DNA of 64,000 nucleotides, taken from IMG/VR virus record IMGVR_UViG_3300046531_000318, positions 28,867-92,866 of that record, one strand, 5' to 3'. The stretch comes from a virus. Lineage: Duplodnaviria; Caudoviricetes. Made by a program: the position numbers and the translations under genes. Below the pieces are notes generated by a model that saw only the letters and a program-made list of their open reading frames with translations, made no database searches and was not told the origin of the DNA. Of this stretch, positions 1 to 64,000 are shown one piece after another. How positions within the stretch are numbered: position 1 is the first letter of the stretch; each line of letters begins with the position of its first letter.

Positions 1-36
1 CAGGATGCGGTTGTTGCTGCCAAGTAAGGGGCTGCC

Positions 37-414
37 ATGAAACGTTTTGTCTTGTTGCTCACCCTCTCTGCGGCTTGCGGCGCTGCCGTAGCTGCTGACG
101 CGGGCGTGGTGAATGGTGGCCTTCCTCCCGGCTTCCCGCCGACGATCCGCGTGCTGAATGTTCCGCTTGGCTCGGGCGTCCCTTCGGTTGGGGCGACGTC
201 CGGTTACAGCGTCGCGGAGCACGTCCGTGACGGCCTGTATCACGTCCCGGGCTATCTTCCCTTCGACCCGACCGCCGAACCCGTTCCTGCGCGCGTTGTT
301 CCCCTGCGATGCACGGGTTCTCCCGGTTCAGAGTGGGTCTGCGATGGCTACTCGATCCATCCCGGGATATCGCGCGGGGAGAACATCCTGATTCAGCCGG
401 TCCTCTCCAAGTAG
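37..414 (+). CDS. Secreted hypothetical protein (moron-like)
   Basis: Signal peptide MKRFVLLLTLSAACGAAVA-A, AAGGGG RBS, followed by its own terminator. Confidence 0.6.
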   Translation: MKRFVLLLTLSAACGAAVAADAGVVNGGLPPGFPPTIRVLNVPLGSGVPSVGATSGYSVAEHVRDGLYHVPGYLPFDPTAEPVPARVVPLRCTGSPGSEWVCDGYSIHPGISRGENILIQPVLSK

Positions 415-418
415 TTCA

Positions 419-444
419 AGCCAGCCGCGCGCTGGCTTTTTTTT
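419..444 (+). terminator. Rho-independent terminator
   Basis: AGCCAGC-CGC-GCTGGCT hairpin followed by a T run directly after the stop codon. Confidence 0.75.
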
Positions 445-532
445 CGGCTTGCTCCGAAAAGAGTTTTATCAGTTGGTGCATAGTTCCCGGGGCGATGCAA
501 ACATGGGCTTCCTCAATCGAACGGAGATGTTC

Positions 533-772
533 ATGAACGATGTTGAAATGAAGGCCTGGGATAACGTCTGCGACAACACGCCTGCTGAAGAAGGCGCACG
601 CTTTGACGCGGTCGCGCTGGTGGTTGCGGCCGGCGTGCTTTACGACGCTGCTGTCCTGATGGTGCAGCGCTGGTCCCGCCAGGCAGGCCATCGCGTCGTT
701 GCTGTCGGCGACGACATGTGGACGTGGGACTTCGGTGGTCCCGACGGATATCCAGACGCTCTACCGGCTTAA
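533..772 (+). CDS. Hypothetical protein
   Basis: GGAGA RBS before ATG; fills the gap before the terminase promoter; start uncertain. Confidence 0.4.
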   Translation: MNDVEMKAWDNVCDNTPAEEGARFDAVALVVAAGVLYDAAVLMVQRWSRQAGHRVVAVGDDMWTWDFGGPDGYPDALPA

Positions 773-816
773 CGCGCCACTCGAACGCCAGCCTCGCGCT
801 GGCGTTTTGCATTCTG

Positions 817-832
817 GTCGTGACGCCATGCT
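817..832 (+). promoter_or_regulatory. Putative phage late promoter (GTCGTGACGC-CATGCT) for terminase
   Basis: Copy of a 13x motif found upstream of late genes. Confidence 0.75.
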
Positions 833-874
833 GAATCGCAGGTTTATCAATCGATTTAGCGAGGCAATACCGGC

Positions 875-3490
875 GTGCAGGAATTTGAAATTGACCTACC
901 CGAACTGTTCCCGGCCCAAGAGCAGATTCTGGAAAGCGCCGCACGTTTTAACGTCGTTCACGGGGGCGCACAATCGGGGCTGAGCGCGCTCGCCATCGAT
1001 GTGCTGCTCATGTCCCGCCTCGGGGCCGTCAACGGCTACCACACCGCTTTCCTGCTGCCGGATGAGGATGCGGTCGTCAAGGCGAAGCGTCGCGTCTTTT
1101 CCGTCATTCACCCACTCGTCATTGGCCGTCCCGATCGGCCGCGCGTTGACCTCGTCACCGGCGGCTCTATCCGGTTTGCGGCGCTCAATGACCCGTCTCT
1201 CCAGTTGTGGGACCAGCTGTCGCTGATCGTCGTGGACGATGCGGCGCAGGTGCCGCGCCTCGAGCCGCTGTGGTTCGACATGCTCGAGCCGCTGCTCGCA
1301 CAGTTCCGCGGCTCGGCGTGGTTCTTCTCGAAGCCCGCCGGCACGCGCAATGGCTTCGCGAACCTCGCCAGTCTCCAGAACTCGGATCCGCGCTGGGCGT
1401 CGCACAACCTGCGCACGTCGGACAACCCGTATTACGACCGCGCGAAGCTCGCCGAGGAGCGGGAGAAGTTCTCGACCGACGAGTTCGCGCAGGAGCGGGA
1501 TGGGCTGTTCATTGACACGGCGATCACGCTGTCCGCGAGCCAGCGCGTCGTCCGCTCGGGCGAGACCTTCCGCATGTGGTGCGAGCGCCTCGCGCGCGAA
1601 GGTCTGAAGGTCGATGGCAAGCCGTTCACGCTGGACGATCGGCCGGCGATGGCGTGGATCTACGATCAGGTGCCTAGCACCGAGGACGAAGCCTATCGCT
1701 ACGTGCTCGTTCTGATGAAGTGCGCGCAGGTGGGTTTCACGGTGATGGAGATCCTCGCGACGATCTACCTCGGTCTGCGCTTTGCGCCGTCGACCGTGAT
1801 CATGTTTCTGCCGGATATGAACCTCGCGGGCCTGAAGTCCACTGAGCGTTTTATGCCGGTGGTGCGCTCGGTGCCGCAGGTGCATGCGCTGATGACGCAG
1901 GACGACAAGAACGGGGCCGGCCGCAAGACGGGCGAGGGCAACGTCAACCGGCGCCGGATTGCCGAGTCGCTGTACGTGTTCTCGTGGACCTCCGGCCGCG
2001 CCACGACCGAGTCGATTCCTGCTGACGTTTTGTCCTTTGACGAAGTGCAGGAAATGACGCTCGAGCAGATGGAGAAGTCCGTCGAGCGTCTATCGGCATC
2101 TGCGGTGCGTTTCGCGCTCATGGGCTCGACGGCGAACTGGCCGGACTCAGACATTCACCACTGGTACAAGCGTGGCTCGATGTACCAGTTCCACACCGAG
2201 TGCCCGACTTGCGGCGCACGTAAGCCGCTTGACGATTATTTCCCTGATTGCATCAAGTTCGACCCTGCTCGCGACGCGTATCGCTACGTGTGCCCGAACG
2301 GGCATTGGATCGATGACACGCAGCGCGGCGTGTGGATCGCGGAGAATCCGGACGTCGACAAGCCGATCGATCCACGCATTCCCAAAAAAGACCGGCCGCT
2401 GCGCATCCGGTCGATTCACTTTCCGCAGTTCCTCTCGCCGACGATCTCCGCCGGCGAAATCATCGACGCCTACCGCTCTGCCACGGACATGAAGAACTTC
2501 TTCAACCGTAAGCGCGGGAAGCCATACACCGACCCGTCCCAGGTGCCCGTCACGCTCGAGCACTGCGCGGCATGCGTGGAGGCCGGCCGCATCGCCGGCA
2601 TCGTCTGGAAAACGCGCGCGCGCGGCACGTTCATGGGCATCGACCAGATGGGCCAGTTCAACGTGCACGTCATCAAGGAGCGGCTTCCGGACGGACGCCA
2701 GGCGACGATCCACATTGAGGAAACATACTCAACGGATCCGTTCGGCCGCTCATCCGAACTGATGGAGCAGTTCGGCGTCAGCGTGTGCGTGGTCGAAATC
2801 AACCCGAACTACAACGACGCGAAGAAGTTCGCCGCGCGTCACCCGGGCAAAGTGTTCATCTGTGACAGCTTCGGCTCGATGGTCGAGGGCATGATCCAGT
2901 GGGGCGATGGGCCAAAGCTCGACGCGTCCGACCGGCGCACGGACGAAGAGGCACGCGACCGCTACACGCTGCGCATGGACCAGTACAAATGCATGCAGGT
3001 GTCGATGGCGCGCATCGTGGAGCAGAAGTGCCTGTTCCCCGATCCGCAGGGGCTGGTGCAGGAAGTGAAGGACAAGGGCGTCACGCAACTCGCGGCTGTC
3101 GCGCCGCGCATGTTCCACCACTTCACCAAGACTGCGCTCGTCGCCGAGAAGGATCCCGAGACGAACAAGTACCGTCGCTCCGTGAAGAAGATCGGCATCG
3201 ACCCGCACTTCTCGTACGCAAACATGCTGTGCGACGTCGCGTGGTCGCGCGCGCACGGCACGTCGACGTTCATCTTTCCAGACGAAAAAGAGGCGGTTCC
3301 TGTGGTCGAGGCTCATGGCGCGATCGCGCAGGGTACGGTGTTGAATCGCGTCCTCGAGGAGACGGCCGCGATCGGTGATGGGCGGTGCGGGCGCTGCTCC
3401 GCGTTTGATCCGGAGCGCGGCTGGTGCGAATCACACGAAGTGCTGGTGCGAGCCAGCGATCTGGCCTGCGAGCTATACGACGAGGACTAA
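875..3490 (+). CDS. terL: Terminase large subunit, GpA-type, with an extra N-terminal degenerate terminase-ATPase domain
   Basis: KCAQVGFT motif, LSFDEV Walker B, CPTC..CPNGH zinc site, nuclease motifs MGID and DPHFSYA. The N-terminal ~215 aa carries a second terminase-like pattern (AQEQIL..RFNVVHGG..G, LIVVDDAA, SKPAG.RN.F, DNPY, FAQE). Confidence 0.9.
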   Translation: MQEFEIDLPELFPAQEQILESAARFNVVHGGAQSGLSALAIDVLLMSRLGAVNGYHTAFLLPDEDAVVKAKRRVFSVIHPLVIGRPDRPRVDLVTGGSIRFAALNDPSLQLWDQLSLIVVDDAAQVPRLEPLWFDMLEPLLAQFRGSAWFFSKPAGTRNGFANLASLQNSDPRWASHNLRTSDNPYYDRAKLAEEREKFSTDEFAQERDGLFIDTAITLSASQRVVRSGETFRMWCERLAREGLKVDGKPFTLDDRPAMAWIYDQVPSTEDEAYRYVLVLMKCAQVGFTVMEILATIYLGLRFAPSTVIMFLPDMNLAGLKSTERFMPVVRSVPQVHALMTQDDKNGAGRKTGEGNVNRRRIAESLYVFSWTSGRATTESIPADVLSFDEVQEMTLEQMEKSVERLSASAVRFALMGSTANWPDSDIHHWYKRGSMYQFHTECPTCGARKPLDDYFPDCIKFDPARDAYRYVCPNGHWIDDTQRGVWIAENPDVDKPIDPRIPKKDRPLRIRSIHFPQFLSPTISAGEIIDAYRSATDMKNFFNRKRGKPYTDPSQVPVTLEHCAACVEAGRIAGIVWKTRARGTFMGIDQMGQFNVHVIKERLPDGRQATIHIEETYSTDPFGRSSELMEQFGVSVCVVEINPNYNDAKKFAARHPGKVFICDSFGSMVEGMIQWGDGPKLDASDRRTDEEARDRYTLRMDQYKCMQVSMARIVEQKCLFPDPQGLVQEVKDKGVTQLAAVAPRMFHHFTKTALVAEKDPETNKYRRSVKKIGIDPHFSYANMLCDVAWSRAHGTSTFIFPDEKEAVPVVEAHGAIAQGTVLNRVLEETAAIGDGRCGRCSAFDPERGWCESHEVLVRASDLACELYDED

Positions 3491-3867
3491 GCCAGCGCCG
3501 CAGCTGCAAGCACAATTGCGCGGCGCGTCGCGGCGTAGTCCTCGGGGATCAGTTCGCCTTCGTCAGTTCCGGATTGGACCTCGGGGAACGTGTCCTCATC
3601 AATCCCGGCGCCCGGCTTCGGTCGGGTGCAGTACGTCGCGCCTGCGTTGATGTGCTCGTTGGCGATGGTCAGTTGCAGCTTGACGGCCAGCCGCAGCGCC
3701 TGCCCATCGTGCTCGAGCGGGTTCCAGTAGCCGTCGACGTCGTCGTGGGCGAGGTAGAGGGCTGCCGTGTAGCCATAGCGGACCTCTAGCCACGATCCAT
3801 CCTCATAGTGACCGTCGCCATAGCCGGCCGCACGCGCCGCGCGCTCGAGCAGTTCTCGGTCTGTCAT
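3487..3867 (-). CDS. Hypothetical phage protein
   Basis: MTDRELLERAARAAG..WNPL..DGQALRLAVKL..ATRRAIV pattern common in betaproteobacterial phages; coupled to upstream gene. Confidence 0.7.
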   Translation of the reverse strand: MTDRELLERAARAAGYGDGHYEDGSWLEVRYGYTAALYLAHDDVDGYWNPLEHDGQALRLAVKLQLTIANEHINAGATYCTRPKPGAGIDEDTFPEVQSGTDEGELIPEDYAATRRAIVLAAAALA

Positions 3868-4238
3868 TCTGGCCTCGCTGGCGTGATCGTGATGGGCAGC
3901 TCGATCCACTTGAACGGCCGGTCAAATTTGATGGTCACGTTCAATTCCGCGCCGTCGCCGGCGGCTTGCGCTCCGCATCCGAAGTGGACCGCTGAAGCAG
4001 GCACCCATGCGCAGTTCGGTATCCGCTCGTCCAGCGTGGCGCCCAAAGCGCGAATGTCGGCGGCATAGACGCGCGCCTCGCTGTAGGCCGGCATGCTCTT
4101 GAGGTCATCGATGAAGCTCTCCGCTCGCTTTGCAATCGCTCGCCGGAGATCGGCCTCGCACGGCACCAGAGTTTCTTCAAGTGCGGCACGGATGGTTTCC
4201 TGAACGAATCTCAGCGCTTCTTCGGTCGATTGGGTCAT
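3864..4238 (-). CDS. Hypothetical protein
   Basis: AAGGA RBS, ATGA overlap with the next gene. Confidence 0.6.
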   Translation of the reverse strand: MTQSTEEALRFVQETIRAALEETLVPCEADLRRAIAKRAESFIDDLKSMPAYSEARVYAADIRALGATLDERIPNCAWVPASAVHFGCGAQAAGDGAELNVTIKFDRPFKWIELPITITPARPE

Positions 4239-4318
4239 TGCTTTCCTTCTCTCATGCTTAGGATGCTTCAAACGGCAGCGCGGCGCGCTCCTACCGACGC
4301 GCGCCGCGTTTTGATGGA

Positions 4319-6022
4319 TTACGACCAGTCGATGGTGCCCGGCGCCGGGCACGTCCACGATGCCTTCAGGCGTTCGCGCATCTCGGCGAGCGTCGTCGTG
4401 CGCAGCAGCTTTCCGTCACGGAAAACCGGCACCAGTTCGCCGCCGTCGAACTGCTCGAGCGTCTGCTGTTCGTGGAGCACGTAGTCGCTTCCTTCCTTCT
4501 CGACGCGCAGCAGCCCCTTCGCTGACTTCTTCGTGCCGTCGTCGGTGGCCGGGTCTTTGTAGATCGCCACCTGTTCGCCGCCAACCTCCGCGTAGACCGC
4601 CTTCATGGCCCAGCCGAACGTATCGCGCGAGAGCATGTTGTACGTGTACGAGCCGATGCCGAACACGACGTTGTTGGACGCGAAACCCTTCGCGACGAGG
4701 CGGTGCATGATGTCGCGGGCGCGCGGCAGGCTGATGCTGTCGCCGTAGATCAAGCCGACGCTGTCGTCCAGCACCTTGAATCCCTTCGTCGTCGTGGTGC
4801 CGCCATAAATGTCCCACAGGCACTCGACGGCGCCTTTACGCTCCGCTTCGGTGATGCGCGTGTCGGTGCCGTCGAGTACCAGGTACTTGCCATCGGTGAA
4901 CAGGTACGGCTGACCTTCTTCGTCGCAGGCGAGTTCGTCATCAAAGTATCCGGTCAGGATCTTCACTGGATCGCCCGAGTCCGGCCGAAACACCACCTTG
5001 CGCATGCCGAGCGCGTTCGGCGCGCGCGCGCGGATCTCATCCTTTAGATCGCGGGCCACTTTGGTGATGACCGCCCAAAAGTCGAACGAGTCGGCGACGA
5101 TCGATACCATGCCGGTCGGGTAGTCCTGAGTCACCAGTTCGCGGATGACCTCGCACTCCGCCAGGCGGCGCAGCGCCTTTTCCTCGAGGCCTTCATTGCC
5201 CGGCGCACGTGCGAGGCGCTGCTGCGTGAGCAGGATGCGCAGCGTCATCACGCTGTGCTCCGTGGCCGGGATGGAGCCGCCGACCAGTTCCGTGTCCGCG
5301 TTAGCGCCGTAGAAGTCCTCGGCGTAGTCGATGGCCGGGATCGTGTCGGTGCCGGTGAAGGACAGCAGGTGGCCCGCGCCGCAGCGCATCGCGTCGTGCA
5401 CGCCGCTCATGCCGCGCATCGAGAAGTCGTGGCCCTGCCAGTCGATGAATTCCTTCGGTGCGCCGGTCACCTCTGCGAAGTAGGTCAGGAGCTTGCGGAA
5501 CTCAAACGCGAGCGTCGCCACGGTCGACGGCTTCCAGTTCTCGCAGCTGAAGATCGTTTCGAAGTAGGTAGCGAGCCACGGGAATTCCGGGTGCGTGTTG
5601 ATGAACACCACCGGCGGAACCTTGATGTTCACGCGGGCGCCTTCCGGCAGCGCGCGGATCTCGAGCGGCAGGTACCCGAGGTCGTGGAGCGCCTCGAGCT
5701 TGTCGGTCGACACGGCGTCCTGTCCGAGTGCCGTATCCATGCGGCGCTTGAACTTGTGCACTGCGGGCTTGGTGCCGACGCCGAAAAACTCGCGGTTAAA
5801 CAGCCCGATCAGGTACTCGCTGATGAAGCCCTGGAGGCCGAACCAGACCACTTTGCCGTCGAACAATTGCGGCAGGACCGGTGCGTACTTCGCGCTGCGC
5901 GGCGTGAAGTTGGCGACGAGCTTCGTCGTCTCTGCTGGGTAAAGTCCCGGATGCGAAGTCTTATAAAAATCTGCAAGATTGAAAGGAACCAGGCCATTCT
6001 TTACGCCGTACGGTGCATTCAT
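4319..6022 (-). CDS. nadV: Nicotinamide phosphoribosyltransferase family protein (Namat-like, NARP1)
   Basis: DFYKTSH, HDFSMRG, GTDT, SIPATEHSVM, VADSFD, RPDSGDP, IYGDSI, GIGSYTY, RDTFG.A.K, K.SAKG motifs. Confidence 0.93.
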   Translation of the reverse strand: MNAPYGVKNGLVPFNLADFYKTSHPGLYPAETTKLVANFTPRSAKYAPVLPQLFDGKVVWFGLQGFISEYLIGLFNREFFGVGTKPAVHKFKRRMDTALGQDAVSTDKLEALHDLGYLPLEIRALPEGARVNIKVPPVVFINTHPEFPWLATYFETIFSCENWKPSTVATLAFEFRKLLTYFAEVTGAPKEFIDWQGHDFSMRGMSGVHDAMRCGAGHLLSFTGTDTIPAIDYAEDFYGANADTELVGGSIPATEHSVMTLRILLTQQRLARAPGNEGLEEKALRRLAECEVIRELVTQDYPTGMVSIVADSFDFWAVITKVARDLKDEIRARAPNALGMRKVVFRPDSGDPVKILTGYFDDELACDEEGQPYLFTDGKYLVLDGTDTRITEAERKGAVECLWDIYGGTTTTKGFKVLDDSVGLIYGDSISLPRARDIMHRLVAKGFASNNVVFGIGSYTYNMLSRDTFGWAMKAVYAEVGGEQVAIYKDPATDDGTKKSAKGLLRVEKEGSDYVLHEQQTLEQFDGGELVPVFRDGKLLRTTTLAEMRERLKASWTCPAPGTIDWS

Positions 6023-6945
6023 TGTGATTTTCCTTCTGTTGTTAAATTAGGTTTTTTCTTCCGGATGGGAGGAGCGCAGACGTGCCGCCCCCTGCTCGCG
6101 AGCATCAACTTCTCAATCGCAGGCGCGGTTCCTAGCCGGAAAGTAACCAAGGTTTCGTTGTGCCATGCGGTCACTCTCCGGCCTGTGCAACAGGCGCTTA
6201 TCGCTTTGAAATGCACGCCTGTCTCATCCATTGCTGTTCTGGCATTTACATATGTGCCGAGCAATCGCCCATCTATGGAGTACATAGAAACTTGCTTGCT
6301 CAGGCGCTCGACGTTGTCGGGACGGATCGATCCTAGCTTTGCTGCTCTGATCTTGTCGCCGAAACCTTCCGGTTTTGGCTTGCCCAGGTGAACTTGCCGT
6401 AGCTTTTCGCGGGTTTCCTCCGTTATCAGTCTCGGGTTTTCGGCTCGAGTTTTCGCGATCCTCGCCAATACCTCAGGGCTATGCTTCCTGCCGATGGCTC
6501 TGATCCGCAGCTTCGCCTTGTGCTCTGGTGTCAAAGGGCGACCTCGCGCTGAGGAGGCGCGCTTTTCCACCGCCTGTTTGCTCCGCGCGCGATAGCTCAG
6601 TGAACCACCACCTTCCGTGATGTTTGTTAAGACGCCAGAACCGTTAGCAGTTCTTCCCCATCGTGCGATAAGAGCCATCTCAAGGTCGAACGCCTCATTC
6701 TTTGTAAGCCCGTCGCGCACGAACATCAGAAACGCATCGCGCCCGGTAGCTTCTCTGATCTTCTTTACTTTCCGGGCCTTGTGCGGGTTGTAAAGATTCT
6801 CGTAGACGCCGCAAGTGAAGTGCTTGAACGCTCGACGGTCTTTGCCCATGCCAACGTAAAACGGCTCATAGGGGACACCTCTGCCGTCATTTAGCGGCTT
6901 TCGCGGGTCACACAGCATGTAGACGTAGAACAGCGCGTGGGTCAT
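6019..6945 (-). CDS. Free-standing GIY-YIG homing endonuclease with NUMOD3/NUMOD1 DNA-binding repeats
   Basis: YVYML.DPR..PFYVGMG...R, LEMALI, LTN..GG; repeats LTPEHKAKL, HSPEV, TEETREKL; C-terminal NUMOD1-like V..YSIDG..L..Y..A..I..CC; visibly lower GC. Confidence 0.85.
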   Translation of the reverse strand: MTHALFYVYMLCDPRKPLNDGRGVPYEPFYVGMGKDRRAFKHFTCGVYENLYNPHKARKVKKIREATGRDAFLMFVRDGLTKNEAFDLEMALIARWGRTANGSGVLTNITEGGGSLSYRARSKQAVEKRASSARGRPLTPEHKAKLRIRAIGRKHSPEVLARIAKTRAENPRLITEETREKLRQVHLGKPKPEGFGDKIRAAKLGSIRPDNVERLSKQVSMYSIDGRLLGTYVNARTAMDETGVHFKAISACCTGRRVTAWHNETLVTFRLGTAPAIEKLMLASRGRHVCAPPIRKKKPNLTTEGKSQ

Positions 6946-6969
6946 GGCGTGGCACTAGAATTTGGACGT

Positions 6970-7788
6970 TCAAACGATTACGCAGCGGCTGTCGTCAGTC
7001 CAGTTATTTCTCGTGAATACTCGGTCGTAGCACTCGAGCAGCGGGTCGAGTCCTTTGCTGAAGATGCCGTGCGTGACGTACAGGTAGATGGGATGCATGT
7101 AGTTCTGCTCGCGGATCGCTGCGGCCAGTTCGATGAACGTCCGGCCGCCGTCGCAGATGTCGTCCACCACCAGCAGCGGGCCGCCAGGCAGTTCCGACTG
7201 GATCTCGGTGCCGGTGATGTGGCCGGTTCGCGTGTCGCGCACCTTGTCGGCGTACACGACGTCACAGCCAGTTTCCTTGGCCAGCTTGAGAACGCGTTTG
7301 CGGGCGCCGGCGTCGGGCGCCACCATCGTCGGTTGCTGGCGCGCGATGAGGAAAATCTGCCCGACGACTTCGCGCAGCGCCGGCAGCGGATCTTGGATCT
7401 GGACACGGTCCAGCAGCGCTGTGACGACGTCGCTGTGGGGGTCTTGGATGCCTACCAATGCATAGTTTTGCGCGTTGATAAGTTGGCAAAAAACCTTGAC
7501 GCTGTGTGCTTCGCCCGGGTTCGCGACGCGGTCCTGCCGTGCGTACGGGACGTATGGCATGTCGAGAACAATGGGCCTGCCGGGATACGCCTGCCGCACT
7601 GCATCGGTGACCATGAGCAGCGTCATAACCTCTGCGGAGTCGCTCAGATGGGCGCGCACGAGAACGTCATCAACGCCATCCACACCAGCTTCGACTGACG
7701 CATGGATCTCGCCGCCTGGGAACGTTAGGGTTTTCAGCTCAAGCGGACGCTGCGAGCCATTTCTATTGAGGGCCGACAAATGAATCAT
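6970..7788 (-). CDS. prs: Ribose-phosphate pyrophosphokinase-like protein (Adps-like, NARP1)
   Basis: FPGGE, MPYVPYARQDR, DPHS, VAPDAGA, K.RD..TG.I, VVDDICDGGRTF, YVTHGIFSKG. Confidence 0.92.
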   Translation of the reverse strand: MIHLSALNRNGSQRPLELKTLTFPGGEIHASVEAGVDGVDDVLVRAHLSDSAEVMTLLMVTDAVRQAYPGRPIVLDMPYVPYARQDRVANPGEAHSVKVFCQLINAQNYALVGIQDPHSDVVTALLDRVQIQDPLPALREVVGQIFLIARQQPTMVAPDAGARKRVLKLAKETGCDVVYADKVRDTRTGHITGTEIQSELPGGPLLVVDDICDGGRTFIELAAAIREQNYMHPIYLYVTHGIFSKGLDPLLECYDRVFTRNNWTDDSRCVIV

Positions 7789-8006
7789 TGTTTTTCTTCC
7801 AGCGGGTTGTAATCCGGGTGAAGCCCGGTCTTGATGAGGAACAACTCAAATCTCGCGGCATCGATCCTGCGGGTGCCGCGCTCGTATTCGGACCACCGCG
7901 AGCCGCTGGCAAGATGCACCAGCGTCGCGGCCTTGGACTGGCTCACGCGCGCGGCGCGGCGTAGGGCGCGGATCTCGTCACAGGTCGGGGTCTGCAATTT
8001 CTTCAA
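7785..8006 (-). CDS. Small XRE-type HTH protein
   Basis: IRALRRAARVSQSKAA.LV....WSEYERG.R.I. Confidence 0.8.
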   Translation of the reverse strand: MKKLQTPTCDEIRALRRAARVSQSKAATLVHLASGSRWSEYERGTRRIDAARFELFLIKTGLHPDYNPLEEKQ

Positions 8007-8416
8007 AACAGTTCGCCTTGCTCGGTGAGCGGTGGTGACCAGGTAATGCCGCGCTCGCGCTCAATGCGGCGCCGCGCGTTCTCGCGCACGGCGTGCTTCA
8101 GGCGCTCAGCCTCACTTTGTTCAATCGGTTGCGTCATCAGGTCCGTCGAGCCGGCATGCTCGGGGCAGTAATCACGGCTGTCGAACCCGCCTAAAGGCTT
8201 GCTCGCCTTGATGTGGATCCAGCCGCGGTATTCGGCGTGGCCACGGCACAGCGGCATGTCGCAGGTGTACGGTGCTGCGAGCGCGCGGATCCTTTTCTCC
8301 TTGCGGTCGATGCCAGTCACTCGCGCGCCGATCGGCCAGCCGAACGTGAAATCACACAACAGCGTCGCGGGCTCATTGCAATAGAAGCAGCGGTGTTGCG
8401 GCTTTGGCATCACCAT
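8003..8416 (-). CDS. Cys-rich (zinc-binding) hypothetical protein
   Basis: CFYC..ATLLCD..TCDMPLC..H..DYCPEH; C-terminal QGELF. Confidence 0.7.
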   Translation of the reverse strand: MVMPKPQHRCFYCNEPATLLCDFTFGWPIGARVTGIDRKEKRIRALAAPYTCDMPLCRGHAEYRGWIHIKASKPLGGFDSRDYCPEHAGSTDLMTQPIEQSEAERLKHAVRENARRRIERERGITWSPPLTEQGELF

Positions 8417-8820
8417 TCGCCGGCGAGCCCGTTCAGCTTCAACAGCACAAATCGGACGTTCGCCGTGCTCGAGTCGCGGTAGATGCCGCGCGCGATCGCG
8501 CCGACCAGGTACAGCAGGTAAAGCCGCTGCGTTTCGCGCGTCCACGCGTCTAGCTGGCCTTTAGCCTTGGCATCGGGCATGGGCGGCACCGGCGCGCAGC
8601 TGGGCCGCAGCTTTTCCGGTATCGCTGCGATCGCCGCGGCATGTTCGGCGCGCGCCGCACTGTGGTCCGGCTCGGGTTCGGCCGCTTTCTTGGCCTTCTG
8701 CGGCGCGGCGGCCGGCGGCGGCGCTGCGTCGAACATGTCGAGCGTGCGCGGGCAGCGCTCGAGCGGCGCAGGCGGCGGCGCTTGAACCTCTGGCGCTCCG
8801 CCGAACATATCAAGCTGCAT
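8410..8820 (-). CDS. Hypothetical protein with tandem QLDMF/TLDMF motifs
   Basis: GGAGG RBS, operon-coupled. Confidence 0.65.
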   Translation of the reverse strand: MQLDMFGGAPEVQAPPPAPLERCPRTLDMFDAAPPPAAAPQKAKKAAEPEPDHSAARAEHAAAIAAIPEKLRPSCAPVPPMPDAKAKGQLDAWTRETQRLYLLYLVGAIARGIYRDSSTANVRFVLLKLNGLAGEW

Positions 8821-9175
8821 CGGGCACCTCCGTGCCGAACCTGCCATGCACAAAGGCCCGCATGGCACTCTCCAGTGGTGTGCTGCCGTCCATTGCGCCG
8901 AAGGCGTTAAGGCACCGCACGGGGCCGACTACGTCGGTTTGCATGAAGACGTAGCCTTGATTGAGTAGTCGGCCGAGGATCGGGCCGCCGTCTGCCCATG
9001 ACGACGACGGTTCGAACGTGCGGTAGCGGGTAATCGGGCCTTCGTCGTCCTCGCTCTCGTACGGCACCATGACAAAGCCAGGCGCCATTTCTCGCATGGC
9101 GCGCGGGTGTTCGATGCCTTCGGCTTTCGCGACCCAATAGTCGAGCAGGGCGCCGCTGAGTTCGGCAACCTTCAT
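8810..9175 (-). CDS. NinX/DUF2591 family phage protein
   Basis: ELSG..LDYWVAKAEG..F.PS.SW..GGPI..G.TPL.AMR. Confidence 0.75.
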   Translation of the reverse strand: MKVAELSGALLDYWVAKAEGIEHPRAMREMAPGFVMVPYESEDDEGPITRYRTFEPSSSWADGGPILGRLLNQGYVFMQTDVVGPVRCLNAFGAMDGSTPLESAMRAFVHGRFGTEVPDAA

Positions 9176-9534
9176 GCGTCACCTCGCTCGATGTCCCACA
9201 CCGGCGCGGGGAACTCGACCCAATGCGTCACACCGGCGAACGGGCGGTGGTGACCGACGTCCTCATCGGCTACCCAATGCAGGCCGGCTGCGAGCGCTCT
9301 GCGCTCCGCCAACGTGAACTGTGCGCCGCCACGGCTGCCAATCGCGCGCTGCTCGATCTTTTCCGCGCTGTAGAACTCCGGGTGCTCGGGCTGATGCAGA
9401 GGCCACCCCGAGACGATGCATCCGTCGAAGATGAACGCCACGCGTCCAATGGACTCCTGATAGCCGGGCTCGCCATCGCGGGGCGGCAGGCCGTCGACGG
9501 CCACGTCGTGAATTTTCACGGTGATCTCGCGCAC
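9172..9534 (-). CDS. Hypothetical phage protein
   Basis: Operon-coupled ORF ending in VTHW..P (DUF551-like terminal motif). Confidence 0.6.
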   Translation of the reverse strand: MREITVKIHDVAVDGLPPRDGEPGYQESIGRVAFIFDGCIVSGWPLHQPEHPEFYSAEKIEQRAIGSRGGAQFTLAERRALAAGLHWVADEDVGHHRPFAGVTHWVEFPAPVWDIERGDA

Positions 9535-9535
9535 G

Positions 9536-10744
9536 TCAGGCTCCCTTCACGCAGAGGACTTGCTTCAGGACGTGGACCACGTCGACCAGGTCGCGCTGGT
9601 TCTCCATCACTGCGTCGATGTCCTTGTACGCGGATGGGATCTCGTCCAGCACCGCGTCGTCTTTCCGGCACTCGACACCCTCGGTTTGTGCCTTGAGGTC
9701 GTCCAGATTGAACACTTTGCGGGCCTGCGTGCGGCTCATCTTGCGGCCGGCACCGTGCGAGCATGAGCAGTAAGACTCGGCGTTGCCCTTGCCCCGCACG
9801 ATATAGCTGCGCTGGCCCATCGAGCCCGGGATGATGCCAAGGTCGCCTTCGCGCGCGCGGATCGCGCCTTTGCGTGTGACCCACAGGTTGCGGCCGAAGT
9901 GGTTTTCCTTTTCGACGTAGTTGTGGTGGCAGTTGATCGCTTCCTGCGTGATCGTGAATTCGACCGGGATGCGTCTGCGCAGGGCCGCGATAACTGTTTC
10001 CATCATCACGCGGCGGTTCTCGAGTGCATAGTTCTGCGCCCAATTCACCGCTTCAACGTATTCCTTGAAGTCGTCGGTATCCTCGGGCAGGTAGGCGAGA
10101 TCGCCGTCGGGCAGGCTGATGAAGTACTGCTCCATGCGACGCTTTGCCTTCTCGATGAAGTAGCGGCCGATCATGTTGCCAATGCCGCGCGAGCCCGAGT
10201 GGAGCATGATCCAAACGTCTTGCGCCTCGTCCACGCAAATCTCGATGAAGTGGTTGCCGCTCCCGAGCGTTCCGAGTTGCGTTGCCGCTTTGCGCTGGGC
10301 CTGTGCATTGGACTGTGCGGACGCATCGCCAAAGGCGCGCGCCACACTGTTCGGTATCGTCGTGATCCGGGCAGCCAATGCTTCGATATCGCTATCGCGG
10401 CGGTGTGCTCCACCGGCACCAAGCGGCACGTCGCGCTCGATCTGGTGGCGGATCGCCGTCAGGCTGTCCGGGAGGTCGCTCGCCTTGAGCGACAGGCGCA
10501 CGGCGTTCATGCCGCATCCGATGTCGACGCCGACGGCTGCCGGGATAATGGCCTTGTCCGTGGCGATAACCGTGCCGACCGTCGAGCCTATGCCGGCGTG
10601 GACGTCCGGCATGCAGGCCACGCCATTGCCGGCGATAAATGGCAGGCGCGCGAGGTTCTTCAGTTGCTTCAGCGCGCTGTCCTCGACTTCGTCGGTCCAG
10701 ATCTTGATCGGGCGTGAACCCTCGTCGTGCAGAACTTGCTTCAT
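9536..10744 (-). CDS. rtcB: RtcB family RNA ligase (3'-phosphate/5'-OH)
   Basis: MPDVHAG, VGVDIGCG, GTLGSGNHF.E, HSGSRG, HHNY, RKGA, PGSMG, SHGAGR, DE.P.AYK; GAGGA RBS before ATG 10744. Confidence 0.95.
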   Translation of the reverse strand: MKQVLHDEGSRPIKIWTDEVEDSALKQLKNLARLPFIAGNGVACMPDVHAGIGSTVGTVIATDKAIIPAAVGVDIGCGMNAVRLSLKASDLPDSLTAIRHQIERDVPLGAGGAHRRDSDIEALAARITTIPNSVARAFGDASAQSNAQAQRKAATQLGTLGSGNHFIEICVDEAQDVWIMLHSGSRGIGNMIGRYFIEKAKRRMEQYFISLPDGDLAYLPEDTDDFKEYVEAVNWAQNYALENRRVMMETVIAALRRRIPVEFTITQEAINCHHNYVEKENHFGRNLWVTRKGAIRAREGDLGIIPGSMGQRSYIVRGKGNAESYCSCSHGAGRKMSRTQARKVFNLDDLKAQTEGVECRKDDAVLDEIPSAYKDIDAVMENQRDLVDVVHVLKQVLCVKGA

Positions 10745-10755
10745 TGTGTCCTCTG

Positions 10756-11292
10756 TCAGTGCATGGTCGGGGCTTGGACCGGGACGGTCACGAACGTGAC
10801 CACCTTGCGTACTTCCGGCATGAAGGTGGCTCGTCTCGGCGTGCCTGCGATCTTTGAGGTGCCTGCCCACGCTTCGGCCGACGTGAAAATCTGCACGGCC
10901 AGAATCTCATCGGCGCTCGCGGTCACTTCGGCGATGACCTCCGCCGTCAGTGCGCGCGGGCTGCCGTCAGCGTTGCGCGGGACGGCAACGTCGAACGCCT
11001 CGGTGATGATGACCACAGCGTCGGGCTTCGGTCTCACCTGCTCGCGCGCTGACGTGCCTTCGGTCAGAAGCGCTCGGACCACGAACTCCAGGCGGTCCGG
11101 TGCCTTGCTCAAAAACTCTTCCGTCAGTTGTTCGGGCATCTCGGCGACCACGTGTCCGTCGATGCGACGCGCGACCAGGAAGATTGCGGGCTTGAAGCGG
11201 CCGTTCGTGTTGAATTCATCGACGGCTGTCTTGGCGAACTCCGCGTAAAGCGCGGTGATCTGCTCGGGGGTAAAGGTAGCTGTGGCGGTCAT
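10756..11292 (-). CDS. Hypothetical protein
   Basis: 178-aa ORF filling the operon. Confidence 0.65.
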   Translation of the reverse strand: MTATATFTPEQITALYAEFAKTAVDEFNTNGRFKPAIFLVARRIDGHVVAEMPEQLTEEFLSKAPDRLEFVVRALLTEGTSAREQVRPKPDAVVIITEAFDVAVPRNADGSPRALTAEVIAEVTASADEILAVQIFTSAEAWAGTSKIAGTPRRATFMPEVRKVVTFVTVPVQAPTMH

Positions 11293-11316
11293 AGGGTGGT
11301 CAAGTTCGGTTGGCGC

Positions 11317-11523
11317 TTAAAGCTCGCCGATCCGGCGGAGGTGGGTGAAAAGCACGCGCTGGCCGGCGCGGACCTGGCTTGCGGTCGACGGCTTGCTTGG
11401 CTTGGCCACGCGGCGCGCACGAATCGCGTCGCACGCGTTGCAGATCGCGCGGTGCGTGCAGCCGGGAGCGCGGTGCTCGATCGGCTTGTGCGTGCGGCAG
11501 GTGAAGCAGAAAAAATCGGCCAT
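11317..11523 (-). CDS. Small zinc-finger protein
   Basis: CFTC..H...C..C; GGGA RBS. Confidence 0.55.
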   Translation of the reverse strand: MADFFCFTCRTHKPIEHRAPGCTHRAICNACDAIRARRVAKPSKPSTASQVRAGQRVLFTHLRRIGEL

Positions 11524-11650
11524 GCTTATTCCCACTCGAATGGGTATGGCTGCATCGCGTACTCGCGCTCGATTGCCATGCAAGCTTCACGTCCGTCTTG
11601 TGCCGGCTGGCGGCTCGCGCGGAGGGCGCGGAAGAAGGAGAGGATCCGTT

Positions 11651-11818
11651 TCACGTCGGCTGCTCCATCGACGCGCATTCTTCGCAGATCTGCCGGTTCT
11701 CAAGGCGCGGGAAAAATCCGCAGGACTCGCACATTTCGAGGTCCGCGTCGTCATGCGGCTGCGCATCGGTCGGCGCAAACTGCGGGCGGGCGTGCTTCTC
11801 TTGGGATCGCTTGCTCAT
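11651..11818 (-). CDS. Small zinc-finger protein (55 aa, below ORF-track cutoff)
   Basis: Read manually: MSKRSQEKH..CESCG..ICEEC; GAGA RBS. Confidence 0.45.
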   Translation of the reverse strand: MSKRSQEKHARPQFAPTDAQPHDDADLEMCESCGFFPRLENRQICEECASMEQPT

Positions 11819-11875
11819 GGTGTCTCTCGGGCGGGTGTCGCGTTGCGCCCGGTCATGCCGGGCGCGGCCTTCTCT

Positions 11876-12424
11876 TTACTTCGCGCGGCGCACGTATTTG
11901 CGCTTGGCGGGTGCCGGTGCGGCGGATTGGGCTTCGGGCTTGGTGTCCTTCACCGGGGCTGCTGCGGGCTTTTTCGCTGCCTTAGCGGGGGCTTTCTTCG
12001 CTGCGGCCTGCTTGCTCGCGGTCGCCGCCACCTCTGCGAGCGCTTTCTGCGCTTCGGGCGGCAGTTCCGGCTTCTTCAGCACGATCAGCGGACCTTGCGG
12101 AGTTGCCTCGGTGTGAATGTTCCGGCCGTCGATCTTCACGCGCTTCGACGCGAGTTCGGCCTGAATTTCCGCACTCAACTGCCCGGCCATTACCGACTCG
12201 AGCGCCTGGAGCTTCTCGATTGCCTCTCCGAACGAGCGCGCCTGGTGCGACAGGATCGCTTTGGCCTGCTGCGCGCATGTCAGAAAGCCTGCTGCGTACG
12301 CGGTGTTCGTCTTGCGGATGGCGATCTTTTCGACGCCCGGCGCGACCGCCTGTGCGACGTCCAACTTTGCGGGGACTTTGCGCGGTGCGCGTGCCGGTGC
12401 GGCTTTGGTTACTGCCTTCTTCAC
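11876..12424 (-). CDS. Lys/Ala-rich (histone H1-like tail) protein
   Basis: GGAGA RBS + GTG; AAKKAPAKAAKKPAA and KRKYVRRAK C-terminus. Confidence 0.6.
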   Translation of the reverse strand: MKKAVTKAAPARAPRKVPAKLDVAQAVAPGVEKIAIRKTNTAYAAGFLTCAQQAKAILSHQARSFGEAIEKLQALESVMAGQLSAEIQAELASKRVKIDGRNIHTEATPQGPLIVLKKPELPPEAQKALAEVAATASKQAAAKKAPAKAAKKPAAAPVKDTKPEAQSAAPAPAKRKYVRRAK

Positions 12425-12444
12425 TGAGTTCTCCGGGGAGTGGG

Positions 12445-12705
12445 TTACTTGGGTTCGTGCTTGCTGCAGCAGCCTGTCAGCAGCACTGAAAATCCGCCGA
12501 TGCCGCAGCGGGGATTGGTGCGCGTTTGGAACGATTCGTACTGGTTCCACGGGCGCGTGCCGGTGGCGTACTTGATGTCGAACTGCACCAGCTTGCAGTC
12601 GCGGCAGATGGGCGCTTTGCCCCTGTATCCCTGCTCAGCGCGCGCCTGCGCGAATCCATCGAACAGTTCGTTCTGCGGTGCCTGCTGCTGCGTCGTTGCT
12701 GTCAT
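12445..12705 (-). CDS. Cys-rich hypothetical protein, first gene of leftward early operon
   Basis: CRDC...RC.IGGF.V....CC..H. Confidence 0.6.
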   Translation of the reverse strand: MTATTQQQAPQNELFDGFAQARAEQGYRGKAPICRDCKLVQFDIKYATGTRPWNQYESFQTRTNPRCGIGGFSVLLTGCCSKHEPK

Positions 12706-12722
12706 CGTCGGTCGCCTTGATA

Positions 12723-12796
12723 AATCTGCGTTTCGCGCTGAATTATTGGCGGTTTGCGTGAGTTCCGCAAGCGTTTTTCTGCTTCGCGTGCAGATT
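12723..12796. promoter_or_regulatory. Two putative repressor operators at the leftward early promoter
   Basis: AATCTGC-N7-GCTGAAT (12723-12743) and TTTCTGC-N7-GCAGATT (12776-12796). Confidence 0.6.
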
Positions 12797-12807
12797 TCGC
12801 TTATGAG

Positions 12808-12823
12808 GTCGTGACGCCACCAT
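12808..12823 (+). promoter_or_regulatory. Putative late promoter (GTCGTGACGC-CACCAT) for portal operon
   Basis: Motif copy; implies the portal starts at 12846 rather than 12822. Confidence 0.75.
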
Positions 12824-12845
12824 GTCTGCAAACATTGGGGGTGTT

Positions 12846-14621
12846 ATGTCTGATTCAGTCACGTCGGTCGCTTTCGACGCTTCGGCGCCGGAAGGTGAGC
12901 GCGTCGACGCGCTGGCGAGCCTGCAGCGCGAATACATGCCGACCGCGTCGGATCTGCTGCCGCCGGTCGAGTTGCGTGGGTTCATCGAGGAGGCGACTGA
13001 GCAGTTCGCCGTCGAGCCGATGCTTAAGGCCATCGCCGACAACGGAGCGCCTTTCCCGTCGCGGACGGCGCAGCAGAAGCAGCGCGGCATGCAGTCCGTG
13101 TTTCTGGATGAGTGGCAGATCAACGTGGCTGGCGACTATTGGGAGCGGCCGACGTCGCTTACCTTCGACGCGTTGCGATCGATGGTTCGCCAGACTCCGA
13201 TCCTGAACGCTGTCGTGATGACGCGCGTGCGGCAGGTTCAGCGCTTCTGTCGCATCTCGGAAAAAGGCATTGACGCACCCGGCTTCGAAGTGCGGCACGT
13301 CGATCGCAAGCACCAGCTCACAAAATCCGAGCAGGAGTCGATCGGCCTGTTGAACAAGTTCATGCTCAACAACGGCTGGGAGTTCAAGCCGCGGCTTCGG
13401 AAGTCGCTGCACCGTGACTCGCTCTCGCAGTTCATGGCTAAAAGCGTGCGCGACTCGCTCGTGCTTGACTCGGCCCCTATCGAAACGGAATGGAAGCGCA
13501 ACAAGAAGCTCGGCATCGACGGCTTCTATGCGGTGGACGGCGCGACTATTCGCATGTGCACCGAGAACGGGTTCCAGCGTCACCAGGACGTGTTTGCGGT
13601 CCAGCTGGTGGACGGGCGGATCACGTCCGCCTATACGCATGACGATCTGATCTACGAGCCCCGCAATCCGGTCACGGACGTCAACGCGGCGGGCTACGGC
13701 CTCTCTGAAACGGAGTTGCTGATCCGCATCGTGACCGGCTTCATTAACGCGCTCACGTACAACATTCGCGGCTTCGACTCGAACCAGATCCCGAAGGGGC
13801 TGTTGCACCTGTCGGGCGGCTACGACGACAAGGATCTGAAGGCGTTCAAGCGCTACTGGAATTCGATGGTCAAGGGCGTTAATAACGCCTGGTCACTCCC
13901 TGTAATGGTCAGCAAGGACCAGGAGTCGAAGGCCGCGTTCGAGAAGTTCGGCGTCGAATTCAACGAAATGTACTTCGCCAAGTGGATGACGTTCCTGACG
14001 TCGATCATCTGCGCGCTGTACGGCATGTCGCCGGCTGAAATCAACTTCGACGCATTCTCGGGCGGCACCGCGTCGCCGCTATCGGGCTCTGACACCGCCG
14101 AAAAGCTGGCCGCGTCGAAAGACTCGGGTCTGCGTCCGCTGCTGGCGCACTACGAAAACGTGTTCAGCGACTTCCTCGTTGCGGAGTACTCGTCCGATCT
14201 GGTGTTCCGGTGGACTGGCCTCGATCCGGAGGACGCGGACAAGCGGCAGGAAATGCGAAAGACCGTGCTCACGGTGAACGAGATTCGCGCAGAGGAAGGC
14301 CACGACGCGATGCCAGGCCCGCTCGGCGACGCGCCGGTGAACCCGGCTCTGATCCAGCCGTGGATGCAGATCAACGGCCTTGGCCAGCCGCAGGACGGCG
14401 GAGAGGGCGGAGAGGGCGGAGATGGCGACGGCGCGGCGCCCGGCGCTGGTCCGGATGCACAGGCTGGCGAGGCGGGGCAGGCGGACGGCGATGCGGCCGA
14501 TTCCGGCGCGGCCGACGCCGCCGGTGGCCCCGACTTCGGCGAGCCGCCAGCGGAGGATTTCGGTAAGTCGCTGGCGTTCAACCTGCCGCCCATTTATTCA
14601 ACGGAGGATCTGCTCGCATGA
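12846..14621 (+). CDS. Portal protein
   Basis: DG.TI, GYGLSE.E, PKGLL, F..W, G.SP.EI, GL.PLL, TVNEIRAE.G; first gene of head operon; GGGGG RBS. Confidence 0.88.
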   Translation: MSDSVTSVAFDASAPEGERVDALASLQREYMPTASDLLPPVELRGFIEEATEQFAVEPMLKAIADNGAPFPSRTAQQKQRGMQSVFLDEWQINVAGDYWERPTSLTFDALRSMVRQTPILNAVVMTRVRQVQRFCRISEKGIDAPGFEVRHVDRKHQLTKSEQESIGLLNKFMLNNGWEFKPRLRKSLHRDSLSQFMAKSVRDSLVLDSAPIETEWKRNKKLGIDGFYAVDGATIRMCTENGFQRHQDVFAVQLVDGRITSAYTHDDLIYEPRNPVTDVNAAGYGLSETELLIRIVTGFINALTYNIRGFDSNQIPKGLLHLSGGYDDKDLKAFKRYWNSMVKGVNNAWSLPVMVSKDQESKAAFEKFGVEFNEMYFAKWMTFLTSIICALYGMSPAEINFDAFSGGTASPLSGSDTAEKLAASKDSGLRPLLAHYENVFSDFLVAEYSSDLVFRWTGLDPEDADKRQEMRKTVLTVNEIRAEEGHDAMPGPLGDAPVNPALIQPWMQINGLGQPQDGGEGGEGGDGDGAAPGAGPDAQAGEAGQADGDAADSGAADAAGGPDFGEPPAEDFGKSLAFNLPPIYSTEDLLA

Positions 14622-14989
14622 CCACGCCCATTTTCATCAAGGCAATTTCGCCAGCAAAGCCGAAGGCCAAACCGGCAGTCAAACACGACGATGTCGCATC
14701 GACTGCCGCGTCTGGCAAGTTCGCGGGGCTGCTCGCGATCCTCGCGGATCACAACCCGAAGAACAAGTTCGGGCCCGAGAAGGTCAAGCCCGGGCACGCG
14801 GTCACATTCAAGGCTGGCACGTTCGCTGGTGGCGGCAAGGTTACCGCTGCTGGCAAGCACGGCGTTACCGTGGAGGACGACGACGCTCGGGCCCACTCGG
14901 TGCACTGGCATGAGATCACCGGCCACGTCGGAGACGAGGACGAAGAAGGCGACAAGGACGGGAAGCCCAAGGGCAATGCAAAAAAATAA
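14618..14989 (+). CDS. Hypothetical virion-associated protein
   Basis: ATGA-coupled to portal; SH3-like G.V.A.GKHGVTVED...H.V.W; N-terminal IFIKA motif. Confidence 0.6.
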   Translation: MTTPIFIKAISPAKPKAKPAVKHDDVASTAASGKFAGLLAILADHNPKNKFGPEKVKPGHAVTFKAGTFAGGGKVTAAGKHGVTVEDDDARAHSVHWHEITGHVGDEDEEGDKDGKPKGNAKK

Positions 14990-16199
14990 CGTGTTCGTCA
15001 ATCTCGGCGCGCTCTCCTGCGGCTGCACGGACGAAGTACTTGGCACGCTCGCGAAGGCGCTGTCGGGCGAGGATGGGCTGGGGCACGACATCTGGTCGGA
15101 GCACTACAGTCCGTTCGTCCAGTCGCTGATCGAGCTTTTCTCGTCGCGCGGCCTGCTGATGCTCGACAAGGTAAAGGACGAGCTCAACGCATGGACAGCG
15201 GGCAAGCGTTACGTGCCCGCCGGCATTGGCGTGACCGGCAAGCCGACGGGCAATCCTGCGCGCCTAGACGCTAACGAGTTAGCGCTGGTCCGGATCTATC
15301 TCGAGAACATTCCGCCGGCGCAGTTCTCCGCCCCTGATTGGGGTCTGCTGGTCGATTACCTCGTCAGCCGCTATATGCCGTACGACACGCTGCAAAGCGA
15401 GGCCGAATGGCTGGCCGTCAGGTCGGTGTTTATGGGGAAGGTGCAGGCCAACATCGCGAACGTGACCAAGGAGCGGGCCGACAGCATTGTCGCGGCGCTG
15501 CCCACGACGATGAAGGCGGCGACAAGCAGCTTCAACCCATCGGGCGCCATTAAGTTCGTGCTCGAGTACGGCCACGCTCGATGTGCCGACAACATCCAGG
15601 CTGTCTCGGATGCCGCGCGGCACCGCCTGAAGCGCGTCATCATGGCGCACGAAGAACAGCGCCTGCTCGGCGACCGGCCGCCTGCGCACTCGTTGCAAAC
15701 CCAACTCTTTGACGAGTTCGCGGCGCTCAATCGTGACTGGCGTCGCATCGCGCTTACCGAAGTCGGCGACAACGCTGGCAATGGCCTGATCGCGTCGCTG
15801 AAGCCCGGCACGCGCGTGCGGCGCATCGAGCAGTACAACGGCGCTTGCGCTTTCTGCCGCAAGATCAACGGCGCCGTGCTCACGGTCGTGGACCCCAACA
15901 AGAAGGACAAGAACTGGGACACGGAAGTGTGGGTCGGGAAATCTAATGTGGGTCGCTCTGGCGCGAAGCGTAAGCGCGTGGACGATGACCTTGTCGAGCG
16001 CTCGGACGCCGAGCTATGGAAGATCGCCGCGGGCACCATACACCCGCATTGCCGCGGGTCGTGGATTGTCCTCGAGGACGCAAAGCCCGACGACGATCCG
16101 GCCTTTGCGACATGGCTTGACGCGCACTTCGCCAAGCACCGCCGAACGCCCGAAGAAATCGCCGCCACGCTCCGTGCGCGCGCCAGTTCCCCTGCCTGA
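14976..16199 (+). CDS. Head morphogenesis/minor head protein (SPP1 gp7/Mu F-like)
   Basis: NRDWRRIALTE, ACAFC, HPHCRG.W motifs. Confidence 0.8.
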   Translation: MQKNNVFVNLGALSCGCTDEVLGTLAKALSGEDGLGHDIWSEHYSPFVQSLIELFSSRGLLMLDKVKDELNAWTAGKRYVPAGIGVTGKPTGNPARLDANELALVRIYLENIPPAQFSAPDWGLLVDYLVSRYMPYDTLQSEAEWLAVRSVFMGKVQANIANVTKERADSIVAALPTTMKAATSSFNPSGAIKFVLEYGHARCADNIQAVSDAARHRLKRVIMAHEEQRLLGDRPPAHSLQTQLFDEFAALNRDWRRIALTEVGDNAGNGLIASLKPGTRVRRIEQYNGACAFCRKINGAVLTVVDPNKKDKNWDTEVWVGKSNVGRSGAKRKRVDDDLVERSDAELWKIAAGTIHPHCRGSWIVLEDAKPDDDPAFATWLDAHFAKHRRTPEEIAATLRARASSPA

Positions 16200-16200
16200 A

Positions 16201-16216
16201 GTCGTGACGCCGTAAT
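16201..16216 (+). promoter_or_regulatory. Putative late promoter (GTCGTGACGC-CGTAAT), leaderless transcript
   Basis: ATG lies exactly 7 nt after the conserved T; no SD. Confidence 0.7.
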
Positions 16217-16222
16217 GGCGGC

Positions 16223-16444
16223 ATGCACTCGTTCAGCGTCACGCAGCTTCATCTGGCGGCCTACATCAAAGCGAACGGCGCGACCTTCACTGGTTGCGTC
16301 GACCGCGCATTCCATTTCACGTCTGATCGGCCGCTCGCGGATTGGCGCGTGGCCCATTCGAATTCGTGTTGTCGGCGCGTTGATGGCGAACTGATCGAGC
16401 TACGGAAATTTTTGAAAGAGACGAGCCCCGTCGAAAAGTCGTGA
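16223..16444 (+). CDS. Small hypothetical protein (DUF5659-like)
   Basis: L.LAAY.K..G....F.F pattern; own promoter. Confidence 0.6.
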   Translation: MHSFSVTQLHLAAYIKANGATFTGCVDRAFHFTSDRPLADWRVAHSNSCCRRVDGELIELRKFLKETSPVEKS

Positions 16445-16453
16445 CGCGAGCAT
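16438..16453 (+). promoter_or_regulatory. Putative late promoter (GTCGTGACGC-GAGCAT)
   Basis: ATG 8 nt after the conserved T; no SD. Confidence 0.75.
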
Positions 16454-16460
16454 CTCATTC

Positions 16461-17366
16461 ATGAACCACAGCAACGTTTCCGATCAGGCAATCCTCGACG
16501 CGGCCCCGAGCTTTCTAAGCATCGGGGAAATGCTCAAGGCCACGCCCGCGACAGAGGGCGATAAGCGCTTTGTCTACATGGAAGCGTCGAACGAGACGCG
16601 CGACCTTCAGAACGAAGTCACGTTGCAGAAAGCGCTCGCCGAGTCGGCTGAGTACTACCTGAAGTTCGGGAACGTCGACCTCGAGCATTTCACGATTCTC
16701 GGTCGTCCGAATCCGGACCTCGGTCGCAAGGGCTTTCCCGATTACGAGGATTACGAAATCGGGCGCCCGGTGGACGTGCGTTTCGACGGCTCGCGCACGT
16801 TCGTGAAAGCGCAGATCAACCAGGGCTCGAGCGAGTTCTTTGGCAAGGCTAACCGCTTTTGGGCGTCGATCACTGAACTGGATCCGCCCAAGGAGTGGTA
16901 CCCGAGCGTTGGCGGTGCAGTGCTTGAGAAGTCTATCGGGGTGGATGCCGAAACGGGCGAGCGCTACGCGGTGATTTCGAAGGTCCGCTGGTCGAACATC
17001 GGCATGAGTCTCACGCCCGTGAATGCCGAACTGACGGGCTGTTCGACGGTCCCGTTCGGCGTGCTGGCGAAGTGTCTGCGCCCTGACGGTATCGACCTGC
17101 GCAAGTCGCTGACAGTCGGTTACGGCACGGACTCAGCAACGCTCACCGGCGGCGACGCGCTGCGTATGCAGTCTCTCGCCGGCGGCAACCGCATGCCTTA
17201 CCGCCAGTTCCGTGACGAACTGGCACATGCAGTCGGGACAGGTGCGATCAACCCGTCCGACAAGAAGGAATTGGTGCGGGAGGCCGCTTCGCGTTTCGGT
17301 CTTTCGAACGCCGACGCTGCGCAGTACGTGGAGCGGTTTTTGGACGATCTTAAACGCGGCATTTAG
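16461..17366 (+). CDS. Prohead protease
   Basis: AS.E.RDLQNE, GNVD.EH, IG.P, SVGG, L...PVN; position between portal/minor head and scaffold/capsid. Confidence 0.82.
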   Translation: MNHSNVSDQAILDAAPSFLSIGEMLKATPATEGDKRFVYMEASNETRDLQNEVTLQKALAESAEYYLKFGNVDLEHFTILGRPNPDLGRKGFPDYEDYEIGRPVDVRFDGSRTFVKAQINQGSSEFFGKANRFWASITELDPPKEWYPSVGGAVLEKSIGVDAETGERYAVISKVRWSNIGMSLTPVNAELTGCSTVPFGVLAKCLRPDGIDLRKSLTVGYGTDSATLTGGDALRMQSLAGGNRMPYRQFRDELAHAVGTGAINPSDKKELVREAASRFGLSNADAAQYVERFLDDLKRGI

Positions 17367-17374
17367 GAGCTTGT

Positions 17375-18100
17375 ATGGACTTTGAAACACTGCGCGCGCA
17401 AATCGCAAGCGCACAGGCCGGCGCCGAAGTGCTGGCTAAGTCGCTGGCAGCCTCGCCCAGCGAAACCGTCGACAACAAGACCATCGCGGCTGCGGCTGCC
17501 GATGGCGCTGCCGCTGGCGGCGCAACGGGCACGACCGACGCGGATCCGAACGCCGAAGGCGAGGACAAGGAGAACGGCGATGGAGAGGTGCTCGCCAAGT
17601 CGTTCGCGCTGACTCTCGATGACGGCTCTGTCCTCGAGGCAGTGGACGGCACGGAAATGCTGAAGTCTTTCGCGGCCCAGCTGAACGCCGAAAAGGAAGG
17701 CCGCGCAGCCGACAACGGCGAGTTCATGAAGGCGATGGGCGCAACGCTCGGCGTCGTCGGCCAACTCACCGCAACGCTTCAGGAGCAGGGCACCGCACTG
17801 GCAAACGCTAACAAGCAACTCGCCGAGCTCAAGTCGCAAGGCGAGACGCTGGCGAAGTCGCTGGCCGCTGTCAGCAACGAAGGGCGCGGTCGTCGCAGCG
17901 TGGACGTGACCGTGCACAACAAGGCATCGGACGCTGGTCAATCGACCGAGAAGCCGCGCCCCGCTGAAATTCTCGCCAAGGCCATGACCGCACTCAGCGC
18001 GAAGGCGATCACCGGCGTGGAAGCATCGAAGATCGAATCGGCCCTGAACGCTGGCTTGATGCCGGAGCAGGCGCTGCTCGACCGAATTTTCACCAAGTAA
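17375..18100 (+). CDS. Head scaffolding protein
   Basis: Acidic/coiled-coil, repeated LAKSL/LAKSF motifs, directly upstream of the capsid gene. Confidence 0.7.
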   Translation: MDFETLRAQIASAQAGAEVLAKSLAASPSETVDNKTIAAAAADGAAAGGATGTTDADPNAEGEDKENGDGEVLAKSFALTLDDGSVLEAVDGTEMLKSFAAQLNAEKEGRAADNGEFMKAMGATLGVVGQLTATLQEQGTALANANKQLAELKSQGETLAKSLAAVSNEGRGRRSVDVTVHNKASDAGQSTEKPRPAEILAKAMTALSAKAITGVEASKIESALNAGLMPEQALLDRIFTK

Positions 18101-18140
18101 GCAGCACACCAACGGTACTTTCTGGAGGTTTTACCCCGAT

Positions 18141-19592
18141 ATGGACTTTCAACACAGCACTTCCGGCATGTCCACCGCTGGTGCGATGGGCCTGAACGAA
18201 CTGGACGAGTTGCGCAAGTCGCTCGAAGCCGGTTACGAGTCGGACGTCGACGGCATGACCGGCGGCTCGGCCCTGCGTATTCAGTCGCTCGACCTGAACC
18301 TGCAAGCAACGGTGCAGGACAATCGTCACTTCGCGCTGTTCAATGCGTTGCCGAAGCCCCGCGCTACGGCTGTGCTCGATGAATGGACGGAGCAGTCGAG
18401 CATCGGTGGCTTCTTCGGCAGCACGTTCAACACACAGGACGGCGCCGCGATGGAAACCAACGGGGAATACACCCGTATGGTCGGTCAGGTTAAGTACATG
18501 ACCACCTATCGCAAGATCCCGATCATCATGCAGCGTCAGAACAACATCGTTGACGCGACGACGGTCGAAACGACCAACGGCACGAAGCAGCTGCTCACGG
18601 ATATCGAAGTCGGTCTGTTCGAAGGCGACGATTCGGTGTTGCCGCTGTCGTTCCCCGGTATCCGCAAGCAGATCGAGAGCCTCGGTTCGAGCGATCACAT
18701 CATCGATATGGCTGGCGCCCCGTTGAGCGATATCGCCCCGATCGCGCAAGCGGCCCAGGTGATCTTCGGCTTCGGCAACTTCGGCCGTGCGACGGATATC
18801 TACCTGCCGCCGAGCGTGCAGACCGACCTGAACATGGATCTGGATCCGGCATTCCGCGTCATCCAGAACGGTCAGGCGAGCGCGACGGTGCGCGGTACGC
18901 ACGTGTCGGGCATTCAGACGACCTACGGCGAAATCGCCACGAAGAACGACGTGTTCATTCGTGACGAAAAGCTGAAGACCCCGTTCGAAATCCGCAGCGC
19001 TTTGCACCAGGCGGTCGCGGCTGCGAACGTCGGCTTCAAGCCGGCATCGATCACGATCACGCCGAACGCTGTCGACGTGAAGTCGAAGTTCCAGGCCAAC
19101 CAGGGCGGCAACTTCTACTACGCCGTCACGGGTATCAACCAGAACGGCGAATCGCAGGCTGTGGTTTCGGCGCAAGCCGCGATCGTGGCGGGCGGCTCGG
19201 CATCGATCGCTATCGCCGCGTCGGCTTCGGGTACGGAAACGGGCTATGTGATTTATCGCGGTCGTCTGAACGGCACGAACCAACTCTCGGACCTCCGTGA
19301 AATGGTGCGTATCCCGAAGACTGGCGCGACGACCACGTACCTGGACACGAACTCGGAAATCCCGGGCTCGACCGCATCGTTCGTGCTGAACCTGAGCGAA
19401 TCGGATCACGCGATCGCCTGGCGTCAGTACCTGCCGATGATGAAGATCCCGATGGCAGCCGTCAATTCGCCGATCCAGCCGTGGCTGCAGATGATTTGCG
19501 GCTTCCTGCGGATCACGAAGCGCAACCAGCACATCGTGATCAAAAACATCGTGCCGAACAAGTCGGTCTGGCGCGCGTTCCCGCTGGCGTAA
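18141..19592 (+). CDS. Major capsid protein (SPO1/Twort-like N-terminus)
   Basis: KSL.AGY..D....GG.ALR.QSLD, IE..LF.GD, F.GI, IID..G..L, G.ATD..LP; strong GGAGG RBS; biased codon use. Confidence 0.9.
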   Translation: MDFQHSTSGMSTAGAMGLNELDELRKSLEAGYESDVDGMTGGSALRIQSLDLNLQATVQDNRHFALFNALPKPRATAVLDEWTEQSSIGGFFGSTFNTQDGAAMETNGEYTRMVGQVKYMTTYRKIPIIMQRQNNIVDATTVETTNGTKQLLTDIEVGLFEGDDSVLPLSFPGIRKQIESLGSSDHIIDMAGAPLSDIAPIAQAAQVIFGFGNFGRATDIYLPPSVQTDLNMDLDPAFRVIQNGQASATVRGTHVSGIQTTYGEIATKNDVFIRDEKLKTPFEIRSALHQAVAAANVGFKPASITITPNAVDVKSKFQANQGGNFYYAVTGINQNGESQAVVSAQAAIVAGGSASIAIAASASGTETGYVIYRGRLNGTNQLSDLREMVRIPKTGATTTYLDTNSEIPGSTASFVLNLSESDHAIAWRQYLPMMKIPMAAVNSPIQPWLQMICGFLRITKRNQHIVIKNIVPNKSVWRAFPLA

Positions 19593-19666
19593 TCGGTGCC
19601 CCGGCCTAGCCGGGGAATCGTTGAGTACGGAGGCTCCTTTGGGAGCCTCTTTTCGGAGATAGAGAT

Positions 19667-19963
19667 ATGAAGATCATCTGCAAACTGCCGAACGCGGCCG
19701 AAGTCATCAACGGCATCAAGTTCGCTACGCACAAGCTGGGCATGATCTCGGAAGAAATCGAGGAAGAAGTCGCTGAGCACTTCCTGAAGATTCCGGGCTA
19801 TGTGCGCGTTGGCACGCCGGCGAAGGCGACCACAACCGATTCCACCGCGAGCACCGCGGCTGCGACGGACACGGCCACGACTGCCGCTGCTCCTGCCGCG
19901 ACGACTGCGGCTGACGCGAGCGCGGCGACCGCTGCCGCTGCGACGACCGAAGCCGCGAAGTAA
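19667..19963 (+). CDS. Small virion protein with Ala/Thr-rich tail
   Basis: Follows the capsid gene; LPNA...INGIKF..F..IPGY core. Confidence 0.7.
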   Translation: MKIICKLPNAAEVINGIKFATHKLGMISEEIEEEVAEHFLKIPGYVRVGTPAKATTTDSTASTAAATDTATTAAAPAATTAADASAATAAAATTEAAK

Positions 19964-19983
19964 GCGCGCTCGAGCAGCACCCC

Positions 19984-20022
19984 GAAAATCCGCCACCGGG
20001 CTGCCGGTCGGCGGATTTTTTT
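19984..20022 (+). terminator. Rho-independent terminator after capsid operon
   Basis: AAAATCCGCC.ACCGG..CCGGT.GGCGGATTTTTT hairpin plus T run. Confidence 0.7.
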
Positions 20023-20023
20023 A

Positions 20024-20039
20024 TTCGTGATCGCACACT
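20024..20039 (+). promoter_or_regulatory. Variant late promoter (TTCGTGATCG-CACACT)
   Basis: Restarts transcription immediately after the terminator. Confidence 0.6.
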
Positions 20040-20066
20040 GGCCGCATTGCATTTGCGAGGTTTGGC

Positions 20067-20891
20067 ATGTCCACCACCATGACTTCGGCTCTGTTCCCCG
20101 ATCAGGCCGCCGCCATCACCGATCTGCGCGCGTGGCTCTCTATGGGCGCCGGGCAGTACATCAATCTCTCCGCTGTGACCGACGACATGCTATGGGACAA
20201 GCTCATGGCGGCCGAGTCCGAGGCGGAGCGCTCGCTGCGCGTGTTCTTCAGTGCCACCGAGGTTGTTCCGGACGACGCGCCGGACGCAGAGATAGCCGCG
20301 CTCGAGGCGGCCAAAACCCGCTACATCACGGTCTCCAATTTCGACTACGACCCGGATCTGTTCCTTAACGACGCGTGGGGCTATATCCAGCTGGCGCACA
20401 AGCCGATTCAGGCGATCCGCTCGGTAGTCATCGCCTTCCCGACACCGTTCCTCCAAAACTATCAGGTGCCGGCCGACTGGCTGCGTCTCGACCGGAAATA
20501 CGGCCAGCTTCAGTTCGTGCCGACGTCGACGGCGGCCGTCACGCCGGTCGGCGCGTACGCGGTCGCGATGTGGGGCGGATCGATCTATCCGCAGGCGGTT
20601 CAGATCCGCTACCTGTGCGGGCTGAAAAACGCGAGCGGGCAGGTGGTGACCAGTTTCGCGCCGCACTGGAACGACCTTGTCGACGTGGTTAAGCGCATGG
20701 CGATCGGCAAGCTGCTGAAAACAGCCTTTCTGCCGACGTCCGGCTCCATCTCGGCGGACGGCCTGTCGCAGTCCAACAGCTTCGATATGGCCGCGTGGCA
20801 GGACAGCATCAACGAGTCGCTGTTTGGGCCCAAGGGGTCGAACGGCGGCCTCTACGCGTCGATTCACGGCATCACGTCGATGGTGGGCTGA
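20067..20891 (+). CDS. Head-tail adaptor/neck protein
   Basis: Synteny; W.YIQL...PI..I, I.Y..G, S.S.DG.SQS motifs. Confidence 0.7.
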   Translation: MSTTMTSALFPDQAAAITDLRAWLSMGAGQYINLSAVTDDMLWDKLMAAESEAERSLRVFFSATEVVPDDAPDAEIAALEAAKTRYITVSNFDYDPDLFLNDAWGYIQLAHKPIQAIRSVVIAFPTPFLQNYQVPADWLRLDRKYGQLQFVPTSTAAVTPVGAYAVAMWGGSIYPQAVQIRYLCGLKNASGQVVTSFAPHWNDLVDVVKRMAIGKLLKTAFLPTSGSISADGLSQSNSFDMAAWQDSINESLFGPKGSNGGLYASIHGITSMVG

Positions 20892-20892
20892 C

Positions 20893-21540
20893 ATGCAATT
20901 CAGTCCAGACGCGTTTAACCGGCTGCTCGGCGCGAGCGGCGTGATCGGTCAGCAGTACATGTGGTATCGCGCGGACGCGTGTCCGTGCATCGACCGCCAC
21001 TCTGGCGCCGCGAACCCGGCGTGTCCGCTTTGCTTTGGCAAGGGGCGGCAGTATGCGGCCGGCGTGCAGGGCGTTGCCGCGATGGCGGGCGCGAAAACGC
21101 AGCGCGAGTGGGCGCAGTTCGGCATCTACGAGCAGGGCGACGTCGTGGTGACGATCCCCGAAGAGTCGGCGATCTATGACATTGGCCAGTATGACCGCGT
21201 GACCGCGCTCAACAGCACCGTGCGGTTTTCGGAGGTGCTGCGCCGCGGCTTGCCGAAGGAGCGCCTGCTGTTCGCGCCAGAAACGGTCACACGGCTTTTC
21301 TGGCTTTCGTCCGATGGCACGACTGTCGTGGAGGGCACGGTGCCCACTGTGGGCACTGACGGGGTTCCTGTGTGGTCTGCGGGAGGGGCTCCGCCGGCAG
21401 GGGTCGCGTACACGATCACGGGAACCAAACTCATCGAATACATGTGCTTCGGTAACTTCCCGTCAAACCGGAACATGAATCAGGGGGCGCGGCTGCCGCG
21501 CAAGGTGGTATTGCGCGACTCCGATCTGTTCCAGCGCTAG
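20893..21540 (+). CDS. Head closure protein
   Basis: W.RA..CPC......CPLC.G.G..Y; D.I...DR motifs. Confidence 0.7.
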   Translation: MQFSPDAFNRLLGASGVIGQQYMWYRADACPCIDRHSGAANPACPLCFGKGRQYAAGVQGVAAMAGAKTQREWAQFGIYEQGDVVVTIPEESAIYDIGQYDRVTALNSTVRFSEVLRRGLPKERLLFAPETVTRLFWLSSDGTTVVEGTVPTVGTDGVPVWSAGGAPPAGVAYTITGTKLIEYMCFGNFPSNRNMNQGARLPRKVVLRDSDLFQR

Positions 21541-22394
21541 GACGAAATACCCTCGCGGCGCATCGCTTCTGCGATCGCCGCTTCTGCCACGGGCTGCAAG
21601 TGCTCGGCGACGTCCTTTGCGAGGTAAAGACCGGGCTGCGCCGGAATTACCCAGCCCTTGGACTTCTCCGACATGACCCGGAATGTCAGGTAGGAACTTC
21701 CGCCAGTGGATTCCTTCATCCGGACCATGCCCGCGTACCGGCGCTGGTTCTCCTTCGACTCGCCGGACTGCGCGAGCATCTTTCCGGTTAGGCGCTCGCC
21801 CCACTTGTAATTGTTCTGCGCCACCAGGTACGTTTTCTTGGTGCCCACGTTCGACAGGTAGGGCGTCTGGATCGGTGATGGCGTCATGCCGCTGCCAGGC
21901 GAGAGCAGTGTCACCTCGCCGGCCGCGCGATCGCCTGTGCCAGTTACCGCGCTCGGCTTCATCTGGCTCGCGAGCGCGTAGACGCTCGGCGGCATTGCCG
22001 GAGCATGCGCTGCGTTGCCTGGCGAATTGTGTCGCATGGGGATGACAAGGAATCTAGTGCCGTCTTTTGTTCGGCGCACTTTGGTGCTCGTATTCAGCAT
22101 CAACTTGAGATCGCGCGGCGGCCGTCCGCTCTCAATCTCCGAGGCGTACTTGTAGCTGGCGATCACATCGGCGCGCAGGCCATCAGCCCAATAGTCGATG
22201 CGGATCGACTGGATGTACTTCTGCTTTTCGACGCTCCACAGGGGCGCTACGTTGATCGCGTCGATCCAGTTATGCGCCGCCTCCTGTGCGATCGCGCGCA
22301 CCGCCTGGGCGAGCAGCGGATACACCTGCTGATTGAACACTTTCTGCACGTCTGAGACGTTGGGCAGCGTCAGTTTGATCGAGTAATCGGCCAT
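21537..22394 (-). CDS. Neck/tail-completion virion morphogenesis protein, encoded on the opposite strand
   Basis: YA..IE.G....DLK..L....K.R..KDG..FLVIP.RH, Y.TFR..S..S.GW..P; AAGGAG RBS; own inverted late promoter. Confidence 0.7.
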   Translation of the reverse strand: MADYSIKLTLPNVSDVQKVFNQQVYPLLAQAVRAIAQEAAHNWIDAINVAPLWSVEKQKYIQSIRIDYWADGLRADVIASYKYASEIESGRPPRDLKLMLNTSTKVRRTKDGTRFLVIPMRHNSPGNAAHAPAMPPSVYALASQMKPSAVTGTGDRAAGEVTLLSPGSGMTPSPIQTPYLSNVGTKKTYLVAQNNYKWGERLTGKMLAQSGESKENQRRYAGMVRMKESTGGSSYLTFRVMSEKSKGWVIPAQPGLYLAKDVAEHLQPVAEAAIAEAMRREGISS

Positions 22395-22414
22395 CTGAAT
22401 TTCTCCTTTGCCTA

Positions 22415-22430
22415 AGCGTGCCGTCACGAA
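22415..22430 (-). promoter_or_regulatory. Putative late promoter, minus strand (TTCGTGACGG-CACGCT)
   Basis: Back-to-back with the + strand copy; points at the inverted neck gene. Confidence 0.7.
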
Positions 22431-22446
22431 GTCGTGACGCGAGCCT
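22431..22446 (+). promoter_or_regulatory. Putative late promoter (GTCGTGACGC-GAGCCT), leaderless
   Basis: ATG 22453 lies exactly 7 nt after the conserved T. Confidence 0.75.
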
Positions 22447-22452
22447 TATGGC

Positions 22453-23289
22453 ATGGGCATTTCAATGATCATCGCGCTCCCGATCGGGAACGCACTGCGA
22501 ATTTTTATCGAGCCGCCGGCGGGTGCCGAGTTGTGGCGCGTGCTGCGCACGACTGGAACTTCGTTCGCCAGCGAAAGCGACCCGAGCGCGACTGTCGTGT
22601 TTCAGGGCGACATGCGCTCGATCGTGGACGCAGATGGTCTTGCTAACGGCGTCGCTTACACCTACGGCGCGTTCTTCTACGACGGCACTCAGTGGATAGC
22701 AGGTGCGGTCGCCGTGGGCACACCGCTCGCCGCGTATCAGGACAACAGCACCGACGTGCTGTCGCTAGTCCGCGATCGCCTCGAGGTGGGCCTTCAGAAC
22801 GAGGTCGCACGAAAGACGCTAACGCCGCAGGACGGCGCTATCGAAGTGCTCAATGCGCCGCCCGCTTTTGAGGACAGCAGCTGGCCTCTCGTCACCGTGC
22901 ACGTGACCACCGACGGCAGCGGCGAGCGTGCGATCGGTGAAGACCTCAGCCCCGATTTTTTTGACCCGTTGGGCGGCCTTTTCGACCAGGAGGACGGCTG
23001 GCTTGCACGCGTCCACCTGACCATCGTCGGCTGGTCGAAAAACCCCGACGAGCGGATCGCGATGCGCAAGGCATTGCGCCGCCTGGTGATCGGAAACCTG
23101 CCTGTGTTTGACGCGGCGGGCCTGACCCACATCGATTTCCAGCAGACCGACGAGGACGAGATGAACGCCTACCCGGTGCCCATCTACCAGTCCTTCTGCA
23201 CGTTCACCTGCCTCGCTCCGGCAGCAGTTGGAACCGCTTACGGCGTGATTTCGGACGTGTCGATTAACCCGACTTTCTCCACTCCCTAG
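22453..23289 (+). CDS. Tail terminator/completion protein with beta-sandwich N-terminus
   Basis: Synteny before the sheath; P.VTV, I.GWS.N..ER. Confidence 0.6.
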   Translation: MGISMIIALPIGNALRIFIEPPAGAELWRVLRTTGTSFASESDPSATVVFQGDMRSIVDADGLANGVAYTYGAFFYDGTQWIAGAVAVGTPLAAYQDNSTDVLSLVRDRLEVGLQNEVARKTLTPQDGAIEVLNAPPAFEDSSWPLVTVHVTTDGSGERAIGEDLSPDFFDPLGGLFDQEDGWLARVHLTIVGWSKNPDERIAMRKALRRLVIGNLPVFDAAGLTHIDFQQTDEDEMNAYPVPIYQSFCTFTCLAPAAVGTAYGVISDVSINPTFSTP

Positions 23290-23328
23290 TCCCGGCGTAA
23301 CAGCCCTTTAACCCTTGCATAAGGACTT

Positions 23329-23607
23329 GTGATGACCACTGAAACGACGGCGTCGAGCGACGCGGCGGCAACCGAGACGACTGCCGCCGCAACGGTCACC
23401 GACACCACTTCGACTACCGCCGCGCCCGCGGCTGCCGGCTCGCGCGAGGTCACGTTGCGCCAGTTCGCTCGCGAACTGTCCCTGCGCGACAAACGCGTCG
23501 CGCTGCTGCACGGCTTCGTGTTCGAGGAAGAGCTCGCGCGGCGATTCAAGGACACCGAAGCGAGCTATCAGGCCCGCTACGTCGAGTTCGCCAACAAACC
23601 CATTTAA
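23329..23607 (+). CDS. Small tail-associated protein with Ala/Thr-rich N-terminus
   Basis: AAGGA RBS; ends F.NKPI; directly before the sheath. Confidence 0.65.
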   Translation: MMTTETTASSDAAATETTAAATVTDTTSTTAAPAAAGSREVTLRQFARELSLRDKRVALLHGFVFEEELARRFKDTEASYQARYVEFANKPI

Positions 23608-23620
23608 GGACTGACTCTCC

Positions 23621-25348
23621 ATGTCTTACTACTTCAACGGGGTCGTATACGAAACGCCGACCACCGTGTCGGCGATCAACGACGACGCGATGGTTCCGGC
23701 GGGCGTGTCGACGCAGAACGTCCCGTGCCTGGTCGGTCTGTCGGCCGGCGGGCAGCCCAACGTAGCGCTGACGTTCACCGATCCCAAGGTGGCGAAGAGC
23801 ACGCTCGTCTCCGGCGAATTGCTGCAGGCAGTGCTACGCGCATTCTCCCCGAGCGACGAGACGGGCGGACCGGCGAAGGTTGTCGCCATGCGCGTCAACC
23901 CGGCCTTGCAAGCGTCGCTAGTCCTCAACGACGCGCAGTCGGATCCGGTGATCAACCTCGTCTCCAACGACTACGGTCTGCTGACGAACAAGATCAAGGT
24001 TTCGATCGATGCGGGATCGACGCAAGGGCTGAAAGTCAGCGTTGCGCAGGGTTCGGCCACCGCGTACACGAAGGACAACCTGTACGCGTCGCCTTTCTCC
24101 CTGCAGTACACCGGGCAGGCCGCTTCCGCGACGATCGGCATCACGAACAGCACGGTCATTCTCTCGGCGCCGTCGGGTTCGCCCGTCGCGACCATCGACC
24201 TGAACACGTTCGCGACGATTCAGGAACTCGTGGACAGCATCAACATGGTCCCGGGCTTTGCAGCGATCGAAACGAGCGGTTTCGAAGAGGCACCGTCGCT
24301 GAACGGCCTTGACGCCGTCACGGCACAGGACGTGAAAACGTCCGAGTACAACGTGCTCGCCAACCTTCAGGCTGTCATCGACTGGTTCAACGGTTCGGCG
24401 CAGCCGCTCGTGTCCGCCACGCGTGTTGCCAACGCCGGCACCCCTCCCGCACCGATCGCCTACACATTCCTGACCGGCGGCTTGGATGGCGTTACCACGA
24501 CCTCGTCCTGGAGCGACACGTTCGACGCGCTGCAAACGGTCGACGTCCAGTGGATCACGCCTGTTACCTCGAATCCGACGGTGCATGCGATGGTCGACGC
24601 ACACGTGCAGTACATGAGCACGACGGGTCGCAAGGAGCGCCGAGCGGTGTGCGGCACGCCTCTGTCGACGTCGGACGATGTCGCGCTCACGCTGGCGAAG
24701 CAGATCAACTCTGACCGCACGTCGCTGGTTCACCTGGGCCACTACGCGTACGACCTCACCGGCGCGCTGTCGGGCTTGCAGCTGTACCCGCCGTATCAGT
24801 CTGCCGCAGCCATCACTGGCGCGTTTGCTGCCGTGGCCCCGGGCGAGCCGCTCACGAACAAGACGCTGAAGTTCGCAGGCCTCGAGCGAGATCTGCTGGT
24901 GCCGGCGAACACGGACCCGCTCATCCTGGGTGGCGTGCTGTGTCTCGAGAACACGGACGAAGGCTACAAGGTCGTGAAGTCGATCTCGACGTGGCTCGCC
25001 GATAAAAAGTACGACAAGGTCGAGCAGTCGGTCGGCTTCGCGTGCGACTTCATCGCGCGCACCGTGCGTACGAACCTCGACGTCCTGCGCGGCGGCAAGA
25101 ACAGCCCGCTCCGTCTCGGTCGCGCCGTGCAGATCACCGAGACGACGCTTCGCGCGCTGGCGGTTGCCGAGCCGAACGGCCCGGGCGTGATCGTCGGCGA
25201 CGCGGACAGCCCCGCCTATACGGGCATCACCGCGACGATGGTCGGCGACGCAATCGCAGTGTCGTTCCAGTGCTCGCCCGTTCTGCCGACGAACTACGTC
25301 GGCATCACCATCTACGTCGTTCCGTTCAGCGGCACGGCGTCGGCTTAA
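23621..25348 (+). CDS. Tail sheath protein
   Basis: G...GG.P, SGELL.A..A..PS, L.GG.DG, S..GRKERR, GEPLTNK, GVL.LE, PV.P.NY. Confidence 0.9.
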   Translation: MSYYFNGVVYETPTTVSAINDDAMVPAGVSTQNVPCLVGLSAGGQPNVALTFTDPKVAKSTLVSGELLQAVLRAFSPSDETGGPAKVVAMRVNPALQASLVLNDAQSDPVINLVSNDYGLLTNKIKVSIDAGSTQGLKVSVAQGSATAYTKDNLYASPFSLQYTGQAASATIGITNSTVILSAPSGSPVATIDLNTFATIQELVDSINMVPGFAAIETSGFEEAPSLNGLDAVTAQDVKTSEYNVLANLQAVIDWFNGSAQPLVSATRVANAGTPPAPIAYTFLTGGLDGVTTTSSWSDTFDALQTVDVQWITPVTSNPTVHAMVDAHVQYMSTTGRKERRAVCGTPLSTSDDVALTLAKQINSDRTSLVHLGHYAYDLTGALSGLQLYPPYQSAAAITGAFAAVAPGEPLTNKTLKFAGLERDLLVPANTDPLILGGVLCLENTDEGYKVVKSISTWLADKKYDKVEQSVGFACDFIARTVRTNLDVLRGGKNSPLRLGRAVQITETTLRALAVAEPNGPGVIVGDADSPAYTGITATMVGDAIAVSFQCSPVLPTNYVGITIYVVPFSGTASA

Positions 25349-25359
25349 GGAGTTAGAAC

Positions 25360-25806
25360 ATGGCTGGTACGACTACCGCTCAAACGTCGGTAAATCTGAA
25401 AACCCGCTCGGGTAACCGCTGTGTCGCCATGTTCGGTGGCGTGCAGATCGGTCTGCTCCAGTCGGTTTCGATGAACGACTCGTACGATCCGGAGCCGGCA
25501 AGCGGCATTGGCGATATTCACGTTCAGGAGTACGTGCCCACGATGGCGCGGCACTCCATCAGCGTGGAAGCAATGGTGCTCGATAAGGGAGCGATGATCT
25601 CCGCCGGCGTCGCGATGGAGAACGGCGACGCAGTCCTGCAGGGAGTCGTGTTCGACATCGAAACCTACGACAAGGACACCGGCACGCTGCTGCGCAAGTA
25701 TGTCGGCTGCTCGTACGCATCGGGCAGCGTAACGATCAACAAGCACACGATCGTGATGCAGCAGGCTCAGTTCATGGCGCTCGACGTTAGCGGCGCCACG
25801 ATGTAA
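25360..25806 (+). CDS. Tail tube protein
   Basis: SGNR, IG..QS, GIGD...QE.VP, Y.GC; follows the sheath. Confidence 0.85.
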   Translation: MAGTTTAQTSVNLKTRSGNRCVAMFGGVQIGLLQSVSMNDSYDPEPASGIGDIHVQEYVPTMARHSISVEAMVLDKGAMISAGVAMENGDAVLQGVVFDIETYDKDTGTLLRKYVGCSYASGSVTINKHTIVMQQAQFMALDVSGATM

Positions 25807-25858
25807 TGCATCGCCGGCCGCCAGCACGGGGCCGGCGTTCTTTTAGGGATTAGGGAAT

Positions 25859-26269
25859 ATGCCACGCGAAGCAAAAGAATCCGATTTCCACGTCGACGTC
25901 GACGGCATCGGGCAGTTTATGTTTGCCCGCCGAACGATGAAAGACCAGTACATGATCCGTGGCGAATACGCCCGGCTCACCGGCGGCCACTACGACGACG
26001 AAGGCAGAATGGCGGATATGTCCGCGCTCGGCTATGCCACCTTGACCGTCCTGCTGGTGGAAGGCCCGAAGTCGTTTGACGTCGCCGCGCTCGACCCGCT
26101 TCTGGATGATGACTTCGACAAGAAGATCCTGAAGATCTATTCTGCGCTCCGCGCTAAGGAGTTGTCTTTTCGACCAGGACCGGCGACGGCGGGCGAAGGA
26201 GCGGGGGCGGGCAATGGCGAACACGTTCGCCCTGTGGTTCCGCCAGAAGTACAACCTCCCACCGTCTGA
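25859..26269 (+). CDS. Tail assembly chaperone (G-like)
   Basis: Between tube and tape measure; contains the SFR (TCT TTT CGA) shift site. Confidence 0.75.
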   Translation: MPREAKESDFHVDVDGIGQFMFARRTMKDQYMIRGEYARLTGGHYDDEGRMADMSALGYATLTVLLVEGPKSFDVAALDPLLDDDFDKKILKIYSALRAKELSFRPGPATAGEGAGAGNGEHVRPVVPPEVQPPTV

Positions 26270-26519
26270 TCCTCGGTTCCTCGCGCTCACGCCCGAGGAC
26301 ATTGAGGCTGAGTATTGGGCGGCCCACTATCAGTCGAACAAGGTCACGGAAGAATTCGAGGACAACGAATTCGACCAGGACGCCGAAATTCGACGTATTG
26401 AAGAAGCCGCCGAGGCGCGCGAGCGCGCTGCCGCTGAAGCCGCGGCGAACGCGCCCAAGCCCGAGCCGCTTCCCGATCCGGCGACCGTGAAGGATTGGGA
26501 GGAAGTGCCCGACCTCTGA
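26214..26519 (+). CDS. Tail assembly chaperone second ORF (T-like; probably reached by +1 frameshift)
   Basis: WFR.KYNLPP.DPRFL..T.E.I motif; frame is open back to 26169. Confidence 0.7.
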   Translation: MANTFALWFRQKYNLPPSDPRFLALTPEDIEAEYWAAHYQSNKVTEEFEDNEFDQDAEIRRIEEAAEARERAAAEAAANAPKPEPLPDPATVKDWEEVPDL

Positions 26520-26523
26520 TCGT

Positions 26524-26539
26524 GTCGTGACGTCACCCT
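26524..26539 (+). promoter_or_regulatory. Putative late promoter (GTCGTGACGT-CACCCT)
   Basis: Motif copy upstream of the tape measure gene. Confidence 0.7.
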
Positions 26540-26571
26540 GCTTGAATCGTATGTAAAAGCAGGGGATCGCG

Positions 26572-29361
26572 TTGGCCGATGTCAAGATTGGAGTAGGCGG
26601 AAACGCCGACGGGGCGAAGGCCGTCATCAACGTGATGACGGACGCGGTGAACAAGCTCGGGAAGGCCGTAGCCGACGCCAACAAGACGCCTTTTAAGGCA
26701 GTTGGCGTCGAGCAGGCTTCCAAGGATCTCGCGAAGCTGCAGAAGCAGTTTCAGGACACGATCAAAATGTCCGCGGCGCTGCGAAACGCGCTCAAGAACA
26801 GCGGACAGAATGCCCAGGCCGGCATTCTCAATATCGACTGGTCGAAGCTCAACATTGACCCGGCGGCGGCGCAGCGCCTGCGCAACCGCGCGTTCTCCTA
26901 TGCTGCGCGCGGCACCGCATGGGATCAGACCAACGTCCCGCAGCCGCCTGTGCCCGCCGGTAGTGGCGGCGGCAGTGGTAGTGGCGGTAATGGCGGCGGT
27001 CGACGCTCATCCAGCGATGCCGACGATACCCCCCGGCGCCGCGGCAGCGGCGCGGCCTCACAGTTCGCTCGCGCTGCTTTCCGTGGTGTCGGTGGCCCTG
27101 TCGGTCAGGTGGGCACAGGGGCGCTTGACGGTGCCGAGGCTGGCGCAGCGGAGGGTGGTGCCGCCGGCGGTGCTGCGGGGCTCTTGAAGGGTGGCCTCGC
27201 TGCTGTTGGCGTCGTTGCTGCGATGAAGCTCGGCCAGATGGGTGCCGAGGGATACAGCATGGCGAAGGACCGCGATCTATCGCTCGACACGCTCAAGCGG
27301 CAGCTGGGCGACCTCGGCATCAGCTTTGAAGAGTTGCGCCGCATGAGTGATGCGGCCTCGGACGGGCTGGGCGTCAACGCGGCCGAATTCGTGAAGCTCG
27401 AGCAGCAGCAGTCGACGGCCAGCAGCGGCCTAGATCGCAACGAGTTAAGCCTGGCCGATAGCACGCGGCGCAGTGTTGGCTTCGCGCGCGCATTCGGCAT
27501 GGATCCGTCGCAGACCGCTGGGATGCTTGGCGGCATGGAGCGGCAGACGCCTATCAGTCTCGAGTCGCAAGGCAGCGGGCGGCAGCTTGTCGCGATGCTC
27601 GCCGAAGCAATCGAGCACGCGAAGGGCGCCGCGCTACCGGCAGAGGTGATGCAGGCGTTGCAGCAGATCACGGCAACCACCTCACGTCTCAGCCTGTCCC
27701 TTCCGAACATCGGCGCTGCTGGTTCGGCGTATGCGTCAATGCTGCAGGACAAGGCTCCCGGCATGACGCCGTCGGTGGCGCTCGGCCTGATTTCGCAGGC
27801 CAATTCGGCGGTATCGGGCATGGGCGCCGCCGGCGAGGCCGGGCAGAACTTCACGTACCAGGCGTTGCAGGGCGCTGGCAGCAGGTTGAACCCGATTGAA
27901 GCGATGGCGCTTTCTGCCGGCGGCCTGTTCGGCACCCGCAACACGGTTTTCGGCGACGGCAGCGAGCTTGGGAAGTACATGCACGAAAACGGCATGGACG
28001 ATGAGCTGCTCCGTCTGCGCCGCGGCGGCGATGGCGACACGACCAACTTCCGCGCCATCAAGACGAAGCTGAACCACGATTTCACCGATCCGCTCTGGCG
28101 CGTCAACGCGGCGCAGCGCTACTTCGGCGTTCAATCGCCGCAGCAGGCGGCGGCTCTCCTGCGGATGGACGACAAGGATTACGGCGGACTGAATGACGCG
28201 CTCGGCGCGGCAAACGTCAGCCTGAAGGACGTCAATGCGAGCGGCCTGCGCACGCTGGCCTCCATCGGCCGCGCGAAAACGCCCGATGAACTGAACAAGG
28301 TCTACGCCGATATCCGGGGCCGAACGGGCGACGGGGCGCTGTCGAAGGGCGAACGGCAAAGCCTCGACGCGTTGCAGGCATCGGGAAAGACCGACGACTT
28401 CAAGAATGCGCTTGTCCGGATCATGGCGGGCAAGGATCAGCAGGAAACGCTCGGCTCGGACATGCGCAAGAGCGCGGCGACGCTCGAAAACATACAGATC
28501 GCGCTGGGCGACAAGCTGGTCCCGGCTGTCAACGCCATTCGTGACGCGCTGCTCTTTTCGGTTGGCAAGTCGTCGGGCATGCCCATGCCCGCGTCGCTTG
28601 AGGATGCGGTGCGCAAGTCAGTTGCGAGTGGCGACGCAGCCTCGTCTCAGGGCGTGCTCGACGCGTTCACCGGGGATAATCCGAACAACGCCTTCGACAT
28701 GGCGAAATCGTGGGTCTACAAACACGGCGCCGAAGGTGAGCATATGGCGACCGTCAGCGCGCTCGAGCAAAAGTACAGCCTGCCTTCCGGCCTGCTTAAG
28801 GGAGTATGGGGCGCAGAGTCGTCGTTTGGCATCAACGCCGACAAGACCTCGTCTGCAGGCGCGCAGGGCAACTTCCAGGCGATGCCCGACACGCAGAAGA
28901 AGTACGGCATTCGCATCGGCGATTTCAACTCCGAAGCGGACGGTGCTGCCCGGCAGTTGAGCAATCTCCTGGCGAAACACGGCGGCGATGTCCACGGCGC
29001 ACTTTTCGATTACAACGGCGTCGTCAAGAATGTATCCGCAGGCGAGGCATACGTGAGCACCGTTCGCAAGCTGGGCGGCATGGATGCGGACAAGCTACCT
29101 AAGCCGGACGATATGTCGGGATTCGGCGAGATTGACCAGTTGCCGCCCGAGCACACGAAGGGTGCCAGCACCGGAACCGGCAAGGGCTCGCGCTCGAGCG
29201 CAGGCAAGAGTTCCGGCGTCACCGACACCGTTGTTCTCGACATGAATCTGAACGTCGTGCAGGACAGCGGCTTTGGAAAAAAGGTCACCAAGACATTGTC
29301 GACGTCGGTCGCGGTTCCCCGCGGATCGGGCACACAACAACTCGGCGTGACGGTGAACTGA
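26572..29361 (+). CDS. Tape measure protein with C-terminal lytic transglycosylase (SLT) domain
   Basis: Long Ala/Gly-rich helical protein; KY.LP.GLL..V...ESS, S.AGAQG.FQ.MP.T, AL..YN.G. Confidence 0.88.
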   Translation: MADVKIGVGGNADGAKAVINVMTDAVNKLGKAVADANKTPFKAVGVEQASKDLAKLQKQFQDTIKMSAALRNALKNSGQNAQAGILNIDWSKLNIDPAAAQRLRNRAFSYAARGTAWDQTNVPQPPVPAGSGGGSGSGGNGGGRRSSSDADDTPRRRGSGAASQFARAAFRGVGGPVGQVGTGALDGAEAGAAEGGAAGGAAGLLKGGLAAVGVVAAMKLGQMGAEGYSMAKDRDLSLDTLKRQLGDLGISFEELRRMSDAASDGLGVNAAEFVKLEQQQSTASSGLDRNELSLADSTRRSVGFARAFGMDPSQTAGMLGGMERQTPISLESQGSGRQLVAMLAEAIEHAKGAALPAEVMQALQQITATTSRLSLSLPNIGAAGSAYASMLQDKAPGMTPSVALGLISQANSAVSGMGAAGEAGQNFTYQALQGAGSRLNPIEAMALSAGGLFGTRNTVFGDGSELGKYMHENGMDDELLRLRRGGDGDTTNFRAIKTKLNHDFTDPLWRVNAAQRYFGVQSPQQAAALLRMDDKDYGGLNDALGAANVSLKDVNASGLRTLASIGRAKTPDELNKVYADIRGRTGDGALSKGERQSLDALQASGKTDDFKNALVRIMAGKDQQETLGSDMRKSAATLENIQIALGDKLVPAVNAIRDALLFSVGKSSGMPMPASLEDAVRKSVASGDAASSQGVLDAFTGDNPNNAFDMAKSWVYKHGAEGEHMATVSALEQKYSLPSGLLKGVWGAESSFGINADKTSSAGAQGNFQAMPDTQKKYGIRIGDFNSEADGAARQLSNLLAKHGGDVHGALFDYNGVVKNVSAGEAYVSTVRKLGGMDADKLPKPDDMSGFGEIDQLPPEHTKGASTGTGKGSRSSAGKSSGVTDTVVLDMNLNVVQDSGFGKKVTKTLSTSVAVPRGSGTQQLGVTVN

Positions 29362-29365
29362 CGCC

Positions 29366-30850
29366 ATGCAAATCGATATCCGTAAGCCTGGCATTCAGGT
29401 GTTGCTCTACAAGAACGTCTCGCGCAAGACGGTGAACGGCACAACGCCCGTATCGGCTCGCTACGCGGGCCAGTCGAGCGTGGTCGACCTCACGCCGTTC
29501 CTGTCTGAGGCGAACCCCGTACGCGTGTCCAAATCGGTACGGGAGCCGGCTGGCGCGTTCTCCATCGCACTCGCCGATCAGGTGGACGCAGACGTGCTCG
29601 ACTCGCTCTACGCCGTAATCGAGCCGATGGACGCGATCGCTATCCGCCTGTCAGGCATCGGCTACTCGCCGCTCGGTAACAGCCTGCCGATCATGATGCG
29701 CGGCTTTGTATCGCAAGTGCAGCGGATGCAGGGCATGTCTGCTGATGGGAAGCCCACGCGGCTCGTGCAGATCACCGGGCACGACTACGGGAAGATCCTG
29801 CAAATGATGCAGATCTTCTTCATGCCGAACGCGCCCGAGGACGCTTCGGCCATGATCACCAGCTTCCCGTTCTTCGCGAAGTTCGGCGGGTTTGATAACG
29901 TCCTCGAGGCGGGCAAGTTCACGCAGACCGTGTTCGACAAGGTAGTCAATCCGTACCTGTCGAACATGATGTTGAACGCGGCGAGCGCGGACGCTGTGAT
30001 GCAGATCGCGACGGACATTCAGGTGACCGGCGCGCAGGTGTCGCCCTTCGGCGTTGGCACGTTCAACGGCGGCAACGTCCATGCGCTGATCAGCTCGTAC
30101 GGCGATATCGGCGCCTGGAACGAGTTCTTCATTGAGGATCGCGAGGCGGGCCCGTACGCGGTGTATCGACCGAACCCCTTCATGGATCCGGTCACGTACG
30201 AATATCTGATGAGCGGCGTGACCGCGCCGACCGTCGTTGATATCGACTCCCGCGACGTGGTCAGCATGACTGCCTCGCGCACCGACGCGAACGTGGCTAA
30301 CTACTTTTGGGCGGACAGCCCGCGCTTCCTGATCAACTACGATTCCACCGCCCGGATGATGGCGTTCGCCTCGGCAGGCACCAACGACAGCGCGCCGTTT
30401 TATGTCACGGACTACGGCAACGTTGACCCCGCGCTTTATGGCGTTCGCAAGCTCGAGGAGTCCACCAATCAGGCCGGCACCGACGAGTCGAACAACGGCA
30501 ACGGCACGCAGTATGGGCCTTCGCGCAACGCCTCCATGAACGGCGCGCTGACGTGGATCAACAGCCGCCGCGCGCAGCTGTACGCGCTCAACAAGGATAA
30601 CGTCGTGCTCGAGACGGGATCCATGCGCCTGAAGGGCAATGAGGCGATCAAGGCTGGCGTCTATCTGCGGCTGACCCACGGGACGATGCGCTCGTACCAC
30701 TACGTGGTGAGCGTCGTGCACGATTACACGCCATTCGGGGCGTATTTCACCGAGGTCCAGTTTGAACGCGGCACCGGGTTCGTTGACCGGATCCAGAACG
30801 CGGCCGGCCAACAGGCACCGTATTACAGCGAAATGGTGACGAAGTCATGA
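29366..30850 (+). CDS. Baseplate hub protein
   Basis: Synteny; K....PAG.F.I.L, G.DYGK.L, WNE.F.ED, G...I..G..L. Confidence 0.75.
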   Translation: MQIDIRKPGIQVLLYKNVSRKTVNGTTPVSARYAGQSSVVDLTPFLSEANPVRVSKSVREPAGAFSIALADQVDADVLDSLYAVIEPMDAIAIRLSGIGYSPLGNSLPIMMRGFVSQVQRMQGMSADGKPTRLVQITGHDYGKILQMMQIFFMPNAPEDASAMITSFPFFAKFGGFDNVLEAGKFTQTVFDKVVNPYLSNMMLNAASADAVMQIATDIQVTGAQVSPFGVGTFNGGNVHALISSYGDIGAWNEFFIEDREAGPYAVYRPNPFMDPVTYEYLMSGVTAPTVVDIDSRDVVSMTASRTDANVANYFWADSPRFLINYDSTARMMAFASAGTNDSAPFYVTDYGNVDPALYGVRKLEESTNQAGTDESNNGNGTQYGPSRNASMNGALTWINSRRAQLYALNKDNVVLETGSMRLKGNEAIKAGVYLRLTHGTMRSYHYVVSVVHDYTPFGAYFTEVQFERGTGFVDRIQNAAGQQAPYYSEMVTKS

Positions 30851-31725
30851 GCGTGCTTGAACTTGGGCGCGTAGTCGCCGCCTACCCGCAGGGAAACTCC
30901 ATTGACGTGCTGCTCGACAATGGCTCGCGCCTGGCAAATGTGCAGGTGATGTCTGACGATGGCAGCGACGCGTCGGGCAGCACGCACATTCCGGACGTCG
31001 GCGGCCCGGCCGACGATACGCGCTGGTCCCACACCGCAGCGTTCGCGCGCACCGTGCGTGCTGTGGTGGGTTTCATTCGTGGTGCGCCGGTGTGCCTCGG
31101 CTTCCTGCAGCCGCAGGTGACGCAGATGACCTTCAACGAGAAAAACCGCAAGGTCACGCGGCACCCGTCGGATGTCTACACGTCGATCGATGACGCGGGG
31201 AACTTCGAGCTTTTTCACCCGAGCGGCACGTATCTGCGCATCGGCTCGACGCCTTCGCATGAGGATCTGACCGGAAAAGACTTCGACGGAATGTGGAAGA
31301 TCGCGCGCAACACCGGCGCCGCGCCGCATGTGCATCTTGGCGTGTCGAACGCTGGCGCGTCGGTCGCGAGCCTGGACTTTGACCCGAGCGGAAACGTCAC
31401 CCTTCAGAACAGCGGCAACCTGGCGGCGACGGTGGGCGGCACCACAAACGTGACTTCCGCCGGCGCGGCGACAGTGAAAGCGCCGGCAGTGACGGTCGAC
31501 TCGCCGTCCACCACCTTTACGGGGGCGGTGACAGTGGAGGGCGCTTTCACCTTCCAATCGGGTATGACGGGCTCGGCTGGCTCGAGTGGTGGTGCCACGA
31601 TGACCATTGACGGCGCGGCCGACTTCACCGGCGAAGTGACGGCAAATGGCGTCAAGGTTTCCGGCCACAAGCACGGCGGCGTCCAGTCTGGCAGCAGCGA
31701 AACGGATCCGCCGATCGCCGGCTAG
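30847..31725 (+). CDS. Baseplate spike (gpV-like)
   Basis: OB-fold N-terminus, beta-helix repeats, C-terminal H.HGGV..G...T.PP. Confidence 0.88.
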   Translation: MSVLELGRVVAAYPQGNSIDVLLDNGSRLANVQVMSDDGSDASGSTHIPDVGGPADDTRWSHTAAFARTVRAVVGFIRGAPVCLGFLQPQVTQMTFNEKNRKVTRHPSDVYTSIDDAGNFELFHPSGTYLRIGSTPSHEDLTGKDFDGMWKIARNTGAAPHVHLGVSNAGASVASLDFDPSGNVTLQNSGNLAATVGGTTNVTSAGAATVKAPAVTVDSPSTTFTGAVTVEGAFTFQSGMTGSAGSSGGATMTIDGAADFTGEVTANGVKVSGHKHGGVQSGSSETDPPIAG

Positions 31726-32090
31726 TAGGGGCGGGCTTCGGGGTCGCCTGCAAAGACTCCGCGACCGCCTGCCGCGATGCAGGCGTTACCCATCTCCACT
31801 GCGCCGCTGTCGTCCTTGCTGGTGGGACACACCTCCGCCAGATTACCGGGGTGGTCCCGCAAGGGACGCCAGCATCCGGAGTTGTAGCCGTAGGGGTGAT
31901 GGTAGACCGCGTAGTGCCATTCCTTCGAGATGCCGGGCACGTCGCACGCTTTCTTGTAAAAGAGGATACGCATGCCGGGTTCCTCGCTGTATGCGAAGGG
32001 CGCGGCGCTGGCTTTTGCATGCACTACAGGCCCGGCGTGCGCAGCCATTCCAAAGGTGGCAAGCAACGCCATAAAGACGGTCTTTTTCAT
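31722..32090 (-). CDS. Secreted/periplasmic moron protein
   Basis: Signal peptide MKKTVFMALLATFGMAAHA-G, four Cys, opposite strand inside the tail operon. Confidence 0.65.
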   Translation of the reverse strand: MKKTVFMALLATFGMAAHAGPVVHAKASAAPFAYSEEPGMRILFYKKACDVPGISKEWHYAVYHHPYGYNSGCWRPLRDHPGNLAEVCPTSKDDSGAVEMGNACIAAGGRGVFAGDPEARPY

Positions 32091-32137
32091 CTAAAACCCC
32101 GGTTATTCAGACAAAACGCGCAGAGTATAGCGCGCGG

Positions 32138-32153
32138 GTCGTGACGCCATGCT
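32138..32153 (+). promoter_or_regulatory. Putative late promoter (GTCGTGACGC-CATGCT), leaderless
   Basis: ATG 32160 lies exactly 7 nt after the conserved T. Confidence 0.75.
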
Positions 32154-32159
32154 CGCAGC

Positions 32160-33347
32160 ATGACGATCTCCCTTTCCTCGCTGCAAGTCTCGCCTCTGTC
32201 GTCGGTCTTTGCGCCGGCGAGCCAGAAGGCGGGCGACCGGCCGATCAGCTTTGTGCTTACCGACAATGCCACGGGCGGCGGCTCGGTGACGAGCATGTCG
32301 TTGAATATCCGGCCGGAAGAGCTCACGCGCACGGAAATGTCGCGCGTGTCGGTGCAACAGACGCTAGGCGGGGCGTGGGCTGACGACTTTGGGCCCGGGC
32401 TTGCGCAGATCAATATTTCCGGCCACACCGGCTGGCGCGGATCCGTATCGTCGGACGGCATGGACCTTTTCGCCCAGCTAAAAAAGCTGGTCTACACGGA
32501 CTGGCATGCCGCTCGCAACGCGGCGCGCGCAGCAGGCGTGGACCCCGGTGGCGTCTCCCTGACCTTCGCCGATGCGCTCGACTCGACCACGGACGTGGTT
32601 ATCCCCATGTCGTTCGTGCTGCGCCGTTCAAAGTCGCGCCCGCTGCTGATGCAGTATCAGATTGCGATGATGACCACGGGCCTGCCGATCCCGGCGACGA
32701 CGGCCTCGAGCGCGTTCGCGTCTGCGCTCAGTGCGCTCGGGCTCGATTCACTCGCGAAGGCCGTCACCTCGCTTACCAAGACGATCAGCAACATCGCGTC
32801 GTGGGTGAACACGAACATTGTTGCTCCGGTGAAAGCGTTTGTAAGTCTCGCCGTGAACGCGTTTAACGCCGTCGTGGGCGTAATCAACTCGGCCACCGCC
32901 ATCGTGTCGAACGTCTTAAGCACCGCGCAGTCGATCGCGCGCGCCGGGATGCAGGTGATGCAGACGCTCTCGAGCATCGCCAGTCTGCCGACGGCAATCA
33001 AGGCGCAGATCATGGCCACGGCCGGGCAGTTTTCCAACGTCTATTGCGTGCTGAAGAACGCGGTCGCGAAAACGAACACCTATCCGGACTACTCGACGCT
33101 GCTCGGCGCGAGCAACTGCTCATCGACGGCGGGCGGCTCTGCGGCGAGCATCTACACGACGAGCGGGACGAACCCGTTCAACGACGTCATCGGCAAGCCG
33201 GCCGCGCCTGTCATCACCGCGACCGCGGACGCTGTGACTGCTCTGCAAACGATCAATAACACGGACCCGGTCCTCTCGCCGATGTCGACCACGGCAATCG
33301 CGGCGAACCTGAAGGTCATCAATTCCGGCGTGACGGTGAAAGCATGA
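32160..33347 (+). CDS. Baseplate/tail-tube initiator-type structural protein
   Basis: I.PE.L, R..V.QTLGG.W.DDFG.G...I.ISG.TG, RS..RPLL..Y.I. Confidence 0.7.
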   Translation: MTISLSSLQVSPLSSVFAPASQKAGDRPISFVLTDNATGGGSVTSMSLNIRPEELTRTEMSRVSVQQTLGGAWADDFGPGLAQINISGHTGWRGSVSSDGMDLFAQLKKLVYTDWHAARNAARAAGVDPGGVSLTFADALDSTTDVVIPMSFVLRRSKSRPLLMQYQIAMMTTGLPIPATTASSAFASALSALGLDSLAKAVTSLTKTISNIASWVNTNIVAPVKAFVSLAVNAFNAVVGVINSATAIVSNVLSTAQSIARAGMQVMQTLSSIASLPTAIKAQIMATAGQFSNVYCVLKNAVAKTNTYPDYSTLLGASNCSSTAGGSAASIYTTSGTNPFNDVIGKPAAPVITATADAVTALQTINNTDPVLSPMSTTAIAANLKVINSGVTVKA

Positions 33348-33961
33348 GCATTTTCGATAAGGAACTGGTCGGTTATCGCTTCGTCCTTTCGCGCTATGGC
33401 GACACGCTGCAACGCGTGGCGCTGCGCGAGTTGGGCGACGCGTCGAAGTGGACCACGCTCGTTGCGCTGAATAACCTTCAGCCGCCGTACCTGACCGACG
33501 ACCCGACCGAGGCGTCGGATTACGTCATCCTCAACGGCACGACGCATATCGTGCTTCCGGCCACCAGCGCCGCGTCGGCGCAGCCGGATCCGTCGACGGT
33601 TTTCGGCACCGACATGCTGCTTACGGCCGACGGCTTCCTGTCCGTTACGGGTGGCGACTTCGACACCGTCTCCGGTGTGGCGAACCTCAAGCAGGCGCTA
33701 AAAAATGCGCTCGCGACCGACCAGAACGAACTCCTGTATCACCCGACGTACGGCACGCTCATCCGGCGAATCCTCGGTAAGGTCGTCGGGCCGACGTCGC
33801 AGCAGCTGGCGGCGGAATACGCAAAGAGCACAGTTGCCGCCGACGCCCGAATCAAGAATGTGGAAAGCGCGACCGCCTCGTCGGTGGGCGACTCCATCAC
33901 TGTGACCGTCGCCGCGCAGCCGGTTATCGGAGAGGCCGTCACGGCAAGCACGACCACTTAA
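33344..33961 (+). CDS. Baseplate wedge protein (LysM + gp25/W-like)
   Basis: GDTLQ.VA.RELGD...W......N.L; G..NL.QA....L.T...L..HP.YG; D.RI..V. Confidence 0.8.
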   Translation: MSIFDKELVGYRFVLSRYGDTLQRVALRELGDASKWTTLVALNNLQPPYLTDDPTEASDYVILNGTTHIVLPATSAASAQPDPSTVFGTDMLLTADGFLSVTGGDFDTVSGVANLKQALKNALATDQNELLYHPTYGTLIRRILGKVVGPTSQQLAAEYAKSTVAADARIKNVESATASSVGDSITVTVAAQPVIGEAVTASTTT

Positions 33962-33975
33962 GCGCCGCGCGCGGT

Positions 33976-33991
33976 GTCGTGACGCGACCAT
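33976..33991 (+). promoter_or_regulatory. Putative late promoter (GTCGTGACGC-GACCAT)
   Basis: Motif copy upstream of baseplate J. Confidence 0.72.
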
Positions 33992-34021
33992 GCCCACAAA
34001 GGATTCTTCAGAGGTGGGCCG

Positions 34022-35158
34022 GTGGCGAGCTTTCAGTTAAAAAACTTCGTGAGCATCTGTGCTTCCATGCTGAACCGCATGAAGGCCACTCAAACGACCA
34101 TCACCGATTTCAACGTCGGCGCGGTGGGCCGCACGCTGGTAGAAGCGCCCGCCATCGAGATTGAGGAGTTGTACCAGCAGGCTTTTAACATGGTCACCGC
34201 GGCCATTCCTGTGTCGGTCTACAACTCATTCAACTTCGCCGCGCTGGCCGCACTCGCGGCGACTGGAACCATTCGCGTCAATATCACCGCGCAGTCCACG
34301 GTCACCCTTATTTCTGCCGGCACTCAGTTCCCGTCTACGTCCACCAGCACGGTCTATACGGCGGATTCAGATGTCTCAATTCCGGCGGGTAGCTCGTACG
34401 CTGACGTGGCCGTTACGGCGACCGTTACTGGCACCGCGACGAATATCGCGGCCGGTGCGAGTTTCACGTCCACTCCGGCGATCACCGGGTTCGTCAGCGC
34501 GACGAATCTCTCCGCGTTCGTGAACGGGCGTGATGCTGAAACCGACGCCGAGCGCCTGATCCGGTTCAACGCCTATATCTCGACGCTGCCACGCGGCACG
34601 AACGGTGGCATTGAATACGGCCTTTCAACGGTCAACGTGACCGACAGCGCCGGCAACATCGGCGAGCAGGTAAAGCTCTACAAGGTGGTTGAGCCGTATC
34701 TGACTGACGCGACGCAGCCGATTGCGCTCGTCAATGCCTACATTCATAACGGCGTCGGCAACACATCGAGCGCGCTTCTCGCGCAAGCCAAGCAGGTGAT
34801 TGCTGGCTACACGAAAGCGGACGGCACAAAGGTGGCTGGCTACAAGGCCGCAGGCGTGCCGGTGAATATCTACATCGCAACCGAGGTGCCGCTGGCCGTC
34901 ACAGGCGTGATTACGCTGTCGGATAGCGATACGTACGACTTCGCCACCGTCTCGGCCGCCGTCCAGTCTGCGCTCTACACCTACCTGCAAGGGCTCGACA
35001 TTAACGCTTCGGCGATCCGCTCGGAAATGGTCGCGCTGATCATGGCTGTCGATGGCGTCGCAGATGTGACCCTGACGGCGCCGGTGGGGAACACCGCAGT
35101 GACGACCGGACAGAAGATCATGCCCGGCACGTTCACGTTAACCGAGGCGTCTGACTGA
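34022..35158 (+). CDS. Baseplate J-like protein
   Basis: TDF..G.V.RTL.EA, G...NI.A, G.D.ETD.E...RF...I..L.RGT, AAG. Confidence 0.9.
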   Translation: MASFQLKNFVSICASMLNRMKATQTTITDFNVGAVGRTLVEAPAIEIEELYQQAFNMVTAAIPVSVYNSFNFAALAALAATGTIRVNITAQSTVTLISAGTQFPSTSTSTVYTADSDVSIPAGSSYADVAVTATVTGTATNIAAGASFTSTPAITGFVSATNLSAFVNGRDAETDAERLIRFNAYISTLPRGTNGGIEYGLSTVNVTDSAGNIGEQVKLYKVVEPYLTDATQPIALVNAYIHNGVGNTSSALLAQAKQVIAGYTKADGTKVAGYKAAGVPVNIYIATEVPLAVTGVITLSDSDTYDFATVSAAVQSALYTYLQGLDINASAIRSEMVALIMAVDGVADVTLTAPVGNTAVTTGQKIMPGTFTLTEASD

Positions 35159-36267
35159 TGAAACTTACCAAGACGCTGCTCGGCTACCTGAACCGGGTTT
35201 TCAATAAAGACCCGCTCGAATTCCGCGCGCTCTCGATTGATTATGCCGGCGACGGGATGACGTGGACGGTTGCTGATGGGGTGCTAACCACGACCGTCTC
35301 TGGCGGCCGTGGCGTTGATCTCTCCATCGACCTGTCGGCATACACGCTCGATGCGCTGGTGAGCTTCATCGCGGCGCAGCCGGGCTATACGACGACATAC
35401 CTGAGCGCTGAAAATAAGGCGCTCTCGGCGCTGGTGCTGCTGGACGCGACCGGTGACATCTCGGCATCCGGCGGTGGCGATCTGTACGGCTACTCGAATG
35501 TCCTGTGGGCGTACATGGAGGCGAACGCGGCCGAACTGAAAGCCGCCGAGGCGTCGATCCAGAGTCTCGCTTCAGAAATGCAGACGACGACCGCGGACAC
35601 GATCTGGCTCGATCTGCTCGGCACCTACTATGCTGTGCCGCGGCTCACGAACGAAAGCGACGCCTCGTACGGGCCGCGAATCATTGCCACAGTGATCCGG
35701 CCGGCGAGCAACAACGTTGCGATCGAGCAGGCGATCGAGACCTGGACGGGGCAGCAGGCCACTGTGACCGACGTCGTGCTTCGCGGCGTGACTGGCAACA
35801 TTTATAACGGCGACCACAAGCACGACGGCTCGATCAAGCACGACGCGGTCAACACGAACGTGTATGGCCTGTTCGACGTGACTTACGCCTATGACCTCAT
35901 CACGGGCGGCGATCTCTCGTCGTTCCAGTCGACGGTAATTTCGCTCGTTAATACGCTGCGCGCGGCCGGCACGCATATGCGTTCAATCGCGCTGACCGGC
36001 TCAGTGCTCACCGACAAACTGACTCCGCCGACGGATTCGTTTTCGATCATCAGCGTGGGCGCGACTTTCAACGACACCCTAACCGCGCCGACAGAAACGG
36101 TGTCGCCGATGGGCGTGCAGATGGCAGCGTTCTCGGACACGCTGACAACGCCCACTGATTCGGCTTCGATGACAGTCGCGTACAACTACAAGCACAACGG
36201 AATCCGCAAATACGACGGGACCGTCGAGCACCTCGGCGGCCAGGTGATAACGGAGTCGCTTTCCTAG
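35158..36267 (+). CDS. Baseplate wedge protein (gpI-like)
   Basis: TA...WLD..G.YY...R...E.D..Y..RI; N..AI. Confidence 0.75.
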   Translation: MKLTKTLLGYLNRVFNKDPLEFRALSIDYAGDGMTWTVADGVLTTTVSGGRGVDLSIDLSAYTLDALVSFIAAQPGYTTTYLSAENKALSALVLLDATGDISASGGGDLYGYSNVLWAYMEANAAELKAAEASIQSLASEMQTTTADTIWLDLLGTYYAVPRLTNESDASYGPRIIATVIRPASNNVAIEQAIETWTGQQATVTDVVLRGVTGNIYNGDHKHDGSIKHDAVNTNVYGLFDVTYAYDLITGGDLSSFQSTVISLVNTLRAAGTHMRSIALTGSVLTDKLTPPTDSFSIISVGATFNDTLTAPTETVSPMGVQMAAFSDTLTTPTDSASMTVAYNYKHNGIRKYDGTVEHLGGQVITESLS

Positions 36268-36282
36268 TCGTGACGCGAGACT
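36267..36282 (+). promoter_or_regulatory. Putative late promoter (GTCGTGACGC-GAGACT)
   Basis: Motif copy upstream of the fibre operon. Confidence 0.72.
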
Positions 36283-36307
36283 GACCTTCAAATGATCGGA
36301 GGTCTAA

Positions 36308-36757
36308 TTGTCCATTCTCCTGCATGACAGCCTTCGCCCGCCAACCGGGCGTCTGTCCTACCAGGTTTTTCGCGATGGTGAGGTTATCGAGGAAGTCGAT
36401 GATCACAACCTTATCGTCATCGGCTCGCAGGTGACGCATGCGCGCCTGCTGGGCGGCGACGTCGCGAACCGTTCGGTTACGCAGATCGGCTTCGGCACCA
36501 ACGGAACAGGCGAGCAGTTCGCGAACGGCTCTCTGACGGGCGCGTATGTGAATAACCTGGCAGCTCCAACATACCCCGCGTCCAACCAGGTGAGTTTCGG
36601 CTTCTCGCTCGGCACCACCGAGGCGAACGGCATCGCAATTCTCGAGTTCGGCCTTCTGACGGCTGGCGGCATTCTCTATTCGCGTCGCACTAGGTCTGTG
36701 GCCCTTGCGAAGCAATCCGACATAACCCTGAGCGGTACCTGGATTATCTCGTTCTAA
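36308..36757 (+). CDS. Tail fibre attachment/collar protein
   Basis: NLIV..G, IGFG, EANG..I.EFGL, L.SR, W.I.F; GGAGG + TTG start. Confidence 0.7.
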   Translation: MSILLHDSLRPPTGRLSYQVFRDGEVIEEVDDHNLIVIGSQVTHARLLGGDVANRSVTQIGFGTNGTGEQFANGSLTGAYVNNLAAPTYPASNQVSFGFSLGTTEANGIAILEFGLLTAGGILYSRRTRSVALAKQSDITLSGTWIISF

Positions 36758-36766
36758 GGGTCTGAA

Positions 36767-38710
36767 ATGGCATATCAACCAGAAACGCAGACCTACGAAA
36801 CCGGGGTCTATCAACTTGAGATCACCGATCCCGTAGAGGGTGGCGTCGGTGGCCTCTCGAACACGCCGCTGCTGCAACTCGCGAACCGCACCGCCTGGCT
36901 CTATCAGGAGTTGAATCTCCTACTCGACGGCTCTGTCATTCCTTCGACAGTCGCGCCGCTCGACTCTGCTCATCTCACTGGCACGCCCCTGGCGCCCACG
37001 CCGGCGCTTGGCGACAATTCGACCAAGATCGCGACCACCGCATTCGTGCAAGGCACGGTCAACGGCACTTTGACGAAGAGCGTCGCTGGCGGTGCCAACG
37101 TCACACTATCGGCTGTAGAGGCAGGTAATGGCGTCCTGAATCTGACGGGCGCGCTCACTGCCAATATCGCCGTGATTGTGCCGGCCGCCGGAAAGTGGAC
37201 CGTCGTGAACGGCACGTCTGGCGCCTACACGCTCACCGTAAAGACAGCATCCGGTACCGGCGTCGTCGTCACGCAGGGTCGGTCGCAGAACCTGTGGTGT
37301 GACGGGACGAACGTCTACCAGCAGGTGACGGACTTTATCAGCCCGGCGATGACTGGCACGCCGACGGCGCCGACCGCCACCCCGGGCACCAGCACGACGC
37401 AAGCGGCGACAACGGCGTTCGTGCAGACCGCGAAGAATGGTGCGACTACGGTGAACGTCGCGGGGAATGCGAACGTCGCTCTCACGGCTGCGCAGGCGGG
37501 TGTAGGCATCATCCTGCTTACCGGCGCGCTTACTGGCGCGATCACGGTCACCGTGCCCGCCGGCACCGGGCAGTACATCTTCGCGAACAATACGACCGGC
37601 TCGTACACGCTGAGAATCGGCGTCGCGGGCTCCGGTGGCGCGACGGCGATCGTTCCGCAGAATCAGTCCGTGGTCGCGTACAGCGATGCCACGAACATCG
37701 TGCTCGCGGGTGCGGCTTCGTCCAGTTCGTTCACGCGCTACTCGTTCACCGCGACCGCCGGACAGAAGGTGTTCAACGGTGTCTATACGGTCGGAAACGT
37801 GCTGGTGCTCGTCAACGGCGCCGTACAGGCTCCGTCGGATATCACAGCCACCGATAGCGCGACCGTGACGCTCACCGCCTACAACGGCGGCGCTGGCTGC
37901 GTGGCTGGCGATGATGTCGAAATCATCGCCTTTGCTTCGTTCACCGTTGCGAATGCGATGACGCTCGCAGGCGGTACGTTCGTTGGCCCGATCATGCTTG
38001 CAGGAGGGGATACCGGTGTCACACCTGCGCAATTCGATACGAGCACGAAGCTCGCAACGATGGCAGCGGTGCAGCGCGCCCTGGGAAATCTCTCAGGCAC
38101 TCTGGCGATCAACTCGAACACGGCGCTAACCGCCGCCCAGGTCGGGCAATTCATCAACCTTTACGGGACAGGCACCGTCCTGACGCTTCCCGCGATCAGT
38201 TCTGTTCCGTCCGGGTCTACCTTCACGATCTGGTGCTCGTCGGGCGTAACTTGCTCGCTCGCTTCCCAAGGCTCCGACAAGATCTATCTGAGCGCCAGTC
38301 CGTCCACAACGGCGCCGATGGGTGCAGGCGACTTCGTCACCCTGGTCGCGCAGCCTGGCGTCGGTGGTTCAGGTGCCGGATGGACTATCACCAATGGCTC
38401 TATCGGCCTGAAGAACACCCCGGGGTTTGCGTCGGCGCTTGGCGCGCCAGGCTATCAAAAGTTGCCGAGCGGTCTGATCTTCCAGTGGGGCTACTCGGTC
38501 GGTTCTTCGGGCGGGGTAGCAACACAAGTATTCCCGCTTGCATTCCCCACCAACTGCTTAAGCGTCGTGGCAACTCATACGTCTGGCGCCACGGTGTCGG
38601 CAGTGTTTGCAAACATCTACGCGATCGTGGCTTCTCAATTCCAATTCATCACTTGCACTTCGAGCGGCTATACCGCTGACGGTGTGTTTTGGTTTGCAGT
38701 GGGGTATTAA
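36767..38710 (+). CDS. Tail fibre protein
   Basis: GVYQLE.TDPV.GG..G.SN...QLANRT; GTP.APT...NST..ATTAFV repeats; C-terminal GYQKLPSGLI.QWG..FP.AFP..WFAVGY (gp53-like). Confidence 0.9.
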   Translation: MAYQPETQTYETGVYQLEITDPVEGGVGGLSNTPLLQLANRTAWLYQELNLLLDGSVIPSTVAPLDSAHLTGTPLAPTPALGDNSTKIATTAFVQGTVNGTLTKSVAGGANVTLSAVEAGNGVLNLTGALTANIAVIVPAAGKWTVVNGTSGAYTLTVKTASGTGVVVTQGRSQNLWCDGTNVYQQVTDFISPAMTGTPTAPTATPGTSTTQAATTAFVQTAKNGATTVNVAGNANVALTAAQAGVGIILLTGALTGAITVTVPAGTGQYIFANNTTGSYTLRIGVAGSGGATAIVPQNQSVVAYSDATNIVLAGAASSSSFTRYSFTATAGQKVFNGVYTVGNVLVLVNGAVQAPSDITATDSATVTLTAYNGGAGCVAGDDVEIIAFASFTVANAMTLAGGTFVGPIMLAGGDTGVTPAQFDTSTKLATMAAVQRALGNLSGTLAINSNTALTAAQVGQFINLYGTGTVLTLPAISSVPSGSTFTIWCSSGVTCSLASQGSDKIYLSASPSTTAPMGAGDFVTLVAQPGVGGSGAGWTITNGSIGLKNTPGFASALGAPGYQKLPSGLIFQWGYSVGSSGGVATQVFPLAFPTNCLSVVATHTSGATVSAVFANIYAIVASQFQFITCTSSGYTADGVFWFAVGY

Positions 38711-38715
38711 AAATC

Positions 38716-39153
38716 ATGGGCCAGAAATTCGCACACCTCGACGCTGAGCGCTTCGTGATCGGCTTCTACGACGACGAGTGGCACGGCGCCTCCATTCCAT
38801 CGGACGCCGTACCAATTGACGATGAACACCACGTTGAGCTGCTCAATGGACAGTCCATCGGTAAGTGCATGAAGCTCTGCGAGAAGGGCTTGCCGCTTCT
38901 CGTGGACCGACCGGCGCCGACTGACGACGAACTCGCTGCATTGTTGCGCGCTCAACGCGACGCGGCACTGACCGCGACGGATTGGCTCGTTCAGCGGCAC
39001 ATGGACGAGTCGGTGTTTTCGAAAAAGACCACGCTGACGGTCGATCAGGTGCAGGCGCTCGGCGAGTACCGCGCCGCGCTGCGCGACCTCCCGGCCGCCG
39101 ACGGGTTCCCGCACGTCGCGCTGCCGACGGCACCTGATTTCATTGGAGTCTGA
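38716..39153 (+). CDS. Tail fibre assembly chaperone
   Basis: GFY, R..RD..L..TDW, YR.ALRDLP....FP...P..P. Confidence 0.85.
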   Translation: MGQKFAHLDAERFVIGFYDDEWHGASIPSDAVPIDDEHHVELLNGQSIGKCMKLCEKGLPLLVDRPAPTDDELAALLRAQRDAALTATDWLVQRHMDESVFSKKTTLTVDQVQALGEYRAALRDLPAADGFPHVALPTAPDFIGV

Positions 39154-39156
39154 TAG

Positions 39157-39711
39157 ATGGGCGCACGCAATGGATTTTTAGCCGCGCTTGGTGCGTGGCT
39201 GACACCCGATTCGTCGGGCAACATCGCGCACGGTGCTCCGCCGGCGGCCGGCGACAACTCGAACAAGTTGACGACGACCGGTTGGTTCAAGGCTGAGCAA
39301 GCGACCGAAACCGTGCAGGGTACTGCCAAGGTGGCAACACAGGCGGTCACAAACGCTGGCACGGACGACGCCACGATTGTGACGCCCAAGAAGCTGCGGG
39401 CGGGTTTTGCTATCAGCTTGGGCTCGAGCGGCTATATCGCGTTCCCTACGTGGTTAGGCGGGCTGATTATCCAGTGGTCGAATATCACATCTGGCGCCGG
39501 CGGATTGGTCCAATCGGCTTTCCCGATCGCGTTTCCTACCGCATTGCTTGTCGCTGTCGCCAATTACATCGAGGCGGGGAACGGCTTGGGTGTGGTGGCG
39601 ACGGTTTCGAGCAACACCACCAAATCCATTATCCAGGTGAATTGCTTTACCACATCGACCGGCGCTGGTCTGAGCGGCGGCGCTATCTATTACATTGCCT
39701 TTGGATTTTGA
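39157..39711 (+). CDS. Second short tail-fibre protein (gp53-like receptor-binding C-terminus)
   Basis: P..GDNS.K..TT, ATET..G.A.VATQA....GTDD..IVTPKKL, GYI..P.W.GGLIIQW, FPIAFP, YIA.G. Confidence 0.8.
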   Translation: MGARNGFLAALGAWLTPDSSGNIAHGAPPAAGDNSNKLTTTGWFKAEQATETVQGTAKVATQAVTNAGTDDATIVTPKKLRAGFAISLGSSGYIAFPTWLGGLIIQWSNITSGAGGLVQSAFPIAFPTALLVAVANYIEAGNGLGVVATVSSNTTKSIIQVNCFTTSTGAGLSGGAIYYIAFGF

Positions 39712-39714
39712 GAA

Positions 39715-40452
39715 ATGGGCCAAAAACGCGTAGCGTATGACGGATCCGGCAGCATCGTTGCATTTTATGACGATGCCATTAGCCCCGCGCCTAGCGGGGC
39801 GGTAACCATCGCTCTAACGGACGACCAATGGAAGGCTTGCGCATCGGATCAGCGATACAAGGTTGTGAATGGCTCGCTCGTCGCACCCGCGGTTACGCCA
39901 CCGCCGACGGATGCACAGCTGCTTGCAGCTGCGCAGGCCACGCAGGCGCTAGTGATTTCGAATTCATGTGCTGCCGCGATCACGGCAGGCATCTCATCGT
40001 CGGCGCTCGGTACCGCGCATACATACCCGACGAAGGCGACGGATCAGCAGAACCTGAACGCCTCCGTCACGGATGCGCTGATCGCGCGGGCGGACGCTGA
40101 GTGGGCCGCGTCATCCTCAGTAGCGGCTGGGGCCATCCGTGTCGCTGCAGGCGTGCCGTATCTGTGCGTCGTCGGCGGCACGACGGGCCAGGCAGCGCCG
40201 GCGTGGCCTGCTGCTATCGACACCCTCATCAACGACGGCGATGCGCAGTGGCAGTTGTGGACGACCGCGTTCTGGTGTGAGGATGCTGCGGGAAATTGGG
40301 CATGGACCGAGCACACTGCAGCGCAAATCATTCAGGTCGGCCGGGATCTTAAAGCGCAGGTTCTCGCGCTGCAGGCCAAGTGTGCGACGCTCACGGCCAA
40401 GATCGCCGCGTGCACGACAATCGCCGACGTCAATGCGGTCGTATGGGCATGA
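39715..40452 (+). CDS. Tail fibre assembly-type protein (DUF4376-like) with inserted domain
   Basis: MGQK..AYD..G.I.AFYD N-terminus, S.ALG..HTY....DQ.NL, HTAAQI..VG, V.AV.W. Confidence 0.7.
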   Translation: MGQKRVAYDGSGSIVAFYDDAISPAPSGAVTIALTDDQWKACASDQRYKVVNGSLVAPAVTPPPTDAQLLAAAQATQALVISNSCAAAITAGISSSALGTAHTYPTKATDQQNLNASVTDALIARADAEWAASSSVAAGAIRVAAGVPYLCVVGGTTGQAAPAWPAAIDTLINDGDAQWQLWTTAFWCEDAAGNWAWTEHTAAQIIQVGRDLKAQVLALQAKCATLTAKIAACTTIADVNAVVWA

Positions 40453-40895
40453 AGTTCGCCTTCTACAAGGGCAACGCCACGCTGCTCGATAAGTTCATCG
40501 CGTGGTGGATGCGCGGCACCTACTCGCACGTCGAGGCGATCCTCGAGGAAGAGGCGGCCGGCACGTACACCATCGCGTCGTCGGTGCCCGGTACCGGCGT
40601 GCGGATCGCCACCGGACAGTCGTTGCCGGTGAGCGATTGGGACATTGTCGACGGGCCCGGCGACGTCGCCGCGGCGCGCGCGTGGTTTGAGGCGCGCGTT
40701 GGAAAGGCCTACGACTACATCGGCCTGTTCGGCTTCGTGCTGCGGCCGGCGACAATCGACGCGAAGGACAAGTACTGGTGCTCGGAGGCGTGCTTGCTCT
40801 CTATCGGCTATCAGGGGGCGTGGCGGGAGGATCCGAATAGCATGTATAGCGTCGTTTCTTTCGCAGGGTCAGCCTTTCCGCTCAGCCACGGATAG
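40449..40895 (+). CDS. Permuted NlpC/P60 (YiiX/C92-like) phage protein
   Basis: YSHVE, GK.YD..G, ..WCSE motifs; ATGA-coupled. Confidence 0.72.
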   Translation: MKFAFYKGNATLLDKFIAWWMRGTYSHVEAILEEEAAGTYTIASSVPGTGVRIATGQSLPVSDWDIVDGPGDVAAARAWFEARVGKAYDYIGLFGFVLRPATIDAKDKYWCSEACLLSIGYQGAWREDPNSMYSVVSFAGSAFPLSHG

Positions 40896-41744
40896 ACGCG
40901 CGGCGCCCGGTACGTGGTCGCTGGCGCTCGCTTCCATCGCGCGCCAGCTTTGCACTGTCTGCTCTTTGTCGTCGGACACCCGCATCGCCACAAAAAACTC
41001 CATGTCGTACCGCTCTGTGTCATGGAATCCGGCGCAGGCGAAGTCGATCAGATCCAGTTCAGCCATCTCACGGAAGAGCCGCGCGAAAGACTTGGGCGTG
41101 AACACCCAGCAGTGCGCGTCGTGGTACGCCCCGTTGTCGATGATGTCTCGAGCCACACCAATGGCGGTCTCGATGCCGTGGTGCCGCTCGACAAGGTCTG
41201 GGTCAAGGACGCGATCCCACGCCTCGCGTTGATCCACTTTTGCGACGTGCATGCAGTAGTCGATAAGCACGTGCGGCTGCGGGATGCGTGCGCGAATCAG
41301 GTTGCAATAGAGCACGGAGTCGATACGTGTCTCGTTCCGCAGATAGTCAAACGTGAACCTCTTGTCGGGCACGATCAGCCTGACTTCGCCGGCCGCGTTC
41401 AGAACGCTGCGCAATTCGCCGAGCCATCCGATGAGGTCTGGCACATGCTCGATAACGTGAGACGCAACCACATAGTCGACAGTCTTTCCTCCTACCGCTT
41501 CCTGCAGCGTGTTTTCGCCCCACACGGCGTCAACTTGGACGATGGCATCGGGGTCGACGTCCGGATCGTTTTTGTACTTCTCCTTTAGTGCCTCAGTGCT
41601 CGCGTGGTCGACGTAGATCACGGCGCCGTCGTTTCTGCTGGTGAACGGGCGGCACAGCGCACCGATCTCCAAACCAACGGCATCGCGCAGGTTCAGGCCT
41701 GACAAGAGTTTTTGCTTCCGGACGTTTTGATTTGGTGTGGTCAT
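40869..41744 (-). CDS. Class I SAM-dependent methyltransferase moron
   Basis: GLEIG, YVD, DYVVASHVIEHVPD, L...G...L.VPDKRFTFD, H.WVF; opposite strand. Confidence 0.82.
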   Translation of the reverse strand: MTTPNQNVRKQKLLSGLNLRDAVGLEIGALCRPFTSRNDGAVIYVDHASTEALKEKYKNDPDVDPDAIVQVDAVWGENTLQEAVGGKTVDYVVASHVIEHVPDLIGWLGELRSVLNAAGEVRLIVPDKRFTFDYLRNETRIDSVLYCNLIRARIPQPHVLIDYCMHVAKVDQREAWDRVLDPDLVERHHGIETAIGVARDIIDNGAYHDAHCWVFTPKSFARLFREMAELDLIDFACAGFHDTERYDMEFFVAMRVSDDKEQTVQSWRAMEASASDHVPGAARLSVAERKG

Positions 41745-41876
41745 GGCTCTCGAGCTTCGTGCTTTTCTCGGTAAAAAGTCGCGGGGAATCATACCTCAAG
41801 CCTACCGTTGACCCATGTCAGACATGGACGCCGCAGGGCATGGATGCAATGCGCGCGTCCTTGTGTGGCGCTGCGC

Positions 41877-41892
41877 GTCGTGACGCCACACT
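41877..41892 (+). promoter_or_regulatory. Putative late promoter (GTCGTGACGC-CACACT) for lysis cassette
   Basis: Motif copy. Confidence 0.75.
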
Positions 41893-41938
41893 CGAATTCA
41901 CGGGCTCGCACCGGGCGCGATTTAACCGTGAATTGGAT

Positions 41939-42247
41939 ATGAAGATGGAATGGATGCCGCTGGTTATTGCTTTGGTTTCGCTGGTCCTTAGCGGCTTCTG
42001 CACAGTCCTCTGGTTCCTTTACCTGAGTGTTAGGCAGGACGCGCGCGACGCGCTAAGGGAACTGGCGCTGCACAAGCTGCACGTCGCTGAAACCTGCGTG
42101 ACCAAGGATGGCCTTGAGAAGGCGATCGCGAGTCTCGATCAAACGATCGGGCGTCTCATCGACGCCGTCAATAAGAACGCAGAGGAAACCCGGCTGGGCC
42201 TCTCCGAAATCCACCGTCGTATCGATGGCAAGGCGGACAAACAATGA
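41939..42247 (+). CDS. Single-TM coiled-coil lysis-associated protein (holin/antiholin-like)
   Basis: N-terminal TM helix, L..HKLHVAE..V.K..L, I..RID. Confidence 0.6.
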   Translation: MKMEWMPLVIALVSLVLSGFCTVLWFLYLSVRQDARDALRELALHKLHVAETCVTKDGLEKAIASLDQTIGRLIDAVNKNAEETRLGLSEIHRRIDGKADKQ

Positions 42248-42516
42248 AGCTCTCACTCTCTGAGGACTGGCGCTCGCTGCATAAGCGGCTGTCCGTCATC
42301 CTCCCGGCTGTATGTGCAGCCATCTCCGCCTTTGGTCCTGAAATCCGCGACGCGTGGCACTCGGTGCCCGACGACCTGAAGGCCATTATCCCAGCGCACC
42401 TGCAACAGGCGATTGCCTACGCAATCCTGTTCTGCGCGCTCGTCGGCGCTCATTACGTGCAGGTACAGCGACGGGCGCCGGATGCACCACCTGCGCCGCC
42501 GGAGAATCCGCAATGA
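42244..42516 (+). CDS. Holin
   Basis: L..DWR...K..S, two hydrophobic segments, upstream of the lysozyme. Confidence 0.7.
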   Translation: MKLSLSEDWRSLHKRLSVILPAVCAAISAFGPEIRDAWHSVPDDLKAIIPAHLQQAIAYAILFCALVGAHYVQVQRRAPDAPPAPPENPQ

Positions 42517-43334
42517 TCAGCGCGCTCGTGAAAATCTTCGCTTCGCTGTTCGGGCGGACGGCTGATGCGAGCGCTCCGGTCATTGCTGCGCCGGCCGCGC
42601 CCGCGAGCGCAGCGCGCCTTGAGCCAGAGACGCCGCCGGCGACAACGGTCGTCGTGCCTGCTGTGCCGCAGCCTGCCGCGGTGGCGCCCGTCTCGAAGGC
42701 CGATCCCGCGCCGGAAGTGCCAAAAGTGGCACCAATCGTGGTCCCCGGGTGGATCTCGCTGTGCCGGCAGATGACTCAGCACTTCGAGCGCTGCTATCTG
42801 ATCGCGTATCCGGATCCCATGTCGGCGCTCGGGAAAGCGCTACAGGCGCGCGGGCTGTGGTTCAAGGTGCTGGCGGGTGCAGCGATCCCCGACGAGCCCG
42901 CGCTGCGCGCTCTGAGTGGCTCGCCGTGGACGTGCGGGTGGGGCTCCACCGGCTCGGACGTCGTTGAAGGAACGGTATGGGCGCAGTCGTATGCCGATTG
43001 GCGTCTGGACGCGGGGCTCAAGGTGGCCGGAGCAGTGGTCGATGGTGCGGTGAAGGTGCCGCTGTCAGCCGCGCAAAAGGCCGCGCTCGCGGATCTCGTC
43101 TACAACGTCGGCGCCGGCCGCGCCGCGCACGGCACTGACCCGGGCCGCGACGGCATCGTTGTGCTGGCAAGCGGTAAGCCGTCGACGCTGCTCACGAAGC
43201 TAAATGCCGGCGACTACGCGGGCTGTGCTGAGGCGATTCTCGACTGGAACCGCGCCGGCGGGGCGGTTTCGACGGGTCTCCAGTCGCGGCGCACGGCCAA
43301 TCGCAAGATGTTTCTCACGGGAGCATGGCAATGA
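42513..43334 (+). CDS. Endolysin, GH24 lysozyme with Pro/Ala-rich N-terminal extension
   Basis: FE.C.L.AY.DP, PWT.GWG.T, AL..L.YNVG, STLL.KLNAGDY.G, W..AGG.V..GL..RR. Confidence 0.88.
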   Translation: MISALVKIFASLFGRTADASAPVIAAPAAPASAARLEPETPPATTVVVPAVPQPAAVAPVSKADPAPEVPKVAPIVVPGWISLCRQMTQHFERCYLIAYPDPMSALGKALQARGLWFKVLAGAAIPDEPALRALSGSPWTCGWGSTGSDVVEGTVWAQSYADWRLDAGLKVAGAVVDGAVKVPLSAAQKAALADLVYNVGAGRAAHGTDPGRDGIVVLASGKPSTLLTKLNAGDYAGCAEAILDWNRAGGAVSTGLQSRRTANRKMFLTGAWQ

Positions 43335-43831
43335 TGGAAGTGTTAAAGGCTTTGGCGTCGCATTGGGCGCTCACAGGCGGCTTGGCCGTCGTCGTTGCGG
43401 TGTTCGTGTGGCTGGCGGTCAGTCTCGGCCCTGCGTGGCTCCTGACGCATTGGGCGGTGGTGCTCGACACCGTCGTCGTCCTAGTCGCAGGTGCTGTGAT
43501 TCTCTGGCTGTACGTGTTGCTCGAGCAGCAGCGCGTGGCTACGTCGACGGCCGAGGCGAATTACCAGACCACGCTCGCCCAGGCGCGCGTGCTCGAGGCG
43601 ACAAACAGGGATCAGGCGGGGGCGATCGTGCGACAAAGCGCGTCAGTCGCGCAGGCTGCATCCGAAAGCGAGGCGCGATCTCGGGCGGCCGGTGCGGCGA
43701 TTGCCGCGGCAGAGAAGCGGGGCGCGGCCGACAGAAAGACCATCGCGGCGCTGCGTGCGCGTGCGGCGGATCCGAAAACGAACCAAGGGACGTGTGATGA
43801 AGAGATTGCTCACCTGCGCGCTGCTCTGTAG
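43331..43831 (+). CDS. i-spanin (Rz-like)
   Basis: N-terminal TM segments, Ala-rich coiled coil, terminal Cys. Confidence 0.7.
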   Translation: MMEVLKALASHWALTGGLAVVVAVFVWLAVSLGPAWLLTHWAVVLDTVVVLVAGAVILWLYVLLEQQRVATSTAEANYQTTLAQARVLEATNRDQAGAIVRQSASVAQAASESEARSRAAGAAIAAAEKRGAADRKTIAALRARAADPKTNQGTCDEEIAHLRAAL

Positions 43832-44138
43832 CGCCATGCTCGCCGGCTGTGTGTCGGCGCCGACTCAGCCCACGCTCACGGAGACGAAGGCGGTTGAGGC
43901 GAAGGTGATTGTATCGACGCCATGTGTGGCGGCAATCCCGCAGCCGGACACCGAGTTCCTCTCCGACAAGCTGCTTCTAACCGGGTCGGGCAGTCAGGTG
44001 GCGGACCAGCTTTGGGCGGATCATCTCGAGCGCCGCGATTACATCGACAAGCTGGTGGCGGCGCTCACGGGTTGCATGGCGCCGCAGTCGTCCAGCGCGC
44101 TACAGCTGCCGAAGCTGGCGGGCGTGCCGCTTCAATAG
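43797..44138 (+). CDS. o-spanin lipoprotein (Rz1-like)
   Basis: Lipobox LAGC after MKRLL..; overlaps the end of the i-spanin. Confidence 0.8.
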   Translation: MKRLLTCALLCSAMLAGCVSAPTQPTLTETKAVEAKVIVSTPCVAAIPQPDTEFLSDKLLLTGSGSQVADQLWADHLERRDYIDKLVAALTGCMAPQSSSALQLPKLAGVPLQ

Positions 44139-44333
44139 GTCCGTACAGTCGGTACAAAAATGCCGCCCGCGAGCGCGTCGCTCGGGCGGCATTTTTTCAT
44201 CGCATTCTTCGCAGACCTCCGGCCCGTACTGTTCGTCGCCCGGCTTGAACTCCGGCGCTGGCTGGCGGCCGGTTGTATTGAGCCGCGCCCACTCGGCGGC
44301 CTCATGGTCTTGCGCCTTATCTTCCAGGCTCAT
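44100..44333 (-). CDS. TraR/DksA-type C4 zinc-finger protein
   Basis: D.AQ..E, CEEC...P.ERR.....C.DC. Confidence 0.8.
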   Translation of the reverse strand: MSLEDKAQDHEAAEWARLNTTGRQPAPEFKPGDEQYGPEVCEECDEKMPPERRARGRHFCTDCTDLLKRHARQLRQL

Positions 44334-44405
44334 CTGTCACACCTTCAGGAAACGCCCCACGGCGGGGCTTGTCCTGAGTGTGTTGTCCCGACTTTCCTCT
44401 AGCGG

Positions 44406-44648
44406 TCAGTCAGCGAACCACGCGAGCGCTACGCGGCGCAACGTCGCGCGTTCTTCATCTGTCAGTGTGTCGCGCCCGAGCGCCTCGATGTCGGAAATCT
44501 GCGCGTCGGTGAACGGCTCATTGCGCCACGCGAGGGCCAATCCCTTCAGGAACCGCACCACGTTGTGCGAACCCGGGCCATCCAGACCGGCTGGCAGTCC
44601 CGTTTTACCGCCCGAAATATCACAATTTGACATAAAAAGAATTATCAA
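44406..44648 (-). CDS. Hypothetical protein
   Basis: Short ORF between same-strand genes; start uncertain. Confidence 0.35.
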   Translation of the reverse strand: MIILFMSNCDISGGKTGLPAGLDGPGSHNVVRFLKGLALAWRNEPFTDAQISDIEALGRDTLTDEERATLRRVALAWFAD

Positions 44649-44668
44649 CCGGACAAATCGCGGCGCGG

Positions 44669-44899
44669 TCAGTGGATGTATTTCAGCGCACCGAACAGCG
44701 CGAGCGCGATGCCGAACTGCCAGCCGATGAGCTTGGCTTCGGTCTTTGCGAGCGCGGCGGCCAAGTCTGCCTTTGTGACGGCCGACTCTTTGAAGCCAGC
44801 GTTTAGCTCGTCGGCGACGGCCTCTGCCTGCTTGCGATCCATTCCGGCGTCCGTCAGCCGCTTGGTCAGTTTCAACGTGTCGATCATGGTTGAATCCAT
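44669..44899 (-). CDS. DUF1640/CCDC90-like membrane-anchored coiled-coil protein
   Basis: DTL....L..AG....QAEA, VTKADL, C-terminal TM. Confidence 0.75.
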   Translation of the reverse strand: MDSTMIDTLKLTKRLTDAGMDRKQAEAVADELNAGFKESAVTKADLAAALAKTEAKLIGWQFGIALALFGALKYIH

Positions 44900-44935
44900 C
44901 GTTTGTCGTTGGTTTTCAAGGATTAATGTACCACT

Positions 44936-46168
44936 TCACGTGTTGCCTCGCGCTGCCACAACTCCCGACGCCCGTTGAATGGTGAACGCCCGGTAAGCGG
45001 TGTTCTCGGCAGCCTTTTTGAACCGGCCCTGTTCGGAGTCGTAGCTTGTCGATCCAGTTTCGGCGATGAATTCGGCGGCAATCATCGATCGCTCGCCGTC
45101 GGTCAAACTGGCAACCATCGCGCGCGTCTTTGCCGCCTGTGCATCCTTCTCCGCTTCCTCCCGCTGCGCCACTGCATTTTTGCCAGCCATCGGCTCCGGC
45201 GGCTTTTCTGCTGCCGGTGGTCGCTTCAATCGCTCCGGCTCCGTCGCGTAGACGGCCTGCGCGTACGCACCAATGTTCCGGATCGGCTTGTTGCGGGCCT
45301 TCTGTGCTGCTTCTTCGGTCGCTATTGCAGTCAGCAGCGCACGTTCGGGCGTTTGCTGAATCCACGCGATCGCAAGTTGGCCTCCGATACCGATCGCGTT
45401 CAGCCGGGTGAACAGTTCCGACGCGCGGATCTCTGCCTCCTGTGCCTCGCTTATCTCGATCAACGACTGCTGTCGGGCATACTCGACGTCGAACCTGATT
45501 GCGACGACGCTGCGGTTTTCGCGCTTATATTCCGGTGTTATCGTGATGTTCGACAGGGCATTGACTTCGGCTATCGCTGGCTTCAGCACCTTGTCGGAAA
45601 ACCGTTTGAATGCGTTGTAAAGCTCAGACTGTGCGCCAAGCAGAGCACGCCACATGTCTACCGCGATCCAGCCAGTCCCGCTTTCGTATCCTGGGCGCTT
45701 CACATATCGGACGCAGTTCTCGTACAGGGCCAGCGCATACGCGCCGCGCAGCTTCCGTTGAACTCCGATACTGATCACTGCATAAATGTCCGGGTTCGCA
45801 AGGCGTTCTGCTAAAAACTCGCTGTACTCGTAGGTGCAGATGCCATCTTCAATCCCGGCATAGGAGAGCGGCGGGGCTGCTGCCCACTTCCCTTTTTTCT
45901 TGTCCGAGTTGAACAGGTCAAACGTGATCGGCGTGCTCATGATCCCGAGCAGCGCCTTTTTCAGGTGGTCAATATTGTTGCTTTTGACGTCCAGCATTGC
46001 GTAAAGCGTGCTCACCGGAAGCGTGAATTTTCGCTTGCTCGGAAGGTCGTCATAGGCGTTCAAAAGCAGCAGGTTGACGAGTCTGCGCTCGAGAAGCGAT
46101 AGCTCACCGCTTACGTGGACGGCGGATACGTGCTTGCGCACCTCCGACGATGGCGTGATGTTCTGCAT
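44936..46168 (-). CDS. repA: Plasmid replication initiator (Rep_3/RepB family)
   Basis: LSLLE.....L, YA..LYE, Y..F..F...VLKPA..E.N....I; adjacent iteron array; AGGAG RBS. Confidence 0.88.
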   Translation of the reverse strand: MQNITPSSEVRKHVSAVHVSGELSLLERRLVNLLLLNAYDDLPSKRKFTLPVSTLYAMLDVKSNNIDHLKKALLGIMSTPITFDLFNSDKKKGKWAAAPPLSYAGIEDGICTYEYSEFLAERLANPDIYAVISIGVQRKLRGAYALALYENCVRYVKRPGYESGTGWIAVDMWRALLGAQSELYNAFKRFSDKVLKPAIAEVNALSNITITPEYKRENRSVVAIRFDVEYARQQSLIEISEAQEAEIRASELFTRLNAIGIGGQLAIAWIQQTPERALLTAIATEEAAQKARNKPIRNIGAYAQAVYATEPERLKRPPAAEKPPEPMAGKNAVAQREEAEKDAQAAKTRAMVASLTDGERSMIAAEFIAETGSTSYDSEQGRFKKAAENTAYRAFTIQRASGVVAARGNT

Positions 46169-46230
46169 GTGGTGCTCTCTCCTTTCGGCTAATCACTGTA
46201 TGACGAAAGGGCACGACTTGCAATCAATCC

Positions 46231-46483
46231 GGTGTCCTTTGGAAAGGACACCGTCTTTGGGATGCTCCCCCAAGGACTGTGTCCTTTCCCCCAAGGATGG
46301 TGTCCATTCCCCAAAGATTGGGTCCTTTGGTTGCCGGCAAAATCAAAAACGTGCTTTTAAATCAAATGGATGCGGCTCGCTGCACAGTGATCTGCCCCTC
46401 ATCCCAACGATAGTGTCCTTTCCCAAAGATGGTGTCCTTCTCATCCCAGGCTTGGTGTCTTTTCATCCCAAACTTGGTGTCCT
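46231..46483. repeat. Iteron array of plasmid origin
   Basis: Seven ~20-bp direct repeats CCCAA(A/G)GAT(G)GTGTCCTTT in groups of 3 and 4, plus the inverted repeat GGTGTCCTTT-GG-AAAGGACACC (46231-46252) near the repA promoter. Confidence 0.85.
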
Positions 46484-46524
46484 GATTCGGCTGAATCCGT
46501 TGCTGGCATTGGATTCCACCGGTC

Positions 46525-46582
46525 TAAAGGTTTTTAAAGGATGTTTTCTTTAAAGATCAACATCGATAGGCGATGATTTTTT
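46525..46582. other. AT-rich unwinding element of plasmid origin
   Basis: TAAAG repeats and AT-rich tract next to the iterons. Confidence 0.6.
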
Positions 46583-46614
46583 GACAGCCTTTTCCATCCC
46601 CTCCCCGCGTTGCC

Positions 46615-46947
46615 TTACCCGAGGCCATATTGCTTCTTCAGCTTTGCGAGGCGCTCGCGCGTGCCCTCGATCATCACCTCGCTCATGGGGATGTCGGTGT
46701 CTTTCCAGAACTGGCGCAGTTCCTCGTGCAAGTCCACAGGGATGCGCACGTTCGCTGGCCGCGTGGGCGGAGCGCGGCGACTCGGGATTTGCGGGGCCAT
46801 ACGCGCCTCGGCCGGCTTCGCGGGTGCCTCGGTCGCGGGTAATGGCTCCGGAGCCGCGTGCGGGGCCGTTTGAGGGCTCGTAGGCTCGTTCGCGGCGTGC
46901 ACGAACTCCATCGGGTCGCGGAATCCGCGCTTTGCGGTTGCGTTCAT
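46615..46947 (-). CDS. Small partition adaptor (ParG-like ribbon-helix-helix)
   Basis: Coupled downstream of parA; flexible N-terminus; NVRIPVDLHEEL RHH C-terminus. Confidence 0.72.
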   Translation of the reverse strand: MNATAKRGFRDPMEFVHAANEPTSPQTAPHAAPEPLPATEAPAKPAEARMAPQIPSRRAPPTRPANVRIPVDLHEELRQFWKDTDIPMSEVMIEGTRERLAKLKKQYGLG

Positions 46948-47588
46948 TGCGTGATCTCCAGTGCGAGGGCGCGCATTTCGGCTACGGCCTTATGGTCGGG
47001 CTGGGCGTACTCCGTGACGGCACGGCCATCGCGCGCTGTGGATCGGAATGCCTTACGGTCGCAGATGTGCCCAGGCAGCAGCGTGTAATGCTGCAACGTC
47101 GCGAGCGCCTCGCGCATTTCATCGACTTCCGTCGACCGGGCGTTTGTCGGCGCACGGTTGATCAGGGCCAGCGCGCGCAGTTCCGGATTAAAGCCCCTCG
47201 CCTGCTCCACGATCCGATCCATCGTCGCGAACGTGAAAATGTCGAACTGGCTGGTCTGCGCCGGCGTGACGATCGTGTTGGCGACGAGCATCGCGGCGCG
47301 AAGCTCGGGTGCGTCGGAGCCTCGCGTGTCGATCACGATGTCGTCGTATTTTGGGATCAAAGCGCGGATCTGGCTGGCGAGGCTGTCGCCATAGATGGCC
47401 ACGCAGGTGATTTGCGGCACGATTTGCTCCGCGTCGCGGATGCCGTTCCACTTCGCGGCGGATGCCTGCATGTCGGCGTCGACCAGCAGCACGTCGCGCC
47501 CTTCCCCCGCAAGCATCGCGGCGTACGACACCGCTAGGGTGCTTTTCCCCGAGCCGCCCTTCTCCCCGCCAAACAGCGTAACTGCCAT
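46944..47588 (-). CDS. parA: ParA partition ATPase (short, type Ib)
   Basis: KGGSGKST, VLLVDAD.Q.S, D..VIDT.G, P..S..D; GGAGG RBS. Confidence 0.93.
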   Translation of the reverse strand: MAVTLFGGEKGGSGKSTLAVSYAAMLAGEGRDVLLVDADMQASAAKWNGIRDAEQIVPQITCVAIYGDSLASQIRALIPKYDDIVIDTRGSDAPELRAAMLVANTIVTPAQTSQFDIFTFATMDRIVEQARGFNPELRALALINRAPTNARSTEVDEMREALATLQHYTLLPGHICDRKAFRSTARDGRAVTEYAQPDHKAVAEMRALALEITQ

Positions 47589-47711
47589 GATTGGTACCTC
47601 CGTCGGTTGGTATCCGCGGAGGTTAGTGGGAATCTGCGTTGCGCGCAATGTCCGCAGCTTGGGGCATGTGCGCAAACACACGCAGCGAGCCGCGCACGCG
47701 GCGGTGTGGCT

Positions 47712-47755
47712 GTAAAGCCGTAAAGCGGTAAAGCTGTAAAGCGGACGAGCTTTAC
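47712..47755. repeat. Putative parS centromere / par operator
   Basis: Four tandem GTAAAGCN octamers plus one inverted copy upstream of parA. Confidence 0.7.
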
Positions 47756-48294
47756 AGCTGGGTGGGCATAGCGCCGGGTGCAGAGGCAGTTAGCAGGCCT
47801 TTCGCCTGTAAAGCGGCGCGGCTTTCGGTCATTGCGACCGTGAAGCGATCTTCAACGAATTCCAGCGTCATGCCGGGAGGGCGAGGGTGCTGGCGGTCAT
47901 AGACGCAATGGCACCAGTAACAGGCGTAGGCGCCGTATTCATCGTCTGCCTTCAGGCCACCGCCTTTGCCGTGCTCGCCGCGGTTGCTGTGCGCCCACAC
48001 GACGTTGCCGGGCTCGGTCTTGCATACGCCAGGGAGGCGCAGCCGGCAGTACTCGTCGCGAGCCGACTGGCGGATCTTCGACGTAGGTGGTCGGCGCGAC
48101 GTGAGTGTGCTGCGCGGTTTCGGCGCGGCCGGAACTTTCGATTTTTCGAAATTTCGCAATTTCGATGGTTTGGGATCGGCTTTCGGCTTCGCGCTGATTC
48201 CGTTCGAGCGGTGTAGGGGTTTGGCGTCGGCCTTCGGCTTAAACGCTGATCGCGTGAGCCCCTTGCCGGGATTCTTGAACGTGCTGTTGTACAT
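47752..48294 (-). CDS. DUF1364/YbcO-like nuclease
   Basis: R.SAR...C..R.PGVC.....V.AH, G.G.K..D..A.AC..CH...D. Confidence 0.8.
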   Translation of the reverse strand: MYNSTFKNPGKGLTRSAFKPKADAKPLHRSNGISAKPKADPKPSKLRNFEKSKVPAAPKPRSTLTSRRPPTSKIRQSARDEYCRLRLPGVCKTEPGNVVWAHSNRGEHGKGGGLKADDEYGAYACYWCHCVYDRQHPRPPGMTLEFVEDRFTVAMTESRAALQAKGLLTASAPGAMPTQL

Positions 48295-48518
48295 CAGCGC
48301 GCGGCCTTCGCTGCTCGCCAGTTGGCCACGCGTCTGATGCAGTACGACCGGACCAGTGAAATGCACGTATAGGCGATGCCGAGCCTGATGTTCTGGCTTG
48401 CAGTGATATGCCAGCCGAATAGCGGGAACAGCAGGGCGTTGGCCGTGGCATTGATACCAAATCCAACGCAGACATTCGTCACCGCCTCGAGGGCGGATCC
48501 TTTCCGGGTTTGGCTCAT
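48294..48518 (-). CDS. Small two-TM phage membrane protein
   Basis: MSQTR..S.LEA..N..VG, FP.FG, S..RSY..RR. Confidence 0.7.
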   Translation of the reverse strand: MSQTRKGSALEAVTNVCVGFGINATANALLFPLFGWHITASQNIRLGIAYTCISLVRSYCIRRVANWRAAKAAR

Positions 48519-49198
48519 TGCGCGAGCCCCAACGCACGCGCCTCGTCGCGCACCTGGATCTCGAGCATCTCGGCGCTGAACTGGTTGGGCGTGATCAGCA
48601 GCGTCTGCCGCTTCATCCATTCGACGGTCGCTCGAGCGCGGTCGACGTCCTCTTGAAATATCGGCATGGAAAGCTCGAGCCGCTTCGCAAACTTGCGCAT
48701 GCCGTCCGTCTCGTCGGCCCAGCCGTGCGCCGCGGCGAGCTTGGTGTACGTGTCGCACATGCTGACTAGCGCGGGGACGATCGGGTACCAGATGCCTTCG
48801 TTCTGGCTGAAAAGCAGCGGCATGCCTTGGGCGTCGGAGTCGATATAACCATTCGTCTCGAGTTCGCTCAGAACGCGCTCCACCGGGCCGAACACCATAG
48901 CGATACGCGGGAAGTTCACCGGGTCCGAGAACAGCAGGCAATTCGCCAACTGCTGCGCCTCGTAGGCTAGTTGAGCCTCGCAGCGCACGCGTTCAGCTTC
49001 GCGCACTGCCTGCGCGCGAAGGTTGCGCAGCTTTGTCAGCTCGGCGTCGCTCAGTGACGCCGGGTCGATGCCTTTTTGCGGTAGCTCGAAATAATCCGCC
49101 AGCGCCTGCCGCTCCAGCAGGCTGAACTTCGATTTCGCTGCGTTGCGCTCTGCGCGCCGGCGCTCGGCGCGACTCGTCTGGATTGCCTGGGCTTGCAT
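48515..49198 (-). CDS. Hypothetical protein
   Basis: Operon-coupled ORF; N-terminal RAERRR. Confidence 0.65.
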   Translation of the reverse strand: MQAQAIQTSRAERRRAERNAAKSKFSLLERQALADYFELPQKGIDPASLSDAELTKLRNLRAQAVREAERVRCEAQLAYEAQQLANCLLFSDPVNFPRIAMVFGPVERVLSELETNGYIDSDAQGMPLLFSQNEGIWYPIVPALVSMCDTYTKLAAAHGWADETDGMRKFAKRLELSMPIFQEDVDRARATVEWMKRQTLLITPNQFSAEMLEIQVRDEARALGLAQ

Positions 49199-49205
49199 GC
49201 TAGTC

Positions 49206-49682
49206 TCAGAAGGGGATGTCGTCATCGAGCGGCGCGTCGTCCATGCCTGCGGGCTTTCGGCCGGCTGCGGCACGGTTGTTGGTCTGCTGGCGCGCTGGGC
49301 GCTCGTCGCCATAACCGCCTGATCCGCTTGAGTCGCCGTTGCTGCCGCCGTTTCGACCGCCGAGCATCTGGAAGGTATCGATGCGGATTTCAGTGACGTA
49401 CTTCGTCACGCCATCTTTCTCGTACGATCGTGTTCGCAGCTTGCCTTCGAGGTAGATGCTCGAGCCCTTCTTGAGGTATTCACCGACGATCTCTGCCTGG
49501 CGACCAAATGCGGAGCAGGTGTGCCATTCGGTGGCCTCCTTCATTTCGCCGGACGCCTTGTCCTTGTAGCGGTCAGTCGTCGCGAGTCGAAGGTTAGCGA
49601 TCGCGTCGCCGCTCGGCGCATATCGAACAGTCGGATCGGCGCCGAGGTTGCCGACGAGAATTACCTTGTTCACAGATGCCAC
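49206..49682 (-). CDS. ssb: Single-stranded DNA-binding protein
   Basis: [22 protein letters not shown]...EG.L.TR, acidic tail DDDIPF. Confidence 0.96.
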
Positions 49683-49733
49683 GTTGAATCCTTATATGTT
49701 GATGTGGCGGGCGCGTGGCCCGCCGGGTGTTGC

Positions 49734-51554
49734 TTAAGCTGCCTGCGCCTCGTTGATCTCTGCACCGTACGAACCGGCTTCGATCGTTCCGTCCGCCAGC
49801 CACACCGCGTTGATGCATTCCGGCAGGCCGCTCGGTTGCTGCTTGAGCGTCGCGAACAGCAGGGCGGTGTTGATCTCGCCCTGGTCGGCGCGGCCGGCGA
49901 GCCACGTCAGCAGTTCGACGCGGCCCTGCACATCGAGCACGTCGACGCGGTCAAGCATCAGGATTTTGATTCCCGAAATCTCCGAGATCGCCTGTGCGAT
50001 CAGCGCATCGACGCGCCACTGTTCGGACTCGCAAAGCAGGTTATAAGCACGACCGTCGGCGGTGATGCTCATGTCCGCGTTGATCGTCGGCTGCTTCCAG
50101 TTCGTAGTAACAGCGAACTTGCGCAGGGCCGTGTTGATGGGGCGCAGCGCCTGCGCGAGCAGCTGCGCGGGGATGCCATCGGCACCGAGTTGCTCGGCGA
50201 GCTTCGCCCACTCCGTCGCGTCGTCGTAGTGCTTCTTTGCCTTCGCCGTGTTCGTGTCGGCTTCGTCTGCCTTGCGCTTGACCATCTGCAGCGCGACCAG
50301 CTTTTCATCGCTTGCGCGGTACGCGGTCTGGATCTCCTGAACCAGCAGGCCGGCCGCGTCGATGGCGCCTTGCGCAACGGCGGGGCTCAGTGTGGTACGT
50401 ACGCGTTCCTCGGCAGCCAGCGCGCGCGTGATGGCGGCTTCGGTGTTGCGCATGGCGCTCTGCGCGGTTGGCAGTGAACCTTCGTACTTGCGCAGGCTGT
50501 CGCGTGCATCCGGGTCGCCGGCGGTGTTGCTGGGCAGGCCGTACTTGCCGACGTACACGTCGAATGGCGCACGTAGTTCGGTGATGGTCGCGACGACGCT
50601 TGGGCGCTGATCGTCGCCGAGTGCGTCCAGTGCGAACTCGACGGCGCGCGCAAAGTCATGCTCTGGCCCGACGCGCGGCGTCTCGCCGGCTTGCGCCTTC
50701 AGTTCAGCGATGCGCCGCTCCACCTCGGCGAGGTTGGCCTTGTCCGTATCCAGTTTCGCGCGCAGCCGTGGCAGGCCTTCGACCAGTTGCTGGGCGGTCG
50801 CCAGCGCGCTAACTTCCTGGTCGTGCGCGTTGGCCTTTGCCTTGATGTCGGCGTATTTCTGCTGTGCTTCGCGCATGTCGCGTTCGAGCTCGTCGCGGGC
50901 CTTGAGCGCTGCGTCGATAGCATCGAGGTCAACCTCTGGCTTCTCGGCTGTCCAGTCGGCGGCTTTCTTCGAGCCCCACGTTTCGCCTGTCACGCCGCGC
51001 CATGCACCTTTCGCTTCAGTGGCCTTTTCGGCGGCAAACTTCGCGGCTGCGGGAAAGCCTGTGATCGACTTGAGCAGCGGCAGGGTCTGCTCGATGCGCT
51101 TCGCGTCGCAGCCGGCTTCCAGCAGCATCTTGCGCAGCCGTTCTTCGGTGACCGTGCAGTTGGTGAGGGAAAATAGGAAGGTTCGGCGATCGTCCTCCTT
51201 CAGCTTTGCGAACCCTTGCGCATTGAGGACGAAGGGCAGGGCTTCGGGCACGCCGAGGCTCAGATCGCCGTCGAGGGAGTGCGCGCCGGATGGCAGCGTG
51301 AAACTCGCCGCACCGATGTCGGTGGTAACCGTGATGCTGCCGGTCTTGGCGCCGTCCGAGACCATCTGGCCATAGTCTTTTTTCAGGTTGACGCGCGTCG
51401 TGCGGCCAGCAAATGCCATGCGCACGCCTTCCTGAATCGAGGACTTCCCGGCGCCATTGAAGCCTGCGATGAGTGTGATGGGTGCCGCGCTCGCGTTGAT
51501 GTCGATATGGCGTGCGCCGATTGCGTTGCGGATCTGGATGCTTTCGATTCTCAT
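49734..51554 (-). CDS. SbcC/SMC-like coiled-coil ATPase
   Basis: Walker A G.NGAGKSS, long coiled coil, signature LCESEQ, Walker B LMLD..D.LD. Confidence 0.85.
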   Translation of the reverse strand: MRIESIQIRNAIGARHIDINASAAPITLIAGFNGAGKSSIQEGVRMAFAGRTTRVNLKKDYGQMVSDGAKTGSITVTTDIGAASFTLPSGAHSLDGDLSLGVPEALPFVLNAQGFAKLKEDDRRTFLFSLTNCTVTEERLRKMLLEAGCDAKRIEQTLPLLKSITGFPAAAKFAAEKATEAKGAWRGVTGETWGSKKAADWTAEKPEVDLDAIDAALKARDELERDMREAQQKYADIKAKANAHDQEVSALATAQQLVEGLPRLRAKLDTDKANLAEVERRIAELKAQAGETPRVGPEHDFARAVEFALDALGDDQRPSVVATITELRAPFDVYVGKYGLPSNTAGDPDARDSLRKYEGSLPTAQSAMRNTEAAITRALAAEERVRTTLSPAVAQGAIDAAGLLVQEIQTAYRASDEKLVALQMVKRKADEADTNTAKAKKHYDDATEWAKLAEQLGADGIPAQLLAQALRPINTALRKFAVTTNWKQPTINADMSITADGRAYNLLCESEQWRVDALIAQAISEISGIKILMLDRVDVLDVQGRVELLTWLAGRADQGEINTALLFATLKQQPSGLPECINAVWLADGTIEAGSYGAEINEAQAA

Positions 51555-51619
51555 GGGGTTCTCTCTATCTCTGTCTCGAAGCGGCTACTCGCGCACTGCG
51601 CTTTCGCCGGGTGCCGTGC

Positions 51620-52861
51620 TTACTCGATGCTCATTGCCATCTGGCGGCCGGTGCCGCGCGGCGCATCGCTGCTGGCGAGCGCACGCGTGCATTCGCGATA
51701 CACCTTGGTAACTTCGGCCTGATCGCCGGCTGGCAGGGAGCCGATCAGGTCTGCGTGAACGTCGAGCGTGTCCTGATCCTTCGCGGCGCGCATCGCGGTG
51801 ACGAGCTTGTCCTTTGCCGCGTCGACCGGATCGTCGTTGGGCGCTTGTGTGTGTTGCGCCGGCTGCTCATCGACCCCGCGCACGACGATAGTTTCGCGTT
51901 CGCGCTGCGCTGCCGATGGCATGTCGATGAAGTTGCCTTCCTGGTGCTCGAGCGCAGCGGGCGTGTCATCCGGCGGCACTTCGCCGTCCTGCATCACGGC
52001 GCGCAGTTTGTCGACGTCTGCTAGGTCGGCCATGTCGATGGTCCGCCCGTCGTCGCGCTCGGCGTCCAATGCCACGGCTGCTGTCATCGCGTCGCCCGGG
52101 TTAAGCGGCAGTTGCTTGGCGTGCTTCTTGATCGCGCTCTTGGCCGCCATGTCGTCCTCCCACAGCACCCACGGCGTGTCGGCGAGCTTCTCGGCGGCTT
52201 TTTTCTTTTCCCAATCCTGGCCGCCTTTGTCGACCCCGCGCAGCAGTGACTGGTACGTTTCGCTGCGATCGCGGATCTTGTGAATGTCGTCCAGCGTGAG
52301 CACGGTCGCCGCCTCGGCGTTATCGGCGAGTTTCGAAAATGCGAACGCGCCAATTAGTTCACCGCGTTCCTTCAGTGCCTTTTCGTATTCGAGGAAGCTC
52401 TTGCTTCCCTTCATGTGCTTGAAATGGTCGCCGGAGTGGATCGCTTCGGCCTCCAGCGTCAGGACGTGGGGCGAGCGGTGGGCGAGGGTGACGAAGCCGC
52501 GATAGCCGATCTGGAACTGGCACTCGTAGCCGATGGTGCCCCACTGACCGTTGTCGAGCTTGCCGCGCTTCGCGTATGGGATCAGGAACGCCTGCTGAAG
52601 GACCGTGTTCGGCTCGAGCCCGAGCGCGGCGCTGGCCATGAACGATCCGAGCACCGTCTGCGGGTCGCATTCGAGCAGGCGCGGTGTTTTCTTGACGGCG
52701 TTGATCGCGAGGCGCAGGAAGCGGTCGGGCGTCATGATCTTGCCGGCGACCGCGCCGATTGCGCCCTTGACCTTGTCATCCATCAGAAAGTCGAAGATGG
52801 TTTTCGGCTTCTTTGCGACGGCGTTGCCGTTGTTTTTCAGGTCTGCGAGTGAAGTGGACAT
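51620..52861 (-). CDS. recT: RecT-family recombinase
   Basis: RF.R.A......P.L..C, A.LGLEP, A.LIPY, QFQIGY.G...LA.RS, PW......MA.K..I. Confidence 0.9.
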   Translation of the reverse strand: MSTSLADLKNNGNAVAKKPKTIFDFLMDDKVKGAIGAVAGKIMTPDRFLRLAINAVKKTPRLLECDPQTVLGSFMASAALGLEPNTVLQQAFLIPYAKRGKLDNGQWGTIGYECQFQIGYRGFVTLAHRSPHVLTLEAEAIHSGDHFKHMKGSKSFLEYEKALKERGELIGAFAFSKLADNAEAATVLTLDDIHKIRDRSETYQSLLRGVDKGGQDWEKKKAAEKLADTPWVLWEDDMAAKSAIKKHAKQLPLNPGDAMTAAVALDAERDDGRTIDMADLADVDKLRAVMQDGEVPPDDTPAALEHQEGNFIDMPSAAQRERETIVVRGVDEQPAQHTQAPNDDPVDAAKDKLVTAMRAAKDQDTLDVHADLIGSLPAGDQAEVTKVYRECTRALASSDAPRGTGRQMAMSIE

Positions 52862-52930
52862 GTCGCTCTCCGTAGCGGTGGTGGTCAGTCGGTGATTTGC
52901 TTGGTACAAAACTGGCTCTAGTAGGGATGC

Positions 52931-53764
52931 TCACGCGTCCCTGTAGATGCAGGAATTCCAGCGAGCACAAAATTTCTCGCTGCACAGCGAACTCTGCGGG
53001 TTTGGCTGAAAGTGCCCGGTCTTGAAGATTGTTCCGGCGAAATCGATCAGGCCCGGCTCGTACTTGGTGCCGAGCATCACGCGCCTTGCGTCGAAAATTC
53101 GGCTTACGCCGGCCTGCGCGGCGGCGGTGGTCTGGAGTGCGATGATCTGCGCACCTTCCGTCACCTCCTGCGTGTTGCTCTCGTACATCAGCTGGTACGC
53201 GCCGAGTTGCGCGCTGCGGCCTTTGAGCACGACCTCGTTGTCGGCAAACAGGCGCGCGCCGGTCTTGATGTCGGGGATGATTGCACCGGCTCCGCCCTTG
53301 GCTACGCGGGCGCGGTCCATCGTGCCTTTGAGGCGGATGATCATGTTGTCGCCCACGTTCAGATCAAGCGGGTCCATCTTCATTTCAACCGCTTTGAACT
53401 CGTAGCGCGGGCTGATCTCGGCGCAGTACTTCGCATGCAGGGTCAAGCCGATCTGCTCGGCCTCGCGCATGGTGATGCTGCGGTCCTGCTTGTAATCGAC
53501 GTCGTCGGTGGGGTTGTGCAGCGTCTGGATGAAAACGTCGGCCGCGTCGCTGATGCTGATGGGTCGTCCGTCGATGCGTGCCTGATCGAAGGCAGCGGTG
53601 CTGGCGTGGATTGCGGTACCGAGGGAAGCGCGCAGGCCGGAAGGGCGGCGCAGGCCGAGAAGGTGTTCACCTTCCCATGCGTAGGAGCAGTCGAATAACC
53701 GCCCCCAGGATGACGCTCGCACCTCTACGATGCGTTTGAATGGTACTTCTCGCTGTGTGTCCAT
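52931..53764 (-). CDS. PD-(D/E)XK (RecB/Cas4-like) exonuclease
   Basis: RASS, GTA.H, VE, L.GT.D, DIKTG, QL..Y, C...FC..W..C; paired with RecT. Confidence 0.85.
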   Translation of the reverse strand: MDTQREVPFKRIVEVRASSWGRLFDCSYAWEGEHLLGLRRPSGLRASLGTAIHASTAAFDQARIDGRPISISDAADVFIQTLHNPTDDVDYKQDRSITMREAEQIGLTLHAKYCAEISPRYEFKAVEMKMDPLDLNVGDNMIIRLKGTMDRARVAKGGAGAIIPDIKTGARLFADNEVVLKGRSAQLGAYQLMYESNTQEVTEGAQIIALQTTAAAQAGVSRIFDARRVMLGTKYEPGLIDFAGTIFKTGHFQPNPQSSLCSEKFCARWNSCIYRDA

Positions 53765-53819
53765 CTTTGCACTGGTCCTTGTCCGTCCGGCCGTAAGCCG
53801 GTACGAAACTGTAGTGCAA

Positions 53820-53840
53820 AATCTGCTTCTAAAGCAACTT
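53820..53840. promoter_or_regulatory. Putative operator at the recombination operon promoter
   Basis: AATCTGC-N7-GCAACTT. Confidence 0.5.
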
Positions 53841-53869
53841 CTTTATGTGTGGCGCGCAGAACGACGGCC

Positions 53870-53897
53870 GAAAAAAAACCCGCTTGTGGCGGGTTCT
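53870..53897 (-). terminator. Terminator after cI
   Basis: AACCCGC-CACAA-GCGGGTT hairpin followed by T8 on the minus strand. Confidence 0.7.
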
Positions 53898-53916
53898 TTG
53901 CGGGCGGCTCGGAGGA

Positions 53917-54642
53917 TTAGAAGCCGCTGTTTCCCTGGAGGTGCTTCACGCGGCCAGCGATGGCGACGACGGCTGCCTGCTGCGCGTTCAGCGTGATCTC
54001 CGGCTCGCCTTTCTCCGCGTCGCAGATAATGCGCAAGCCGCCTTTCATGAATGGGAAGAGCCGACGGATCTGGACCGTTTCGCCATCCATAACAATCCCG
54101 AACACACCGCCTTCTGGCGGGACAGTCGTGTCGCCGAGGTCGAGCACGACGACGTCTCCGGCGAGAATGCGCGGAGCCATCAGATTGTTCGGAACCGGGT
54201 AGTGCGCGAGATTAACTGGCGCACTGCCGAGGCTGGCTATAGAGCCACCGTGAAACAGGTGTGCTCTGCGGTCATCAACATCGAACGCAACACCGCCGTG
54301 AGCGAGGTCAGGCCGTACTTCAATGATTCCGATTGCCACGTTTTCGTCCTGCGAAATTTGGGAGAGACTGTCGAATTCCCTGACGAAGCGGTAAGGATTT
54401 CCTGCGTCAGATGCAGAATTATTATCCAACGTGGCAGTTTGTGCACGTACTTCTGCAAACAAGGGTAAGTCAAGAGCGCGTGACAAGGCCGTCATTGTCT
54501 TGTTTGTAAGTGACTGTTCGCCCCTTTCGATCTTCGAAAGGTTGCCATTGTTGATGCCGGTCAATCGCTGCAACTCTTGCAGCGTAAGGCCGAGAGCCTT
54601 GCGCCGGGCGCGAATAAGGGCACCCATTTCCGCGTTATCCAA
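53917..54642 (-). CDS. cI: CI-like repressor (XRE HTH + degenerate S24 domain)
   Basis: IRARRKALGLTL.EL....GI....LSKIERG; C-terminal S24-like V....M.P.I..GD.V..D; divergent from cro. Confidence 0.88.
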   Translation of the reverse strand: MDNAEMGALIRARRKALGLTLQELQRLTGINNGNLSKIERGEQSLTNKTMTALSRALDLPLFAEVRAQTATLDNNSASDAGNPYRFVREFDSLSQISQDENVAIGIIEVRPDLAHGGVAFDVDDRRAHLFHGGSIASLGSAPVNLAHYPVPNNLMAPRILAGDVVVLDLGDTTVPPEGGVFGIVMDGETVQIRRLFPFMKGGLRIICDAEKGEPEITLNAQQAAVVAIAGRVKHLQGNSGF

Positions 54643-54741
54643 GTCGCACCCCTGAAAACATTTGATACAAATGTAAGGAATTTGTTGTCGCGTAGCCGCG
54701 ACACCCGTCTGTCAGTGTCAGCATAAAAAACGATTGATCAA

Positions 54742-54791
54742 ATTCTGCCTCGCGCGCACAATTCTGCTCGTTCTCGTTGAAAAAGCAGAAA
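54742..54791. promoter_or_regulatory. Operators in cI/cro intergenic switch
   Basis: ATTCTGC-N7-GCACAAT (54742-54762) plus further TTCTGC/GCAGAA half-sites. Confidence 0.6.
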
Positions 54792-54795
54792 CTCC

Positions 54796-55053
54796 ATGTC
54801 TCTGAAACACCCCACGCCGCTGCTTAAGGCCCGTAACGCTCGCGGTCTTAGCCAGGAAGAGCTCGCTCATGAGGTCGGCACTGACTCCGGGAACATCTCG
54901 CGAATCGAGCGCGGGAACCAGATTCCCCTGCATGAACTTGCCATCAAACTGACCGAGTTCTTTCGGGAGGACGGTCTGGACGATGAGCGGATGATCTTCT
55001 ATCCGCATCGCTATCCGGATTGGTCGCCGAAAACCGCCGTGCTCGGCGATTAG
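54796..55053 (+). CDS. cro: Cro-like HTH regulator
   Basis: L.KAR..RGLSQEELA..VG.....ISRIERG...P. Confidence 0.85.
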   Translation: MSLKHPTPLLKARNARGLSQEELAHEVGTDSGNISRIERGNQIPLHELAIKLTEFFREDGLDDERMIFYPHRYPDWSPKTAVLGD

Positions 55054-55398
55054 CACACTTTCTGCGTTTAGCGCTGCGTCGGTTTGCACGATACGCATTT
55101 TTCCGTTTGTTTGCAAAGGAATCTGTGTGCTGCCTAGCATAAAAGCGCCGCTTGTTTCATATCTGCGTCAAATTATTCTGCGGATGCAGAATAGCCTTCA
55201 CCGGGATTACATCATTTTGCCTTTTCTCGCATCTTTTTCCCGCCGTATTCTCAACGGTTTACGACGCAGTTCGGTAATCGTGAAGGCGACGCGCGTGATT
55301 TATTCGAATCGTGCGAAAGATGTAGGCGGAATGCAGATTTACTGCTGCTCGCGCAACTTCGCCGGTGCCCGTTTGCTGAACCTTCGAGGCACTCGCTG

Positions 55399-56403
55399 AT
55401 GTATCACTCATTCGATACGGAGCACGCCAGGCTGTACGGCCTGGCCGAGGCCGTCGTCATTTACAACCTTCAGTTCTGGATTGTCCGCAACCGGGCAAAC
55501 GGCGAGCATTTCCACGATGGGCGGACCTGGTCGTACAACAGCGTTCGGGCGTTTGAGAAGGTGTTCGATTATCTGTCGCCTAAGCAGATCCGCGGCGCGC
55601 TCGAGCGACTGGAAGAAAAGGGTGTTCTGGTGACGGGTCGCTACAGCGACGACGCGCGCGATCGCACGAAGTGGTACGCGTTTTCCGACGAAAAACGCTT
55701 CCTCGACGGCGTCACTCCGCATTCGCCCTCTAGGGCAAATGCAAGCGACCAAGGCGGCGAGACTGATTCGCCCTCCGGGGCAAATGCGCGTGCCGGCAGG
55801 GGCAAATCCCTAATAAGGACAGATGTAAACGCAAATAAAAAACCAGATACTGTGTCCCCCCCTCGGTCGCAAGGCACCCGTCTTTCCGAGGGTTGGGTGC
55901 TGACGTTGAAGTGGGCGCGCTGGGCACTTGAGGATCCGGCCGTGAACAAGGCGGAGCAGTGGACCGAGGAGCATCTCCGGCTGCAGGCGGACAAGTTCCG
56001 CGATCACTGGCACGCGAAGTCGGGCAAGGACGCCCGCAAGGTCGACTGGTTCGCCACCTGGCGTAACTGGTGCCGCGACTCGAAGGCCGCTATGCCGGCC
56101 GCACGCCGGAGCGGTGGTGGGGCGTGGTGGCTGTCGCCTGAGTCACGCAAAGCGAAGGCGCTTGAGGTCGGTGTCGGCGAGCCGAACCCGGGCGAGAGCG
56201 ACGCCTCTTACCAGTCCCGCATTCAGGCTGCGATCGACAACGGCGGCAAGCCGCCTGCGCCGCGACCGGTGCCGGTCACCCCACTGGATCCTGTCCCGGT
56301 GCCCAGCGAGCCCGCAGAGCGTGGCTCTGATCTCTCTCGTGCCGCGACGTCAGCTGCGATCGCTCTGCTGCGCCAGAAGAACGCAGGGGGCGCGTCCGCA
56401 TGA
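55399..56403 (+). CDS. Phage replication initiator (O/DnaT-like)
   Basis: wHTH N-terminus (YG..EA......FWI..N, W.YNS, DRTKWY), central repeats, F.D.W......DW.ATWRNW C-terminus. Confidence 0.85.
   Translation: MYHSFDTEHARLYGLAEAVVIYNLQFWIVRNRANGEHFHDGRTWSYNSVRAFEKVFDYLSPKQIRGALERLEEKGVLVTGRYSDDARDRTKWYAFSDEKRFLDGVTPHSPSRANASDQGGETDSPSGANARAGRGKSLIRTDVNANKKPDTVSPPRSQGTRLSEGWVLTLKWARWALEDPAVNKAEQWTEEHLRLQADKFRDHWHAKSGKDARKVDWFATWRNWCRDSKAAMPAARRSGGGAWWLSPESRKAKALEVGVGEPNPGESDASYQSRIQAAIDNGGKPPAPRPVPVTPLDPVPVPSEPAERGSDLSRAATSAAIALLRQKNAGGASA
55721..55845. repeat. Lytic replication origin inside the O-like gene
   Basis: ATTCGCCCTC(T/C)(A/G)GGGCAAATGC x2 (55721, 55766) plus a degenerate third copy, then an A-rich tract. 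Confidence 0.7.
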
Positions 56404-56936
56404 GTTCCGGTCTGCATTGGACTCCCGAGGCCTACGCCGAATTCCTGCGCAAGCGGGGCGCTCAGACGCCTCCTGTGGCATCGCCCGCACCTGTGCCAGT
56501 GGTTGCTGCTCCTGTGGCGGCCGAGCCCGCTAAAAGCCTGTCTGCAGAAGAAACAAAGGTGCTCCGCGCACATCGCTCGAAACAGGCGTTTCAGGCGCTC
56601 GGGCGTCTGCCGAAAGGCGAATTCAATAAGACGGAGCGTGCGTACGCGGATTTCCTCGAGGAGCGCAAGCGCGTCGGGCAGGTGCTGTGGTGGAAGTTTC
56701 ACCCGATGCGCGTGCGACTCGCGAACAACACGTTTTACGAGGTCGACTTCCTGGTGATGTCCGCCGACGGCGTGCTCGAGATTCACGAAACAAAGGGCGG
56801 TTTCACGACCGACAAGGGCCAGCTCAAGCTGAAGCTGTGCGGCGAGGCGCTGCCGGTGTTCCGGATGTTCAAGGTCATCAAGCAAACGAAGAAGGCCGGC
56901 GGGGGCTGGCAAATCGAGGAGTACTCGGCGACATGA
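56400..56936 (+). CDS. PD-(D/E)XK endonuclease (DUF1064-like)
   Basis: NKTE..Y, Y..DF.V, IHETKG. Confidence 0.78.
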   Translation: MSSGLHWTPEAYAEFLRKRGAQTPPVASPAPVPVVAAPVAAEPAKSLSAEETKVLRAHRSKQAFQALGRLPKGEFNKTERAYADFLEERKRVGQVLWWKFHPMRVRLANNTFYEVDFLVMSADGVLEIHETKGGFTTDKGQLKLKLCGEALPVFRMFKVIKQTKKAGGGWQIEEYSAT

Positions 56937-57130
56937 GCGCTTATCAAATCCGGTTTGACTGGCGCGTCGAGCGTGCGACAGCCGCCATTGAGGCGGGCAC
57001 GTTCTGCAGTTTCGCGCACTACGCGGAAATTTTCGAAATGGACGAAGAGGAGACGATGGAAGTGTTTCAGACGGCCGCCATTCGGCTCGGCGTGCCTTTC
57101 TGTCCCGGTCCCGCGCCGGTGTTGAGCTAA
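56933..57130 (+). CDS. Hypothetical protein
   Basis: GAGGAG RBS, ATGA coupling. Confidence 0.55.
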   Translation: MSAYQIRFDWRVERATAAIEAGTFCSFAHYAEIFEMDEEETMEVFQTAAIRLGVPFCPGPAPVLS

Positions 57131-57149
57131 CCCTGTACCACGGTGACTA

Positions 57150-57725
57150 ATGCCTTCGAACAAGCCTGAAGCGGTGATTTATTTCCAGCATGCCGGTGTG
57201 CCGGGCGATTACTTCGAATGCGCGAGCTACGGCTCGTTGAGCGTCGCGGCGTGCGCTCGCAACTTCATGGAGGCGCCGCTGTGCGTTAAGCAGGGACGTC
57301 TGCAGCGCTGTCTCGGGTGCGCGCTGGGCAGTAAGCACGCGGGCGGTGCCGAGCCGCCTTCGGTGCCCGCGGCGTCATCCATCGTCTATCGCGTGGCGTG
57401 CGCGCGCTGCCGGCGCGACGGCCGAACGGAGGGCACGCGATTGCTCGGCCGTCTGCGCCTGGTGCGCGGCCACACGATCTGCGTGTCCTGCTACAACCGC
57501 GAGCGCGAGGTACTGGTCGGCGCCAACGCCAAGGGTGCGCGGCCGAAGAAATGGGACAGGCTCTTTCACACGCGTGCGAAGTCCGGTTCGGTTTCGCGCA
57601 CCACGGTGGTCGACCATCCGGATCCGGTTGTCGACCGCATCGAACTTGCGCTGACGATGTTCCGGCGCGGGCATAAGCGGGTCGCGTGGGCGCGGCCGGC
57701 GGTCGTACGCGCAATGGAGGCCTGA
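57150..57725 (+). CDS. Cys-rich hypothetical protein
   Basis: Multiple CxxC pairs; ICVSCYNRERE...G.NAKG..P. Confidence 0.65.
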   Translation: MPSNKPEAVIYFQHAGVPGDYFECASYGSLSVAACARNFMEAPLCVKQGRLQRCLGCALGSKHAGGAEPPSVPAASSIVYRVACARCRRDGRTEGTRLLGRLRLVRGHTICVSCYNREREVLVGANAKGARPKKWDRLFHTRAKSGSVSRTTVVDHPDPVVDRIELALTMFRRGHKRVAWARPAVVRAMEA

Positions 57726-57727
57726 CC

Positions 57728-58114
57728 GTGCTGTTCCAGTTCGATTTGTTCAACGACCCGTTCGAAGCGCCGGCCATCGAGCGCCCGGCGCCGCGAAAAG
57801 TGCGGCTCTCCGCGGGCTGGCAAGTGGCTGACCACGCCTGCCGGTTCTGCTTTGGGCGAGTCCTCCAGCGCGTGCACAAGGGCGAGGCGGTCGAGGTTCG
57901 CTGCGCGGAGTGCGGCAAGCGCGCGGACGGGGCGCCGAAGATGCTTTGCTGCTGCGGTGCCGACTGCGGCGATCTCGGGCTCGCGCTCGAGTGCGTGAAA
58001 AACCCACAGGTCACGAACGAGAACCCGCACGAAATTCTCGTGCGAGAGCGGCGCGTCGACGTGGCCGAACAATCCAAAGCGCCGGCGCGGCCGGTCAAAC
58101 TCCCGGGGTATTGA
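57728..58114 (+). CDS. Cys-rich zinc-finger protein
   Basis: GGAGG + GTG; H.CR.C.GRVL, RC..CG, LC.CG. Confidence 0.65.
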   Translation: MLFQFDLFNDPFEAPAIERPAPRKVRLSAGWQVADHACRFCFGRVLQRVHKGEAVEVRCAECGKRADGAPKMLCCCGADCGDLGLALECVKNPQVTNENPHEILVRERRVDVAEQSKAPARPVKLPGY

Positions 58115-58118
58115 ATCC

Positions 58119-58814
58119 ATGAACGATCTGATCTTGCCCGCAGACGGGCTGACCATGAGCAGTCGCGAGATTGCCGATCTCGTCGGCGCGCGGCACAACG
58201 ACGTCATCGCGACCATCGAGCGGCTGTTCGGTAAAGGGGTTTTACGAGAAAGTCGTAAAACCCCGCGCCTCTATGCGCCGCCGGGTGGCGGGCGTCCCAC
58301 AGCAGTGTTCGACCTCACCAAGCGCGACTCGCTGGTGGTGGCCGCCGGGTACAACGACGAGATGCGTGCCCGGATCATTGACCGCTGGCAGGAGCTTGAG
58401 GCTCGGGCGGTGCCGGCGACCATGTTCGTCGTCCCCAAGACCTTGAGCGAGGCGCTGCGGCTCGCAGCCGATCAGGCCGACCGCGCTGACCGCGCCGAGC
58501 AGCAGCTGGTCGCGCAGGCACCGAAGGTGGAGTTCGCGGAGACGGTTCGCAACATGGAGGCGGGCTTGACGATGCTGCAAATGGCGAAGCTCATCGGCTG
58601 GGGGCGCAACAAGCTCATGGCCGCGATGCGTGAGAACGGCATCCTTACTCCGCACAACGTTCCCTACCAGAAGTACATCGACCGCGGCTATTTCACGGTT
58701 GCCGAGTCGACGGTCAAGCGCACGGGCGGCGTCGTTCCGGTTCTGTCGACGCTGGTCACCGGGGCGGGGCAGGTGTTCCTGCAGCGCAAGTTCGCCGGGC
58801 AGGCTGCTGCGTAA
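58119..58814 (+). CDS. ant: Antirepressor (Rha-like N-terminus + KilAC/ANT C-terminus)
   Basis: TMSSREIA.L....H..V, R..IIDRW.ELE, P.T..EALRLAAD, PKV.F, PYQ.YIDRGYF, VTG.GQ. Confidence 0.88.
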   Translation: MNDLILPADGLTMSSREIADLVGARHNDVIATIERLFGKGVLRESRKTPRLYAPPGGGRPTAVFDLTKRDSLVVAAGYNDEMRARIIDRWQELEARAVPATMFVVPKTLSEALRLAADQADRADRAEQQLVAQAPKVEFAETVRNMEAGLTMLQMAKLIGWGRNKLMAAMRENGILTPHNVPYQKYIDRGYFTVAESTVKRTGGVVPVLSTLVTGAGQVFLQRKFAGQAAA

Positions 58815-58849
58815 ACAAACGAAAGTTTTTCCTTTGTTTGCAGCAGGAA

Positions 58850-58865
58850 GTCGTGACGCGAGACT
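58850..58865 (+). promoter_or_regulatory. Putative late promoter (GTCGTGACGC-GAGACT)
   Basis: Motif copy upstream of HU and the Ig-domain gene. Confidence 0.7.
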
Positions 58866-58906
58866 TTCTTCATCGGTTTGTTGTGTCTTTTTGGGGACTT
58901 GGGATC

Positions 58907-59206
58907 GTGAAGAAAGTGCAGTTCGTAGCAGCTGTTGCGAAGGCTTCCTCTCTCACCGCGGCGCAGGTGTCGAAGGTGCTCAGAGCATTGGAGGATGTCT
59001 CCGCAACGGAGTTAAAGGAGGCGGGTGAGGTACGCATCCCCGGCCTGGTCGTCATCAAGCGCTTGCCTCGCAGCGAGCGCATCGTGCGCAATCCGCGCAC
59101 GCGTGAAGAGTTCGTCATGGGCGCGTCGGTAGTGGTGAAGGCGAAGCCTGCCACCACGTTCGCCGACCGTGTCAAGGCGGAGAACCCTGTCCCGGCGAGC
59201 GACTAG
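58907..59206 (+). CDS. HU/IHF-family DNA-binding protein
   Basis: V.IPG......R.ER..RNP.T.E........V..KP. Confidence 0.85.
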   Translation: MKKVQFVAAVAKASSLTAAQVSKVLRALEDVSATELKEAGEVRIPGLVVIKRLPRSERIVRNPRTREEFVMGASVVVKAKPATTFADRVKAENPVPASD

Positions 59207-59560
59207 GGCAAGCGGAGGCGCCCAGCAGGGAGAAGTGGTTACCGGGGCTTTTGCCGACTTCACCGGTGGCCGCCGTGGCGCCATGAATAACCCCTGCAGA
59301 TGCGAACGCGGAGGGCGCGGTGCGGCTGCCTCGTCCTTTCCTCCGTCAGCGGATCGACGTCGCGTGTCGCATCGGACAGCCGGGAAAGACCGGCACCCTT
59401 CTTCAGCATGGGCGCTTCAATGATGCGTACTCCCTTTTGCCGGCTGATCCACTTCTTCGGTGGCAGTGCGGGTTGCGAGCGGCATGAGGAGCGTGTTCCG
59501 CACGCTTCGCTCATGCTGGTCGTGAGCCTCGACGGCGGTAATCAACTCAGGACGGATGCG

Positions 59561-59995
59561 ATGGATCTCACTTTGAAAGACGACGCAAGCAAGACGTTTG
59601 CGGTGGTGTTGAAGGACAAGTTTGGCGCGGTCGCGCAGGCGAGCGGCGCTCTGTCGGTCGCAAGCTCGGACGAGTCGATCGCCGTGGCGACGCTCTCGAG
59701 CGACGGCCAGTCGCTTTCCGTGGCCGCTGCCGGCGCGGGCAAGCTGGGCACCGCCACCGTTACCGTTTCGGACGAAGCGGACAACGTGTCGGCCGTGGTG
59801 AATGTGACGGTGGTGGCGGGTTCGCCGGCGTCGATCGAACTGACCGAGGTTGTCGCATCGACGGACGCAAGCTCGGCAAGCACGACGACCGCAGAGGCGA
59901 CGGCTGCTGCAGCAACCGACGCGCCGGCCGCGACCGATGCTGCTGCCTCGAGTGGCGACGCTGCTGCTTCGACGGACACCGCAGCCGCGCAGTAA
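59561..59995 (+). CDS. Ig-like (Big2) domain protein with Ala/Thr-rich tail; possibly a virion decoration protein
   Basis: DKFG, SSDESIAV, G.ATVTV, V.V.V.A; start could lie further upstream (~59420). Confidence 0.7.
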   Translation: MDLTLKDDASKTFAVVLKDKFGAVAQASGALSVASSDESIAVATLSSDGQSLSVAAAGAGKLGTATVTVSDEADNVSAVVNVTVVAGSPASIELTEVVASTDASSASTTTAEATAAAATDAPAATDAAASSGDAAASTDTAAAQ

Positions 59996-60040
59996 TCGAA
60001 GCGCGAGAGACCTCCGGCCGACTAGCGGCCGGGCGCAACC

Positions 60041-60073
60041 GGGAGGCCCGCTTCGGCGGGCTTCCTTATTTTT
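60041..60073 (+). terminator. Rho-independent terminator
   Basis: GGAGGCCCGC-TTCG-GCGGGCTTCC followed by TTATTTTT. Confidence 0.8.
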
Positions 60074-60124
60074 CAGTGCGAAAAGCAGAAAACGATTGTG
60101 CGCGCAAAGCAGAATCGATATGAT
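60071..60124 (+). promoter_or_regulatory. Sigma70-type promoter of the RNA operon overlapped by two operators
   Basis: TTGTGC-N17-TATGAT (60096-60124); operators TTTCAGT-N7-GCAGAAA (60071-60091) and ATTGTGC-N7-GCAGAAT (60095-60115). Confidence 0.7.
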
Positions 60125-60248
60125 TTATCCCATGCGCTCGGTGCGGCCTCGCCACCAAGCGCAAGACTGAGCGGTCGGGTGGTCGCGCCCACCTGAAAAA
60201 AAGGCCGTAGCGGCAGTCGTGTTGGTTAGGAAGGCCGCTCAGTCACTC

Positions 60249-60329
60249 GTTGCGTAGGTCACCTGGTGGGACACCTGGCACAAGCAGCACGCCGGCTGGG
60301 GCCTGGTTCGATTCCGGCACGCGACGCCA
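60249..60329 (+). ncRNA. tRNA-like RNA lacking a canonical anticodon loop
   Basis: Acceptor GTTGCGT/ACGCGAC + G-CCA, D arm GTC/GAC with GG, T loop TTCGATT, but an 11-nt loop in the anticodon position. Confidence 0.65.
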
Positions 60330-60336
60330 AGATTTA

Positions 60337-60413
60337 GGCAGGGTAGGGAAGGTGGTCATCCCGTCGGGCTCATAACCCGAAGGTCGCAGGTTCGAATCCT
60401 GCCCCTGCAACCA
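60337..60413 (+). tRNA. tRNA-Met(CAT), initiator type
   Basis: Cloverleaf; 1:72 mismatch (G.A), G2:C71/C3:G70, three G:C pairs in anticodon stem TCGGG/CCCGA, encoded CCA. Confidence 0.93.
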
Positions 60414-60467
60414 GAGCAAAACGGCCGCAAAGATAGGGCGGCGCACGATCCCCGTAACGTGCCGAGT

Positions 60468-61376
60468 GACTGGCGTAACGCAGTCGTCTCACGCATGGCG
60501 ACTGATAGCAGGGTGCGCACCTGCCGATGGACCGAGTCTGTTGAAACAGGGCAGATAGCGAAGTCGGTACAGCCGCCATGACGTGAGAGCGAATCCCGAA
60601 AGGGACGACGGAGTTTGCCGCCAGCGCGCTTGCGCGTTGACCGATGCGCCTTCGGGTTGGCAGTGCGCGGCACGCTCTCAACGAGTGCGAACCGAGCCAG
60701 TATGGTGACAGCGGACCCGCGTCTATTGCGGGTGGCGCTCACGGACCAGACCGCTCCAGAGCACGGCGCTAAAGTCCAAGCTACCGGGACATGAGCGGGG
60801 GAGGGGCCCGCACTCTCATGTATGGCGATGCAGTTCCCCCAGGCGGCGGCTGAGTAAAAACCCAGACTCCCCACTGCCCGGCTGGTTCGGCGTCGTCATT
60901 CATGAGGGTGACAGCCGCCGAGGTCGCACCGGCAGCACACTGCCTGGAGGGCCTCTGTGCTTGGACGAGTTCTCGCCCATACCGGAACCGCTCGGCGCCG
61001 CCACGTGTATATGGCTTCCCTCGATTTACTACGTTGCATCGTAGCCACCAGTGGTAACGCCGGGAGGCGCTCCTGACTCCGCCGGGGAAAGACCGGCACC
61101 TTCACGCATGTCGATGGACGGTGCAGGTTCGTGAATCAACCTGCATTGAACCACCAGGGAATGGGGCCGCACCCATCGGCATTCGTGAGGGTGAAGTGCG
61201 AAGCGTCAGGAGGGAGCCAGCGCAGTGCTGGCGCCTCGCGTCACTCTCGAAGTGGAAGGCTCCGGTACGCAATCCGGCGAGTTGGTGGAAAGCCAGCACT
61301 CTCAAGCATGGCGACTGGATGTTTTCCCCGCGGACGGCGCGAACAACCTTCCGGTCCAGTCGTCATGGCTGAGAGT
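60468..61376 (+). ncRNA. Array of four structured repeat units (T-arm-like hairpin + conserved ~20-bp stem around unique cargo)
   Basis: Units 60487-60588, 60811-60910, 61097-61193, 61298-61376 share arms RCYYTCANG(C/T)ATG(G/T)CGA and CG(C/T/G)CAT..NTGAGRG with compensatory changes; no credible ORFs. Confidence 0.75.
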
Positions 61377-61515
61377 CAAAGCAGAATACTGGCGCTACGG
61401 CGCCGGTTGTCCCAAGGCCCGCGAGGAAGCCGATATTACGCTCGTGGGGGCAGCACTGTCGTCTTGGCCCGAACGCGGTTATTCAGGGTGGAATAATCGG
61501 GCCCCGGCACTATTC

Positions 61516-61591
61516 GCGGGATTAGCTCAGATGGTAGAGCATCGGTTTTCCAAGCCGACTGTCGCCGGTTCGAAGCCGGCATCCCGCTCCA
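61516..61591 (+). tRNA. tRNA-Gly(TCC)
   Basis: GCGGGAT/ATCCCGC acceptor, AGCTCAG..GGTAGAGC D arm, anticodon TCC, GGTTCGA T arm, T-CCA end. Confidence 0.93.
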
Positions 61592-61627
61592 AGTGGTCTC
61601 TCGCGCTAACCCCGTAGCGTGTGATTT

Positions 61628-61653
61628 GGCGCCCCGAGTGGGCGCCTTTTTTT
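61628..61653 (+). terminator. Terminator closing the RNA operon
   Basis: GGCGCCC-CGAGT-GGGCGCC followed by T7. Confidence 0.8.
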
Positions 61654-61849
61654 ATGCTCGCGTCTTTCGCGGGTAGGCCGGCCGGACCTTCTCGCCACGC
61701 GCACGGCGCTCGGCGATGATGCGCTGGTACGTCGGGTTAATGTACAAAGCCTGCGGCGTGATCCCGGCAGCCCGGCCGGCGCGGTATCCCGTTGCGCCGG
61801 CCTCGACCAGCGCGATCGCCGCACGCATCCGATCGCTGGTCGTCCTCAT
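61652..61849 (-). CDS. Small HTH protein
   Basis: AIALVEAG.T.Y.A...AGIT.QALY; GAGG RBS. Confidence 0.65.
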   Translation of the reverse strand: MRTTSDRMRAAIALVEAGATGYRAGRAAGITPQALYINPTYQRIIAERRARGEKVRPAYPRKTRA

Positions 61850-62196
61850 AACAGCCTCGGCATTCCGAAAGCTGCCCGCCTGAAGGCCTCGAGGATCTCG
61901 GCCGATCTGAAGCTCTGCAGTCGCTCCGGCCGCTGGCCGACAAGGCACCAGTACTCGTCCATCTGTCCGCGCGCGCTGCGTGCCTTGTACGTCTCGATCA
62001 GGCCTTTGTCCTGGAGCATGCCGATGGCCTCGCGGATCCGCCGGCTGTTCGTGTTCAGTTCCAGCGTGAGGTGTGTCCGCGTGCGTGGGCTCGTCTCGAG
62101 CATCGCATACACCTGGTCGGCGAGTTCCGCCGGCGTGCGGTAGTTGTACGTTATCGCGCGCCGCTCGGTGTCGTTCATTCGTGTCTGTTCAGTCAT
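61846..62196 (-). CDS. Winged-HTH hypothetical protein
   Basis: V..ML...P.T...L...L......I.EA...L..KGLI. Confidence 0.6.
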   Translation of the reverse strand: MTEQTRMNDTERRAITYNYRTPAELADQVYAMLETSPRTRTHLTLELNTNSRRIREAIGMLQDKGLIETYKARSARGQMDEYWCLVGQRPERLQSFRSAEILEAFRRAAFGMPRLL

Positions 62197-62201
62197 TTGC
62201 T

Positions 62202-62414
62202 CTATGCGTATCGTCGCTGAAGGGTGAGGGTTTTCGGGACGCGGGTGATCGGTGGGCACTTCCCGACGGCCACGTCGATGTTGCTCTGCTGATCGTTGGC
62301 GAGCAGCTGGGCGACCGCGCAAATCAGACGGAGCGTCAGGGTACTGGTTGGCGTCGTGGCGTTCAGGTAGGCATCGAGCGCGTTTCGGGCTTCGGACTGG
62401 TCGGCGCGGAGCAT
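62202..62414 (-). CDS. Hypothetical protein
   Basis: GAGG RBS, fits operon. Confidence 0.5.
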   Translation of the reverse strand: MLRADQSEARNALDAYLNATTPTSTLTLRLICAVAQLLANDQQSNIDVAVGKCPPITRVPKTLTLQRRYA

Positions 62415-62480
62415 GTGGCCTCTCGGAAGTTTTTTCTAGTACGACCACAATGCCGCAATACCAGTCGACCAGTCCATACG

Positions 62481-62900
62481 TCACGGTCGGTTGTCTGCAC
62501 CACAGTTCCGGCAGTCCCATGAATATCTTTCCGAATCGCTTACAAATCGCCCGCAGCCGCAACAGTTGAAGGTGTAAGCCCGTGGCTTGCGCGGCTTGAT
62601 AAGCGTGATTCCGGTGTCGCGCAGCGCCTCGTCGCGTTTGATGTACTGCACGTCGACGGCCGGCCGCGTCTTGGCGTCGATGTAATCCTTCGGCCACGGG
62701 ATGTCCGTCTCGCGAGCGTTGTGGTGCTGCTGGGCGTCCTCCCGGCTGAACAGACGCGCCTTGCTTAGGTCGGTCGTGTAGCCGTCGGGCGCGGCCCACC
62801 ACAGCACGTCGTTGCCGACGTAGCTGCGGCTGTCCTGCAGGTAGAAACGATCGTTCGAATCGTGAGTTTGCGAAATTGCGCAAGTTTGCAATTCGGCCAT
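62481..62900 (-). CDS. Hypothetical phage protein with C-terminal zinc ribbon
   Basis: YLQDSR.YVGN...WW....GYT.DL.KA, DIPWP..YID, C.GCGRF..C.NCG. Confidence 0.7.
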   Translation of the reverse strand: MAELQTCAISQTHDSNDRFYLQDSRSYVGNDVLWWAAPDGYTTDLSKARLFSREDAQQHHNARETDIPWPKDYIDAKTRPAVDVQYIKRDEALRDTGITLIKPRKPRAYTFNCCGCGRFVSDSERYSWDCRNCGADNRP

Positions 62901-62901
62901 G

Positions 62902-63156
62902 TCAGTAGTCTCGGGTCTTGAGCAGCACGTCGACGGAAAGCACACACAGGTCGTCGGGCAGTCCGTAGCCGCGTTGGATGTGCGTCACGCGCTCGAAGAT
63001 CACGCGACCCGTCTCGATGCTGTCCCGTCGCTCGACCAGCTTTAGCGTGTCGTCCACTGCGTAGCCGCGGTCGTCCTTGCGGACCTCGGCGCGTTTCTTT
63101 CCGTCCCAAGTGTCGGAGAAGGGCTGATGGTCGCATTTGAGTACGTGCACGGTCAT
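62902..63156 (-). CDS. DUF3850 (ASCH/PUA-like) protein
   Basis: H.LK....F.....G.K..E.R..DR.Y.V.D.L.L.E; GGAGG RBS. Confidence 0.8.
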   Translation of the reverse strand: MTVHVLKCDHQPFSDTWDGKKRAEVRKDDRGYAVDDTLKLVERRDSIETGRVIFERVTHIQRGYGLPDDLCVLSVDVLLKTRDY

Positions 63157-63548
63157 TGGGCGGTGCCTCCTTTGAGAAGGGCGGCCGGCCCGGCGGGCGC
63201 GCACATGTAGGCGGTGACGGACGCGGTGATGTTTTGATGCTCGGTGTGCCATCCGTCGTGATACGTGAACGCCTTCGGCATGCTGGTGAACGCGTCGAAT
63301 TCGACCATGATCGGGGCAGTGCTGCGGATCTCCCACTCGTTATCTGGCTCGAGCATCACCAGGTAATCGCCGGGCTCCGTGGGCATGCCTTGGCCGATCA
63401 GGGTCCACATCATCGCCGGCTTCGTCTGCGCTTCGAGTTCGGCTATGCGGGCGGCTTGCTGATCGATGAGGTCGGCAGCTTCTTTGCGGTCTGCGTACGT
63501 CATGTACCCCTCAAGTCGAAGCAGCTTAACCAGTTCATCTTTGCTCAT
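63153..63548 (-). CDS. Hypothetical phage protein (DUF551-like C-terminus)
   Basis: EAADLI..Q..RIAELE, W.....P...G.YLV; GGAG RBS. Confidence 0.65.
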   Translation of the reverse strand: MSKDELVKLLRLEGYMTYADRKEAADLIDQQAARIAELEAQTKPAMMWTLIGQGMPTEPGDYLVMLEPDNEWEIRSTAPIMVEFDAFTSMPKAFTYHDGWHTEHQNITASVTAYMCAPAGPAALLKGGTAQ

Positions 63549-64000
63549 TTCGTCTCTCCGCTTGCTGATTGAGCGGCGGTCAGGGCGCACTGCACTGCTG
63601 CCACGAATTCAACTTTGGTGGGCGGAACGCCGACGCACTTCAAGGACAGATACGATTCATCGCTCGTCTCGATGTTTTGCCGCATCAGCACGTCGAACAG
63701 ATCGATCAGGCGCGCATCATCCGTGAGCGCTGTCTGTGCTGGCGGGGCGGGCACCAACGATGCGATGCGGTAATCTCGCTCCATGCGCGTTTTGAGTGCG
63801 CCTATGGCTTCAGTCGAACCGTAGACGATCGCGTGCTGCATCGAATCCACTGGCATAAATTCCAGCTTCGCCTCCGCACCCTGCGCCACATTGGCGGAAG
63901 TTGATGCGGCGCGGGCACGTTCTGGCACGGTGTGGTCACACCCTTCGACGCCATTGCAGATCGGGCACGGCAGGTTAGTCTCTTTATCTCGACTGTTCGC
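63545..64000 (-). CDS. Hypothetical phage protein, 5' end outside window
   Basis: Frame is open to the window edge (..PCPICNGVEGCDHTVPER..). Confidence 0.55.
   Translation of the reverse strand, partial: ANSRDKETNLPCPICNGVEGCDHTVPERARAASTSANVAQGAEAKLEFMPVDSMQHAIVYGSTEAIGALKTRMERDYRIASLVPAPPAQTALTDDARLIDLFDVLMRQNIETSDESYLSLKCVGVPPTKVEFVAAVQCALTAAQSASGETK

Follow-up and report, generated by a model that had tools for sequence, protein, structure and literature searches.

The four stem-closed RNA units that lie between two tRNA genes of this virus belong to a family of small, structured and hitherto unannotated RNAs which occurs among the tRNA genes of Burkholderia-type phages. The window, that is, the whole stretch of DNA analysed, consists of the final 64 kb of a 92,866-bp IMG/VR virus record (G000), and gene annotation places the array in the early/replication part of a temperate phage. 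The family is tentatively read as a group of tRNA-derived modules that would be released or stabilised through a leader-trailer helix of RNase III substrate size, with a probability of roughly 0.45. Units A-D occupy an ORF-free stretch between tRNA-Met and tRNA-Gly with a terminator downstream, and the features of the region are listed below; the scores of the units are those of R1, a covariance model with 20 base pairs built from 13 well-aligned units.

55399-56403, annotated gene: replication initiator
56400-56936, annotated gene: RusA-like resolvase
58119-58814, annotated gene: Ant/KilAC antirepressor
59300-59995: uncharacterised Ala/Thr-rich ORF, the gene directly upstream of the array
60041-60076, + strand: intrinsic terminator of the upstream gene (59300-59995), hairpin 60041-60066, from the terminator scan
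60096-60124, + strand: weak candidate promoter of the sequence-only reading, under the scan's consensus threshold
60167-60245, + strand: stem-closed leader element with a perfect 10-bp closing helix GACTGAGCGG/CCGCTCAGTC, unlike the unit arms in sequence
60249-60329, + strand: tRNA-like element with a T-loop and a CCA end, under tRNA thresholds
60337-60413, + strand: tRNA-Met (CAT), ARAGORN and Rfam, 61.8 bits
60414-60481, + strand: trailer block of two small hairpins, kept upstream of units in L060, L038, Bcep22 and BcepMigl
60482-60593, + strand: unit A, R1 scaffold with a 65-nt interior (three-way junction), 62.1 bits on +, 30.7 on -
60809-60912, + strand: unit B, R1 scaffold with a 58-nt interior (long imperfect hairpin), 36.5 bits on +, 21.0 on -
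61095-61195, + strand: unit C, R1 scaffold with a 55-nt interior (two hairpins), 46.3 bits on +, 30.7 on -
61250-61290, + strand: conserved spacer module GGAAGGCTCCGGTACGCAATCCGGCGAG, also in L060, L083/L102 and Bordetella phage PHB04
61295-61379, + strand: unit D, R1 scaffold with a 35-nt interior, 58.4 bits on +, 36.8 on -
61516-61591, + strand: tRNA-Gly (TCC), ARAGORN and Rfam, 65.5 bits
61595-61653, + strand: trailer hairpin and intrinsic terminator (61628-61646 plus T-run)
Downstream of the array, opposite strand: uncharacterised 345-aa ORF
62902-63336, - strand: DUF3850/ASCH-type protein, PHROG label 'RNA-binding protein'

The terminator at 60041-60076 closes the upstream gene and thereby marks the array off as a separate transcription unit. 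Of the signals that an earlier, sequence-only reading had assigned to this unit, the downstream terminator was detected by the scan, whereas the promoter remained under its threshold; the two flanking tRNAs of that reading are genuine. The stretch 60130-60248, which includes the stem-closed leader element, folds at z = -4.77, and the leader is followed directly by the tRNA-like element (tRNA-Sec model, 22.4 bits against a gathering score of 47) and then by tRNA-Met. The latter bears two initiator-like marks, a 1.72 mismatch flagged in the covariance-model alignment and three consecutive G-C pairs adjoining the anticodon loop. Similar hairpins (a GCRCG-loop ending in CCGUAR-CGYGC) stand at 60442-60461 after tRNA-Met and at 61602-61621 after tRNA-Gly, and tRNA-Gly together with its trailer resembles a Burkholderia chromosomal locus (Rfam Bp1_781, 61523-61653), the match of 50.7 bits not reaching the gathering score of 80. 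The DUF3850/ASCH gene is located about 1.3 kb from the array and is absent near the other arrays examined.

The array contains no credible ORF, as the sequence-only reading had maintained. The codon-position GC pattern that marks the neighbouring genes is missing from the ORFs within it (GC3 of 0.57-0.68 versus 0.60-0.83 and GC2 of 0.55-0.65 versus 0.44-0.59), and the largest of them has no Pfam or PHROG match. A small-ORF reading of the ATG-GCG in the 5′ arms was rejected: the frames stop after 8 to more than 50 codons, no ribosome-binding site is found, and the codon-position GC signal is likewise absent from the array.

The same reading had described four pairs of arms around different interiors, and all eight arm sequences lie where it had placed them. 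Each of the four units forms a stem of about 20 bp with a central irregularity, and the interiors of 65, 58, 55 and 35 nt are mutually unrelated in sequence. The anatomy of the common scaffold follows from 28 distinct units, the length of which is 80-110 nt in the R1 family. First, an outer helix of 8-11 bp, at most 15 bp (YYUCAYG/CRUGARRG), is followed by a C that is conserved in 27 of the 28 units. Next, an inner helix of 7-10 bp (7-14 bp at the widest), usually extending to about 10 bp, opens with C-AUGGCG/CGCCAU, and the whole helix measures about 16-25 bp; that UCA and AUGGCG do not vary is in part owed to ascertainment, as the search patterns fixed much of that part. Finally, one irregularity is always present at or beside the junction of the two helices. 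It takes the form of a mismatch (C.U, C.C or C.A), an A or G bulging out opposite, an adjacent C.U mismatch or a 2x2 loop.

The pairing of the scaffold is evidently maintained at the RNA level. Over the 28 units there are 451 Watson-Crick, 56 G-U and 10 A-C pairs, and the large excess of G-U over A-C indicates that one strand folds, which fits an RNA. Pairs outside the search patterns covary (CG16/UA8/UG4, UG14/CG9/UA4 and AU18/GC3/CG1), the covariation score of the 13-unit seed alignment was reached by none of 500 shuffles, and shifting the partner columns in that alignment destroys the pairing. Every unit scores higher with R1 on the same (+) sense than on the reverse strand, by about 15-31 bits for units A-D. 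The covariation and the G-U excess thus bear out the proposed selection on + strand RNA structure.

This strand asymmetry also weighs against the possibility that the units act as DNA, whether as inverted-repeat ends of small mobile cassettes, as recombination sites or as homing-endonuclease targets. The arms are sequence-conserved inverted repeats, the unit in the Burkholderia phage Bcep22 is flanked by two HNH endonuclease genes, and Bcep22 and BcepMigl differ in flanking genes, all of which would suit such an element. However, besides the 56:10 ratio of G-U to A-C on one strand and the higher score of every unit on it, no target-site duplications were seen in the window, the arms display no attC core motif, and a host genome carries the units at a single locus and not as a dispersed repeat, so that a DNA-level element has little probability.

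The structural signal is confined to the units. Compared with dinucleotide shuffles, units A, B, C and D fold at z = -3.62, -4.89, -4.31 and -4.74, respectively, while the four spacers (z = +0.74, +0.73, +0.37 and -0.92) display no excess structure; the signal therefore sits in the units and not in the spacers. The spacers had been thought rich in hairpins, which these values do not bear out, and the predicted release of 8-9 distinct small RNAs is left unsupported, since it counted on spacers that are not detectably structured. The values likewise bear on whether the region could be a single RNA of about 1.2 kb, large and multi-domain like GOLLD or ROOL, in which the units are domains. In keeping with such an RNA, the array is phage-borne and adjoins tRNAs, and some spacer motifs recur between loci, namely GGTGACAGCC after the 3′ arms and the CCGGTACGCAA module. 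Nevertheless, the spacers do not exceed shuffles in stability, loci vary in how many units they have and in what order, an apparent ORF intervenes between the units of the locus L060, and there is no Rfam match, which together render a single large RNA hardly probable at all.

Several small features accompany the units. The motif GGTGACAGCC stands directly after unit 3′ arms at 60716-60731 and 60919-60934 in the window and in L004, L056 and L057, and a small CCGG-loop-CCGG hairpin often directly precedes the 5′ arm. The ORF in L060, on the - strand at about 2037-1735, is Ala/Thr-rich, codes for about 100 aa and resembles the low-complexity C-terminus of the ORF at 59300-59995. The unit array of L056 is followed, some 1.3 kb downstream, by a C4 antisense RNA (2869-2955, 61.7 bits in Rfam), and in the same locus an acyl-carrier-protein-like ORF is found upstream of a tRNA-Glu/Asp pair.

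Relatives of the window units were collected by pattern scans of viral, genome and metagenome collections, from which many chance matches had to be removed; the paired 3′ arm is absent from L002, L003, L005 and L007-L010, from 34 of the 35 genome-contig loci and from about 18 of the 29 metagenome loci. With R1, 28 distinct units were obtained in about 20 other (pro)phage loci: L004, L046, L056, L057, L060, L064, L070, L071, L083, L089, L095-L106 and the second virus record G002, of 93.6 kb. Among cultured phages, Bcep22 of Burkholderia possesses one unit (NC_005262, 9179-9266; R1, 42.4 bits) in an unannotated 420-nt gap between the two HNH genes, downstream of a cro-like gene and tRNA-Ser. The match in BcepMigl is weaker and diverged (25.3 bits); this copy keeps the outer helix and the C, and its inner helix is different but compensated. 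Of 401 genomes sampled from the family to which the Paraburkholderia MAG belongs, 4 contain a unit according to a strict pattern. In four host genomes the units are found at one locus each, and in G000 and G002 they are confined to the array. G000 and G002 have almost only replication and partition-type proteins in common, which is consistent with G000 being a temperate phage-plasmid, and no DNA similarity was detected between them, yet both carry the scaffold. A literature search found no description of these units.

No partner protein appears to travel with the family. Relatives syntenic with the window were sought by means of the downstream 345-aa ORF and none were found, nor was any ORF family common to the neighbours in the window and those at the other loci; the only proteins that recur among the latter are an SSB and, at 5 loci, one of about 390 aa with an HTH. 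In the comparison of the window neighbours with the other loci, no recurrent partner of the units thus emerged.

The number of units per locus ranges from 1 to 4 and the interiors turn over between phages, as the covariance-model search has established. Across the family the interiors are 35-70 nt long and fall into about 25 unrelated types among the 28 units. Detectable sequence similarity is limited to three pairs, and the interiors of L056 and Bcep22 form a fourth pair, recognisable by eye as orthologues whose stems have changed in a compensatory manner. A minimal loop is present in no unit, the interiors instead folding into rods, three-way junctions or cloverleaves. Since the interiors are mostly unrelated and never minimal loops, the design of a constant scaffold with a variable interior, first suggested for the window, holds for the family of 28 distinct units as a whole.

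The purpose that had been attached to this design fares less well. In the sequence-only reading the array is a programmable cassette array, the variable interiors of which serve as guides, regulators or decoys for specific nucleic-acid targets, and a constant scaffold with hypervariable interiors across about 20 loci, together with the variation from 1 to 4 units, is what such an array would display. However, antisense matches of at least 14 nt between the interiors or spacers and the phage's own genome do not exceed those of shuffled controls, which leaves the guide or regulator idea without support. In addition, no effector protein is associated with the units, and genes for reverse transcriptase, TROVE proteins and RNase III are absent from both phage genomes, G000 and G002. 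A programmable array of this kind is thus quite improbable.

A different origin of the scaffold is suggested by its relatives, a point that does not figure in the sequence-only account: the scaffold seems to be an extended tRNA acceptor stem. The clearest case is the unit at 2222-2321 on the - strand of L095, which ARAGORN calls a tRNA-Gly and to which the Rfam tRNA model, with its gathering score of 29, gives 37.8 bits (2233-2309, - strand). Here, C-AUGGCG corresponds to tRNA positions 1-7, with U8-A9 and a normal D arm coming next; a 1.72 mismatch makes up the irregularity, and a leader-trailer duplex the outer helix. Units from three different loci, L046, L096 and L104, adopt a common four-way cloverleaf that starts with CATGGCG-TA/TG-GCTC, has an anticodon-like arm with a seven-nucleotide loop and keeps the pairing of the third arm by compensatory changes; in these three as well as in L095, TA/TG and a GCTC D-stem come after CATGGCG. 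A tRNA-like gene of G002 that has a long insertion (43.7 bits) is immediately bordered by the outer helix of the scaffold, and many loci contain T-loop-bearing fragments that are not called as tRNAs.

On the strength of the tRNA in L095, the cloverleaf of L046, L096 and L104, the tRNA-like gene of G002 and the T-loop fragments, the units are read as tRNA-derived. In these relatives the inner helix corresponds to the acceptor stem, and in the window it probably does so too. ARAGORN finds no tRNA in units A-D and the Rfam tRNA model gives no match there at E <= 10; as the interiors in the window are themselves not tRNA-like, the tRNA descent of these four units rests on the common scaffold. The family is thereby newly linked to tRNA, seemingly having kept the acceptor stem and its leader-trailer extension while the body diverged.

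The units might instead be decaying tRNA pseudogenes without function. The graded series from tRNA-like to non-tRNA interiors and the degenerate tRNA-like elements nearby would be expected of decay. In contrast, the scaffold is kept and covaries across phages with almost no other DNA in common, and stable folds are retained, and decay without function accordingly deserves very little weight.

The favoured reading, in which tRNA-derived modules are released or stabilised through the scaffold helix, can be drawn out as follows. The units would descend from tRNA, their interiors having diverged from the cloverleaf to three-way junctions and rods, and they would be co-transcribed with the true tRNAs. 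The helix of about 20 bp with its central irregularity would act as a processing and stability determinant and, judging by helix geometry only, would most likely be cut by host RNase III, as happens in rRNA operons and in T7 early RNA. Cleavage would set each interior free as an RNA of tRNA size, its ends paired. The stems do have the geometry of RNase III substrates, with 8-11 bp and 7-14 bp on the two sides of the junction irregularity, and at about 16-25 bp with a central irregularity they agree with the substrate size noted from the window alone. An RNase III gene is present in the sampled hosts, and G000 and G002 lack Ro/TROVE, reverse transcriptase and RNase III genes of their own.

Helices of this kind could also be nothing other than punctuation, i.e. 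processing or insulation hairpins of a tRNA/stable-RNA operon that resemble the R sites of T7 and are capped by functionless interiors. A two-turn helix with a central irregularity is suited to such a role, and the interiors are mostly unrelated to one another. A parallel is found in Bordetella phage PHB04 (L107, NC_047861, 45.1-47.8 kb), where a nearly ORF-free region of 2.7 kb contains tRNA-Met/Asn/Pro, an unannotated permuted tmRNA (RF04321, 104.5 bits, tag ANDDYIRAAA) and several stems of about 20 bp with a central mismatch. The sequences of these stems are unrelated to the unit scaffold, and stems so similar in form support a general processing role. An RNA of about 200 nt in the same region has 76% identity to part of L083 and includes the module that the window has at 61250-61290. 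On the other hand, no unit has a minimal loop, all interiors keeping 35-70 nt and a compact fold; some interior types are kept between different phages with compensatory changes, as in L056 and Bcep22; and the spacers, which would be the products, are not structured. Pure punctuation is for these reasons regarded as rather unlikely.

What the released modules would do is a matter of speculation. The preferred guess is that they are tRNA mimics or decoys, or binders of host factors, in the conflict between phage and host, as may be surmised from their descent from tRNA, from a size that is still tRNA-like and from interiors that turn over fast; antisense guides would fit these three traits less well. 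A more specific and doubtful version holds that the scaffold is a handle for a conserved host or phage factor and that the interiors form a repertoire of tRNA mimics or decoys against tRNA-targeting defences or toxins, or else a programmable payload. Phage tRNA clusters are now re-read as weapons against host tRNA-cleaving defences. Were the handle and mimic version true, the array would represent an RNA-based counter-defence of an undescribed kind, and should the scaffold have a dedicated binding factor, the two would make up a new ribonucleoprotein; if the stems are RNase III sites, they would provide a clean natural example of scaffolded small-RNA release in bacteria. In any case, the family adds to the phage tRNAs a recurrent RNA module outside Rfam, in which the acceptor stem appears locked in a conserved duplex and the body is free to diverge. 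The unit in Bcep22, a cultured phage of Burkholderia cenocepacia, and probably that in BcepMigl make expression, processing and knock-out phenotypes directly testable.

A number of known elements were considered and rejected. The array is not CRISPR, as had been stated earlier: the arms are inverted rather than direct, the spacing is irregular, and no cas gene is found among the annotated neighbours. Integron attC sites have the arrangement R''/L''-L'/R' with a GTTRRRY core and are associated with ORF cassettes and IntI; no such core can be seen in the arms, and credible ORFs are missing from the spacers. REP or MITE elements do not agree with one locus in each of the four host genomes and one in each phage. 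A retron ncRNA was dismissed in view of the absence of a reverse transcriptase (PF00078) from G000 and G002, and an RNase P-like reading of the GGAAAGCCCCGG module is not supported, no RNase P match having appeared. The C4 antisense RNA of P1/P7 (RF01695) has no match in the window.

With the covariance models of Rfam 15, nothing above chance was obtained at E <= 10 within 60468-61376, and only the flanking tRNAs pass; the view that the units are neither c4, GOLLD nor ROOL therefore agrees with the models. GOLLD and ROOL are likewise phage-borne and adjoin tRNA genes, whereas the units are short, modular and variable in number. The nearest phage precedent, compared by description only, is the tRNA region of phage T4, which gives rise to stable non-tRNA RNAs (species 1 and 2, or RNA C and D) of no established function inside a phage tRNA operon; these, however, are single copies without a common scaffold. 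The permuted tmRNA of PHB04 is another stable RNA in a comparable noncoding tRNA region, with a hairpin continuing the acceptor stem that must be removed, although neither ARAGORN nor Rfam detects a tmRNA in the window. With tRNA itself (RF00005) the units have in common the inner helix and the conserved C, equivalent to acceptor positions 1-7 and 66-72, and the co-location with true tRNAs as in phage tRNA clusters, and one relative passes the threshold of the model. By the same model the window units differ in having no D, anticodon or T arms, and the units encode no CCA, their ends being locked in the leader-trailer duplex.

Two further systems come closest. Y RNAs, including YrlA (RF02553), reportedly consist of an end stem with an irregularity and a variable distal module, occur as tandem paralogues and in some cases have tRNA-like modules; a conserved closing stem with a variable module, as YrlA is said to possess, is also the plan of the units. 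In the units, however, the long stem continues the acceptor stem and not the anticodon stem, and the Y_RNA and YrlA covariance models have no match in the window. The Ro/TROVE domain (PF05731) is absent from G000, G002 and four host genomes, the controls being positive, and without Ro the units do not belong among the Y RNAs. RNase III stems are known from the leader-trailer helices of 16S and 23S rRNA, from the R sites of phage T7 early RNA and from a processing step of the T4 tRNA cluster. They are similar to the units in forming a helix of about two turns from flanking sequences, with a central internal loop or bulge, that is repeated along a polycistronic stable-RNA or early transcript in the presence of the host enzyme. 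In contrast to them, the scaffold sequence of the units is conserved across unrelated phages, the units enclose a variable domain of 35-70 nt instead of rRNA or a simple loop, and their cleavage is suggested by geometry. Taken together, the units look most like Y RNAs in design and probably work most like the leader-trailer stems cut by RNase III.

What the first reader, a model, noticed from the sequence alone, without database searches (positions are those of the whole stretch)
60584..61304. Spacers of the array can refold into tRNA-like (acceptor + T-arm) modules
Seen: all four units are immediately preceded by a 5-bp hairpin with a 7-8-nt loop whose stem sequence differs but always pairs: GACTG/CAGTC (60468), GCGGG/CCCGC (60795), GCCGG-GGAAAGA-CCGGC (61081), GTTGG-TGGAAAG-CCAGC (61281). 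The outer repeat halves can alternatively pair across a spacer: TGAGGGT (60903) with ACCTTCA (61098), TGAGGGT (61186) with ACTCTCA (61298), TGAGAGC (60584) with GCTCTCA (60674). In the B-C and C-D spacers this gives a 7-bp stem stacked on a 5-bp hairpin, the geometry of a tRNA acceptor/T-arm. Established: RNase P recognises this minihelix, as in tmRNA and phage P1 C4/P4 CI RNAs. Inference: the repeat is a two-state switch, and after cleavage each spacer becomes a tRNA-mimic-capped RNA.
Basis: partly seen in the sequence, partly recalled or inferred. Interest (0 to 1): 0.8.

Follow-up and report, generated by a model that had tools for sequence, protein, structure and literature searches.

The report
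Phage array of stem-enclosed small RNAs

Summary
The sequence observations hold. The named strands can pair.

The repeat is a long interrupted hairpin on the + strand. It has an 8-bp basal helix (pyrimidine strand Y, purine strand R), a 2-3-nt internal loop, a 7-10-bp upper stem and a variable apex. Twelve units from eight phage contigs support it: 95% of cells paired, six pairs with compensatory changes. No Rfam family matches.

In two other phages the same Y:R helix flanks a tRNA-like gene, so it behaves as a leader/trailer stem around tRNA-sized cargo.

Ten of 13 R strands also have an 8-bp partner 25-170 nt downstream (shuffles average 2.4). That pairing costs 0 to +6 kcal/mol in most loci.

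The hairpin loops are not T-loops, there is no CCA, and the tRNA model does not match the spacers. RtcB is absent from two related complete phages.

Close relatives of the phage swap or delete units and spacers like cassettes.

Best reading: a polycistronic non-coding operon of stem-bounded small RNAs, cut at the conserved stems, after which the spacers re-close. The processing enzyme and the function are inferred.

The parts
60041..60066 (+). Terminator-like hairpin that ends the upstream protein operon
60166..60245 (+). First stem-closed module: a 10-bp closing helix with a small hairpin flush against its 3' strand
   Evidence: read; inference
60249..60329 (+). tRNA-like element with an encoded CCA and an abnormal anticodon arm
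   Evidence: tRNA-Sec model, 22.4 bits, below the gathering score; not called by ARAGORN
60337..60413 (+). tRNA-Met (CAT)
60468..60485 (+). 5-bp hairpin with an 8-nt loop, preceding unit A
60485..60591 (+). Unit A: basal Y:R helix, internal loop, upper stem, branched apex
   Evidence: 54.6 bits
60584..60680 (+). Module closed by unit A's purine strand and a lone downstream pyrimidine strand (8 bp). It folds as a four-arm structure on its own
60795..60811 (+). 5-bp hairpin with a 7-nt loop, preceding unit B
60812..60910 (+). Unit B
   Evidence: 68.5 bits; structure-preserving substitutions in a natural variant
61013..61023 (+). Weak lone pyrimidine partner for unit B's purine strand, following a 4-bp hairpin
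   Evidence: +17.8 kcal/mol
61081..61097 (+). 5-bp hairpin with a 7-nt loop, preceding unit C. The same stem sequence recurs in L121, L179, L173 and L180
61098..61193 (+). Unit C. Its apex holds an arm resembling the T arm of the neighbouring tRNA-Met
   Evidence: 74.1 bits
61186..61250 (+). Module closed by unit C's purine strand and a lone pyrimidine strand at 61241-61249
   Evidence: +3.7 kcal/mol
61281..61297 (+). 5-bp hairpin with a 7-nt loop, preceding unit D
61298..61377 (+). Unit D
   Evidence: 49 bits
61516..61591 (+). tRNA-Gly (TCC)
61628..61646 (+). Terminator-like hairpin that ends the non-coding operon

Best explanation
Window 60.1-61.65 kb is one non-coding operon on the + strand. 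It holds a tRNA-like RNA, tRNA-Met, four stem-enclosed units with structured segments between them, and tRNA-Gly.

The conserved repeat is a leader/trailer-type helix. An 8-bp pyrimidine:purine (Y:R) helix continues, across a small internal loop, into a 7-10-bp acceptor-like stem that encloses a variable cargo of 58-87 nt. In other phages the same helix encloses a tRNA-like gene.

I infer that a host double-strand- or structure-specific endonuclease cuts the roughly 20-bp interrupted helix. RNase III is the most likely candidate and RNase P is possible. Once cut, the purine strand is free to pair with the second pyrimidine strand that lies downstream, usually just after a small G-C-closed hairpin. 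Each inter-unit segment then closes into a compact, stem-capped small RNA.

Cargo and spacers are interchangeable cassettes, and one spacer in another phage is a hammerhead ribozyme. The released RNAs are probably accessory phage RNAs, such as decoys or regulators. The architecture is shown here. The cleavage, the enzyme and the function are inferred.
For: Operon layout:
- tRNAs and terminators all lie on the + strand.
- The model finds exactly four units in the whole 92.9-kb genome, all in this array.

Unit structure:
- 95.3% of cells are paired across 12 units from 8 contigs.
- Six pairs show changes on both sides, and 0 of 500 shuffles reach the observed values. Slid controls give 30-49%.
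- A natural variant keeps unit B's stem through U.G to C-G, C-G to U.G, and a mismatch that becomes G.U.

Strand:
- Wobble pairs are G.U on the + strand.
- The model scores 49-76 bits on + against 27-46 on -.

tRNA link:
- The same helix flanks tRNA-like genes in L176 and L180.

Second partner for the purine strand:
- Ten of 13 R strands have an 8-bp downstream partner; shuffles average 2.4 with a maximum of 7.
- The alternative costs 0 to +6.4 kcal/mol.

Abutting hairpins:
- They covary and recur in other phages.

Cassette behaviour:
- Near relatives have deleted or replaced units and spacers at the repeat boundaries.
- L121 differs from L123 by one spacer plus repeat.
- L121's spacer carries a complete hammerhead core (Rfam HH9, 24.1 bits, E 0.0014 in a 661-nt search).
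Against: - No RNA data exist, so no 5' or 3' ends are known (listed under tried).
- About 30 nt of sequence is conserved across phages of 50-65% G+C. That is more than RNase III recognition would require and hints at a more specific partner.
- Cognate downstream helices are not clearly longer than non-cognate ones (7.8 against 7.3 bp).
- The lone pyrimidine strands look like degenerate 5' halves, so they could be orphan half-repeats left by recombination rather than selected partners.
- Unit B's downstream partner is weak.
- No antisense target was found in the phage's own genome.
- Spacers are replaced wholesale in close relatives, so no single spacer is essential.
Confidence: 0.45

Rival explanations
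1. Each spacer, bounded by the outer repeat halves and capped by the 5-bp hairpin, is a tRNA acceptor/T-arm mimic. RNase P cuts at the start of the purine strand, and the products may receive CCA, be aminoacylated, or be circularised by the phage RtcB.
For: - A 5-bp hairpin with a loop-proximal G-C pair sits flush on a 7-8-bp helix in B, C and D.
- The purine strand has a conserved downstream partner.
- The helix flanks real tRNA-like genes elsewhere.
- Precedents exist. RNase P cuts C4 RNA and tmRNA (PMC4919922). It also cuts a bacterial Y RNA internally, after which CCA is added (PMC4201824).
Against: - The loops are not T-loops and vary from 3 to 12 nt.
- No CCA follows the pyrimidine strand. 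The usual following bases are C-G-C-A, and they lie inside the unit's own helix.
- The tRNA, tmRNA and C4 models do not match.
- The named B-C and C-D stems cost more than 20 kcal/mol before cleavage.
- RtcB is absent from G001 and G002.
Confidence: 0.15
2. The units are the functional parts, not processing signals. The conserved internal loop and its flanking helices form a specific binding site for a host or phage protein, displayed four times as a decoy or sponge. An example target would be a tRNA- or dsRNA-directed defence nuclease. The spacers are filler.
For: - The sequence, not only the pairing, is near-invariant at about 20 positions across unrelated phages.
- The element is multicopy in a phage that also carries counter-defence genes: NAD salvage and RtcB.
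- It is co-transcribed with a tRNA mimic and tRNAs.
Against: - No protein partner is shared by the loci that carry it.
- Most other phages have only one copy.
- The conserved downstream partner strands and abutting hairpins are left unexplained.
Confidence: 0.15
3. The array is largely evolutionary debris. It is a decayed phage tRNA cluster whose conserved inter-tRNA linkers persist because they promote homologous recombination. The lone half-repeats are orphans of such events, with no role for refolding.
For: - Recombination joints fall inside the repeats (L121 against L123 and L179).
- The lone pyrimidine strands resemble degenerate 5' halves.
- Unit C's apex retains a T-arm-like piece, and L176 and L180 retain tRNA-like cargo.
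Against: - Compensatory changes keep both helices and the small hairpins.
- G.U asymmetry points to selection on the RNA.
- Orphans are almost all of the pyrimidine type and sit at a consistent distance and side.
Confidence: 0.15
4. The unit is a new self-cleaving ribozyme class whose catalytic core is the conserved internal loop.
For: - It neighbours a hammerhead in L121. Small ribozymes are known to cluster in prophage transcripts (PMC3088659).
- Strong sequence conservation surrounds an internal loop.
Against: - The internal loop varies in size and sequence (2x2 or 3x3), which is unlike a catalytic core.
- No ribozyme family matches.
Confidence: 0.05

Closest known systems
Phage T4 tRNA gene cluster with its stable 'species 1 and 2' RNAs (own knowledge, not checked here)
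   Same: A phage polycistronic transcript that mixes tRNAs with small stable RNAs of unknown function, matured by host RNase P and RNase III.
   Different: There is no sequence or Rfam relationship. Here a conserved repeated helix bounds each module, and modules are swapped between relatives.
RNase III processing stems of rRNA operons and phage T7 early transcripts (own knowledge)
   Same: A roughly 20-bp interrupted helix formed by sequences flanking a cargo RNA. Paralogous copies sit within one transcript, with an internal loop where cleavage is expected.
   Different: The helix sequence is conserved across unrelated phages. The purine strand has a second, downstream partner, and a small hairpin abuts the helix. 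Cleavage was not tested.
tRNA-like RNase P substrates: P1/P7 C4 RNA, tmRNA, bacterial Y RNA YrlA (PMC4919922; PMC4201824)
   Same: Non-tRNA RNAs in which a helix stacked on a hairpin mimics the acceptor/T-arm. YrlA is a tRNA-like domain mounted on a long terminal stem, as in L176 and L180.
   Different: There is no T-loop, no CCA, no Rfam match, no Ro60 gene in the phage and no Ro-binding motif.
Clustered hammerhead ribozymes in prophage transcripts (PMC3088659)
   Same: Structured RNA elements between phage genes, proposed to cut long transcripts. L121 has a hammerhead core inside one spacer.
   Different: The window has no ribozyme match. The conserved unit is not a hammerhead.
Repeat-spacer or cassette arrays (CRISPR, integron attC)
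   Same: Conserved structured repeats alternate with variable segments that differ between close relatives.
   Different: The repeats are long hairpins with a variable apex, not short direct repeats. No cas or integrase gene is present, there is no attC core, and G.U asymmetry points to RNA rather than DNA sites.

Membership tests
tRNA / acceptor-T-arm minihelix (RNase P substrate) | A 7-bp helix stacked without a gap on a 5-bp stem with a 7-nt loop | tested here: met
   Units B, C and D: the hairpin ends one base before the helix starts. The loop-proximal pair is always G-C.
tRNA / acceptor-T-arm minihelix (RNase P substrate) | T-loop consensus (U-U-C-R-A-N-N) | tested here: not met
   The loops are purine-rich or otherwise unrelated, and range from 3 to 12 nt across loci.
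tRNA / acceptor-T-arm minihelix (RNase P substrate) | Single-stranded discriminator plus CCA after the 3' strand | tested here: not met
   The following bases are N-G-N-A, and they are part of the unit's internal loop and upper stem.
tRNA / acceptor-T-arm minihelix (RNase P substrate) | Match to the Rfam tRNA, tmRNA or C4 covariance models | tested here: not met
   No match to units or spacers at E<=10. ARAGORN finds only the two tRNAs.
tRNA / acceptor-T-arm minihelix (RNase P substrate) | Cleavage by RNase P | not testable with these tools
   No RNA runs are available.
RNase III processing stem | About two turns of coaxial double helix, often with an internal loop, formed by sequences flanking the cargo | tested here: met
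   8 bp, a 2-3-nt loop and 7-10 bp, supported by covariation.
RNase III processing stem | Cleavage by RNase III | not testable with these tools
   Needs an in vitro assay or RNA-end mapping.
Bacterial Y RNA (YrlA) | Encoded next to Ro60 (TROVE), with a Ro-binding motif in the terminal stem | tested here: not met
   No TROVE match in the phage. No Rfam Y RNA match. The motif quoted in PMC4201824 was not found by eye.
Hammerhead ribozyme | Conserved core and three stems | tested here: not met
   Absent from the window. Present only in L121's spacer, below the gathering score.
CRISPR array | Short direct repeats with unique spacers of regular length | tested here: not met
   The repeats are inverted halves 45-74 nt apart with a variable centre.

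The most novel reading that the evidence does not exclude
The conserved helix defines a phage RNA-cassette system. A common processing and refolding scaffold lets phages express, release and exchange diverse small structured RNAs (tRNA mimics, ribozymes and others). The purine strand acts as a built-in switch that re-caps each released RNA. The cassettes would serve as rapidly exchangeable decoys against host RNA-targeting defences.
Probability: 0.15. Interest if true: 0.85.

Novelty: new variant of a known kind. Interest (0 to 1): 0.55.

Why it matters
Phage tRNA clusters often contain unexplained small RNAs. This work gives a defined structural motif that is not in Rfam. It is supported by covariation and shared by unrelated soil and rhizosphere phages. 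It encloses tRNA-like or other cargo and has a second, conserved pairing option.

The motif comes with a covariance model for finding more copies, and with a concrete, testable model for how such operons are cut and refolded. The cassette-like turnover between close relatives suggests an accessory, possibly conflict-related role.

If the downstream partners turn out to be only recombination scars, the region is an ordinary processed tRNA/sRNA operon.

Tried and rejected
Searches that found no relatives:
- DNA searches of the array against phage and plasmid records gave only tRNA hits or nothing.
- A search with the upstream 4.7 kb found no related phage.
- Flanking proteins 59300-59995 and 61846-62883 have no relatives in viral contigs.
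- The first pattern scan (5' half only) returned 119 loci. Apart from the window's own stretch, none had both half-motifs placed as a unit, so I treated them as chance matches.
- The two-part pattern in metagenome and genome collections gave mostly chance matches inside genes. Only L132, plus copies of L121 and L123, were real. L124, L126 and L163 were judged chance or coding. L135 and L145 are perfect palindromes of uncertain relation.

RNA evidence:
- No RNA holder was listed for the stretch. Only DNA contigs could be laid.

Ideas tested and dropped:
- Antisense targets of the array within the phage genome: only chance-level matches.
- A Y RNA reading: no Ro60 gene.
- An RtcB link: absent in G001-G005, two of which are complete.
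- I first took the eighth basal pair as covariation proof against cross-spacer pairing. Natural variants lose that pair, so I dropped the argument.
- Cognate against non-cognate length of the downstream helices showed no clear difference.
- Earlier-findings look-ups added only the parent note. One call was malformed.

Full report
**Setting**

The window is the last 64 kb of a 92,866-bp IMG/VR virus record judged complete. From 60041 to 61646 there is no credible ORF. A terminator-like hairpin closes the upstream operon (antirepressor, HU, one unknown gene). After it, on the + strand, come:
- a tRNA-like element with an encoded CCA (60249-60329; only 22.4 bits against the tRNA-Sec model);
- tRNA-Met (60337-60413);
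- 1.1 kb of structured sequence;
- tRNA-Gly (60516... precisely 61516-61591);
- a second terminator-like hairpin.

The genes beyond it run the other way. I read this as one non-coding operon. That is an inference from the layout, because no RNA data exist.

**Checking the observation**

All four hairpins are at the coordinates given. With a deliberately loose rule, about one position in ten of this G+C-rich window is preceded by some such hairpin, so four of four gives about 1e-4.

The stems also covary. Both end pairs are always G-C, and the three inner pairs change on both sides between copies.

The same element precedes units in other phages. Its stem sequence matches the one before unit C in L121, L179, L173 and L180, and differs while still pairing in L176.

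The pairings across spacers also exist as written. For B-C and C-D, however, they follow simply from all 5' halves being complementary to all 3' halves.

**What the repeat is**

Each unit is a hairpin of 80-107 nt with four parts:
- an 8-bp basal helix between a pyrimidine strand (Y, roughly CACYYTCA) and a purine strand (R, roughly TGAGRGTG);
- a 2x2 or 3x3 internal loop;
- an upper stem starting ATGGCGA/TCGYCAT and usually running to 10 bp;
- an unrelated apex.

The whole-region fold and the single-unit folds both give this structure.

Pattern scans of viral, metagenome and genome collections found true relatives in only a handful of soil or rhizosphere phage contigs: L121/L123/L132/L179, L122, L170, L173, L175, L176 and L180.

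On an alignment of 12 units from 8 contigs:
- the proposed structure pairs 95.3% of cells;
- six pairs change on both sides;
- no shuffle of 500 reaches the observed values;
- sliding the partners drops pairing to 30-49%.

A covariance model built from the alignment scores true units at 49-76 bits on the + strand and 27-46 on the - strand. Chance pattern hits score at or below 34 bits. The model finds exactly four units in the phage, all in this array.

The wobble pairs are G.U on the + strand, so the element is an RNA of the same sense as the tRNAs. No Rfam family matches it, even at E<=10.

**The tRNA connection**

In L180 and L176 the same Y and R strands flank a tRNA-like gene. It has an acceptor stem, a D arm, a canonical T arm and a 55-60-nt insertion, and scores 40.9 and 43.7 bits against the Rfam tRNA model. 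ARAGORN does not call it.

There the Y:R helix runs straight into the acceptor stem, giving about 16 continuous pairs. The conserved helix therefore behaves as a leader/trailer stem around tRNA-sized cargo.

In the ordinary units the 7-bp upper stem takes the place of the acceptor stem, and the enclosed cargo is 58-87 nt. Unit C's apex contains an arm resembling the T arm of the adjacent tRNA-Met (read). This is suggestive only.

**The second partner**

Mapping every Y-type and R-type motif showed that nearly every R strand is followed, 50-160 nt downstream, by a further Y-type strand that starts no unit. It often sits just after a small hairpin.

Ten of 13 R strands have an 8-bp partner (G.U allowed) within 25-170 nt. 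Shuffled downstream sequence gives 2.4 on average and never more than 7 in 500 trials.

In the window these partners are:
- 60673-60680 for A: 8 bp perfect, matching the two bases peculiar to A's R strand;
- 61241-61249 for C;
- a weak one at 61013-61023 for B.

Forcing the alternatives in the intact RNA gives these costs:

| Pairing forced | Cost (kcal/mol) |
|---|---|
| Window A, lone partner at 60674 | +4.5 |
| Window C, lone partner at 61241 | +3.7 |
| Window B, lone partner at 61018 | +17.8 |
| L180, L176, L175 lone partners | 0 to +6.4 |

R is almost always G-rich (GGG or GAG) while Y varies between C and T. An R strand of that kind can pair with several different Y strands through G.U.

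The actual partners are mostly lone strands inside the spacers.

**Caveats on the second partner**

Cognate downstream helices are not clearly longer than non-cognate ones (7.8 against 7.3 bp). The lone strands also look like degenerate 5' halves; 60675-60690 is three mismatches from the 5'-half pattern. They could be orphan half-repeats left by recombination.

Against that, the orphans are almost all of the Y type and always lie on the 3' side of an R strand.

**What is not tRNA-like**

- The hairpin loops lack the T-loop consensus and range from 3 to 12 nt across loci.
- No CCA follows Y. The next bases (mostly C-G-C-A) belong to the unit's own internal loop and upper stem.
- The tRNA, tmRNA and C4 models are silent on units and spacers.

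RNase P does cut tmRNA, C4 RNA and a bacterial Y RNA (PMC4919922; PMC4201824). The precedent is therefore real, but nothing here shows that it applies.

The phage does encode RtcB (window 9536-10870, - strand), next to NAD-salvage genes. The complete phages behind L176 and L180 have none, so RtcB is not part of the element. There is no Ro60 gene either.

**Cassette behaviour**

DNA contigs from other rhizosphere metagenomes carry near relatives of this phage in which the array is rearranged.
- In two runs, unit A's 5' half is fused to unit B's apex, so one unit plus one spacer is lost.
- In another run, the A-B spacer is replaced from within A's R strand by 112 other bases.
- In three runs, everything from just before the hairpin of unit C to the start of tRNA-Gly is replaced by 163 other bases.

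Substitutions in unit B of one variant preserve its stem. L121 differs from L123 and L132 by exactly one spacer plus repeat, and L179 lacks the segment between R and its downstream partner.

The extra spacer of L121 contains a complete hammerhead core with three stems (Rfam HH9, 24.1 bits against a gathering score of 52; E 0.0014 in a 661-nt search). This fits the known clustering of hammerheads in prophage transcripts (PMC3088659).

In several temperate phages the locus sits between the lysis genes and the terminase genes.

**Mechanism**

Shown:
- the architecture;
- the strand;
- the covariation;
- the two partners of R;
- the modular turnover.

Inferred:
- The long interrupted helix is a processing site. 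RNase III fits the geometry best, and RNase P is possible because hairpin plus basal helix make a 13-bp stack.
- After cleavage the R strand re-pairs downstream, which closes each spacer.
- The released RNAs are accessory.

I found no antisense target in the phage and no shared protein partner.

**Verdict**

The element is an undescribed structured-RNA family within a familiar kind of locus, the phage tRNA/sRNA operon. It deserves RNA-end mapping.

Noticed in passing
window 60249-60329: A tRNA-like element with a 7-bp acceptor stem, D arm, T loop and encoded CCA. Its anticodon arm closes an 11-nt loop and its T stem has only 4 pairs. ARAGORN does not call it. Rfam gives only a 22.4-bit tRNA-Sec hit.
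   Followed up: partly
window 60000-60012 and 61595-61607: A 13-nt perfect inverted repeat brackets the whole non-coding operon. By my own rough estimate it is expected about 0.07 times by chance in 3 kb. The right arm lies in sequence that resembles the 3' flank of a Burkholderia tRNA-Gly.
   Followed up: no
window 61523-61653: tRNA-Gly plus its downstream hairpins match the Burkholderia sRNA family Bp1_781 (50.7 bits, gathering score 80). This is a hint to a Burkholderia-type host, or to an attachment site copied from the host.
   Followed up: no
window 4319-7788 and 9536-10870 (- strand): A nicotinamide/nicotinate phosphoribosyltransferase-like gene and a ribose-phosphate pyrophosphokinase-like gene (NAD salvage) sit near RtcB, with a GIY-YIG gene between them. 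The group looks like a counter-defence cluster.
   Followed up: partly
L121 967-1042: A hammerhead ribozyme core (all conserved core bases, three stems, predicted cut after 1016) lies inside the one spacer that the sister contigs L123 and L132 lack.
   Followed up: partly
L176 430-560 and L180 618-743: tRNA-like genes with a 55-60-nt insertion. They also carry an internal second copy of the acceptor 5' strand, which could form a bare acceptor/T-arm minihelix (mascRNA model, 19.9 bits). This is a second alternative-partner design in the same loci.
   Followed up: partly
L122 4304-4470: The single unit in L122 is followed by a match to the Betaproteobacteria toxic small RNA family (33.7 bits, gathering score 50). 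After that comes a tRNA-Gly(TCC) whose D-arm region aligns poorly in the Rfam tRNA match.
   Followed up: no
L173 about 2680-2700: The loop of the hairpin before the unit reads the same 11 bases as the 3' end of 16S rRNA (the anti-Shine-Dalgarno region). The window's hairpin loops are instead purine-rich and Shine-Dalgarno-like.
   Followed up: no
window 60078-60114 and 61378-61389: A 12-13-nt motif (AAAGCAGAA core) occurs twice just upstream of the operon's likely promoter and once right after unit D.
   Followed up: no
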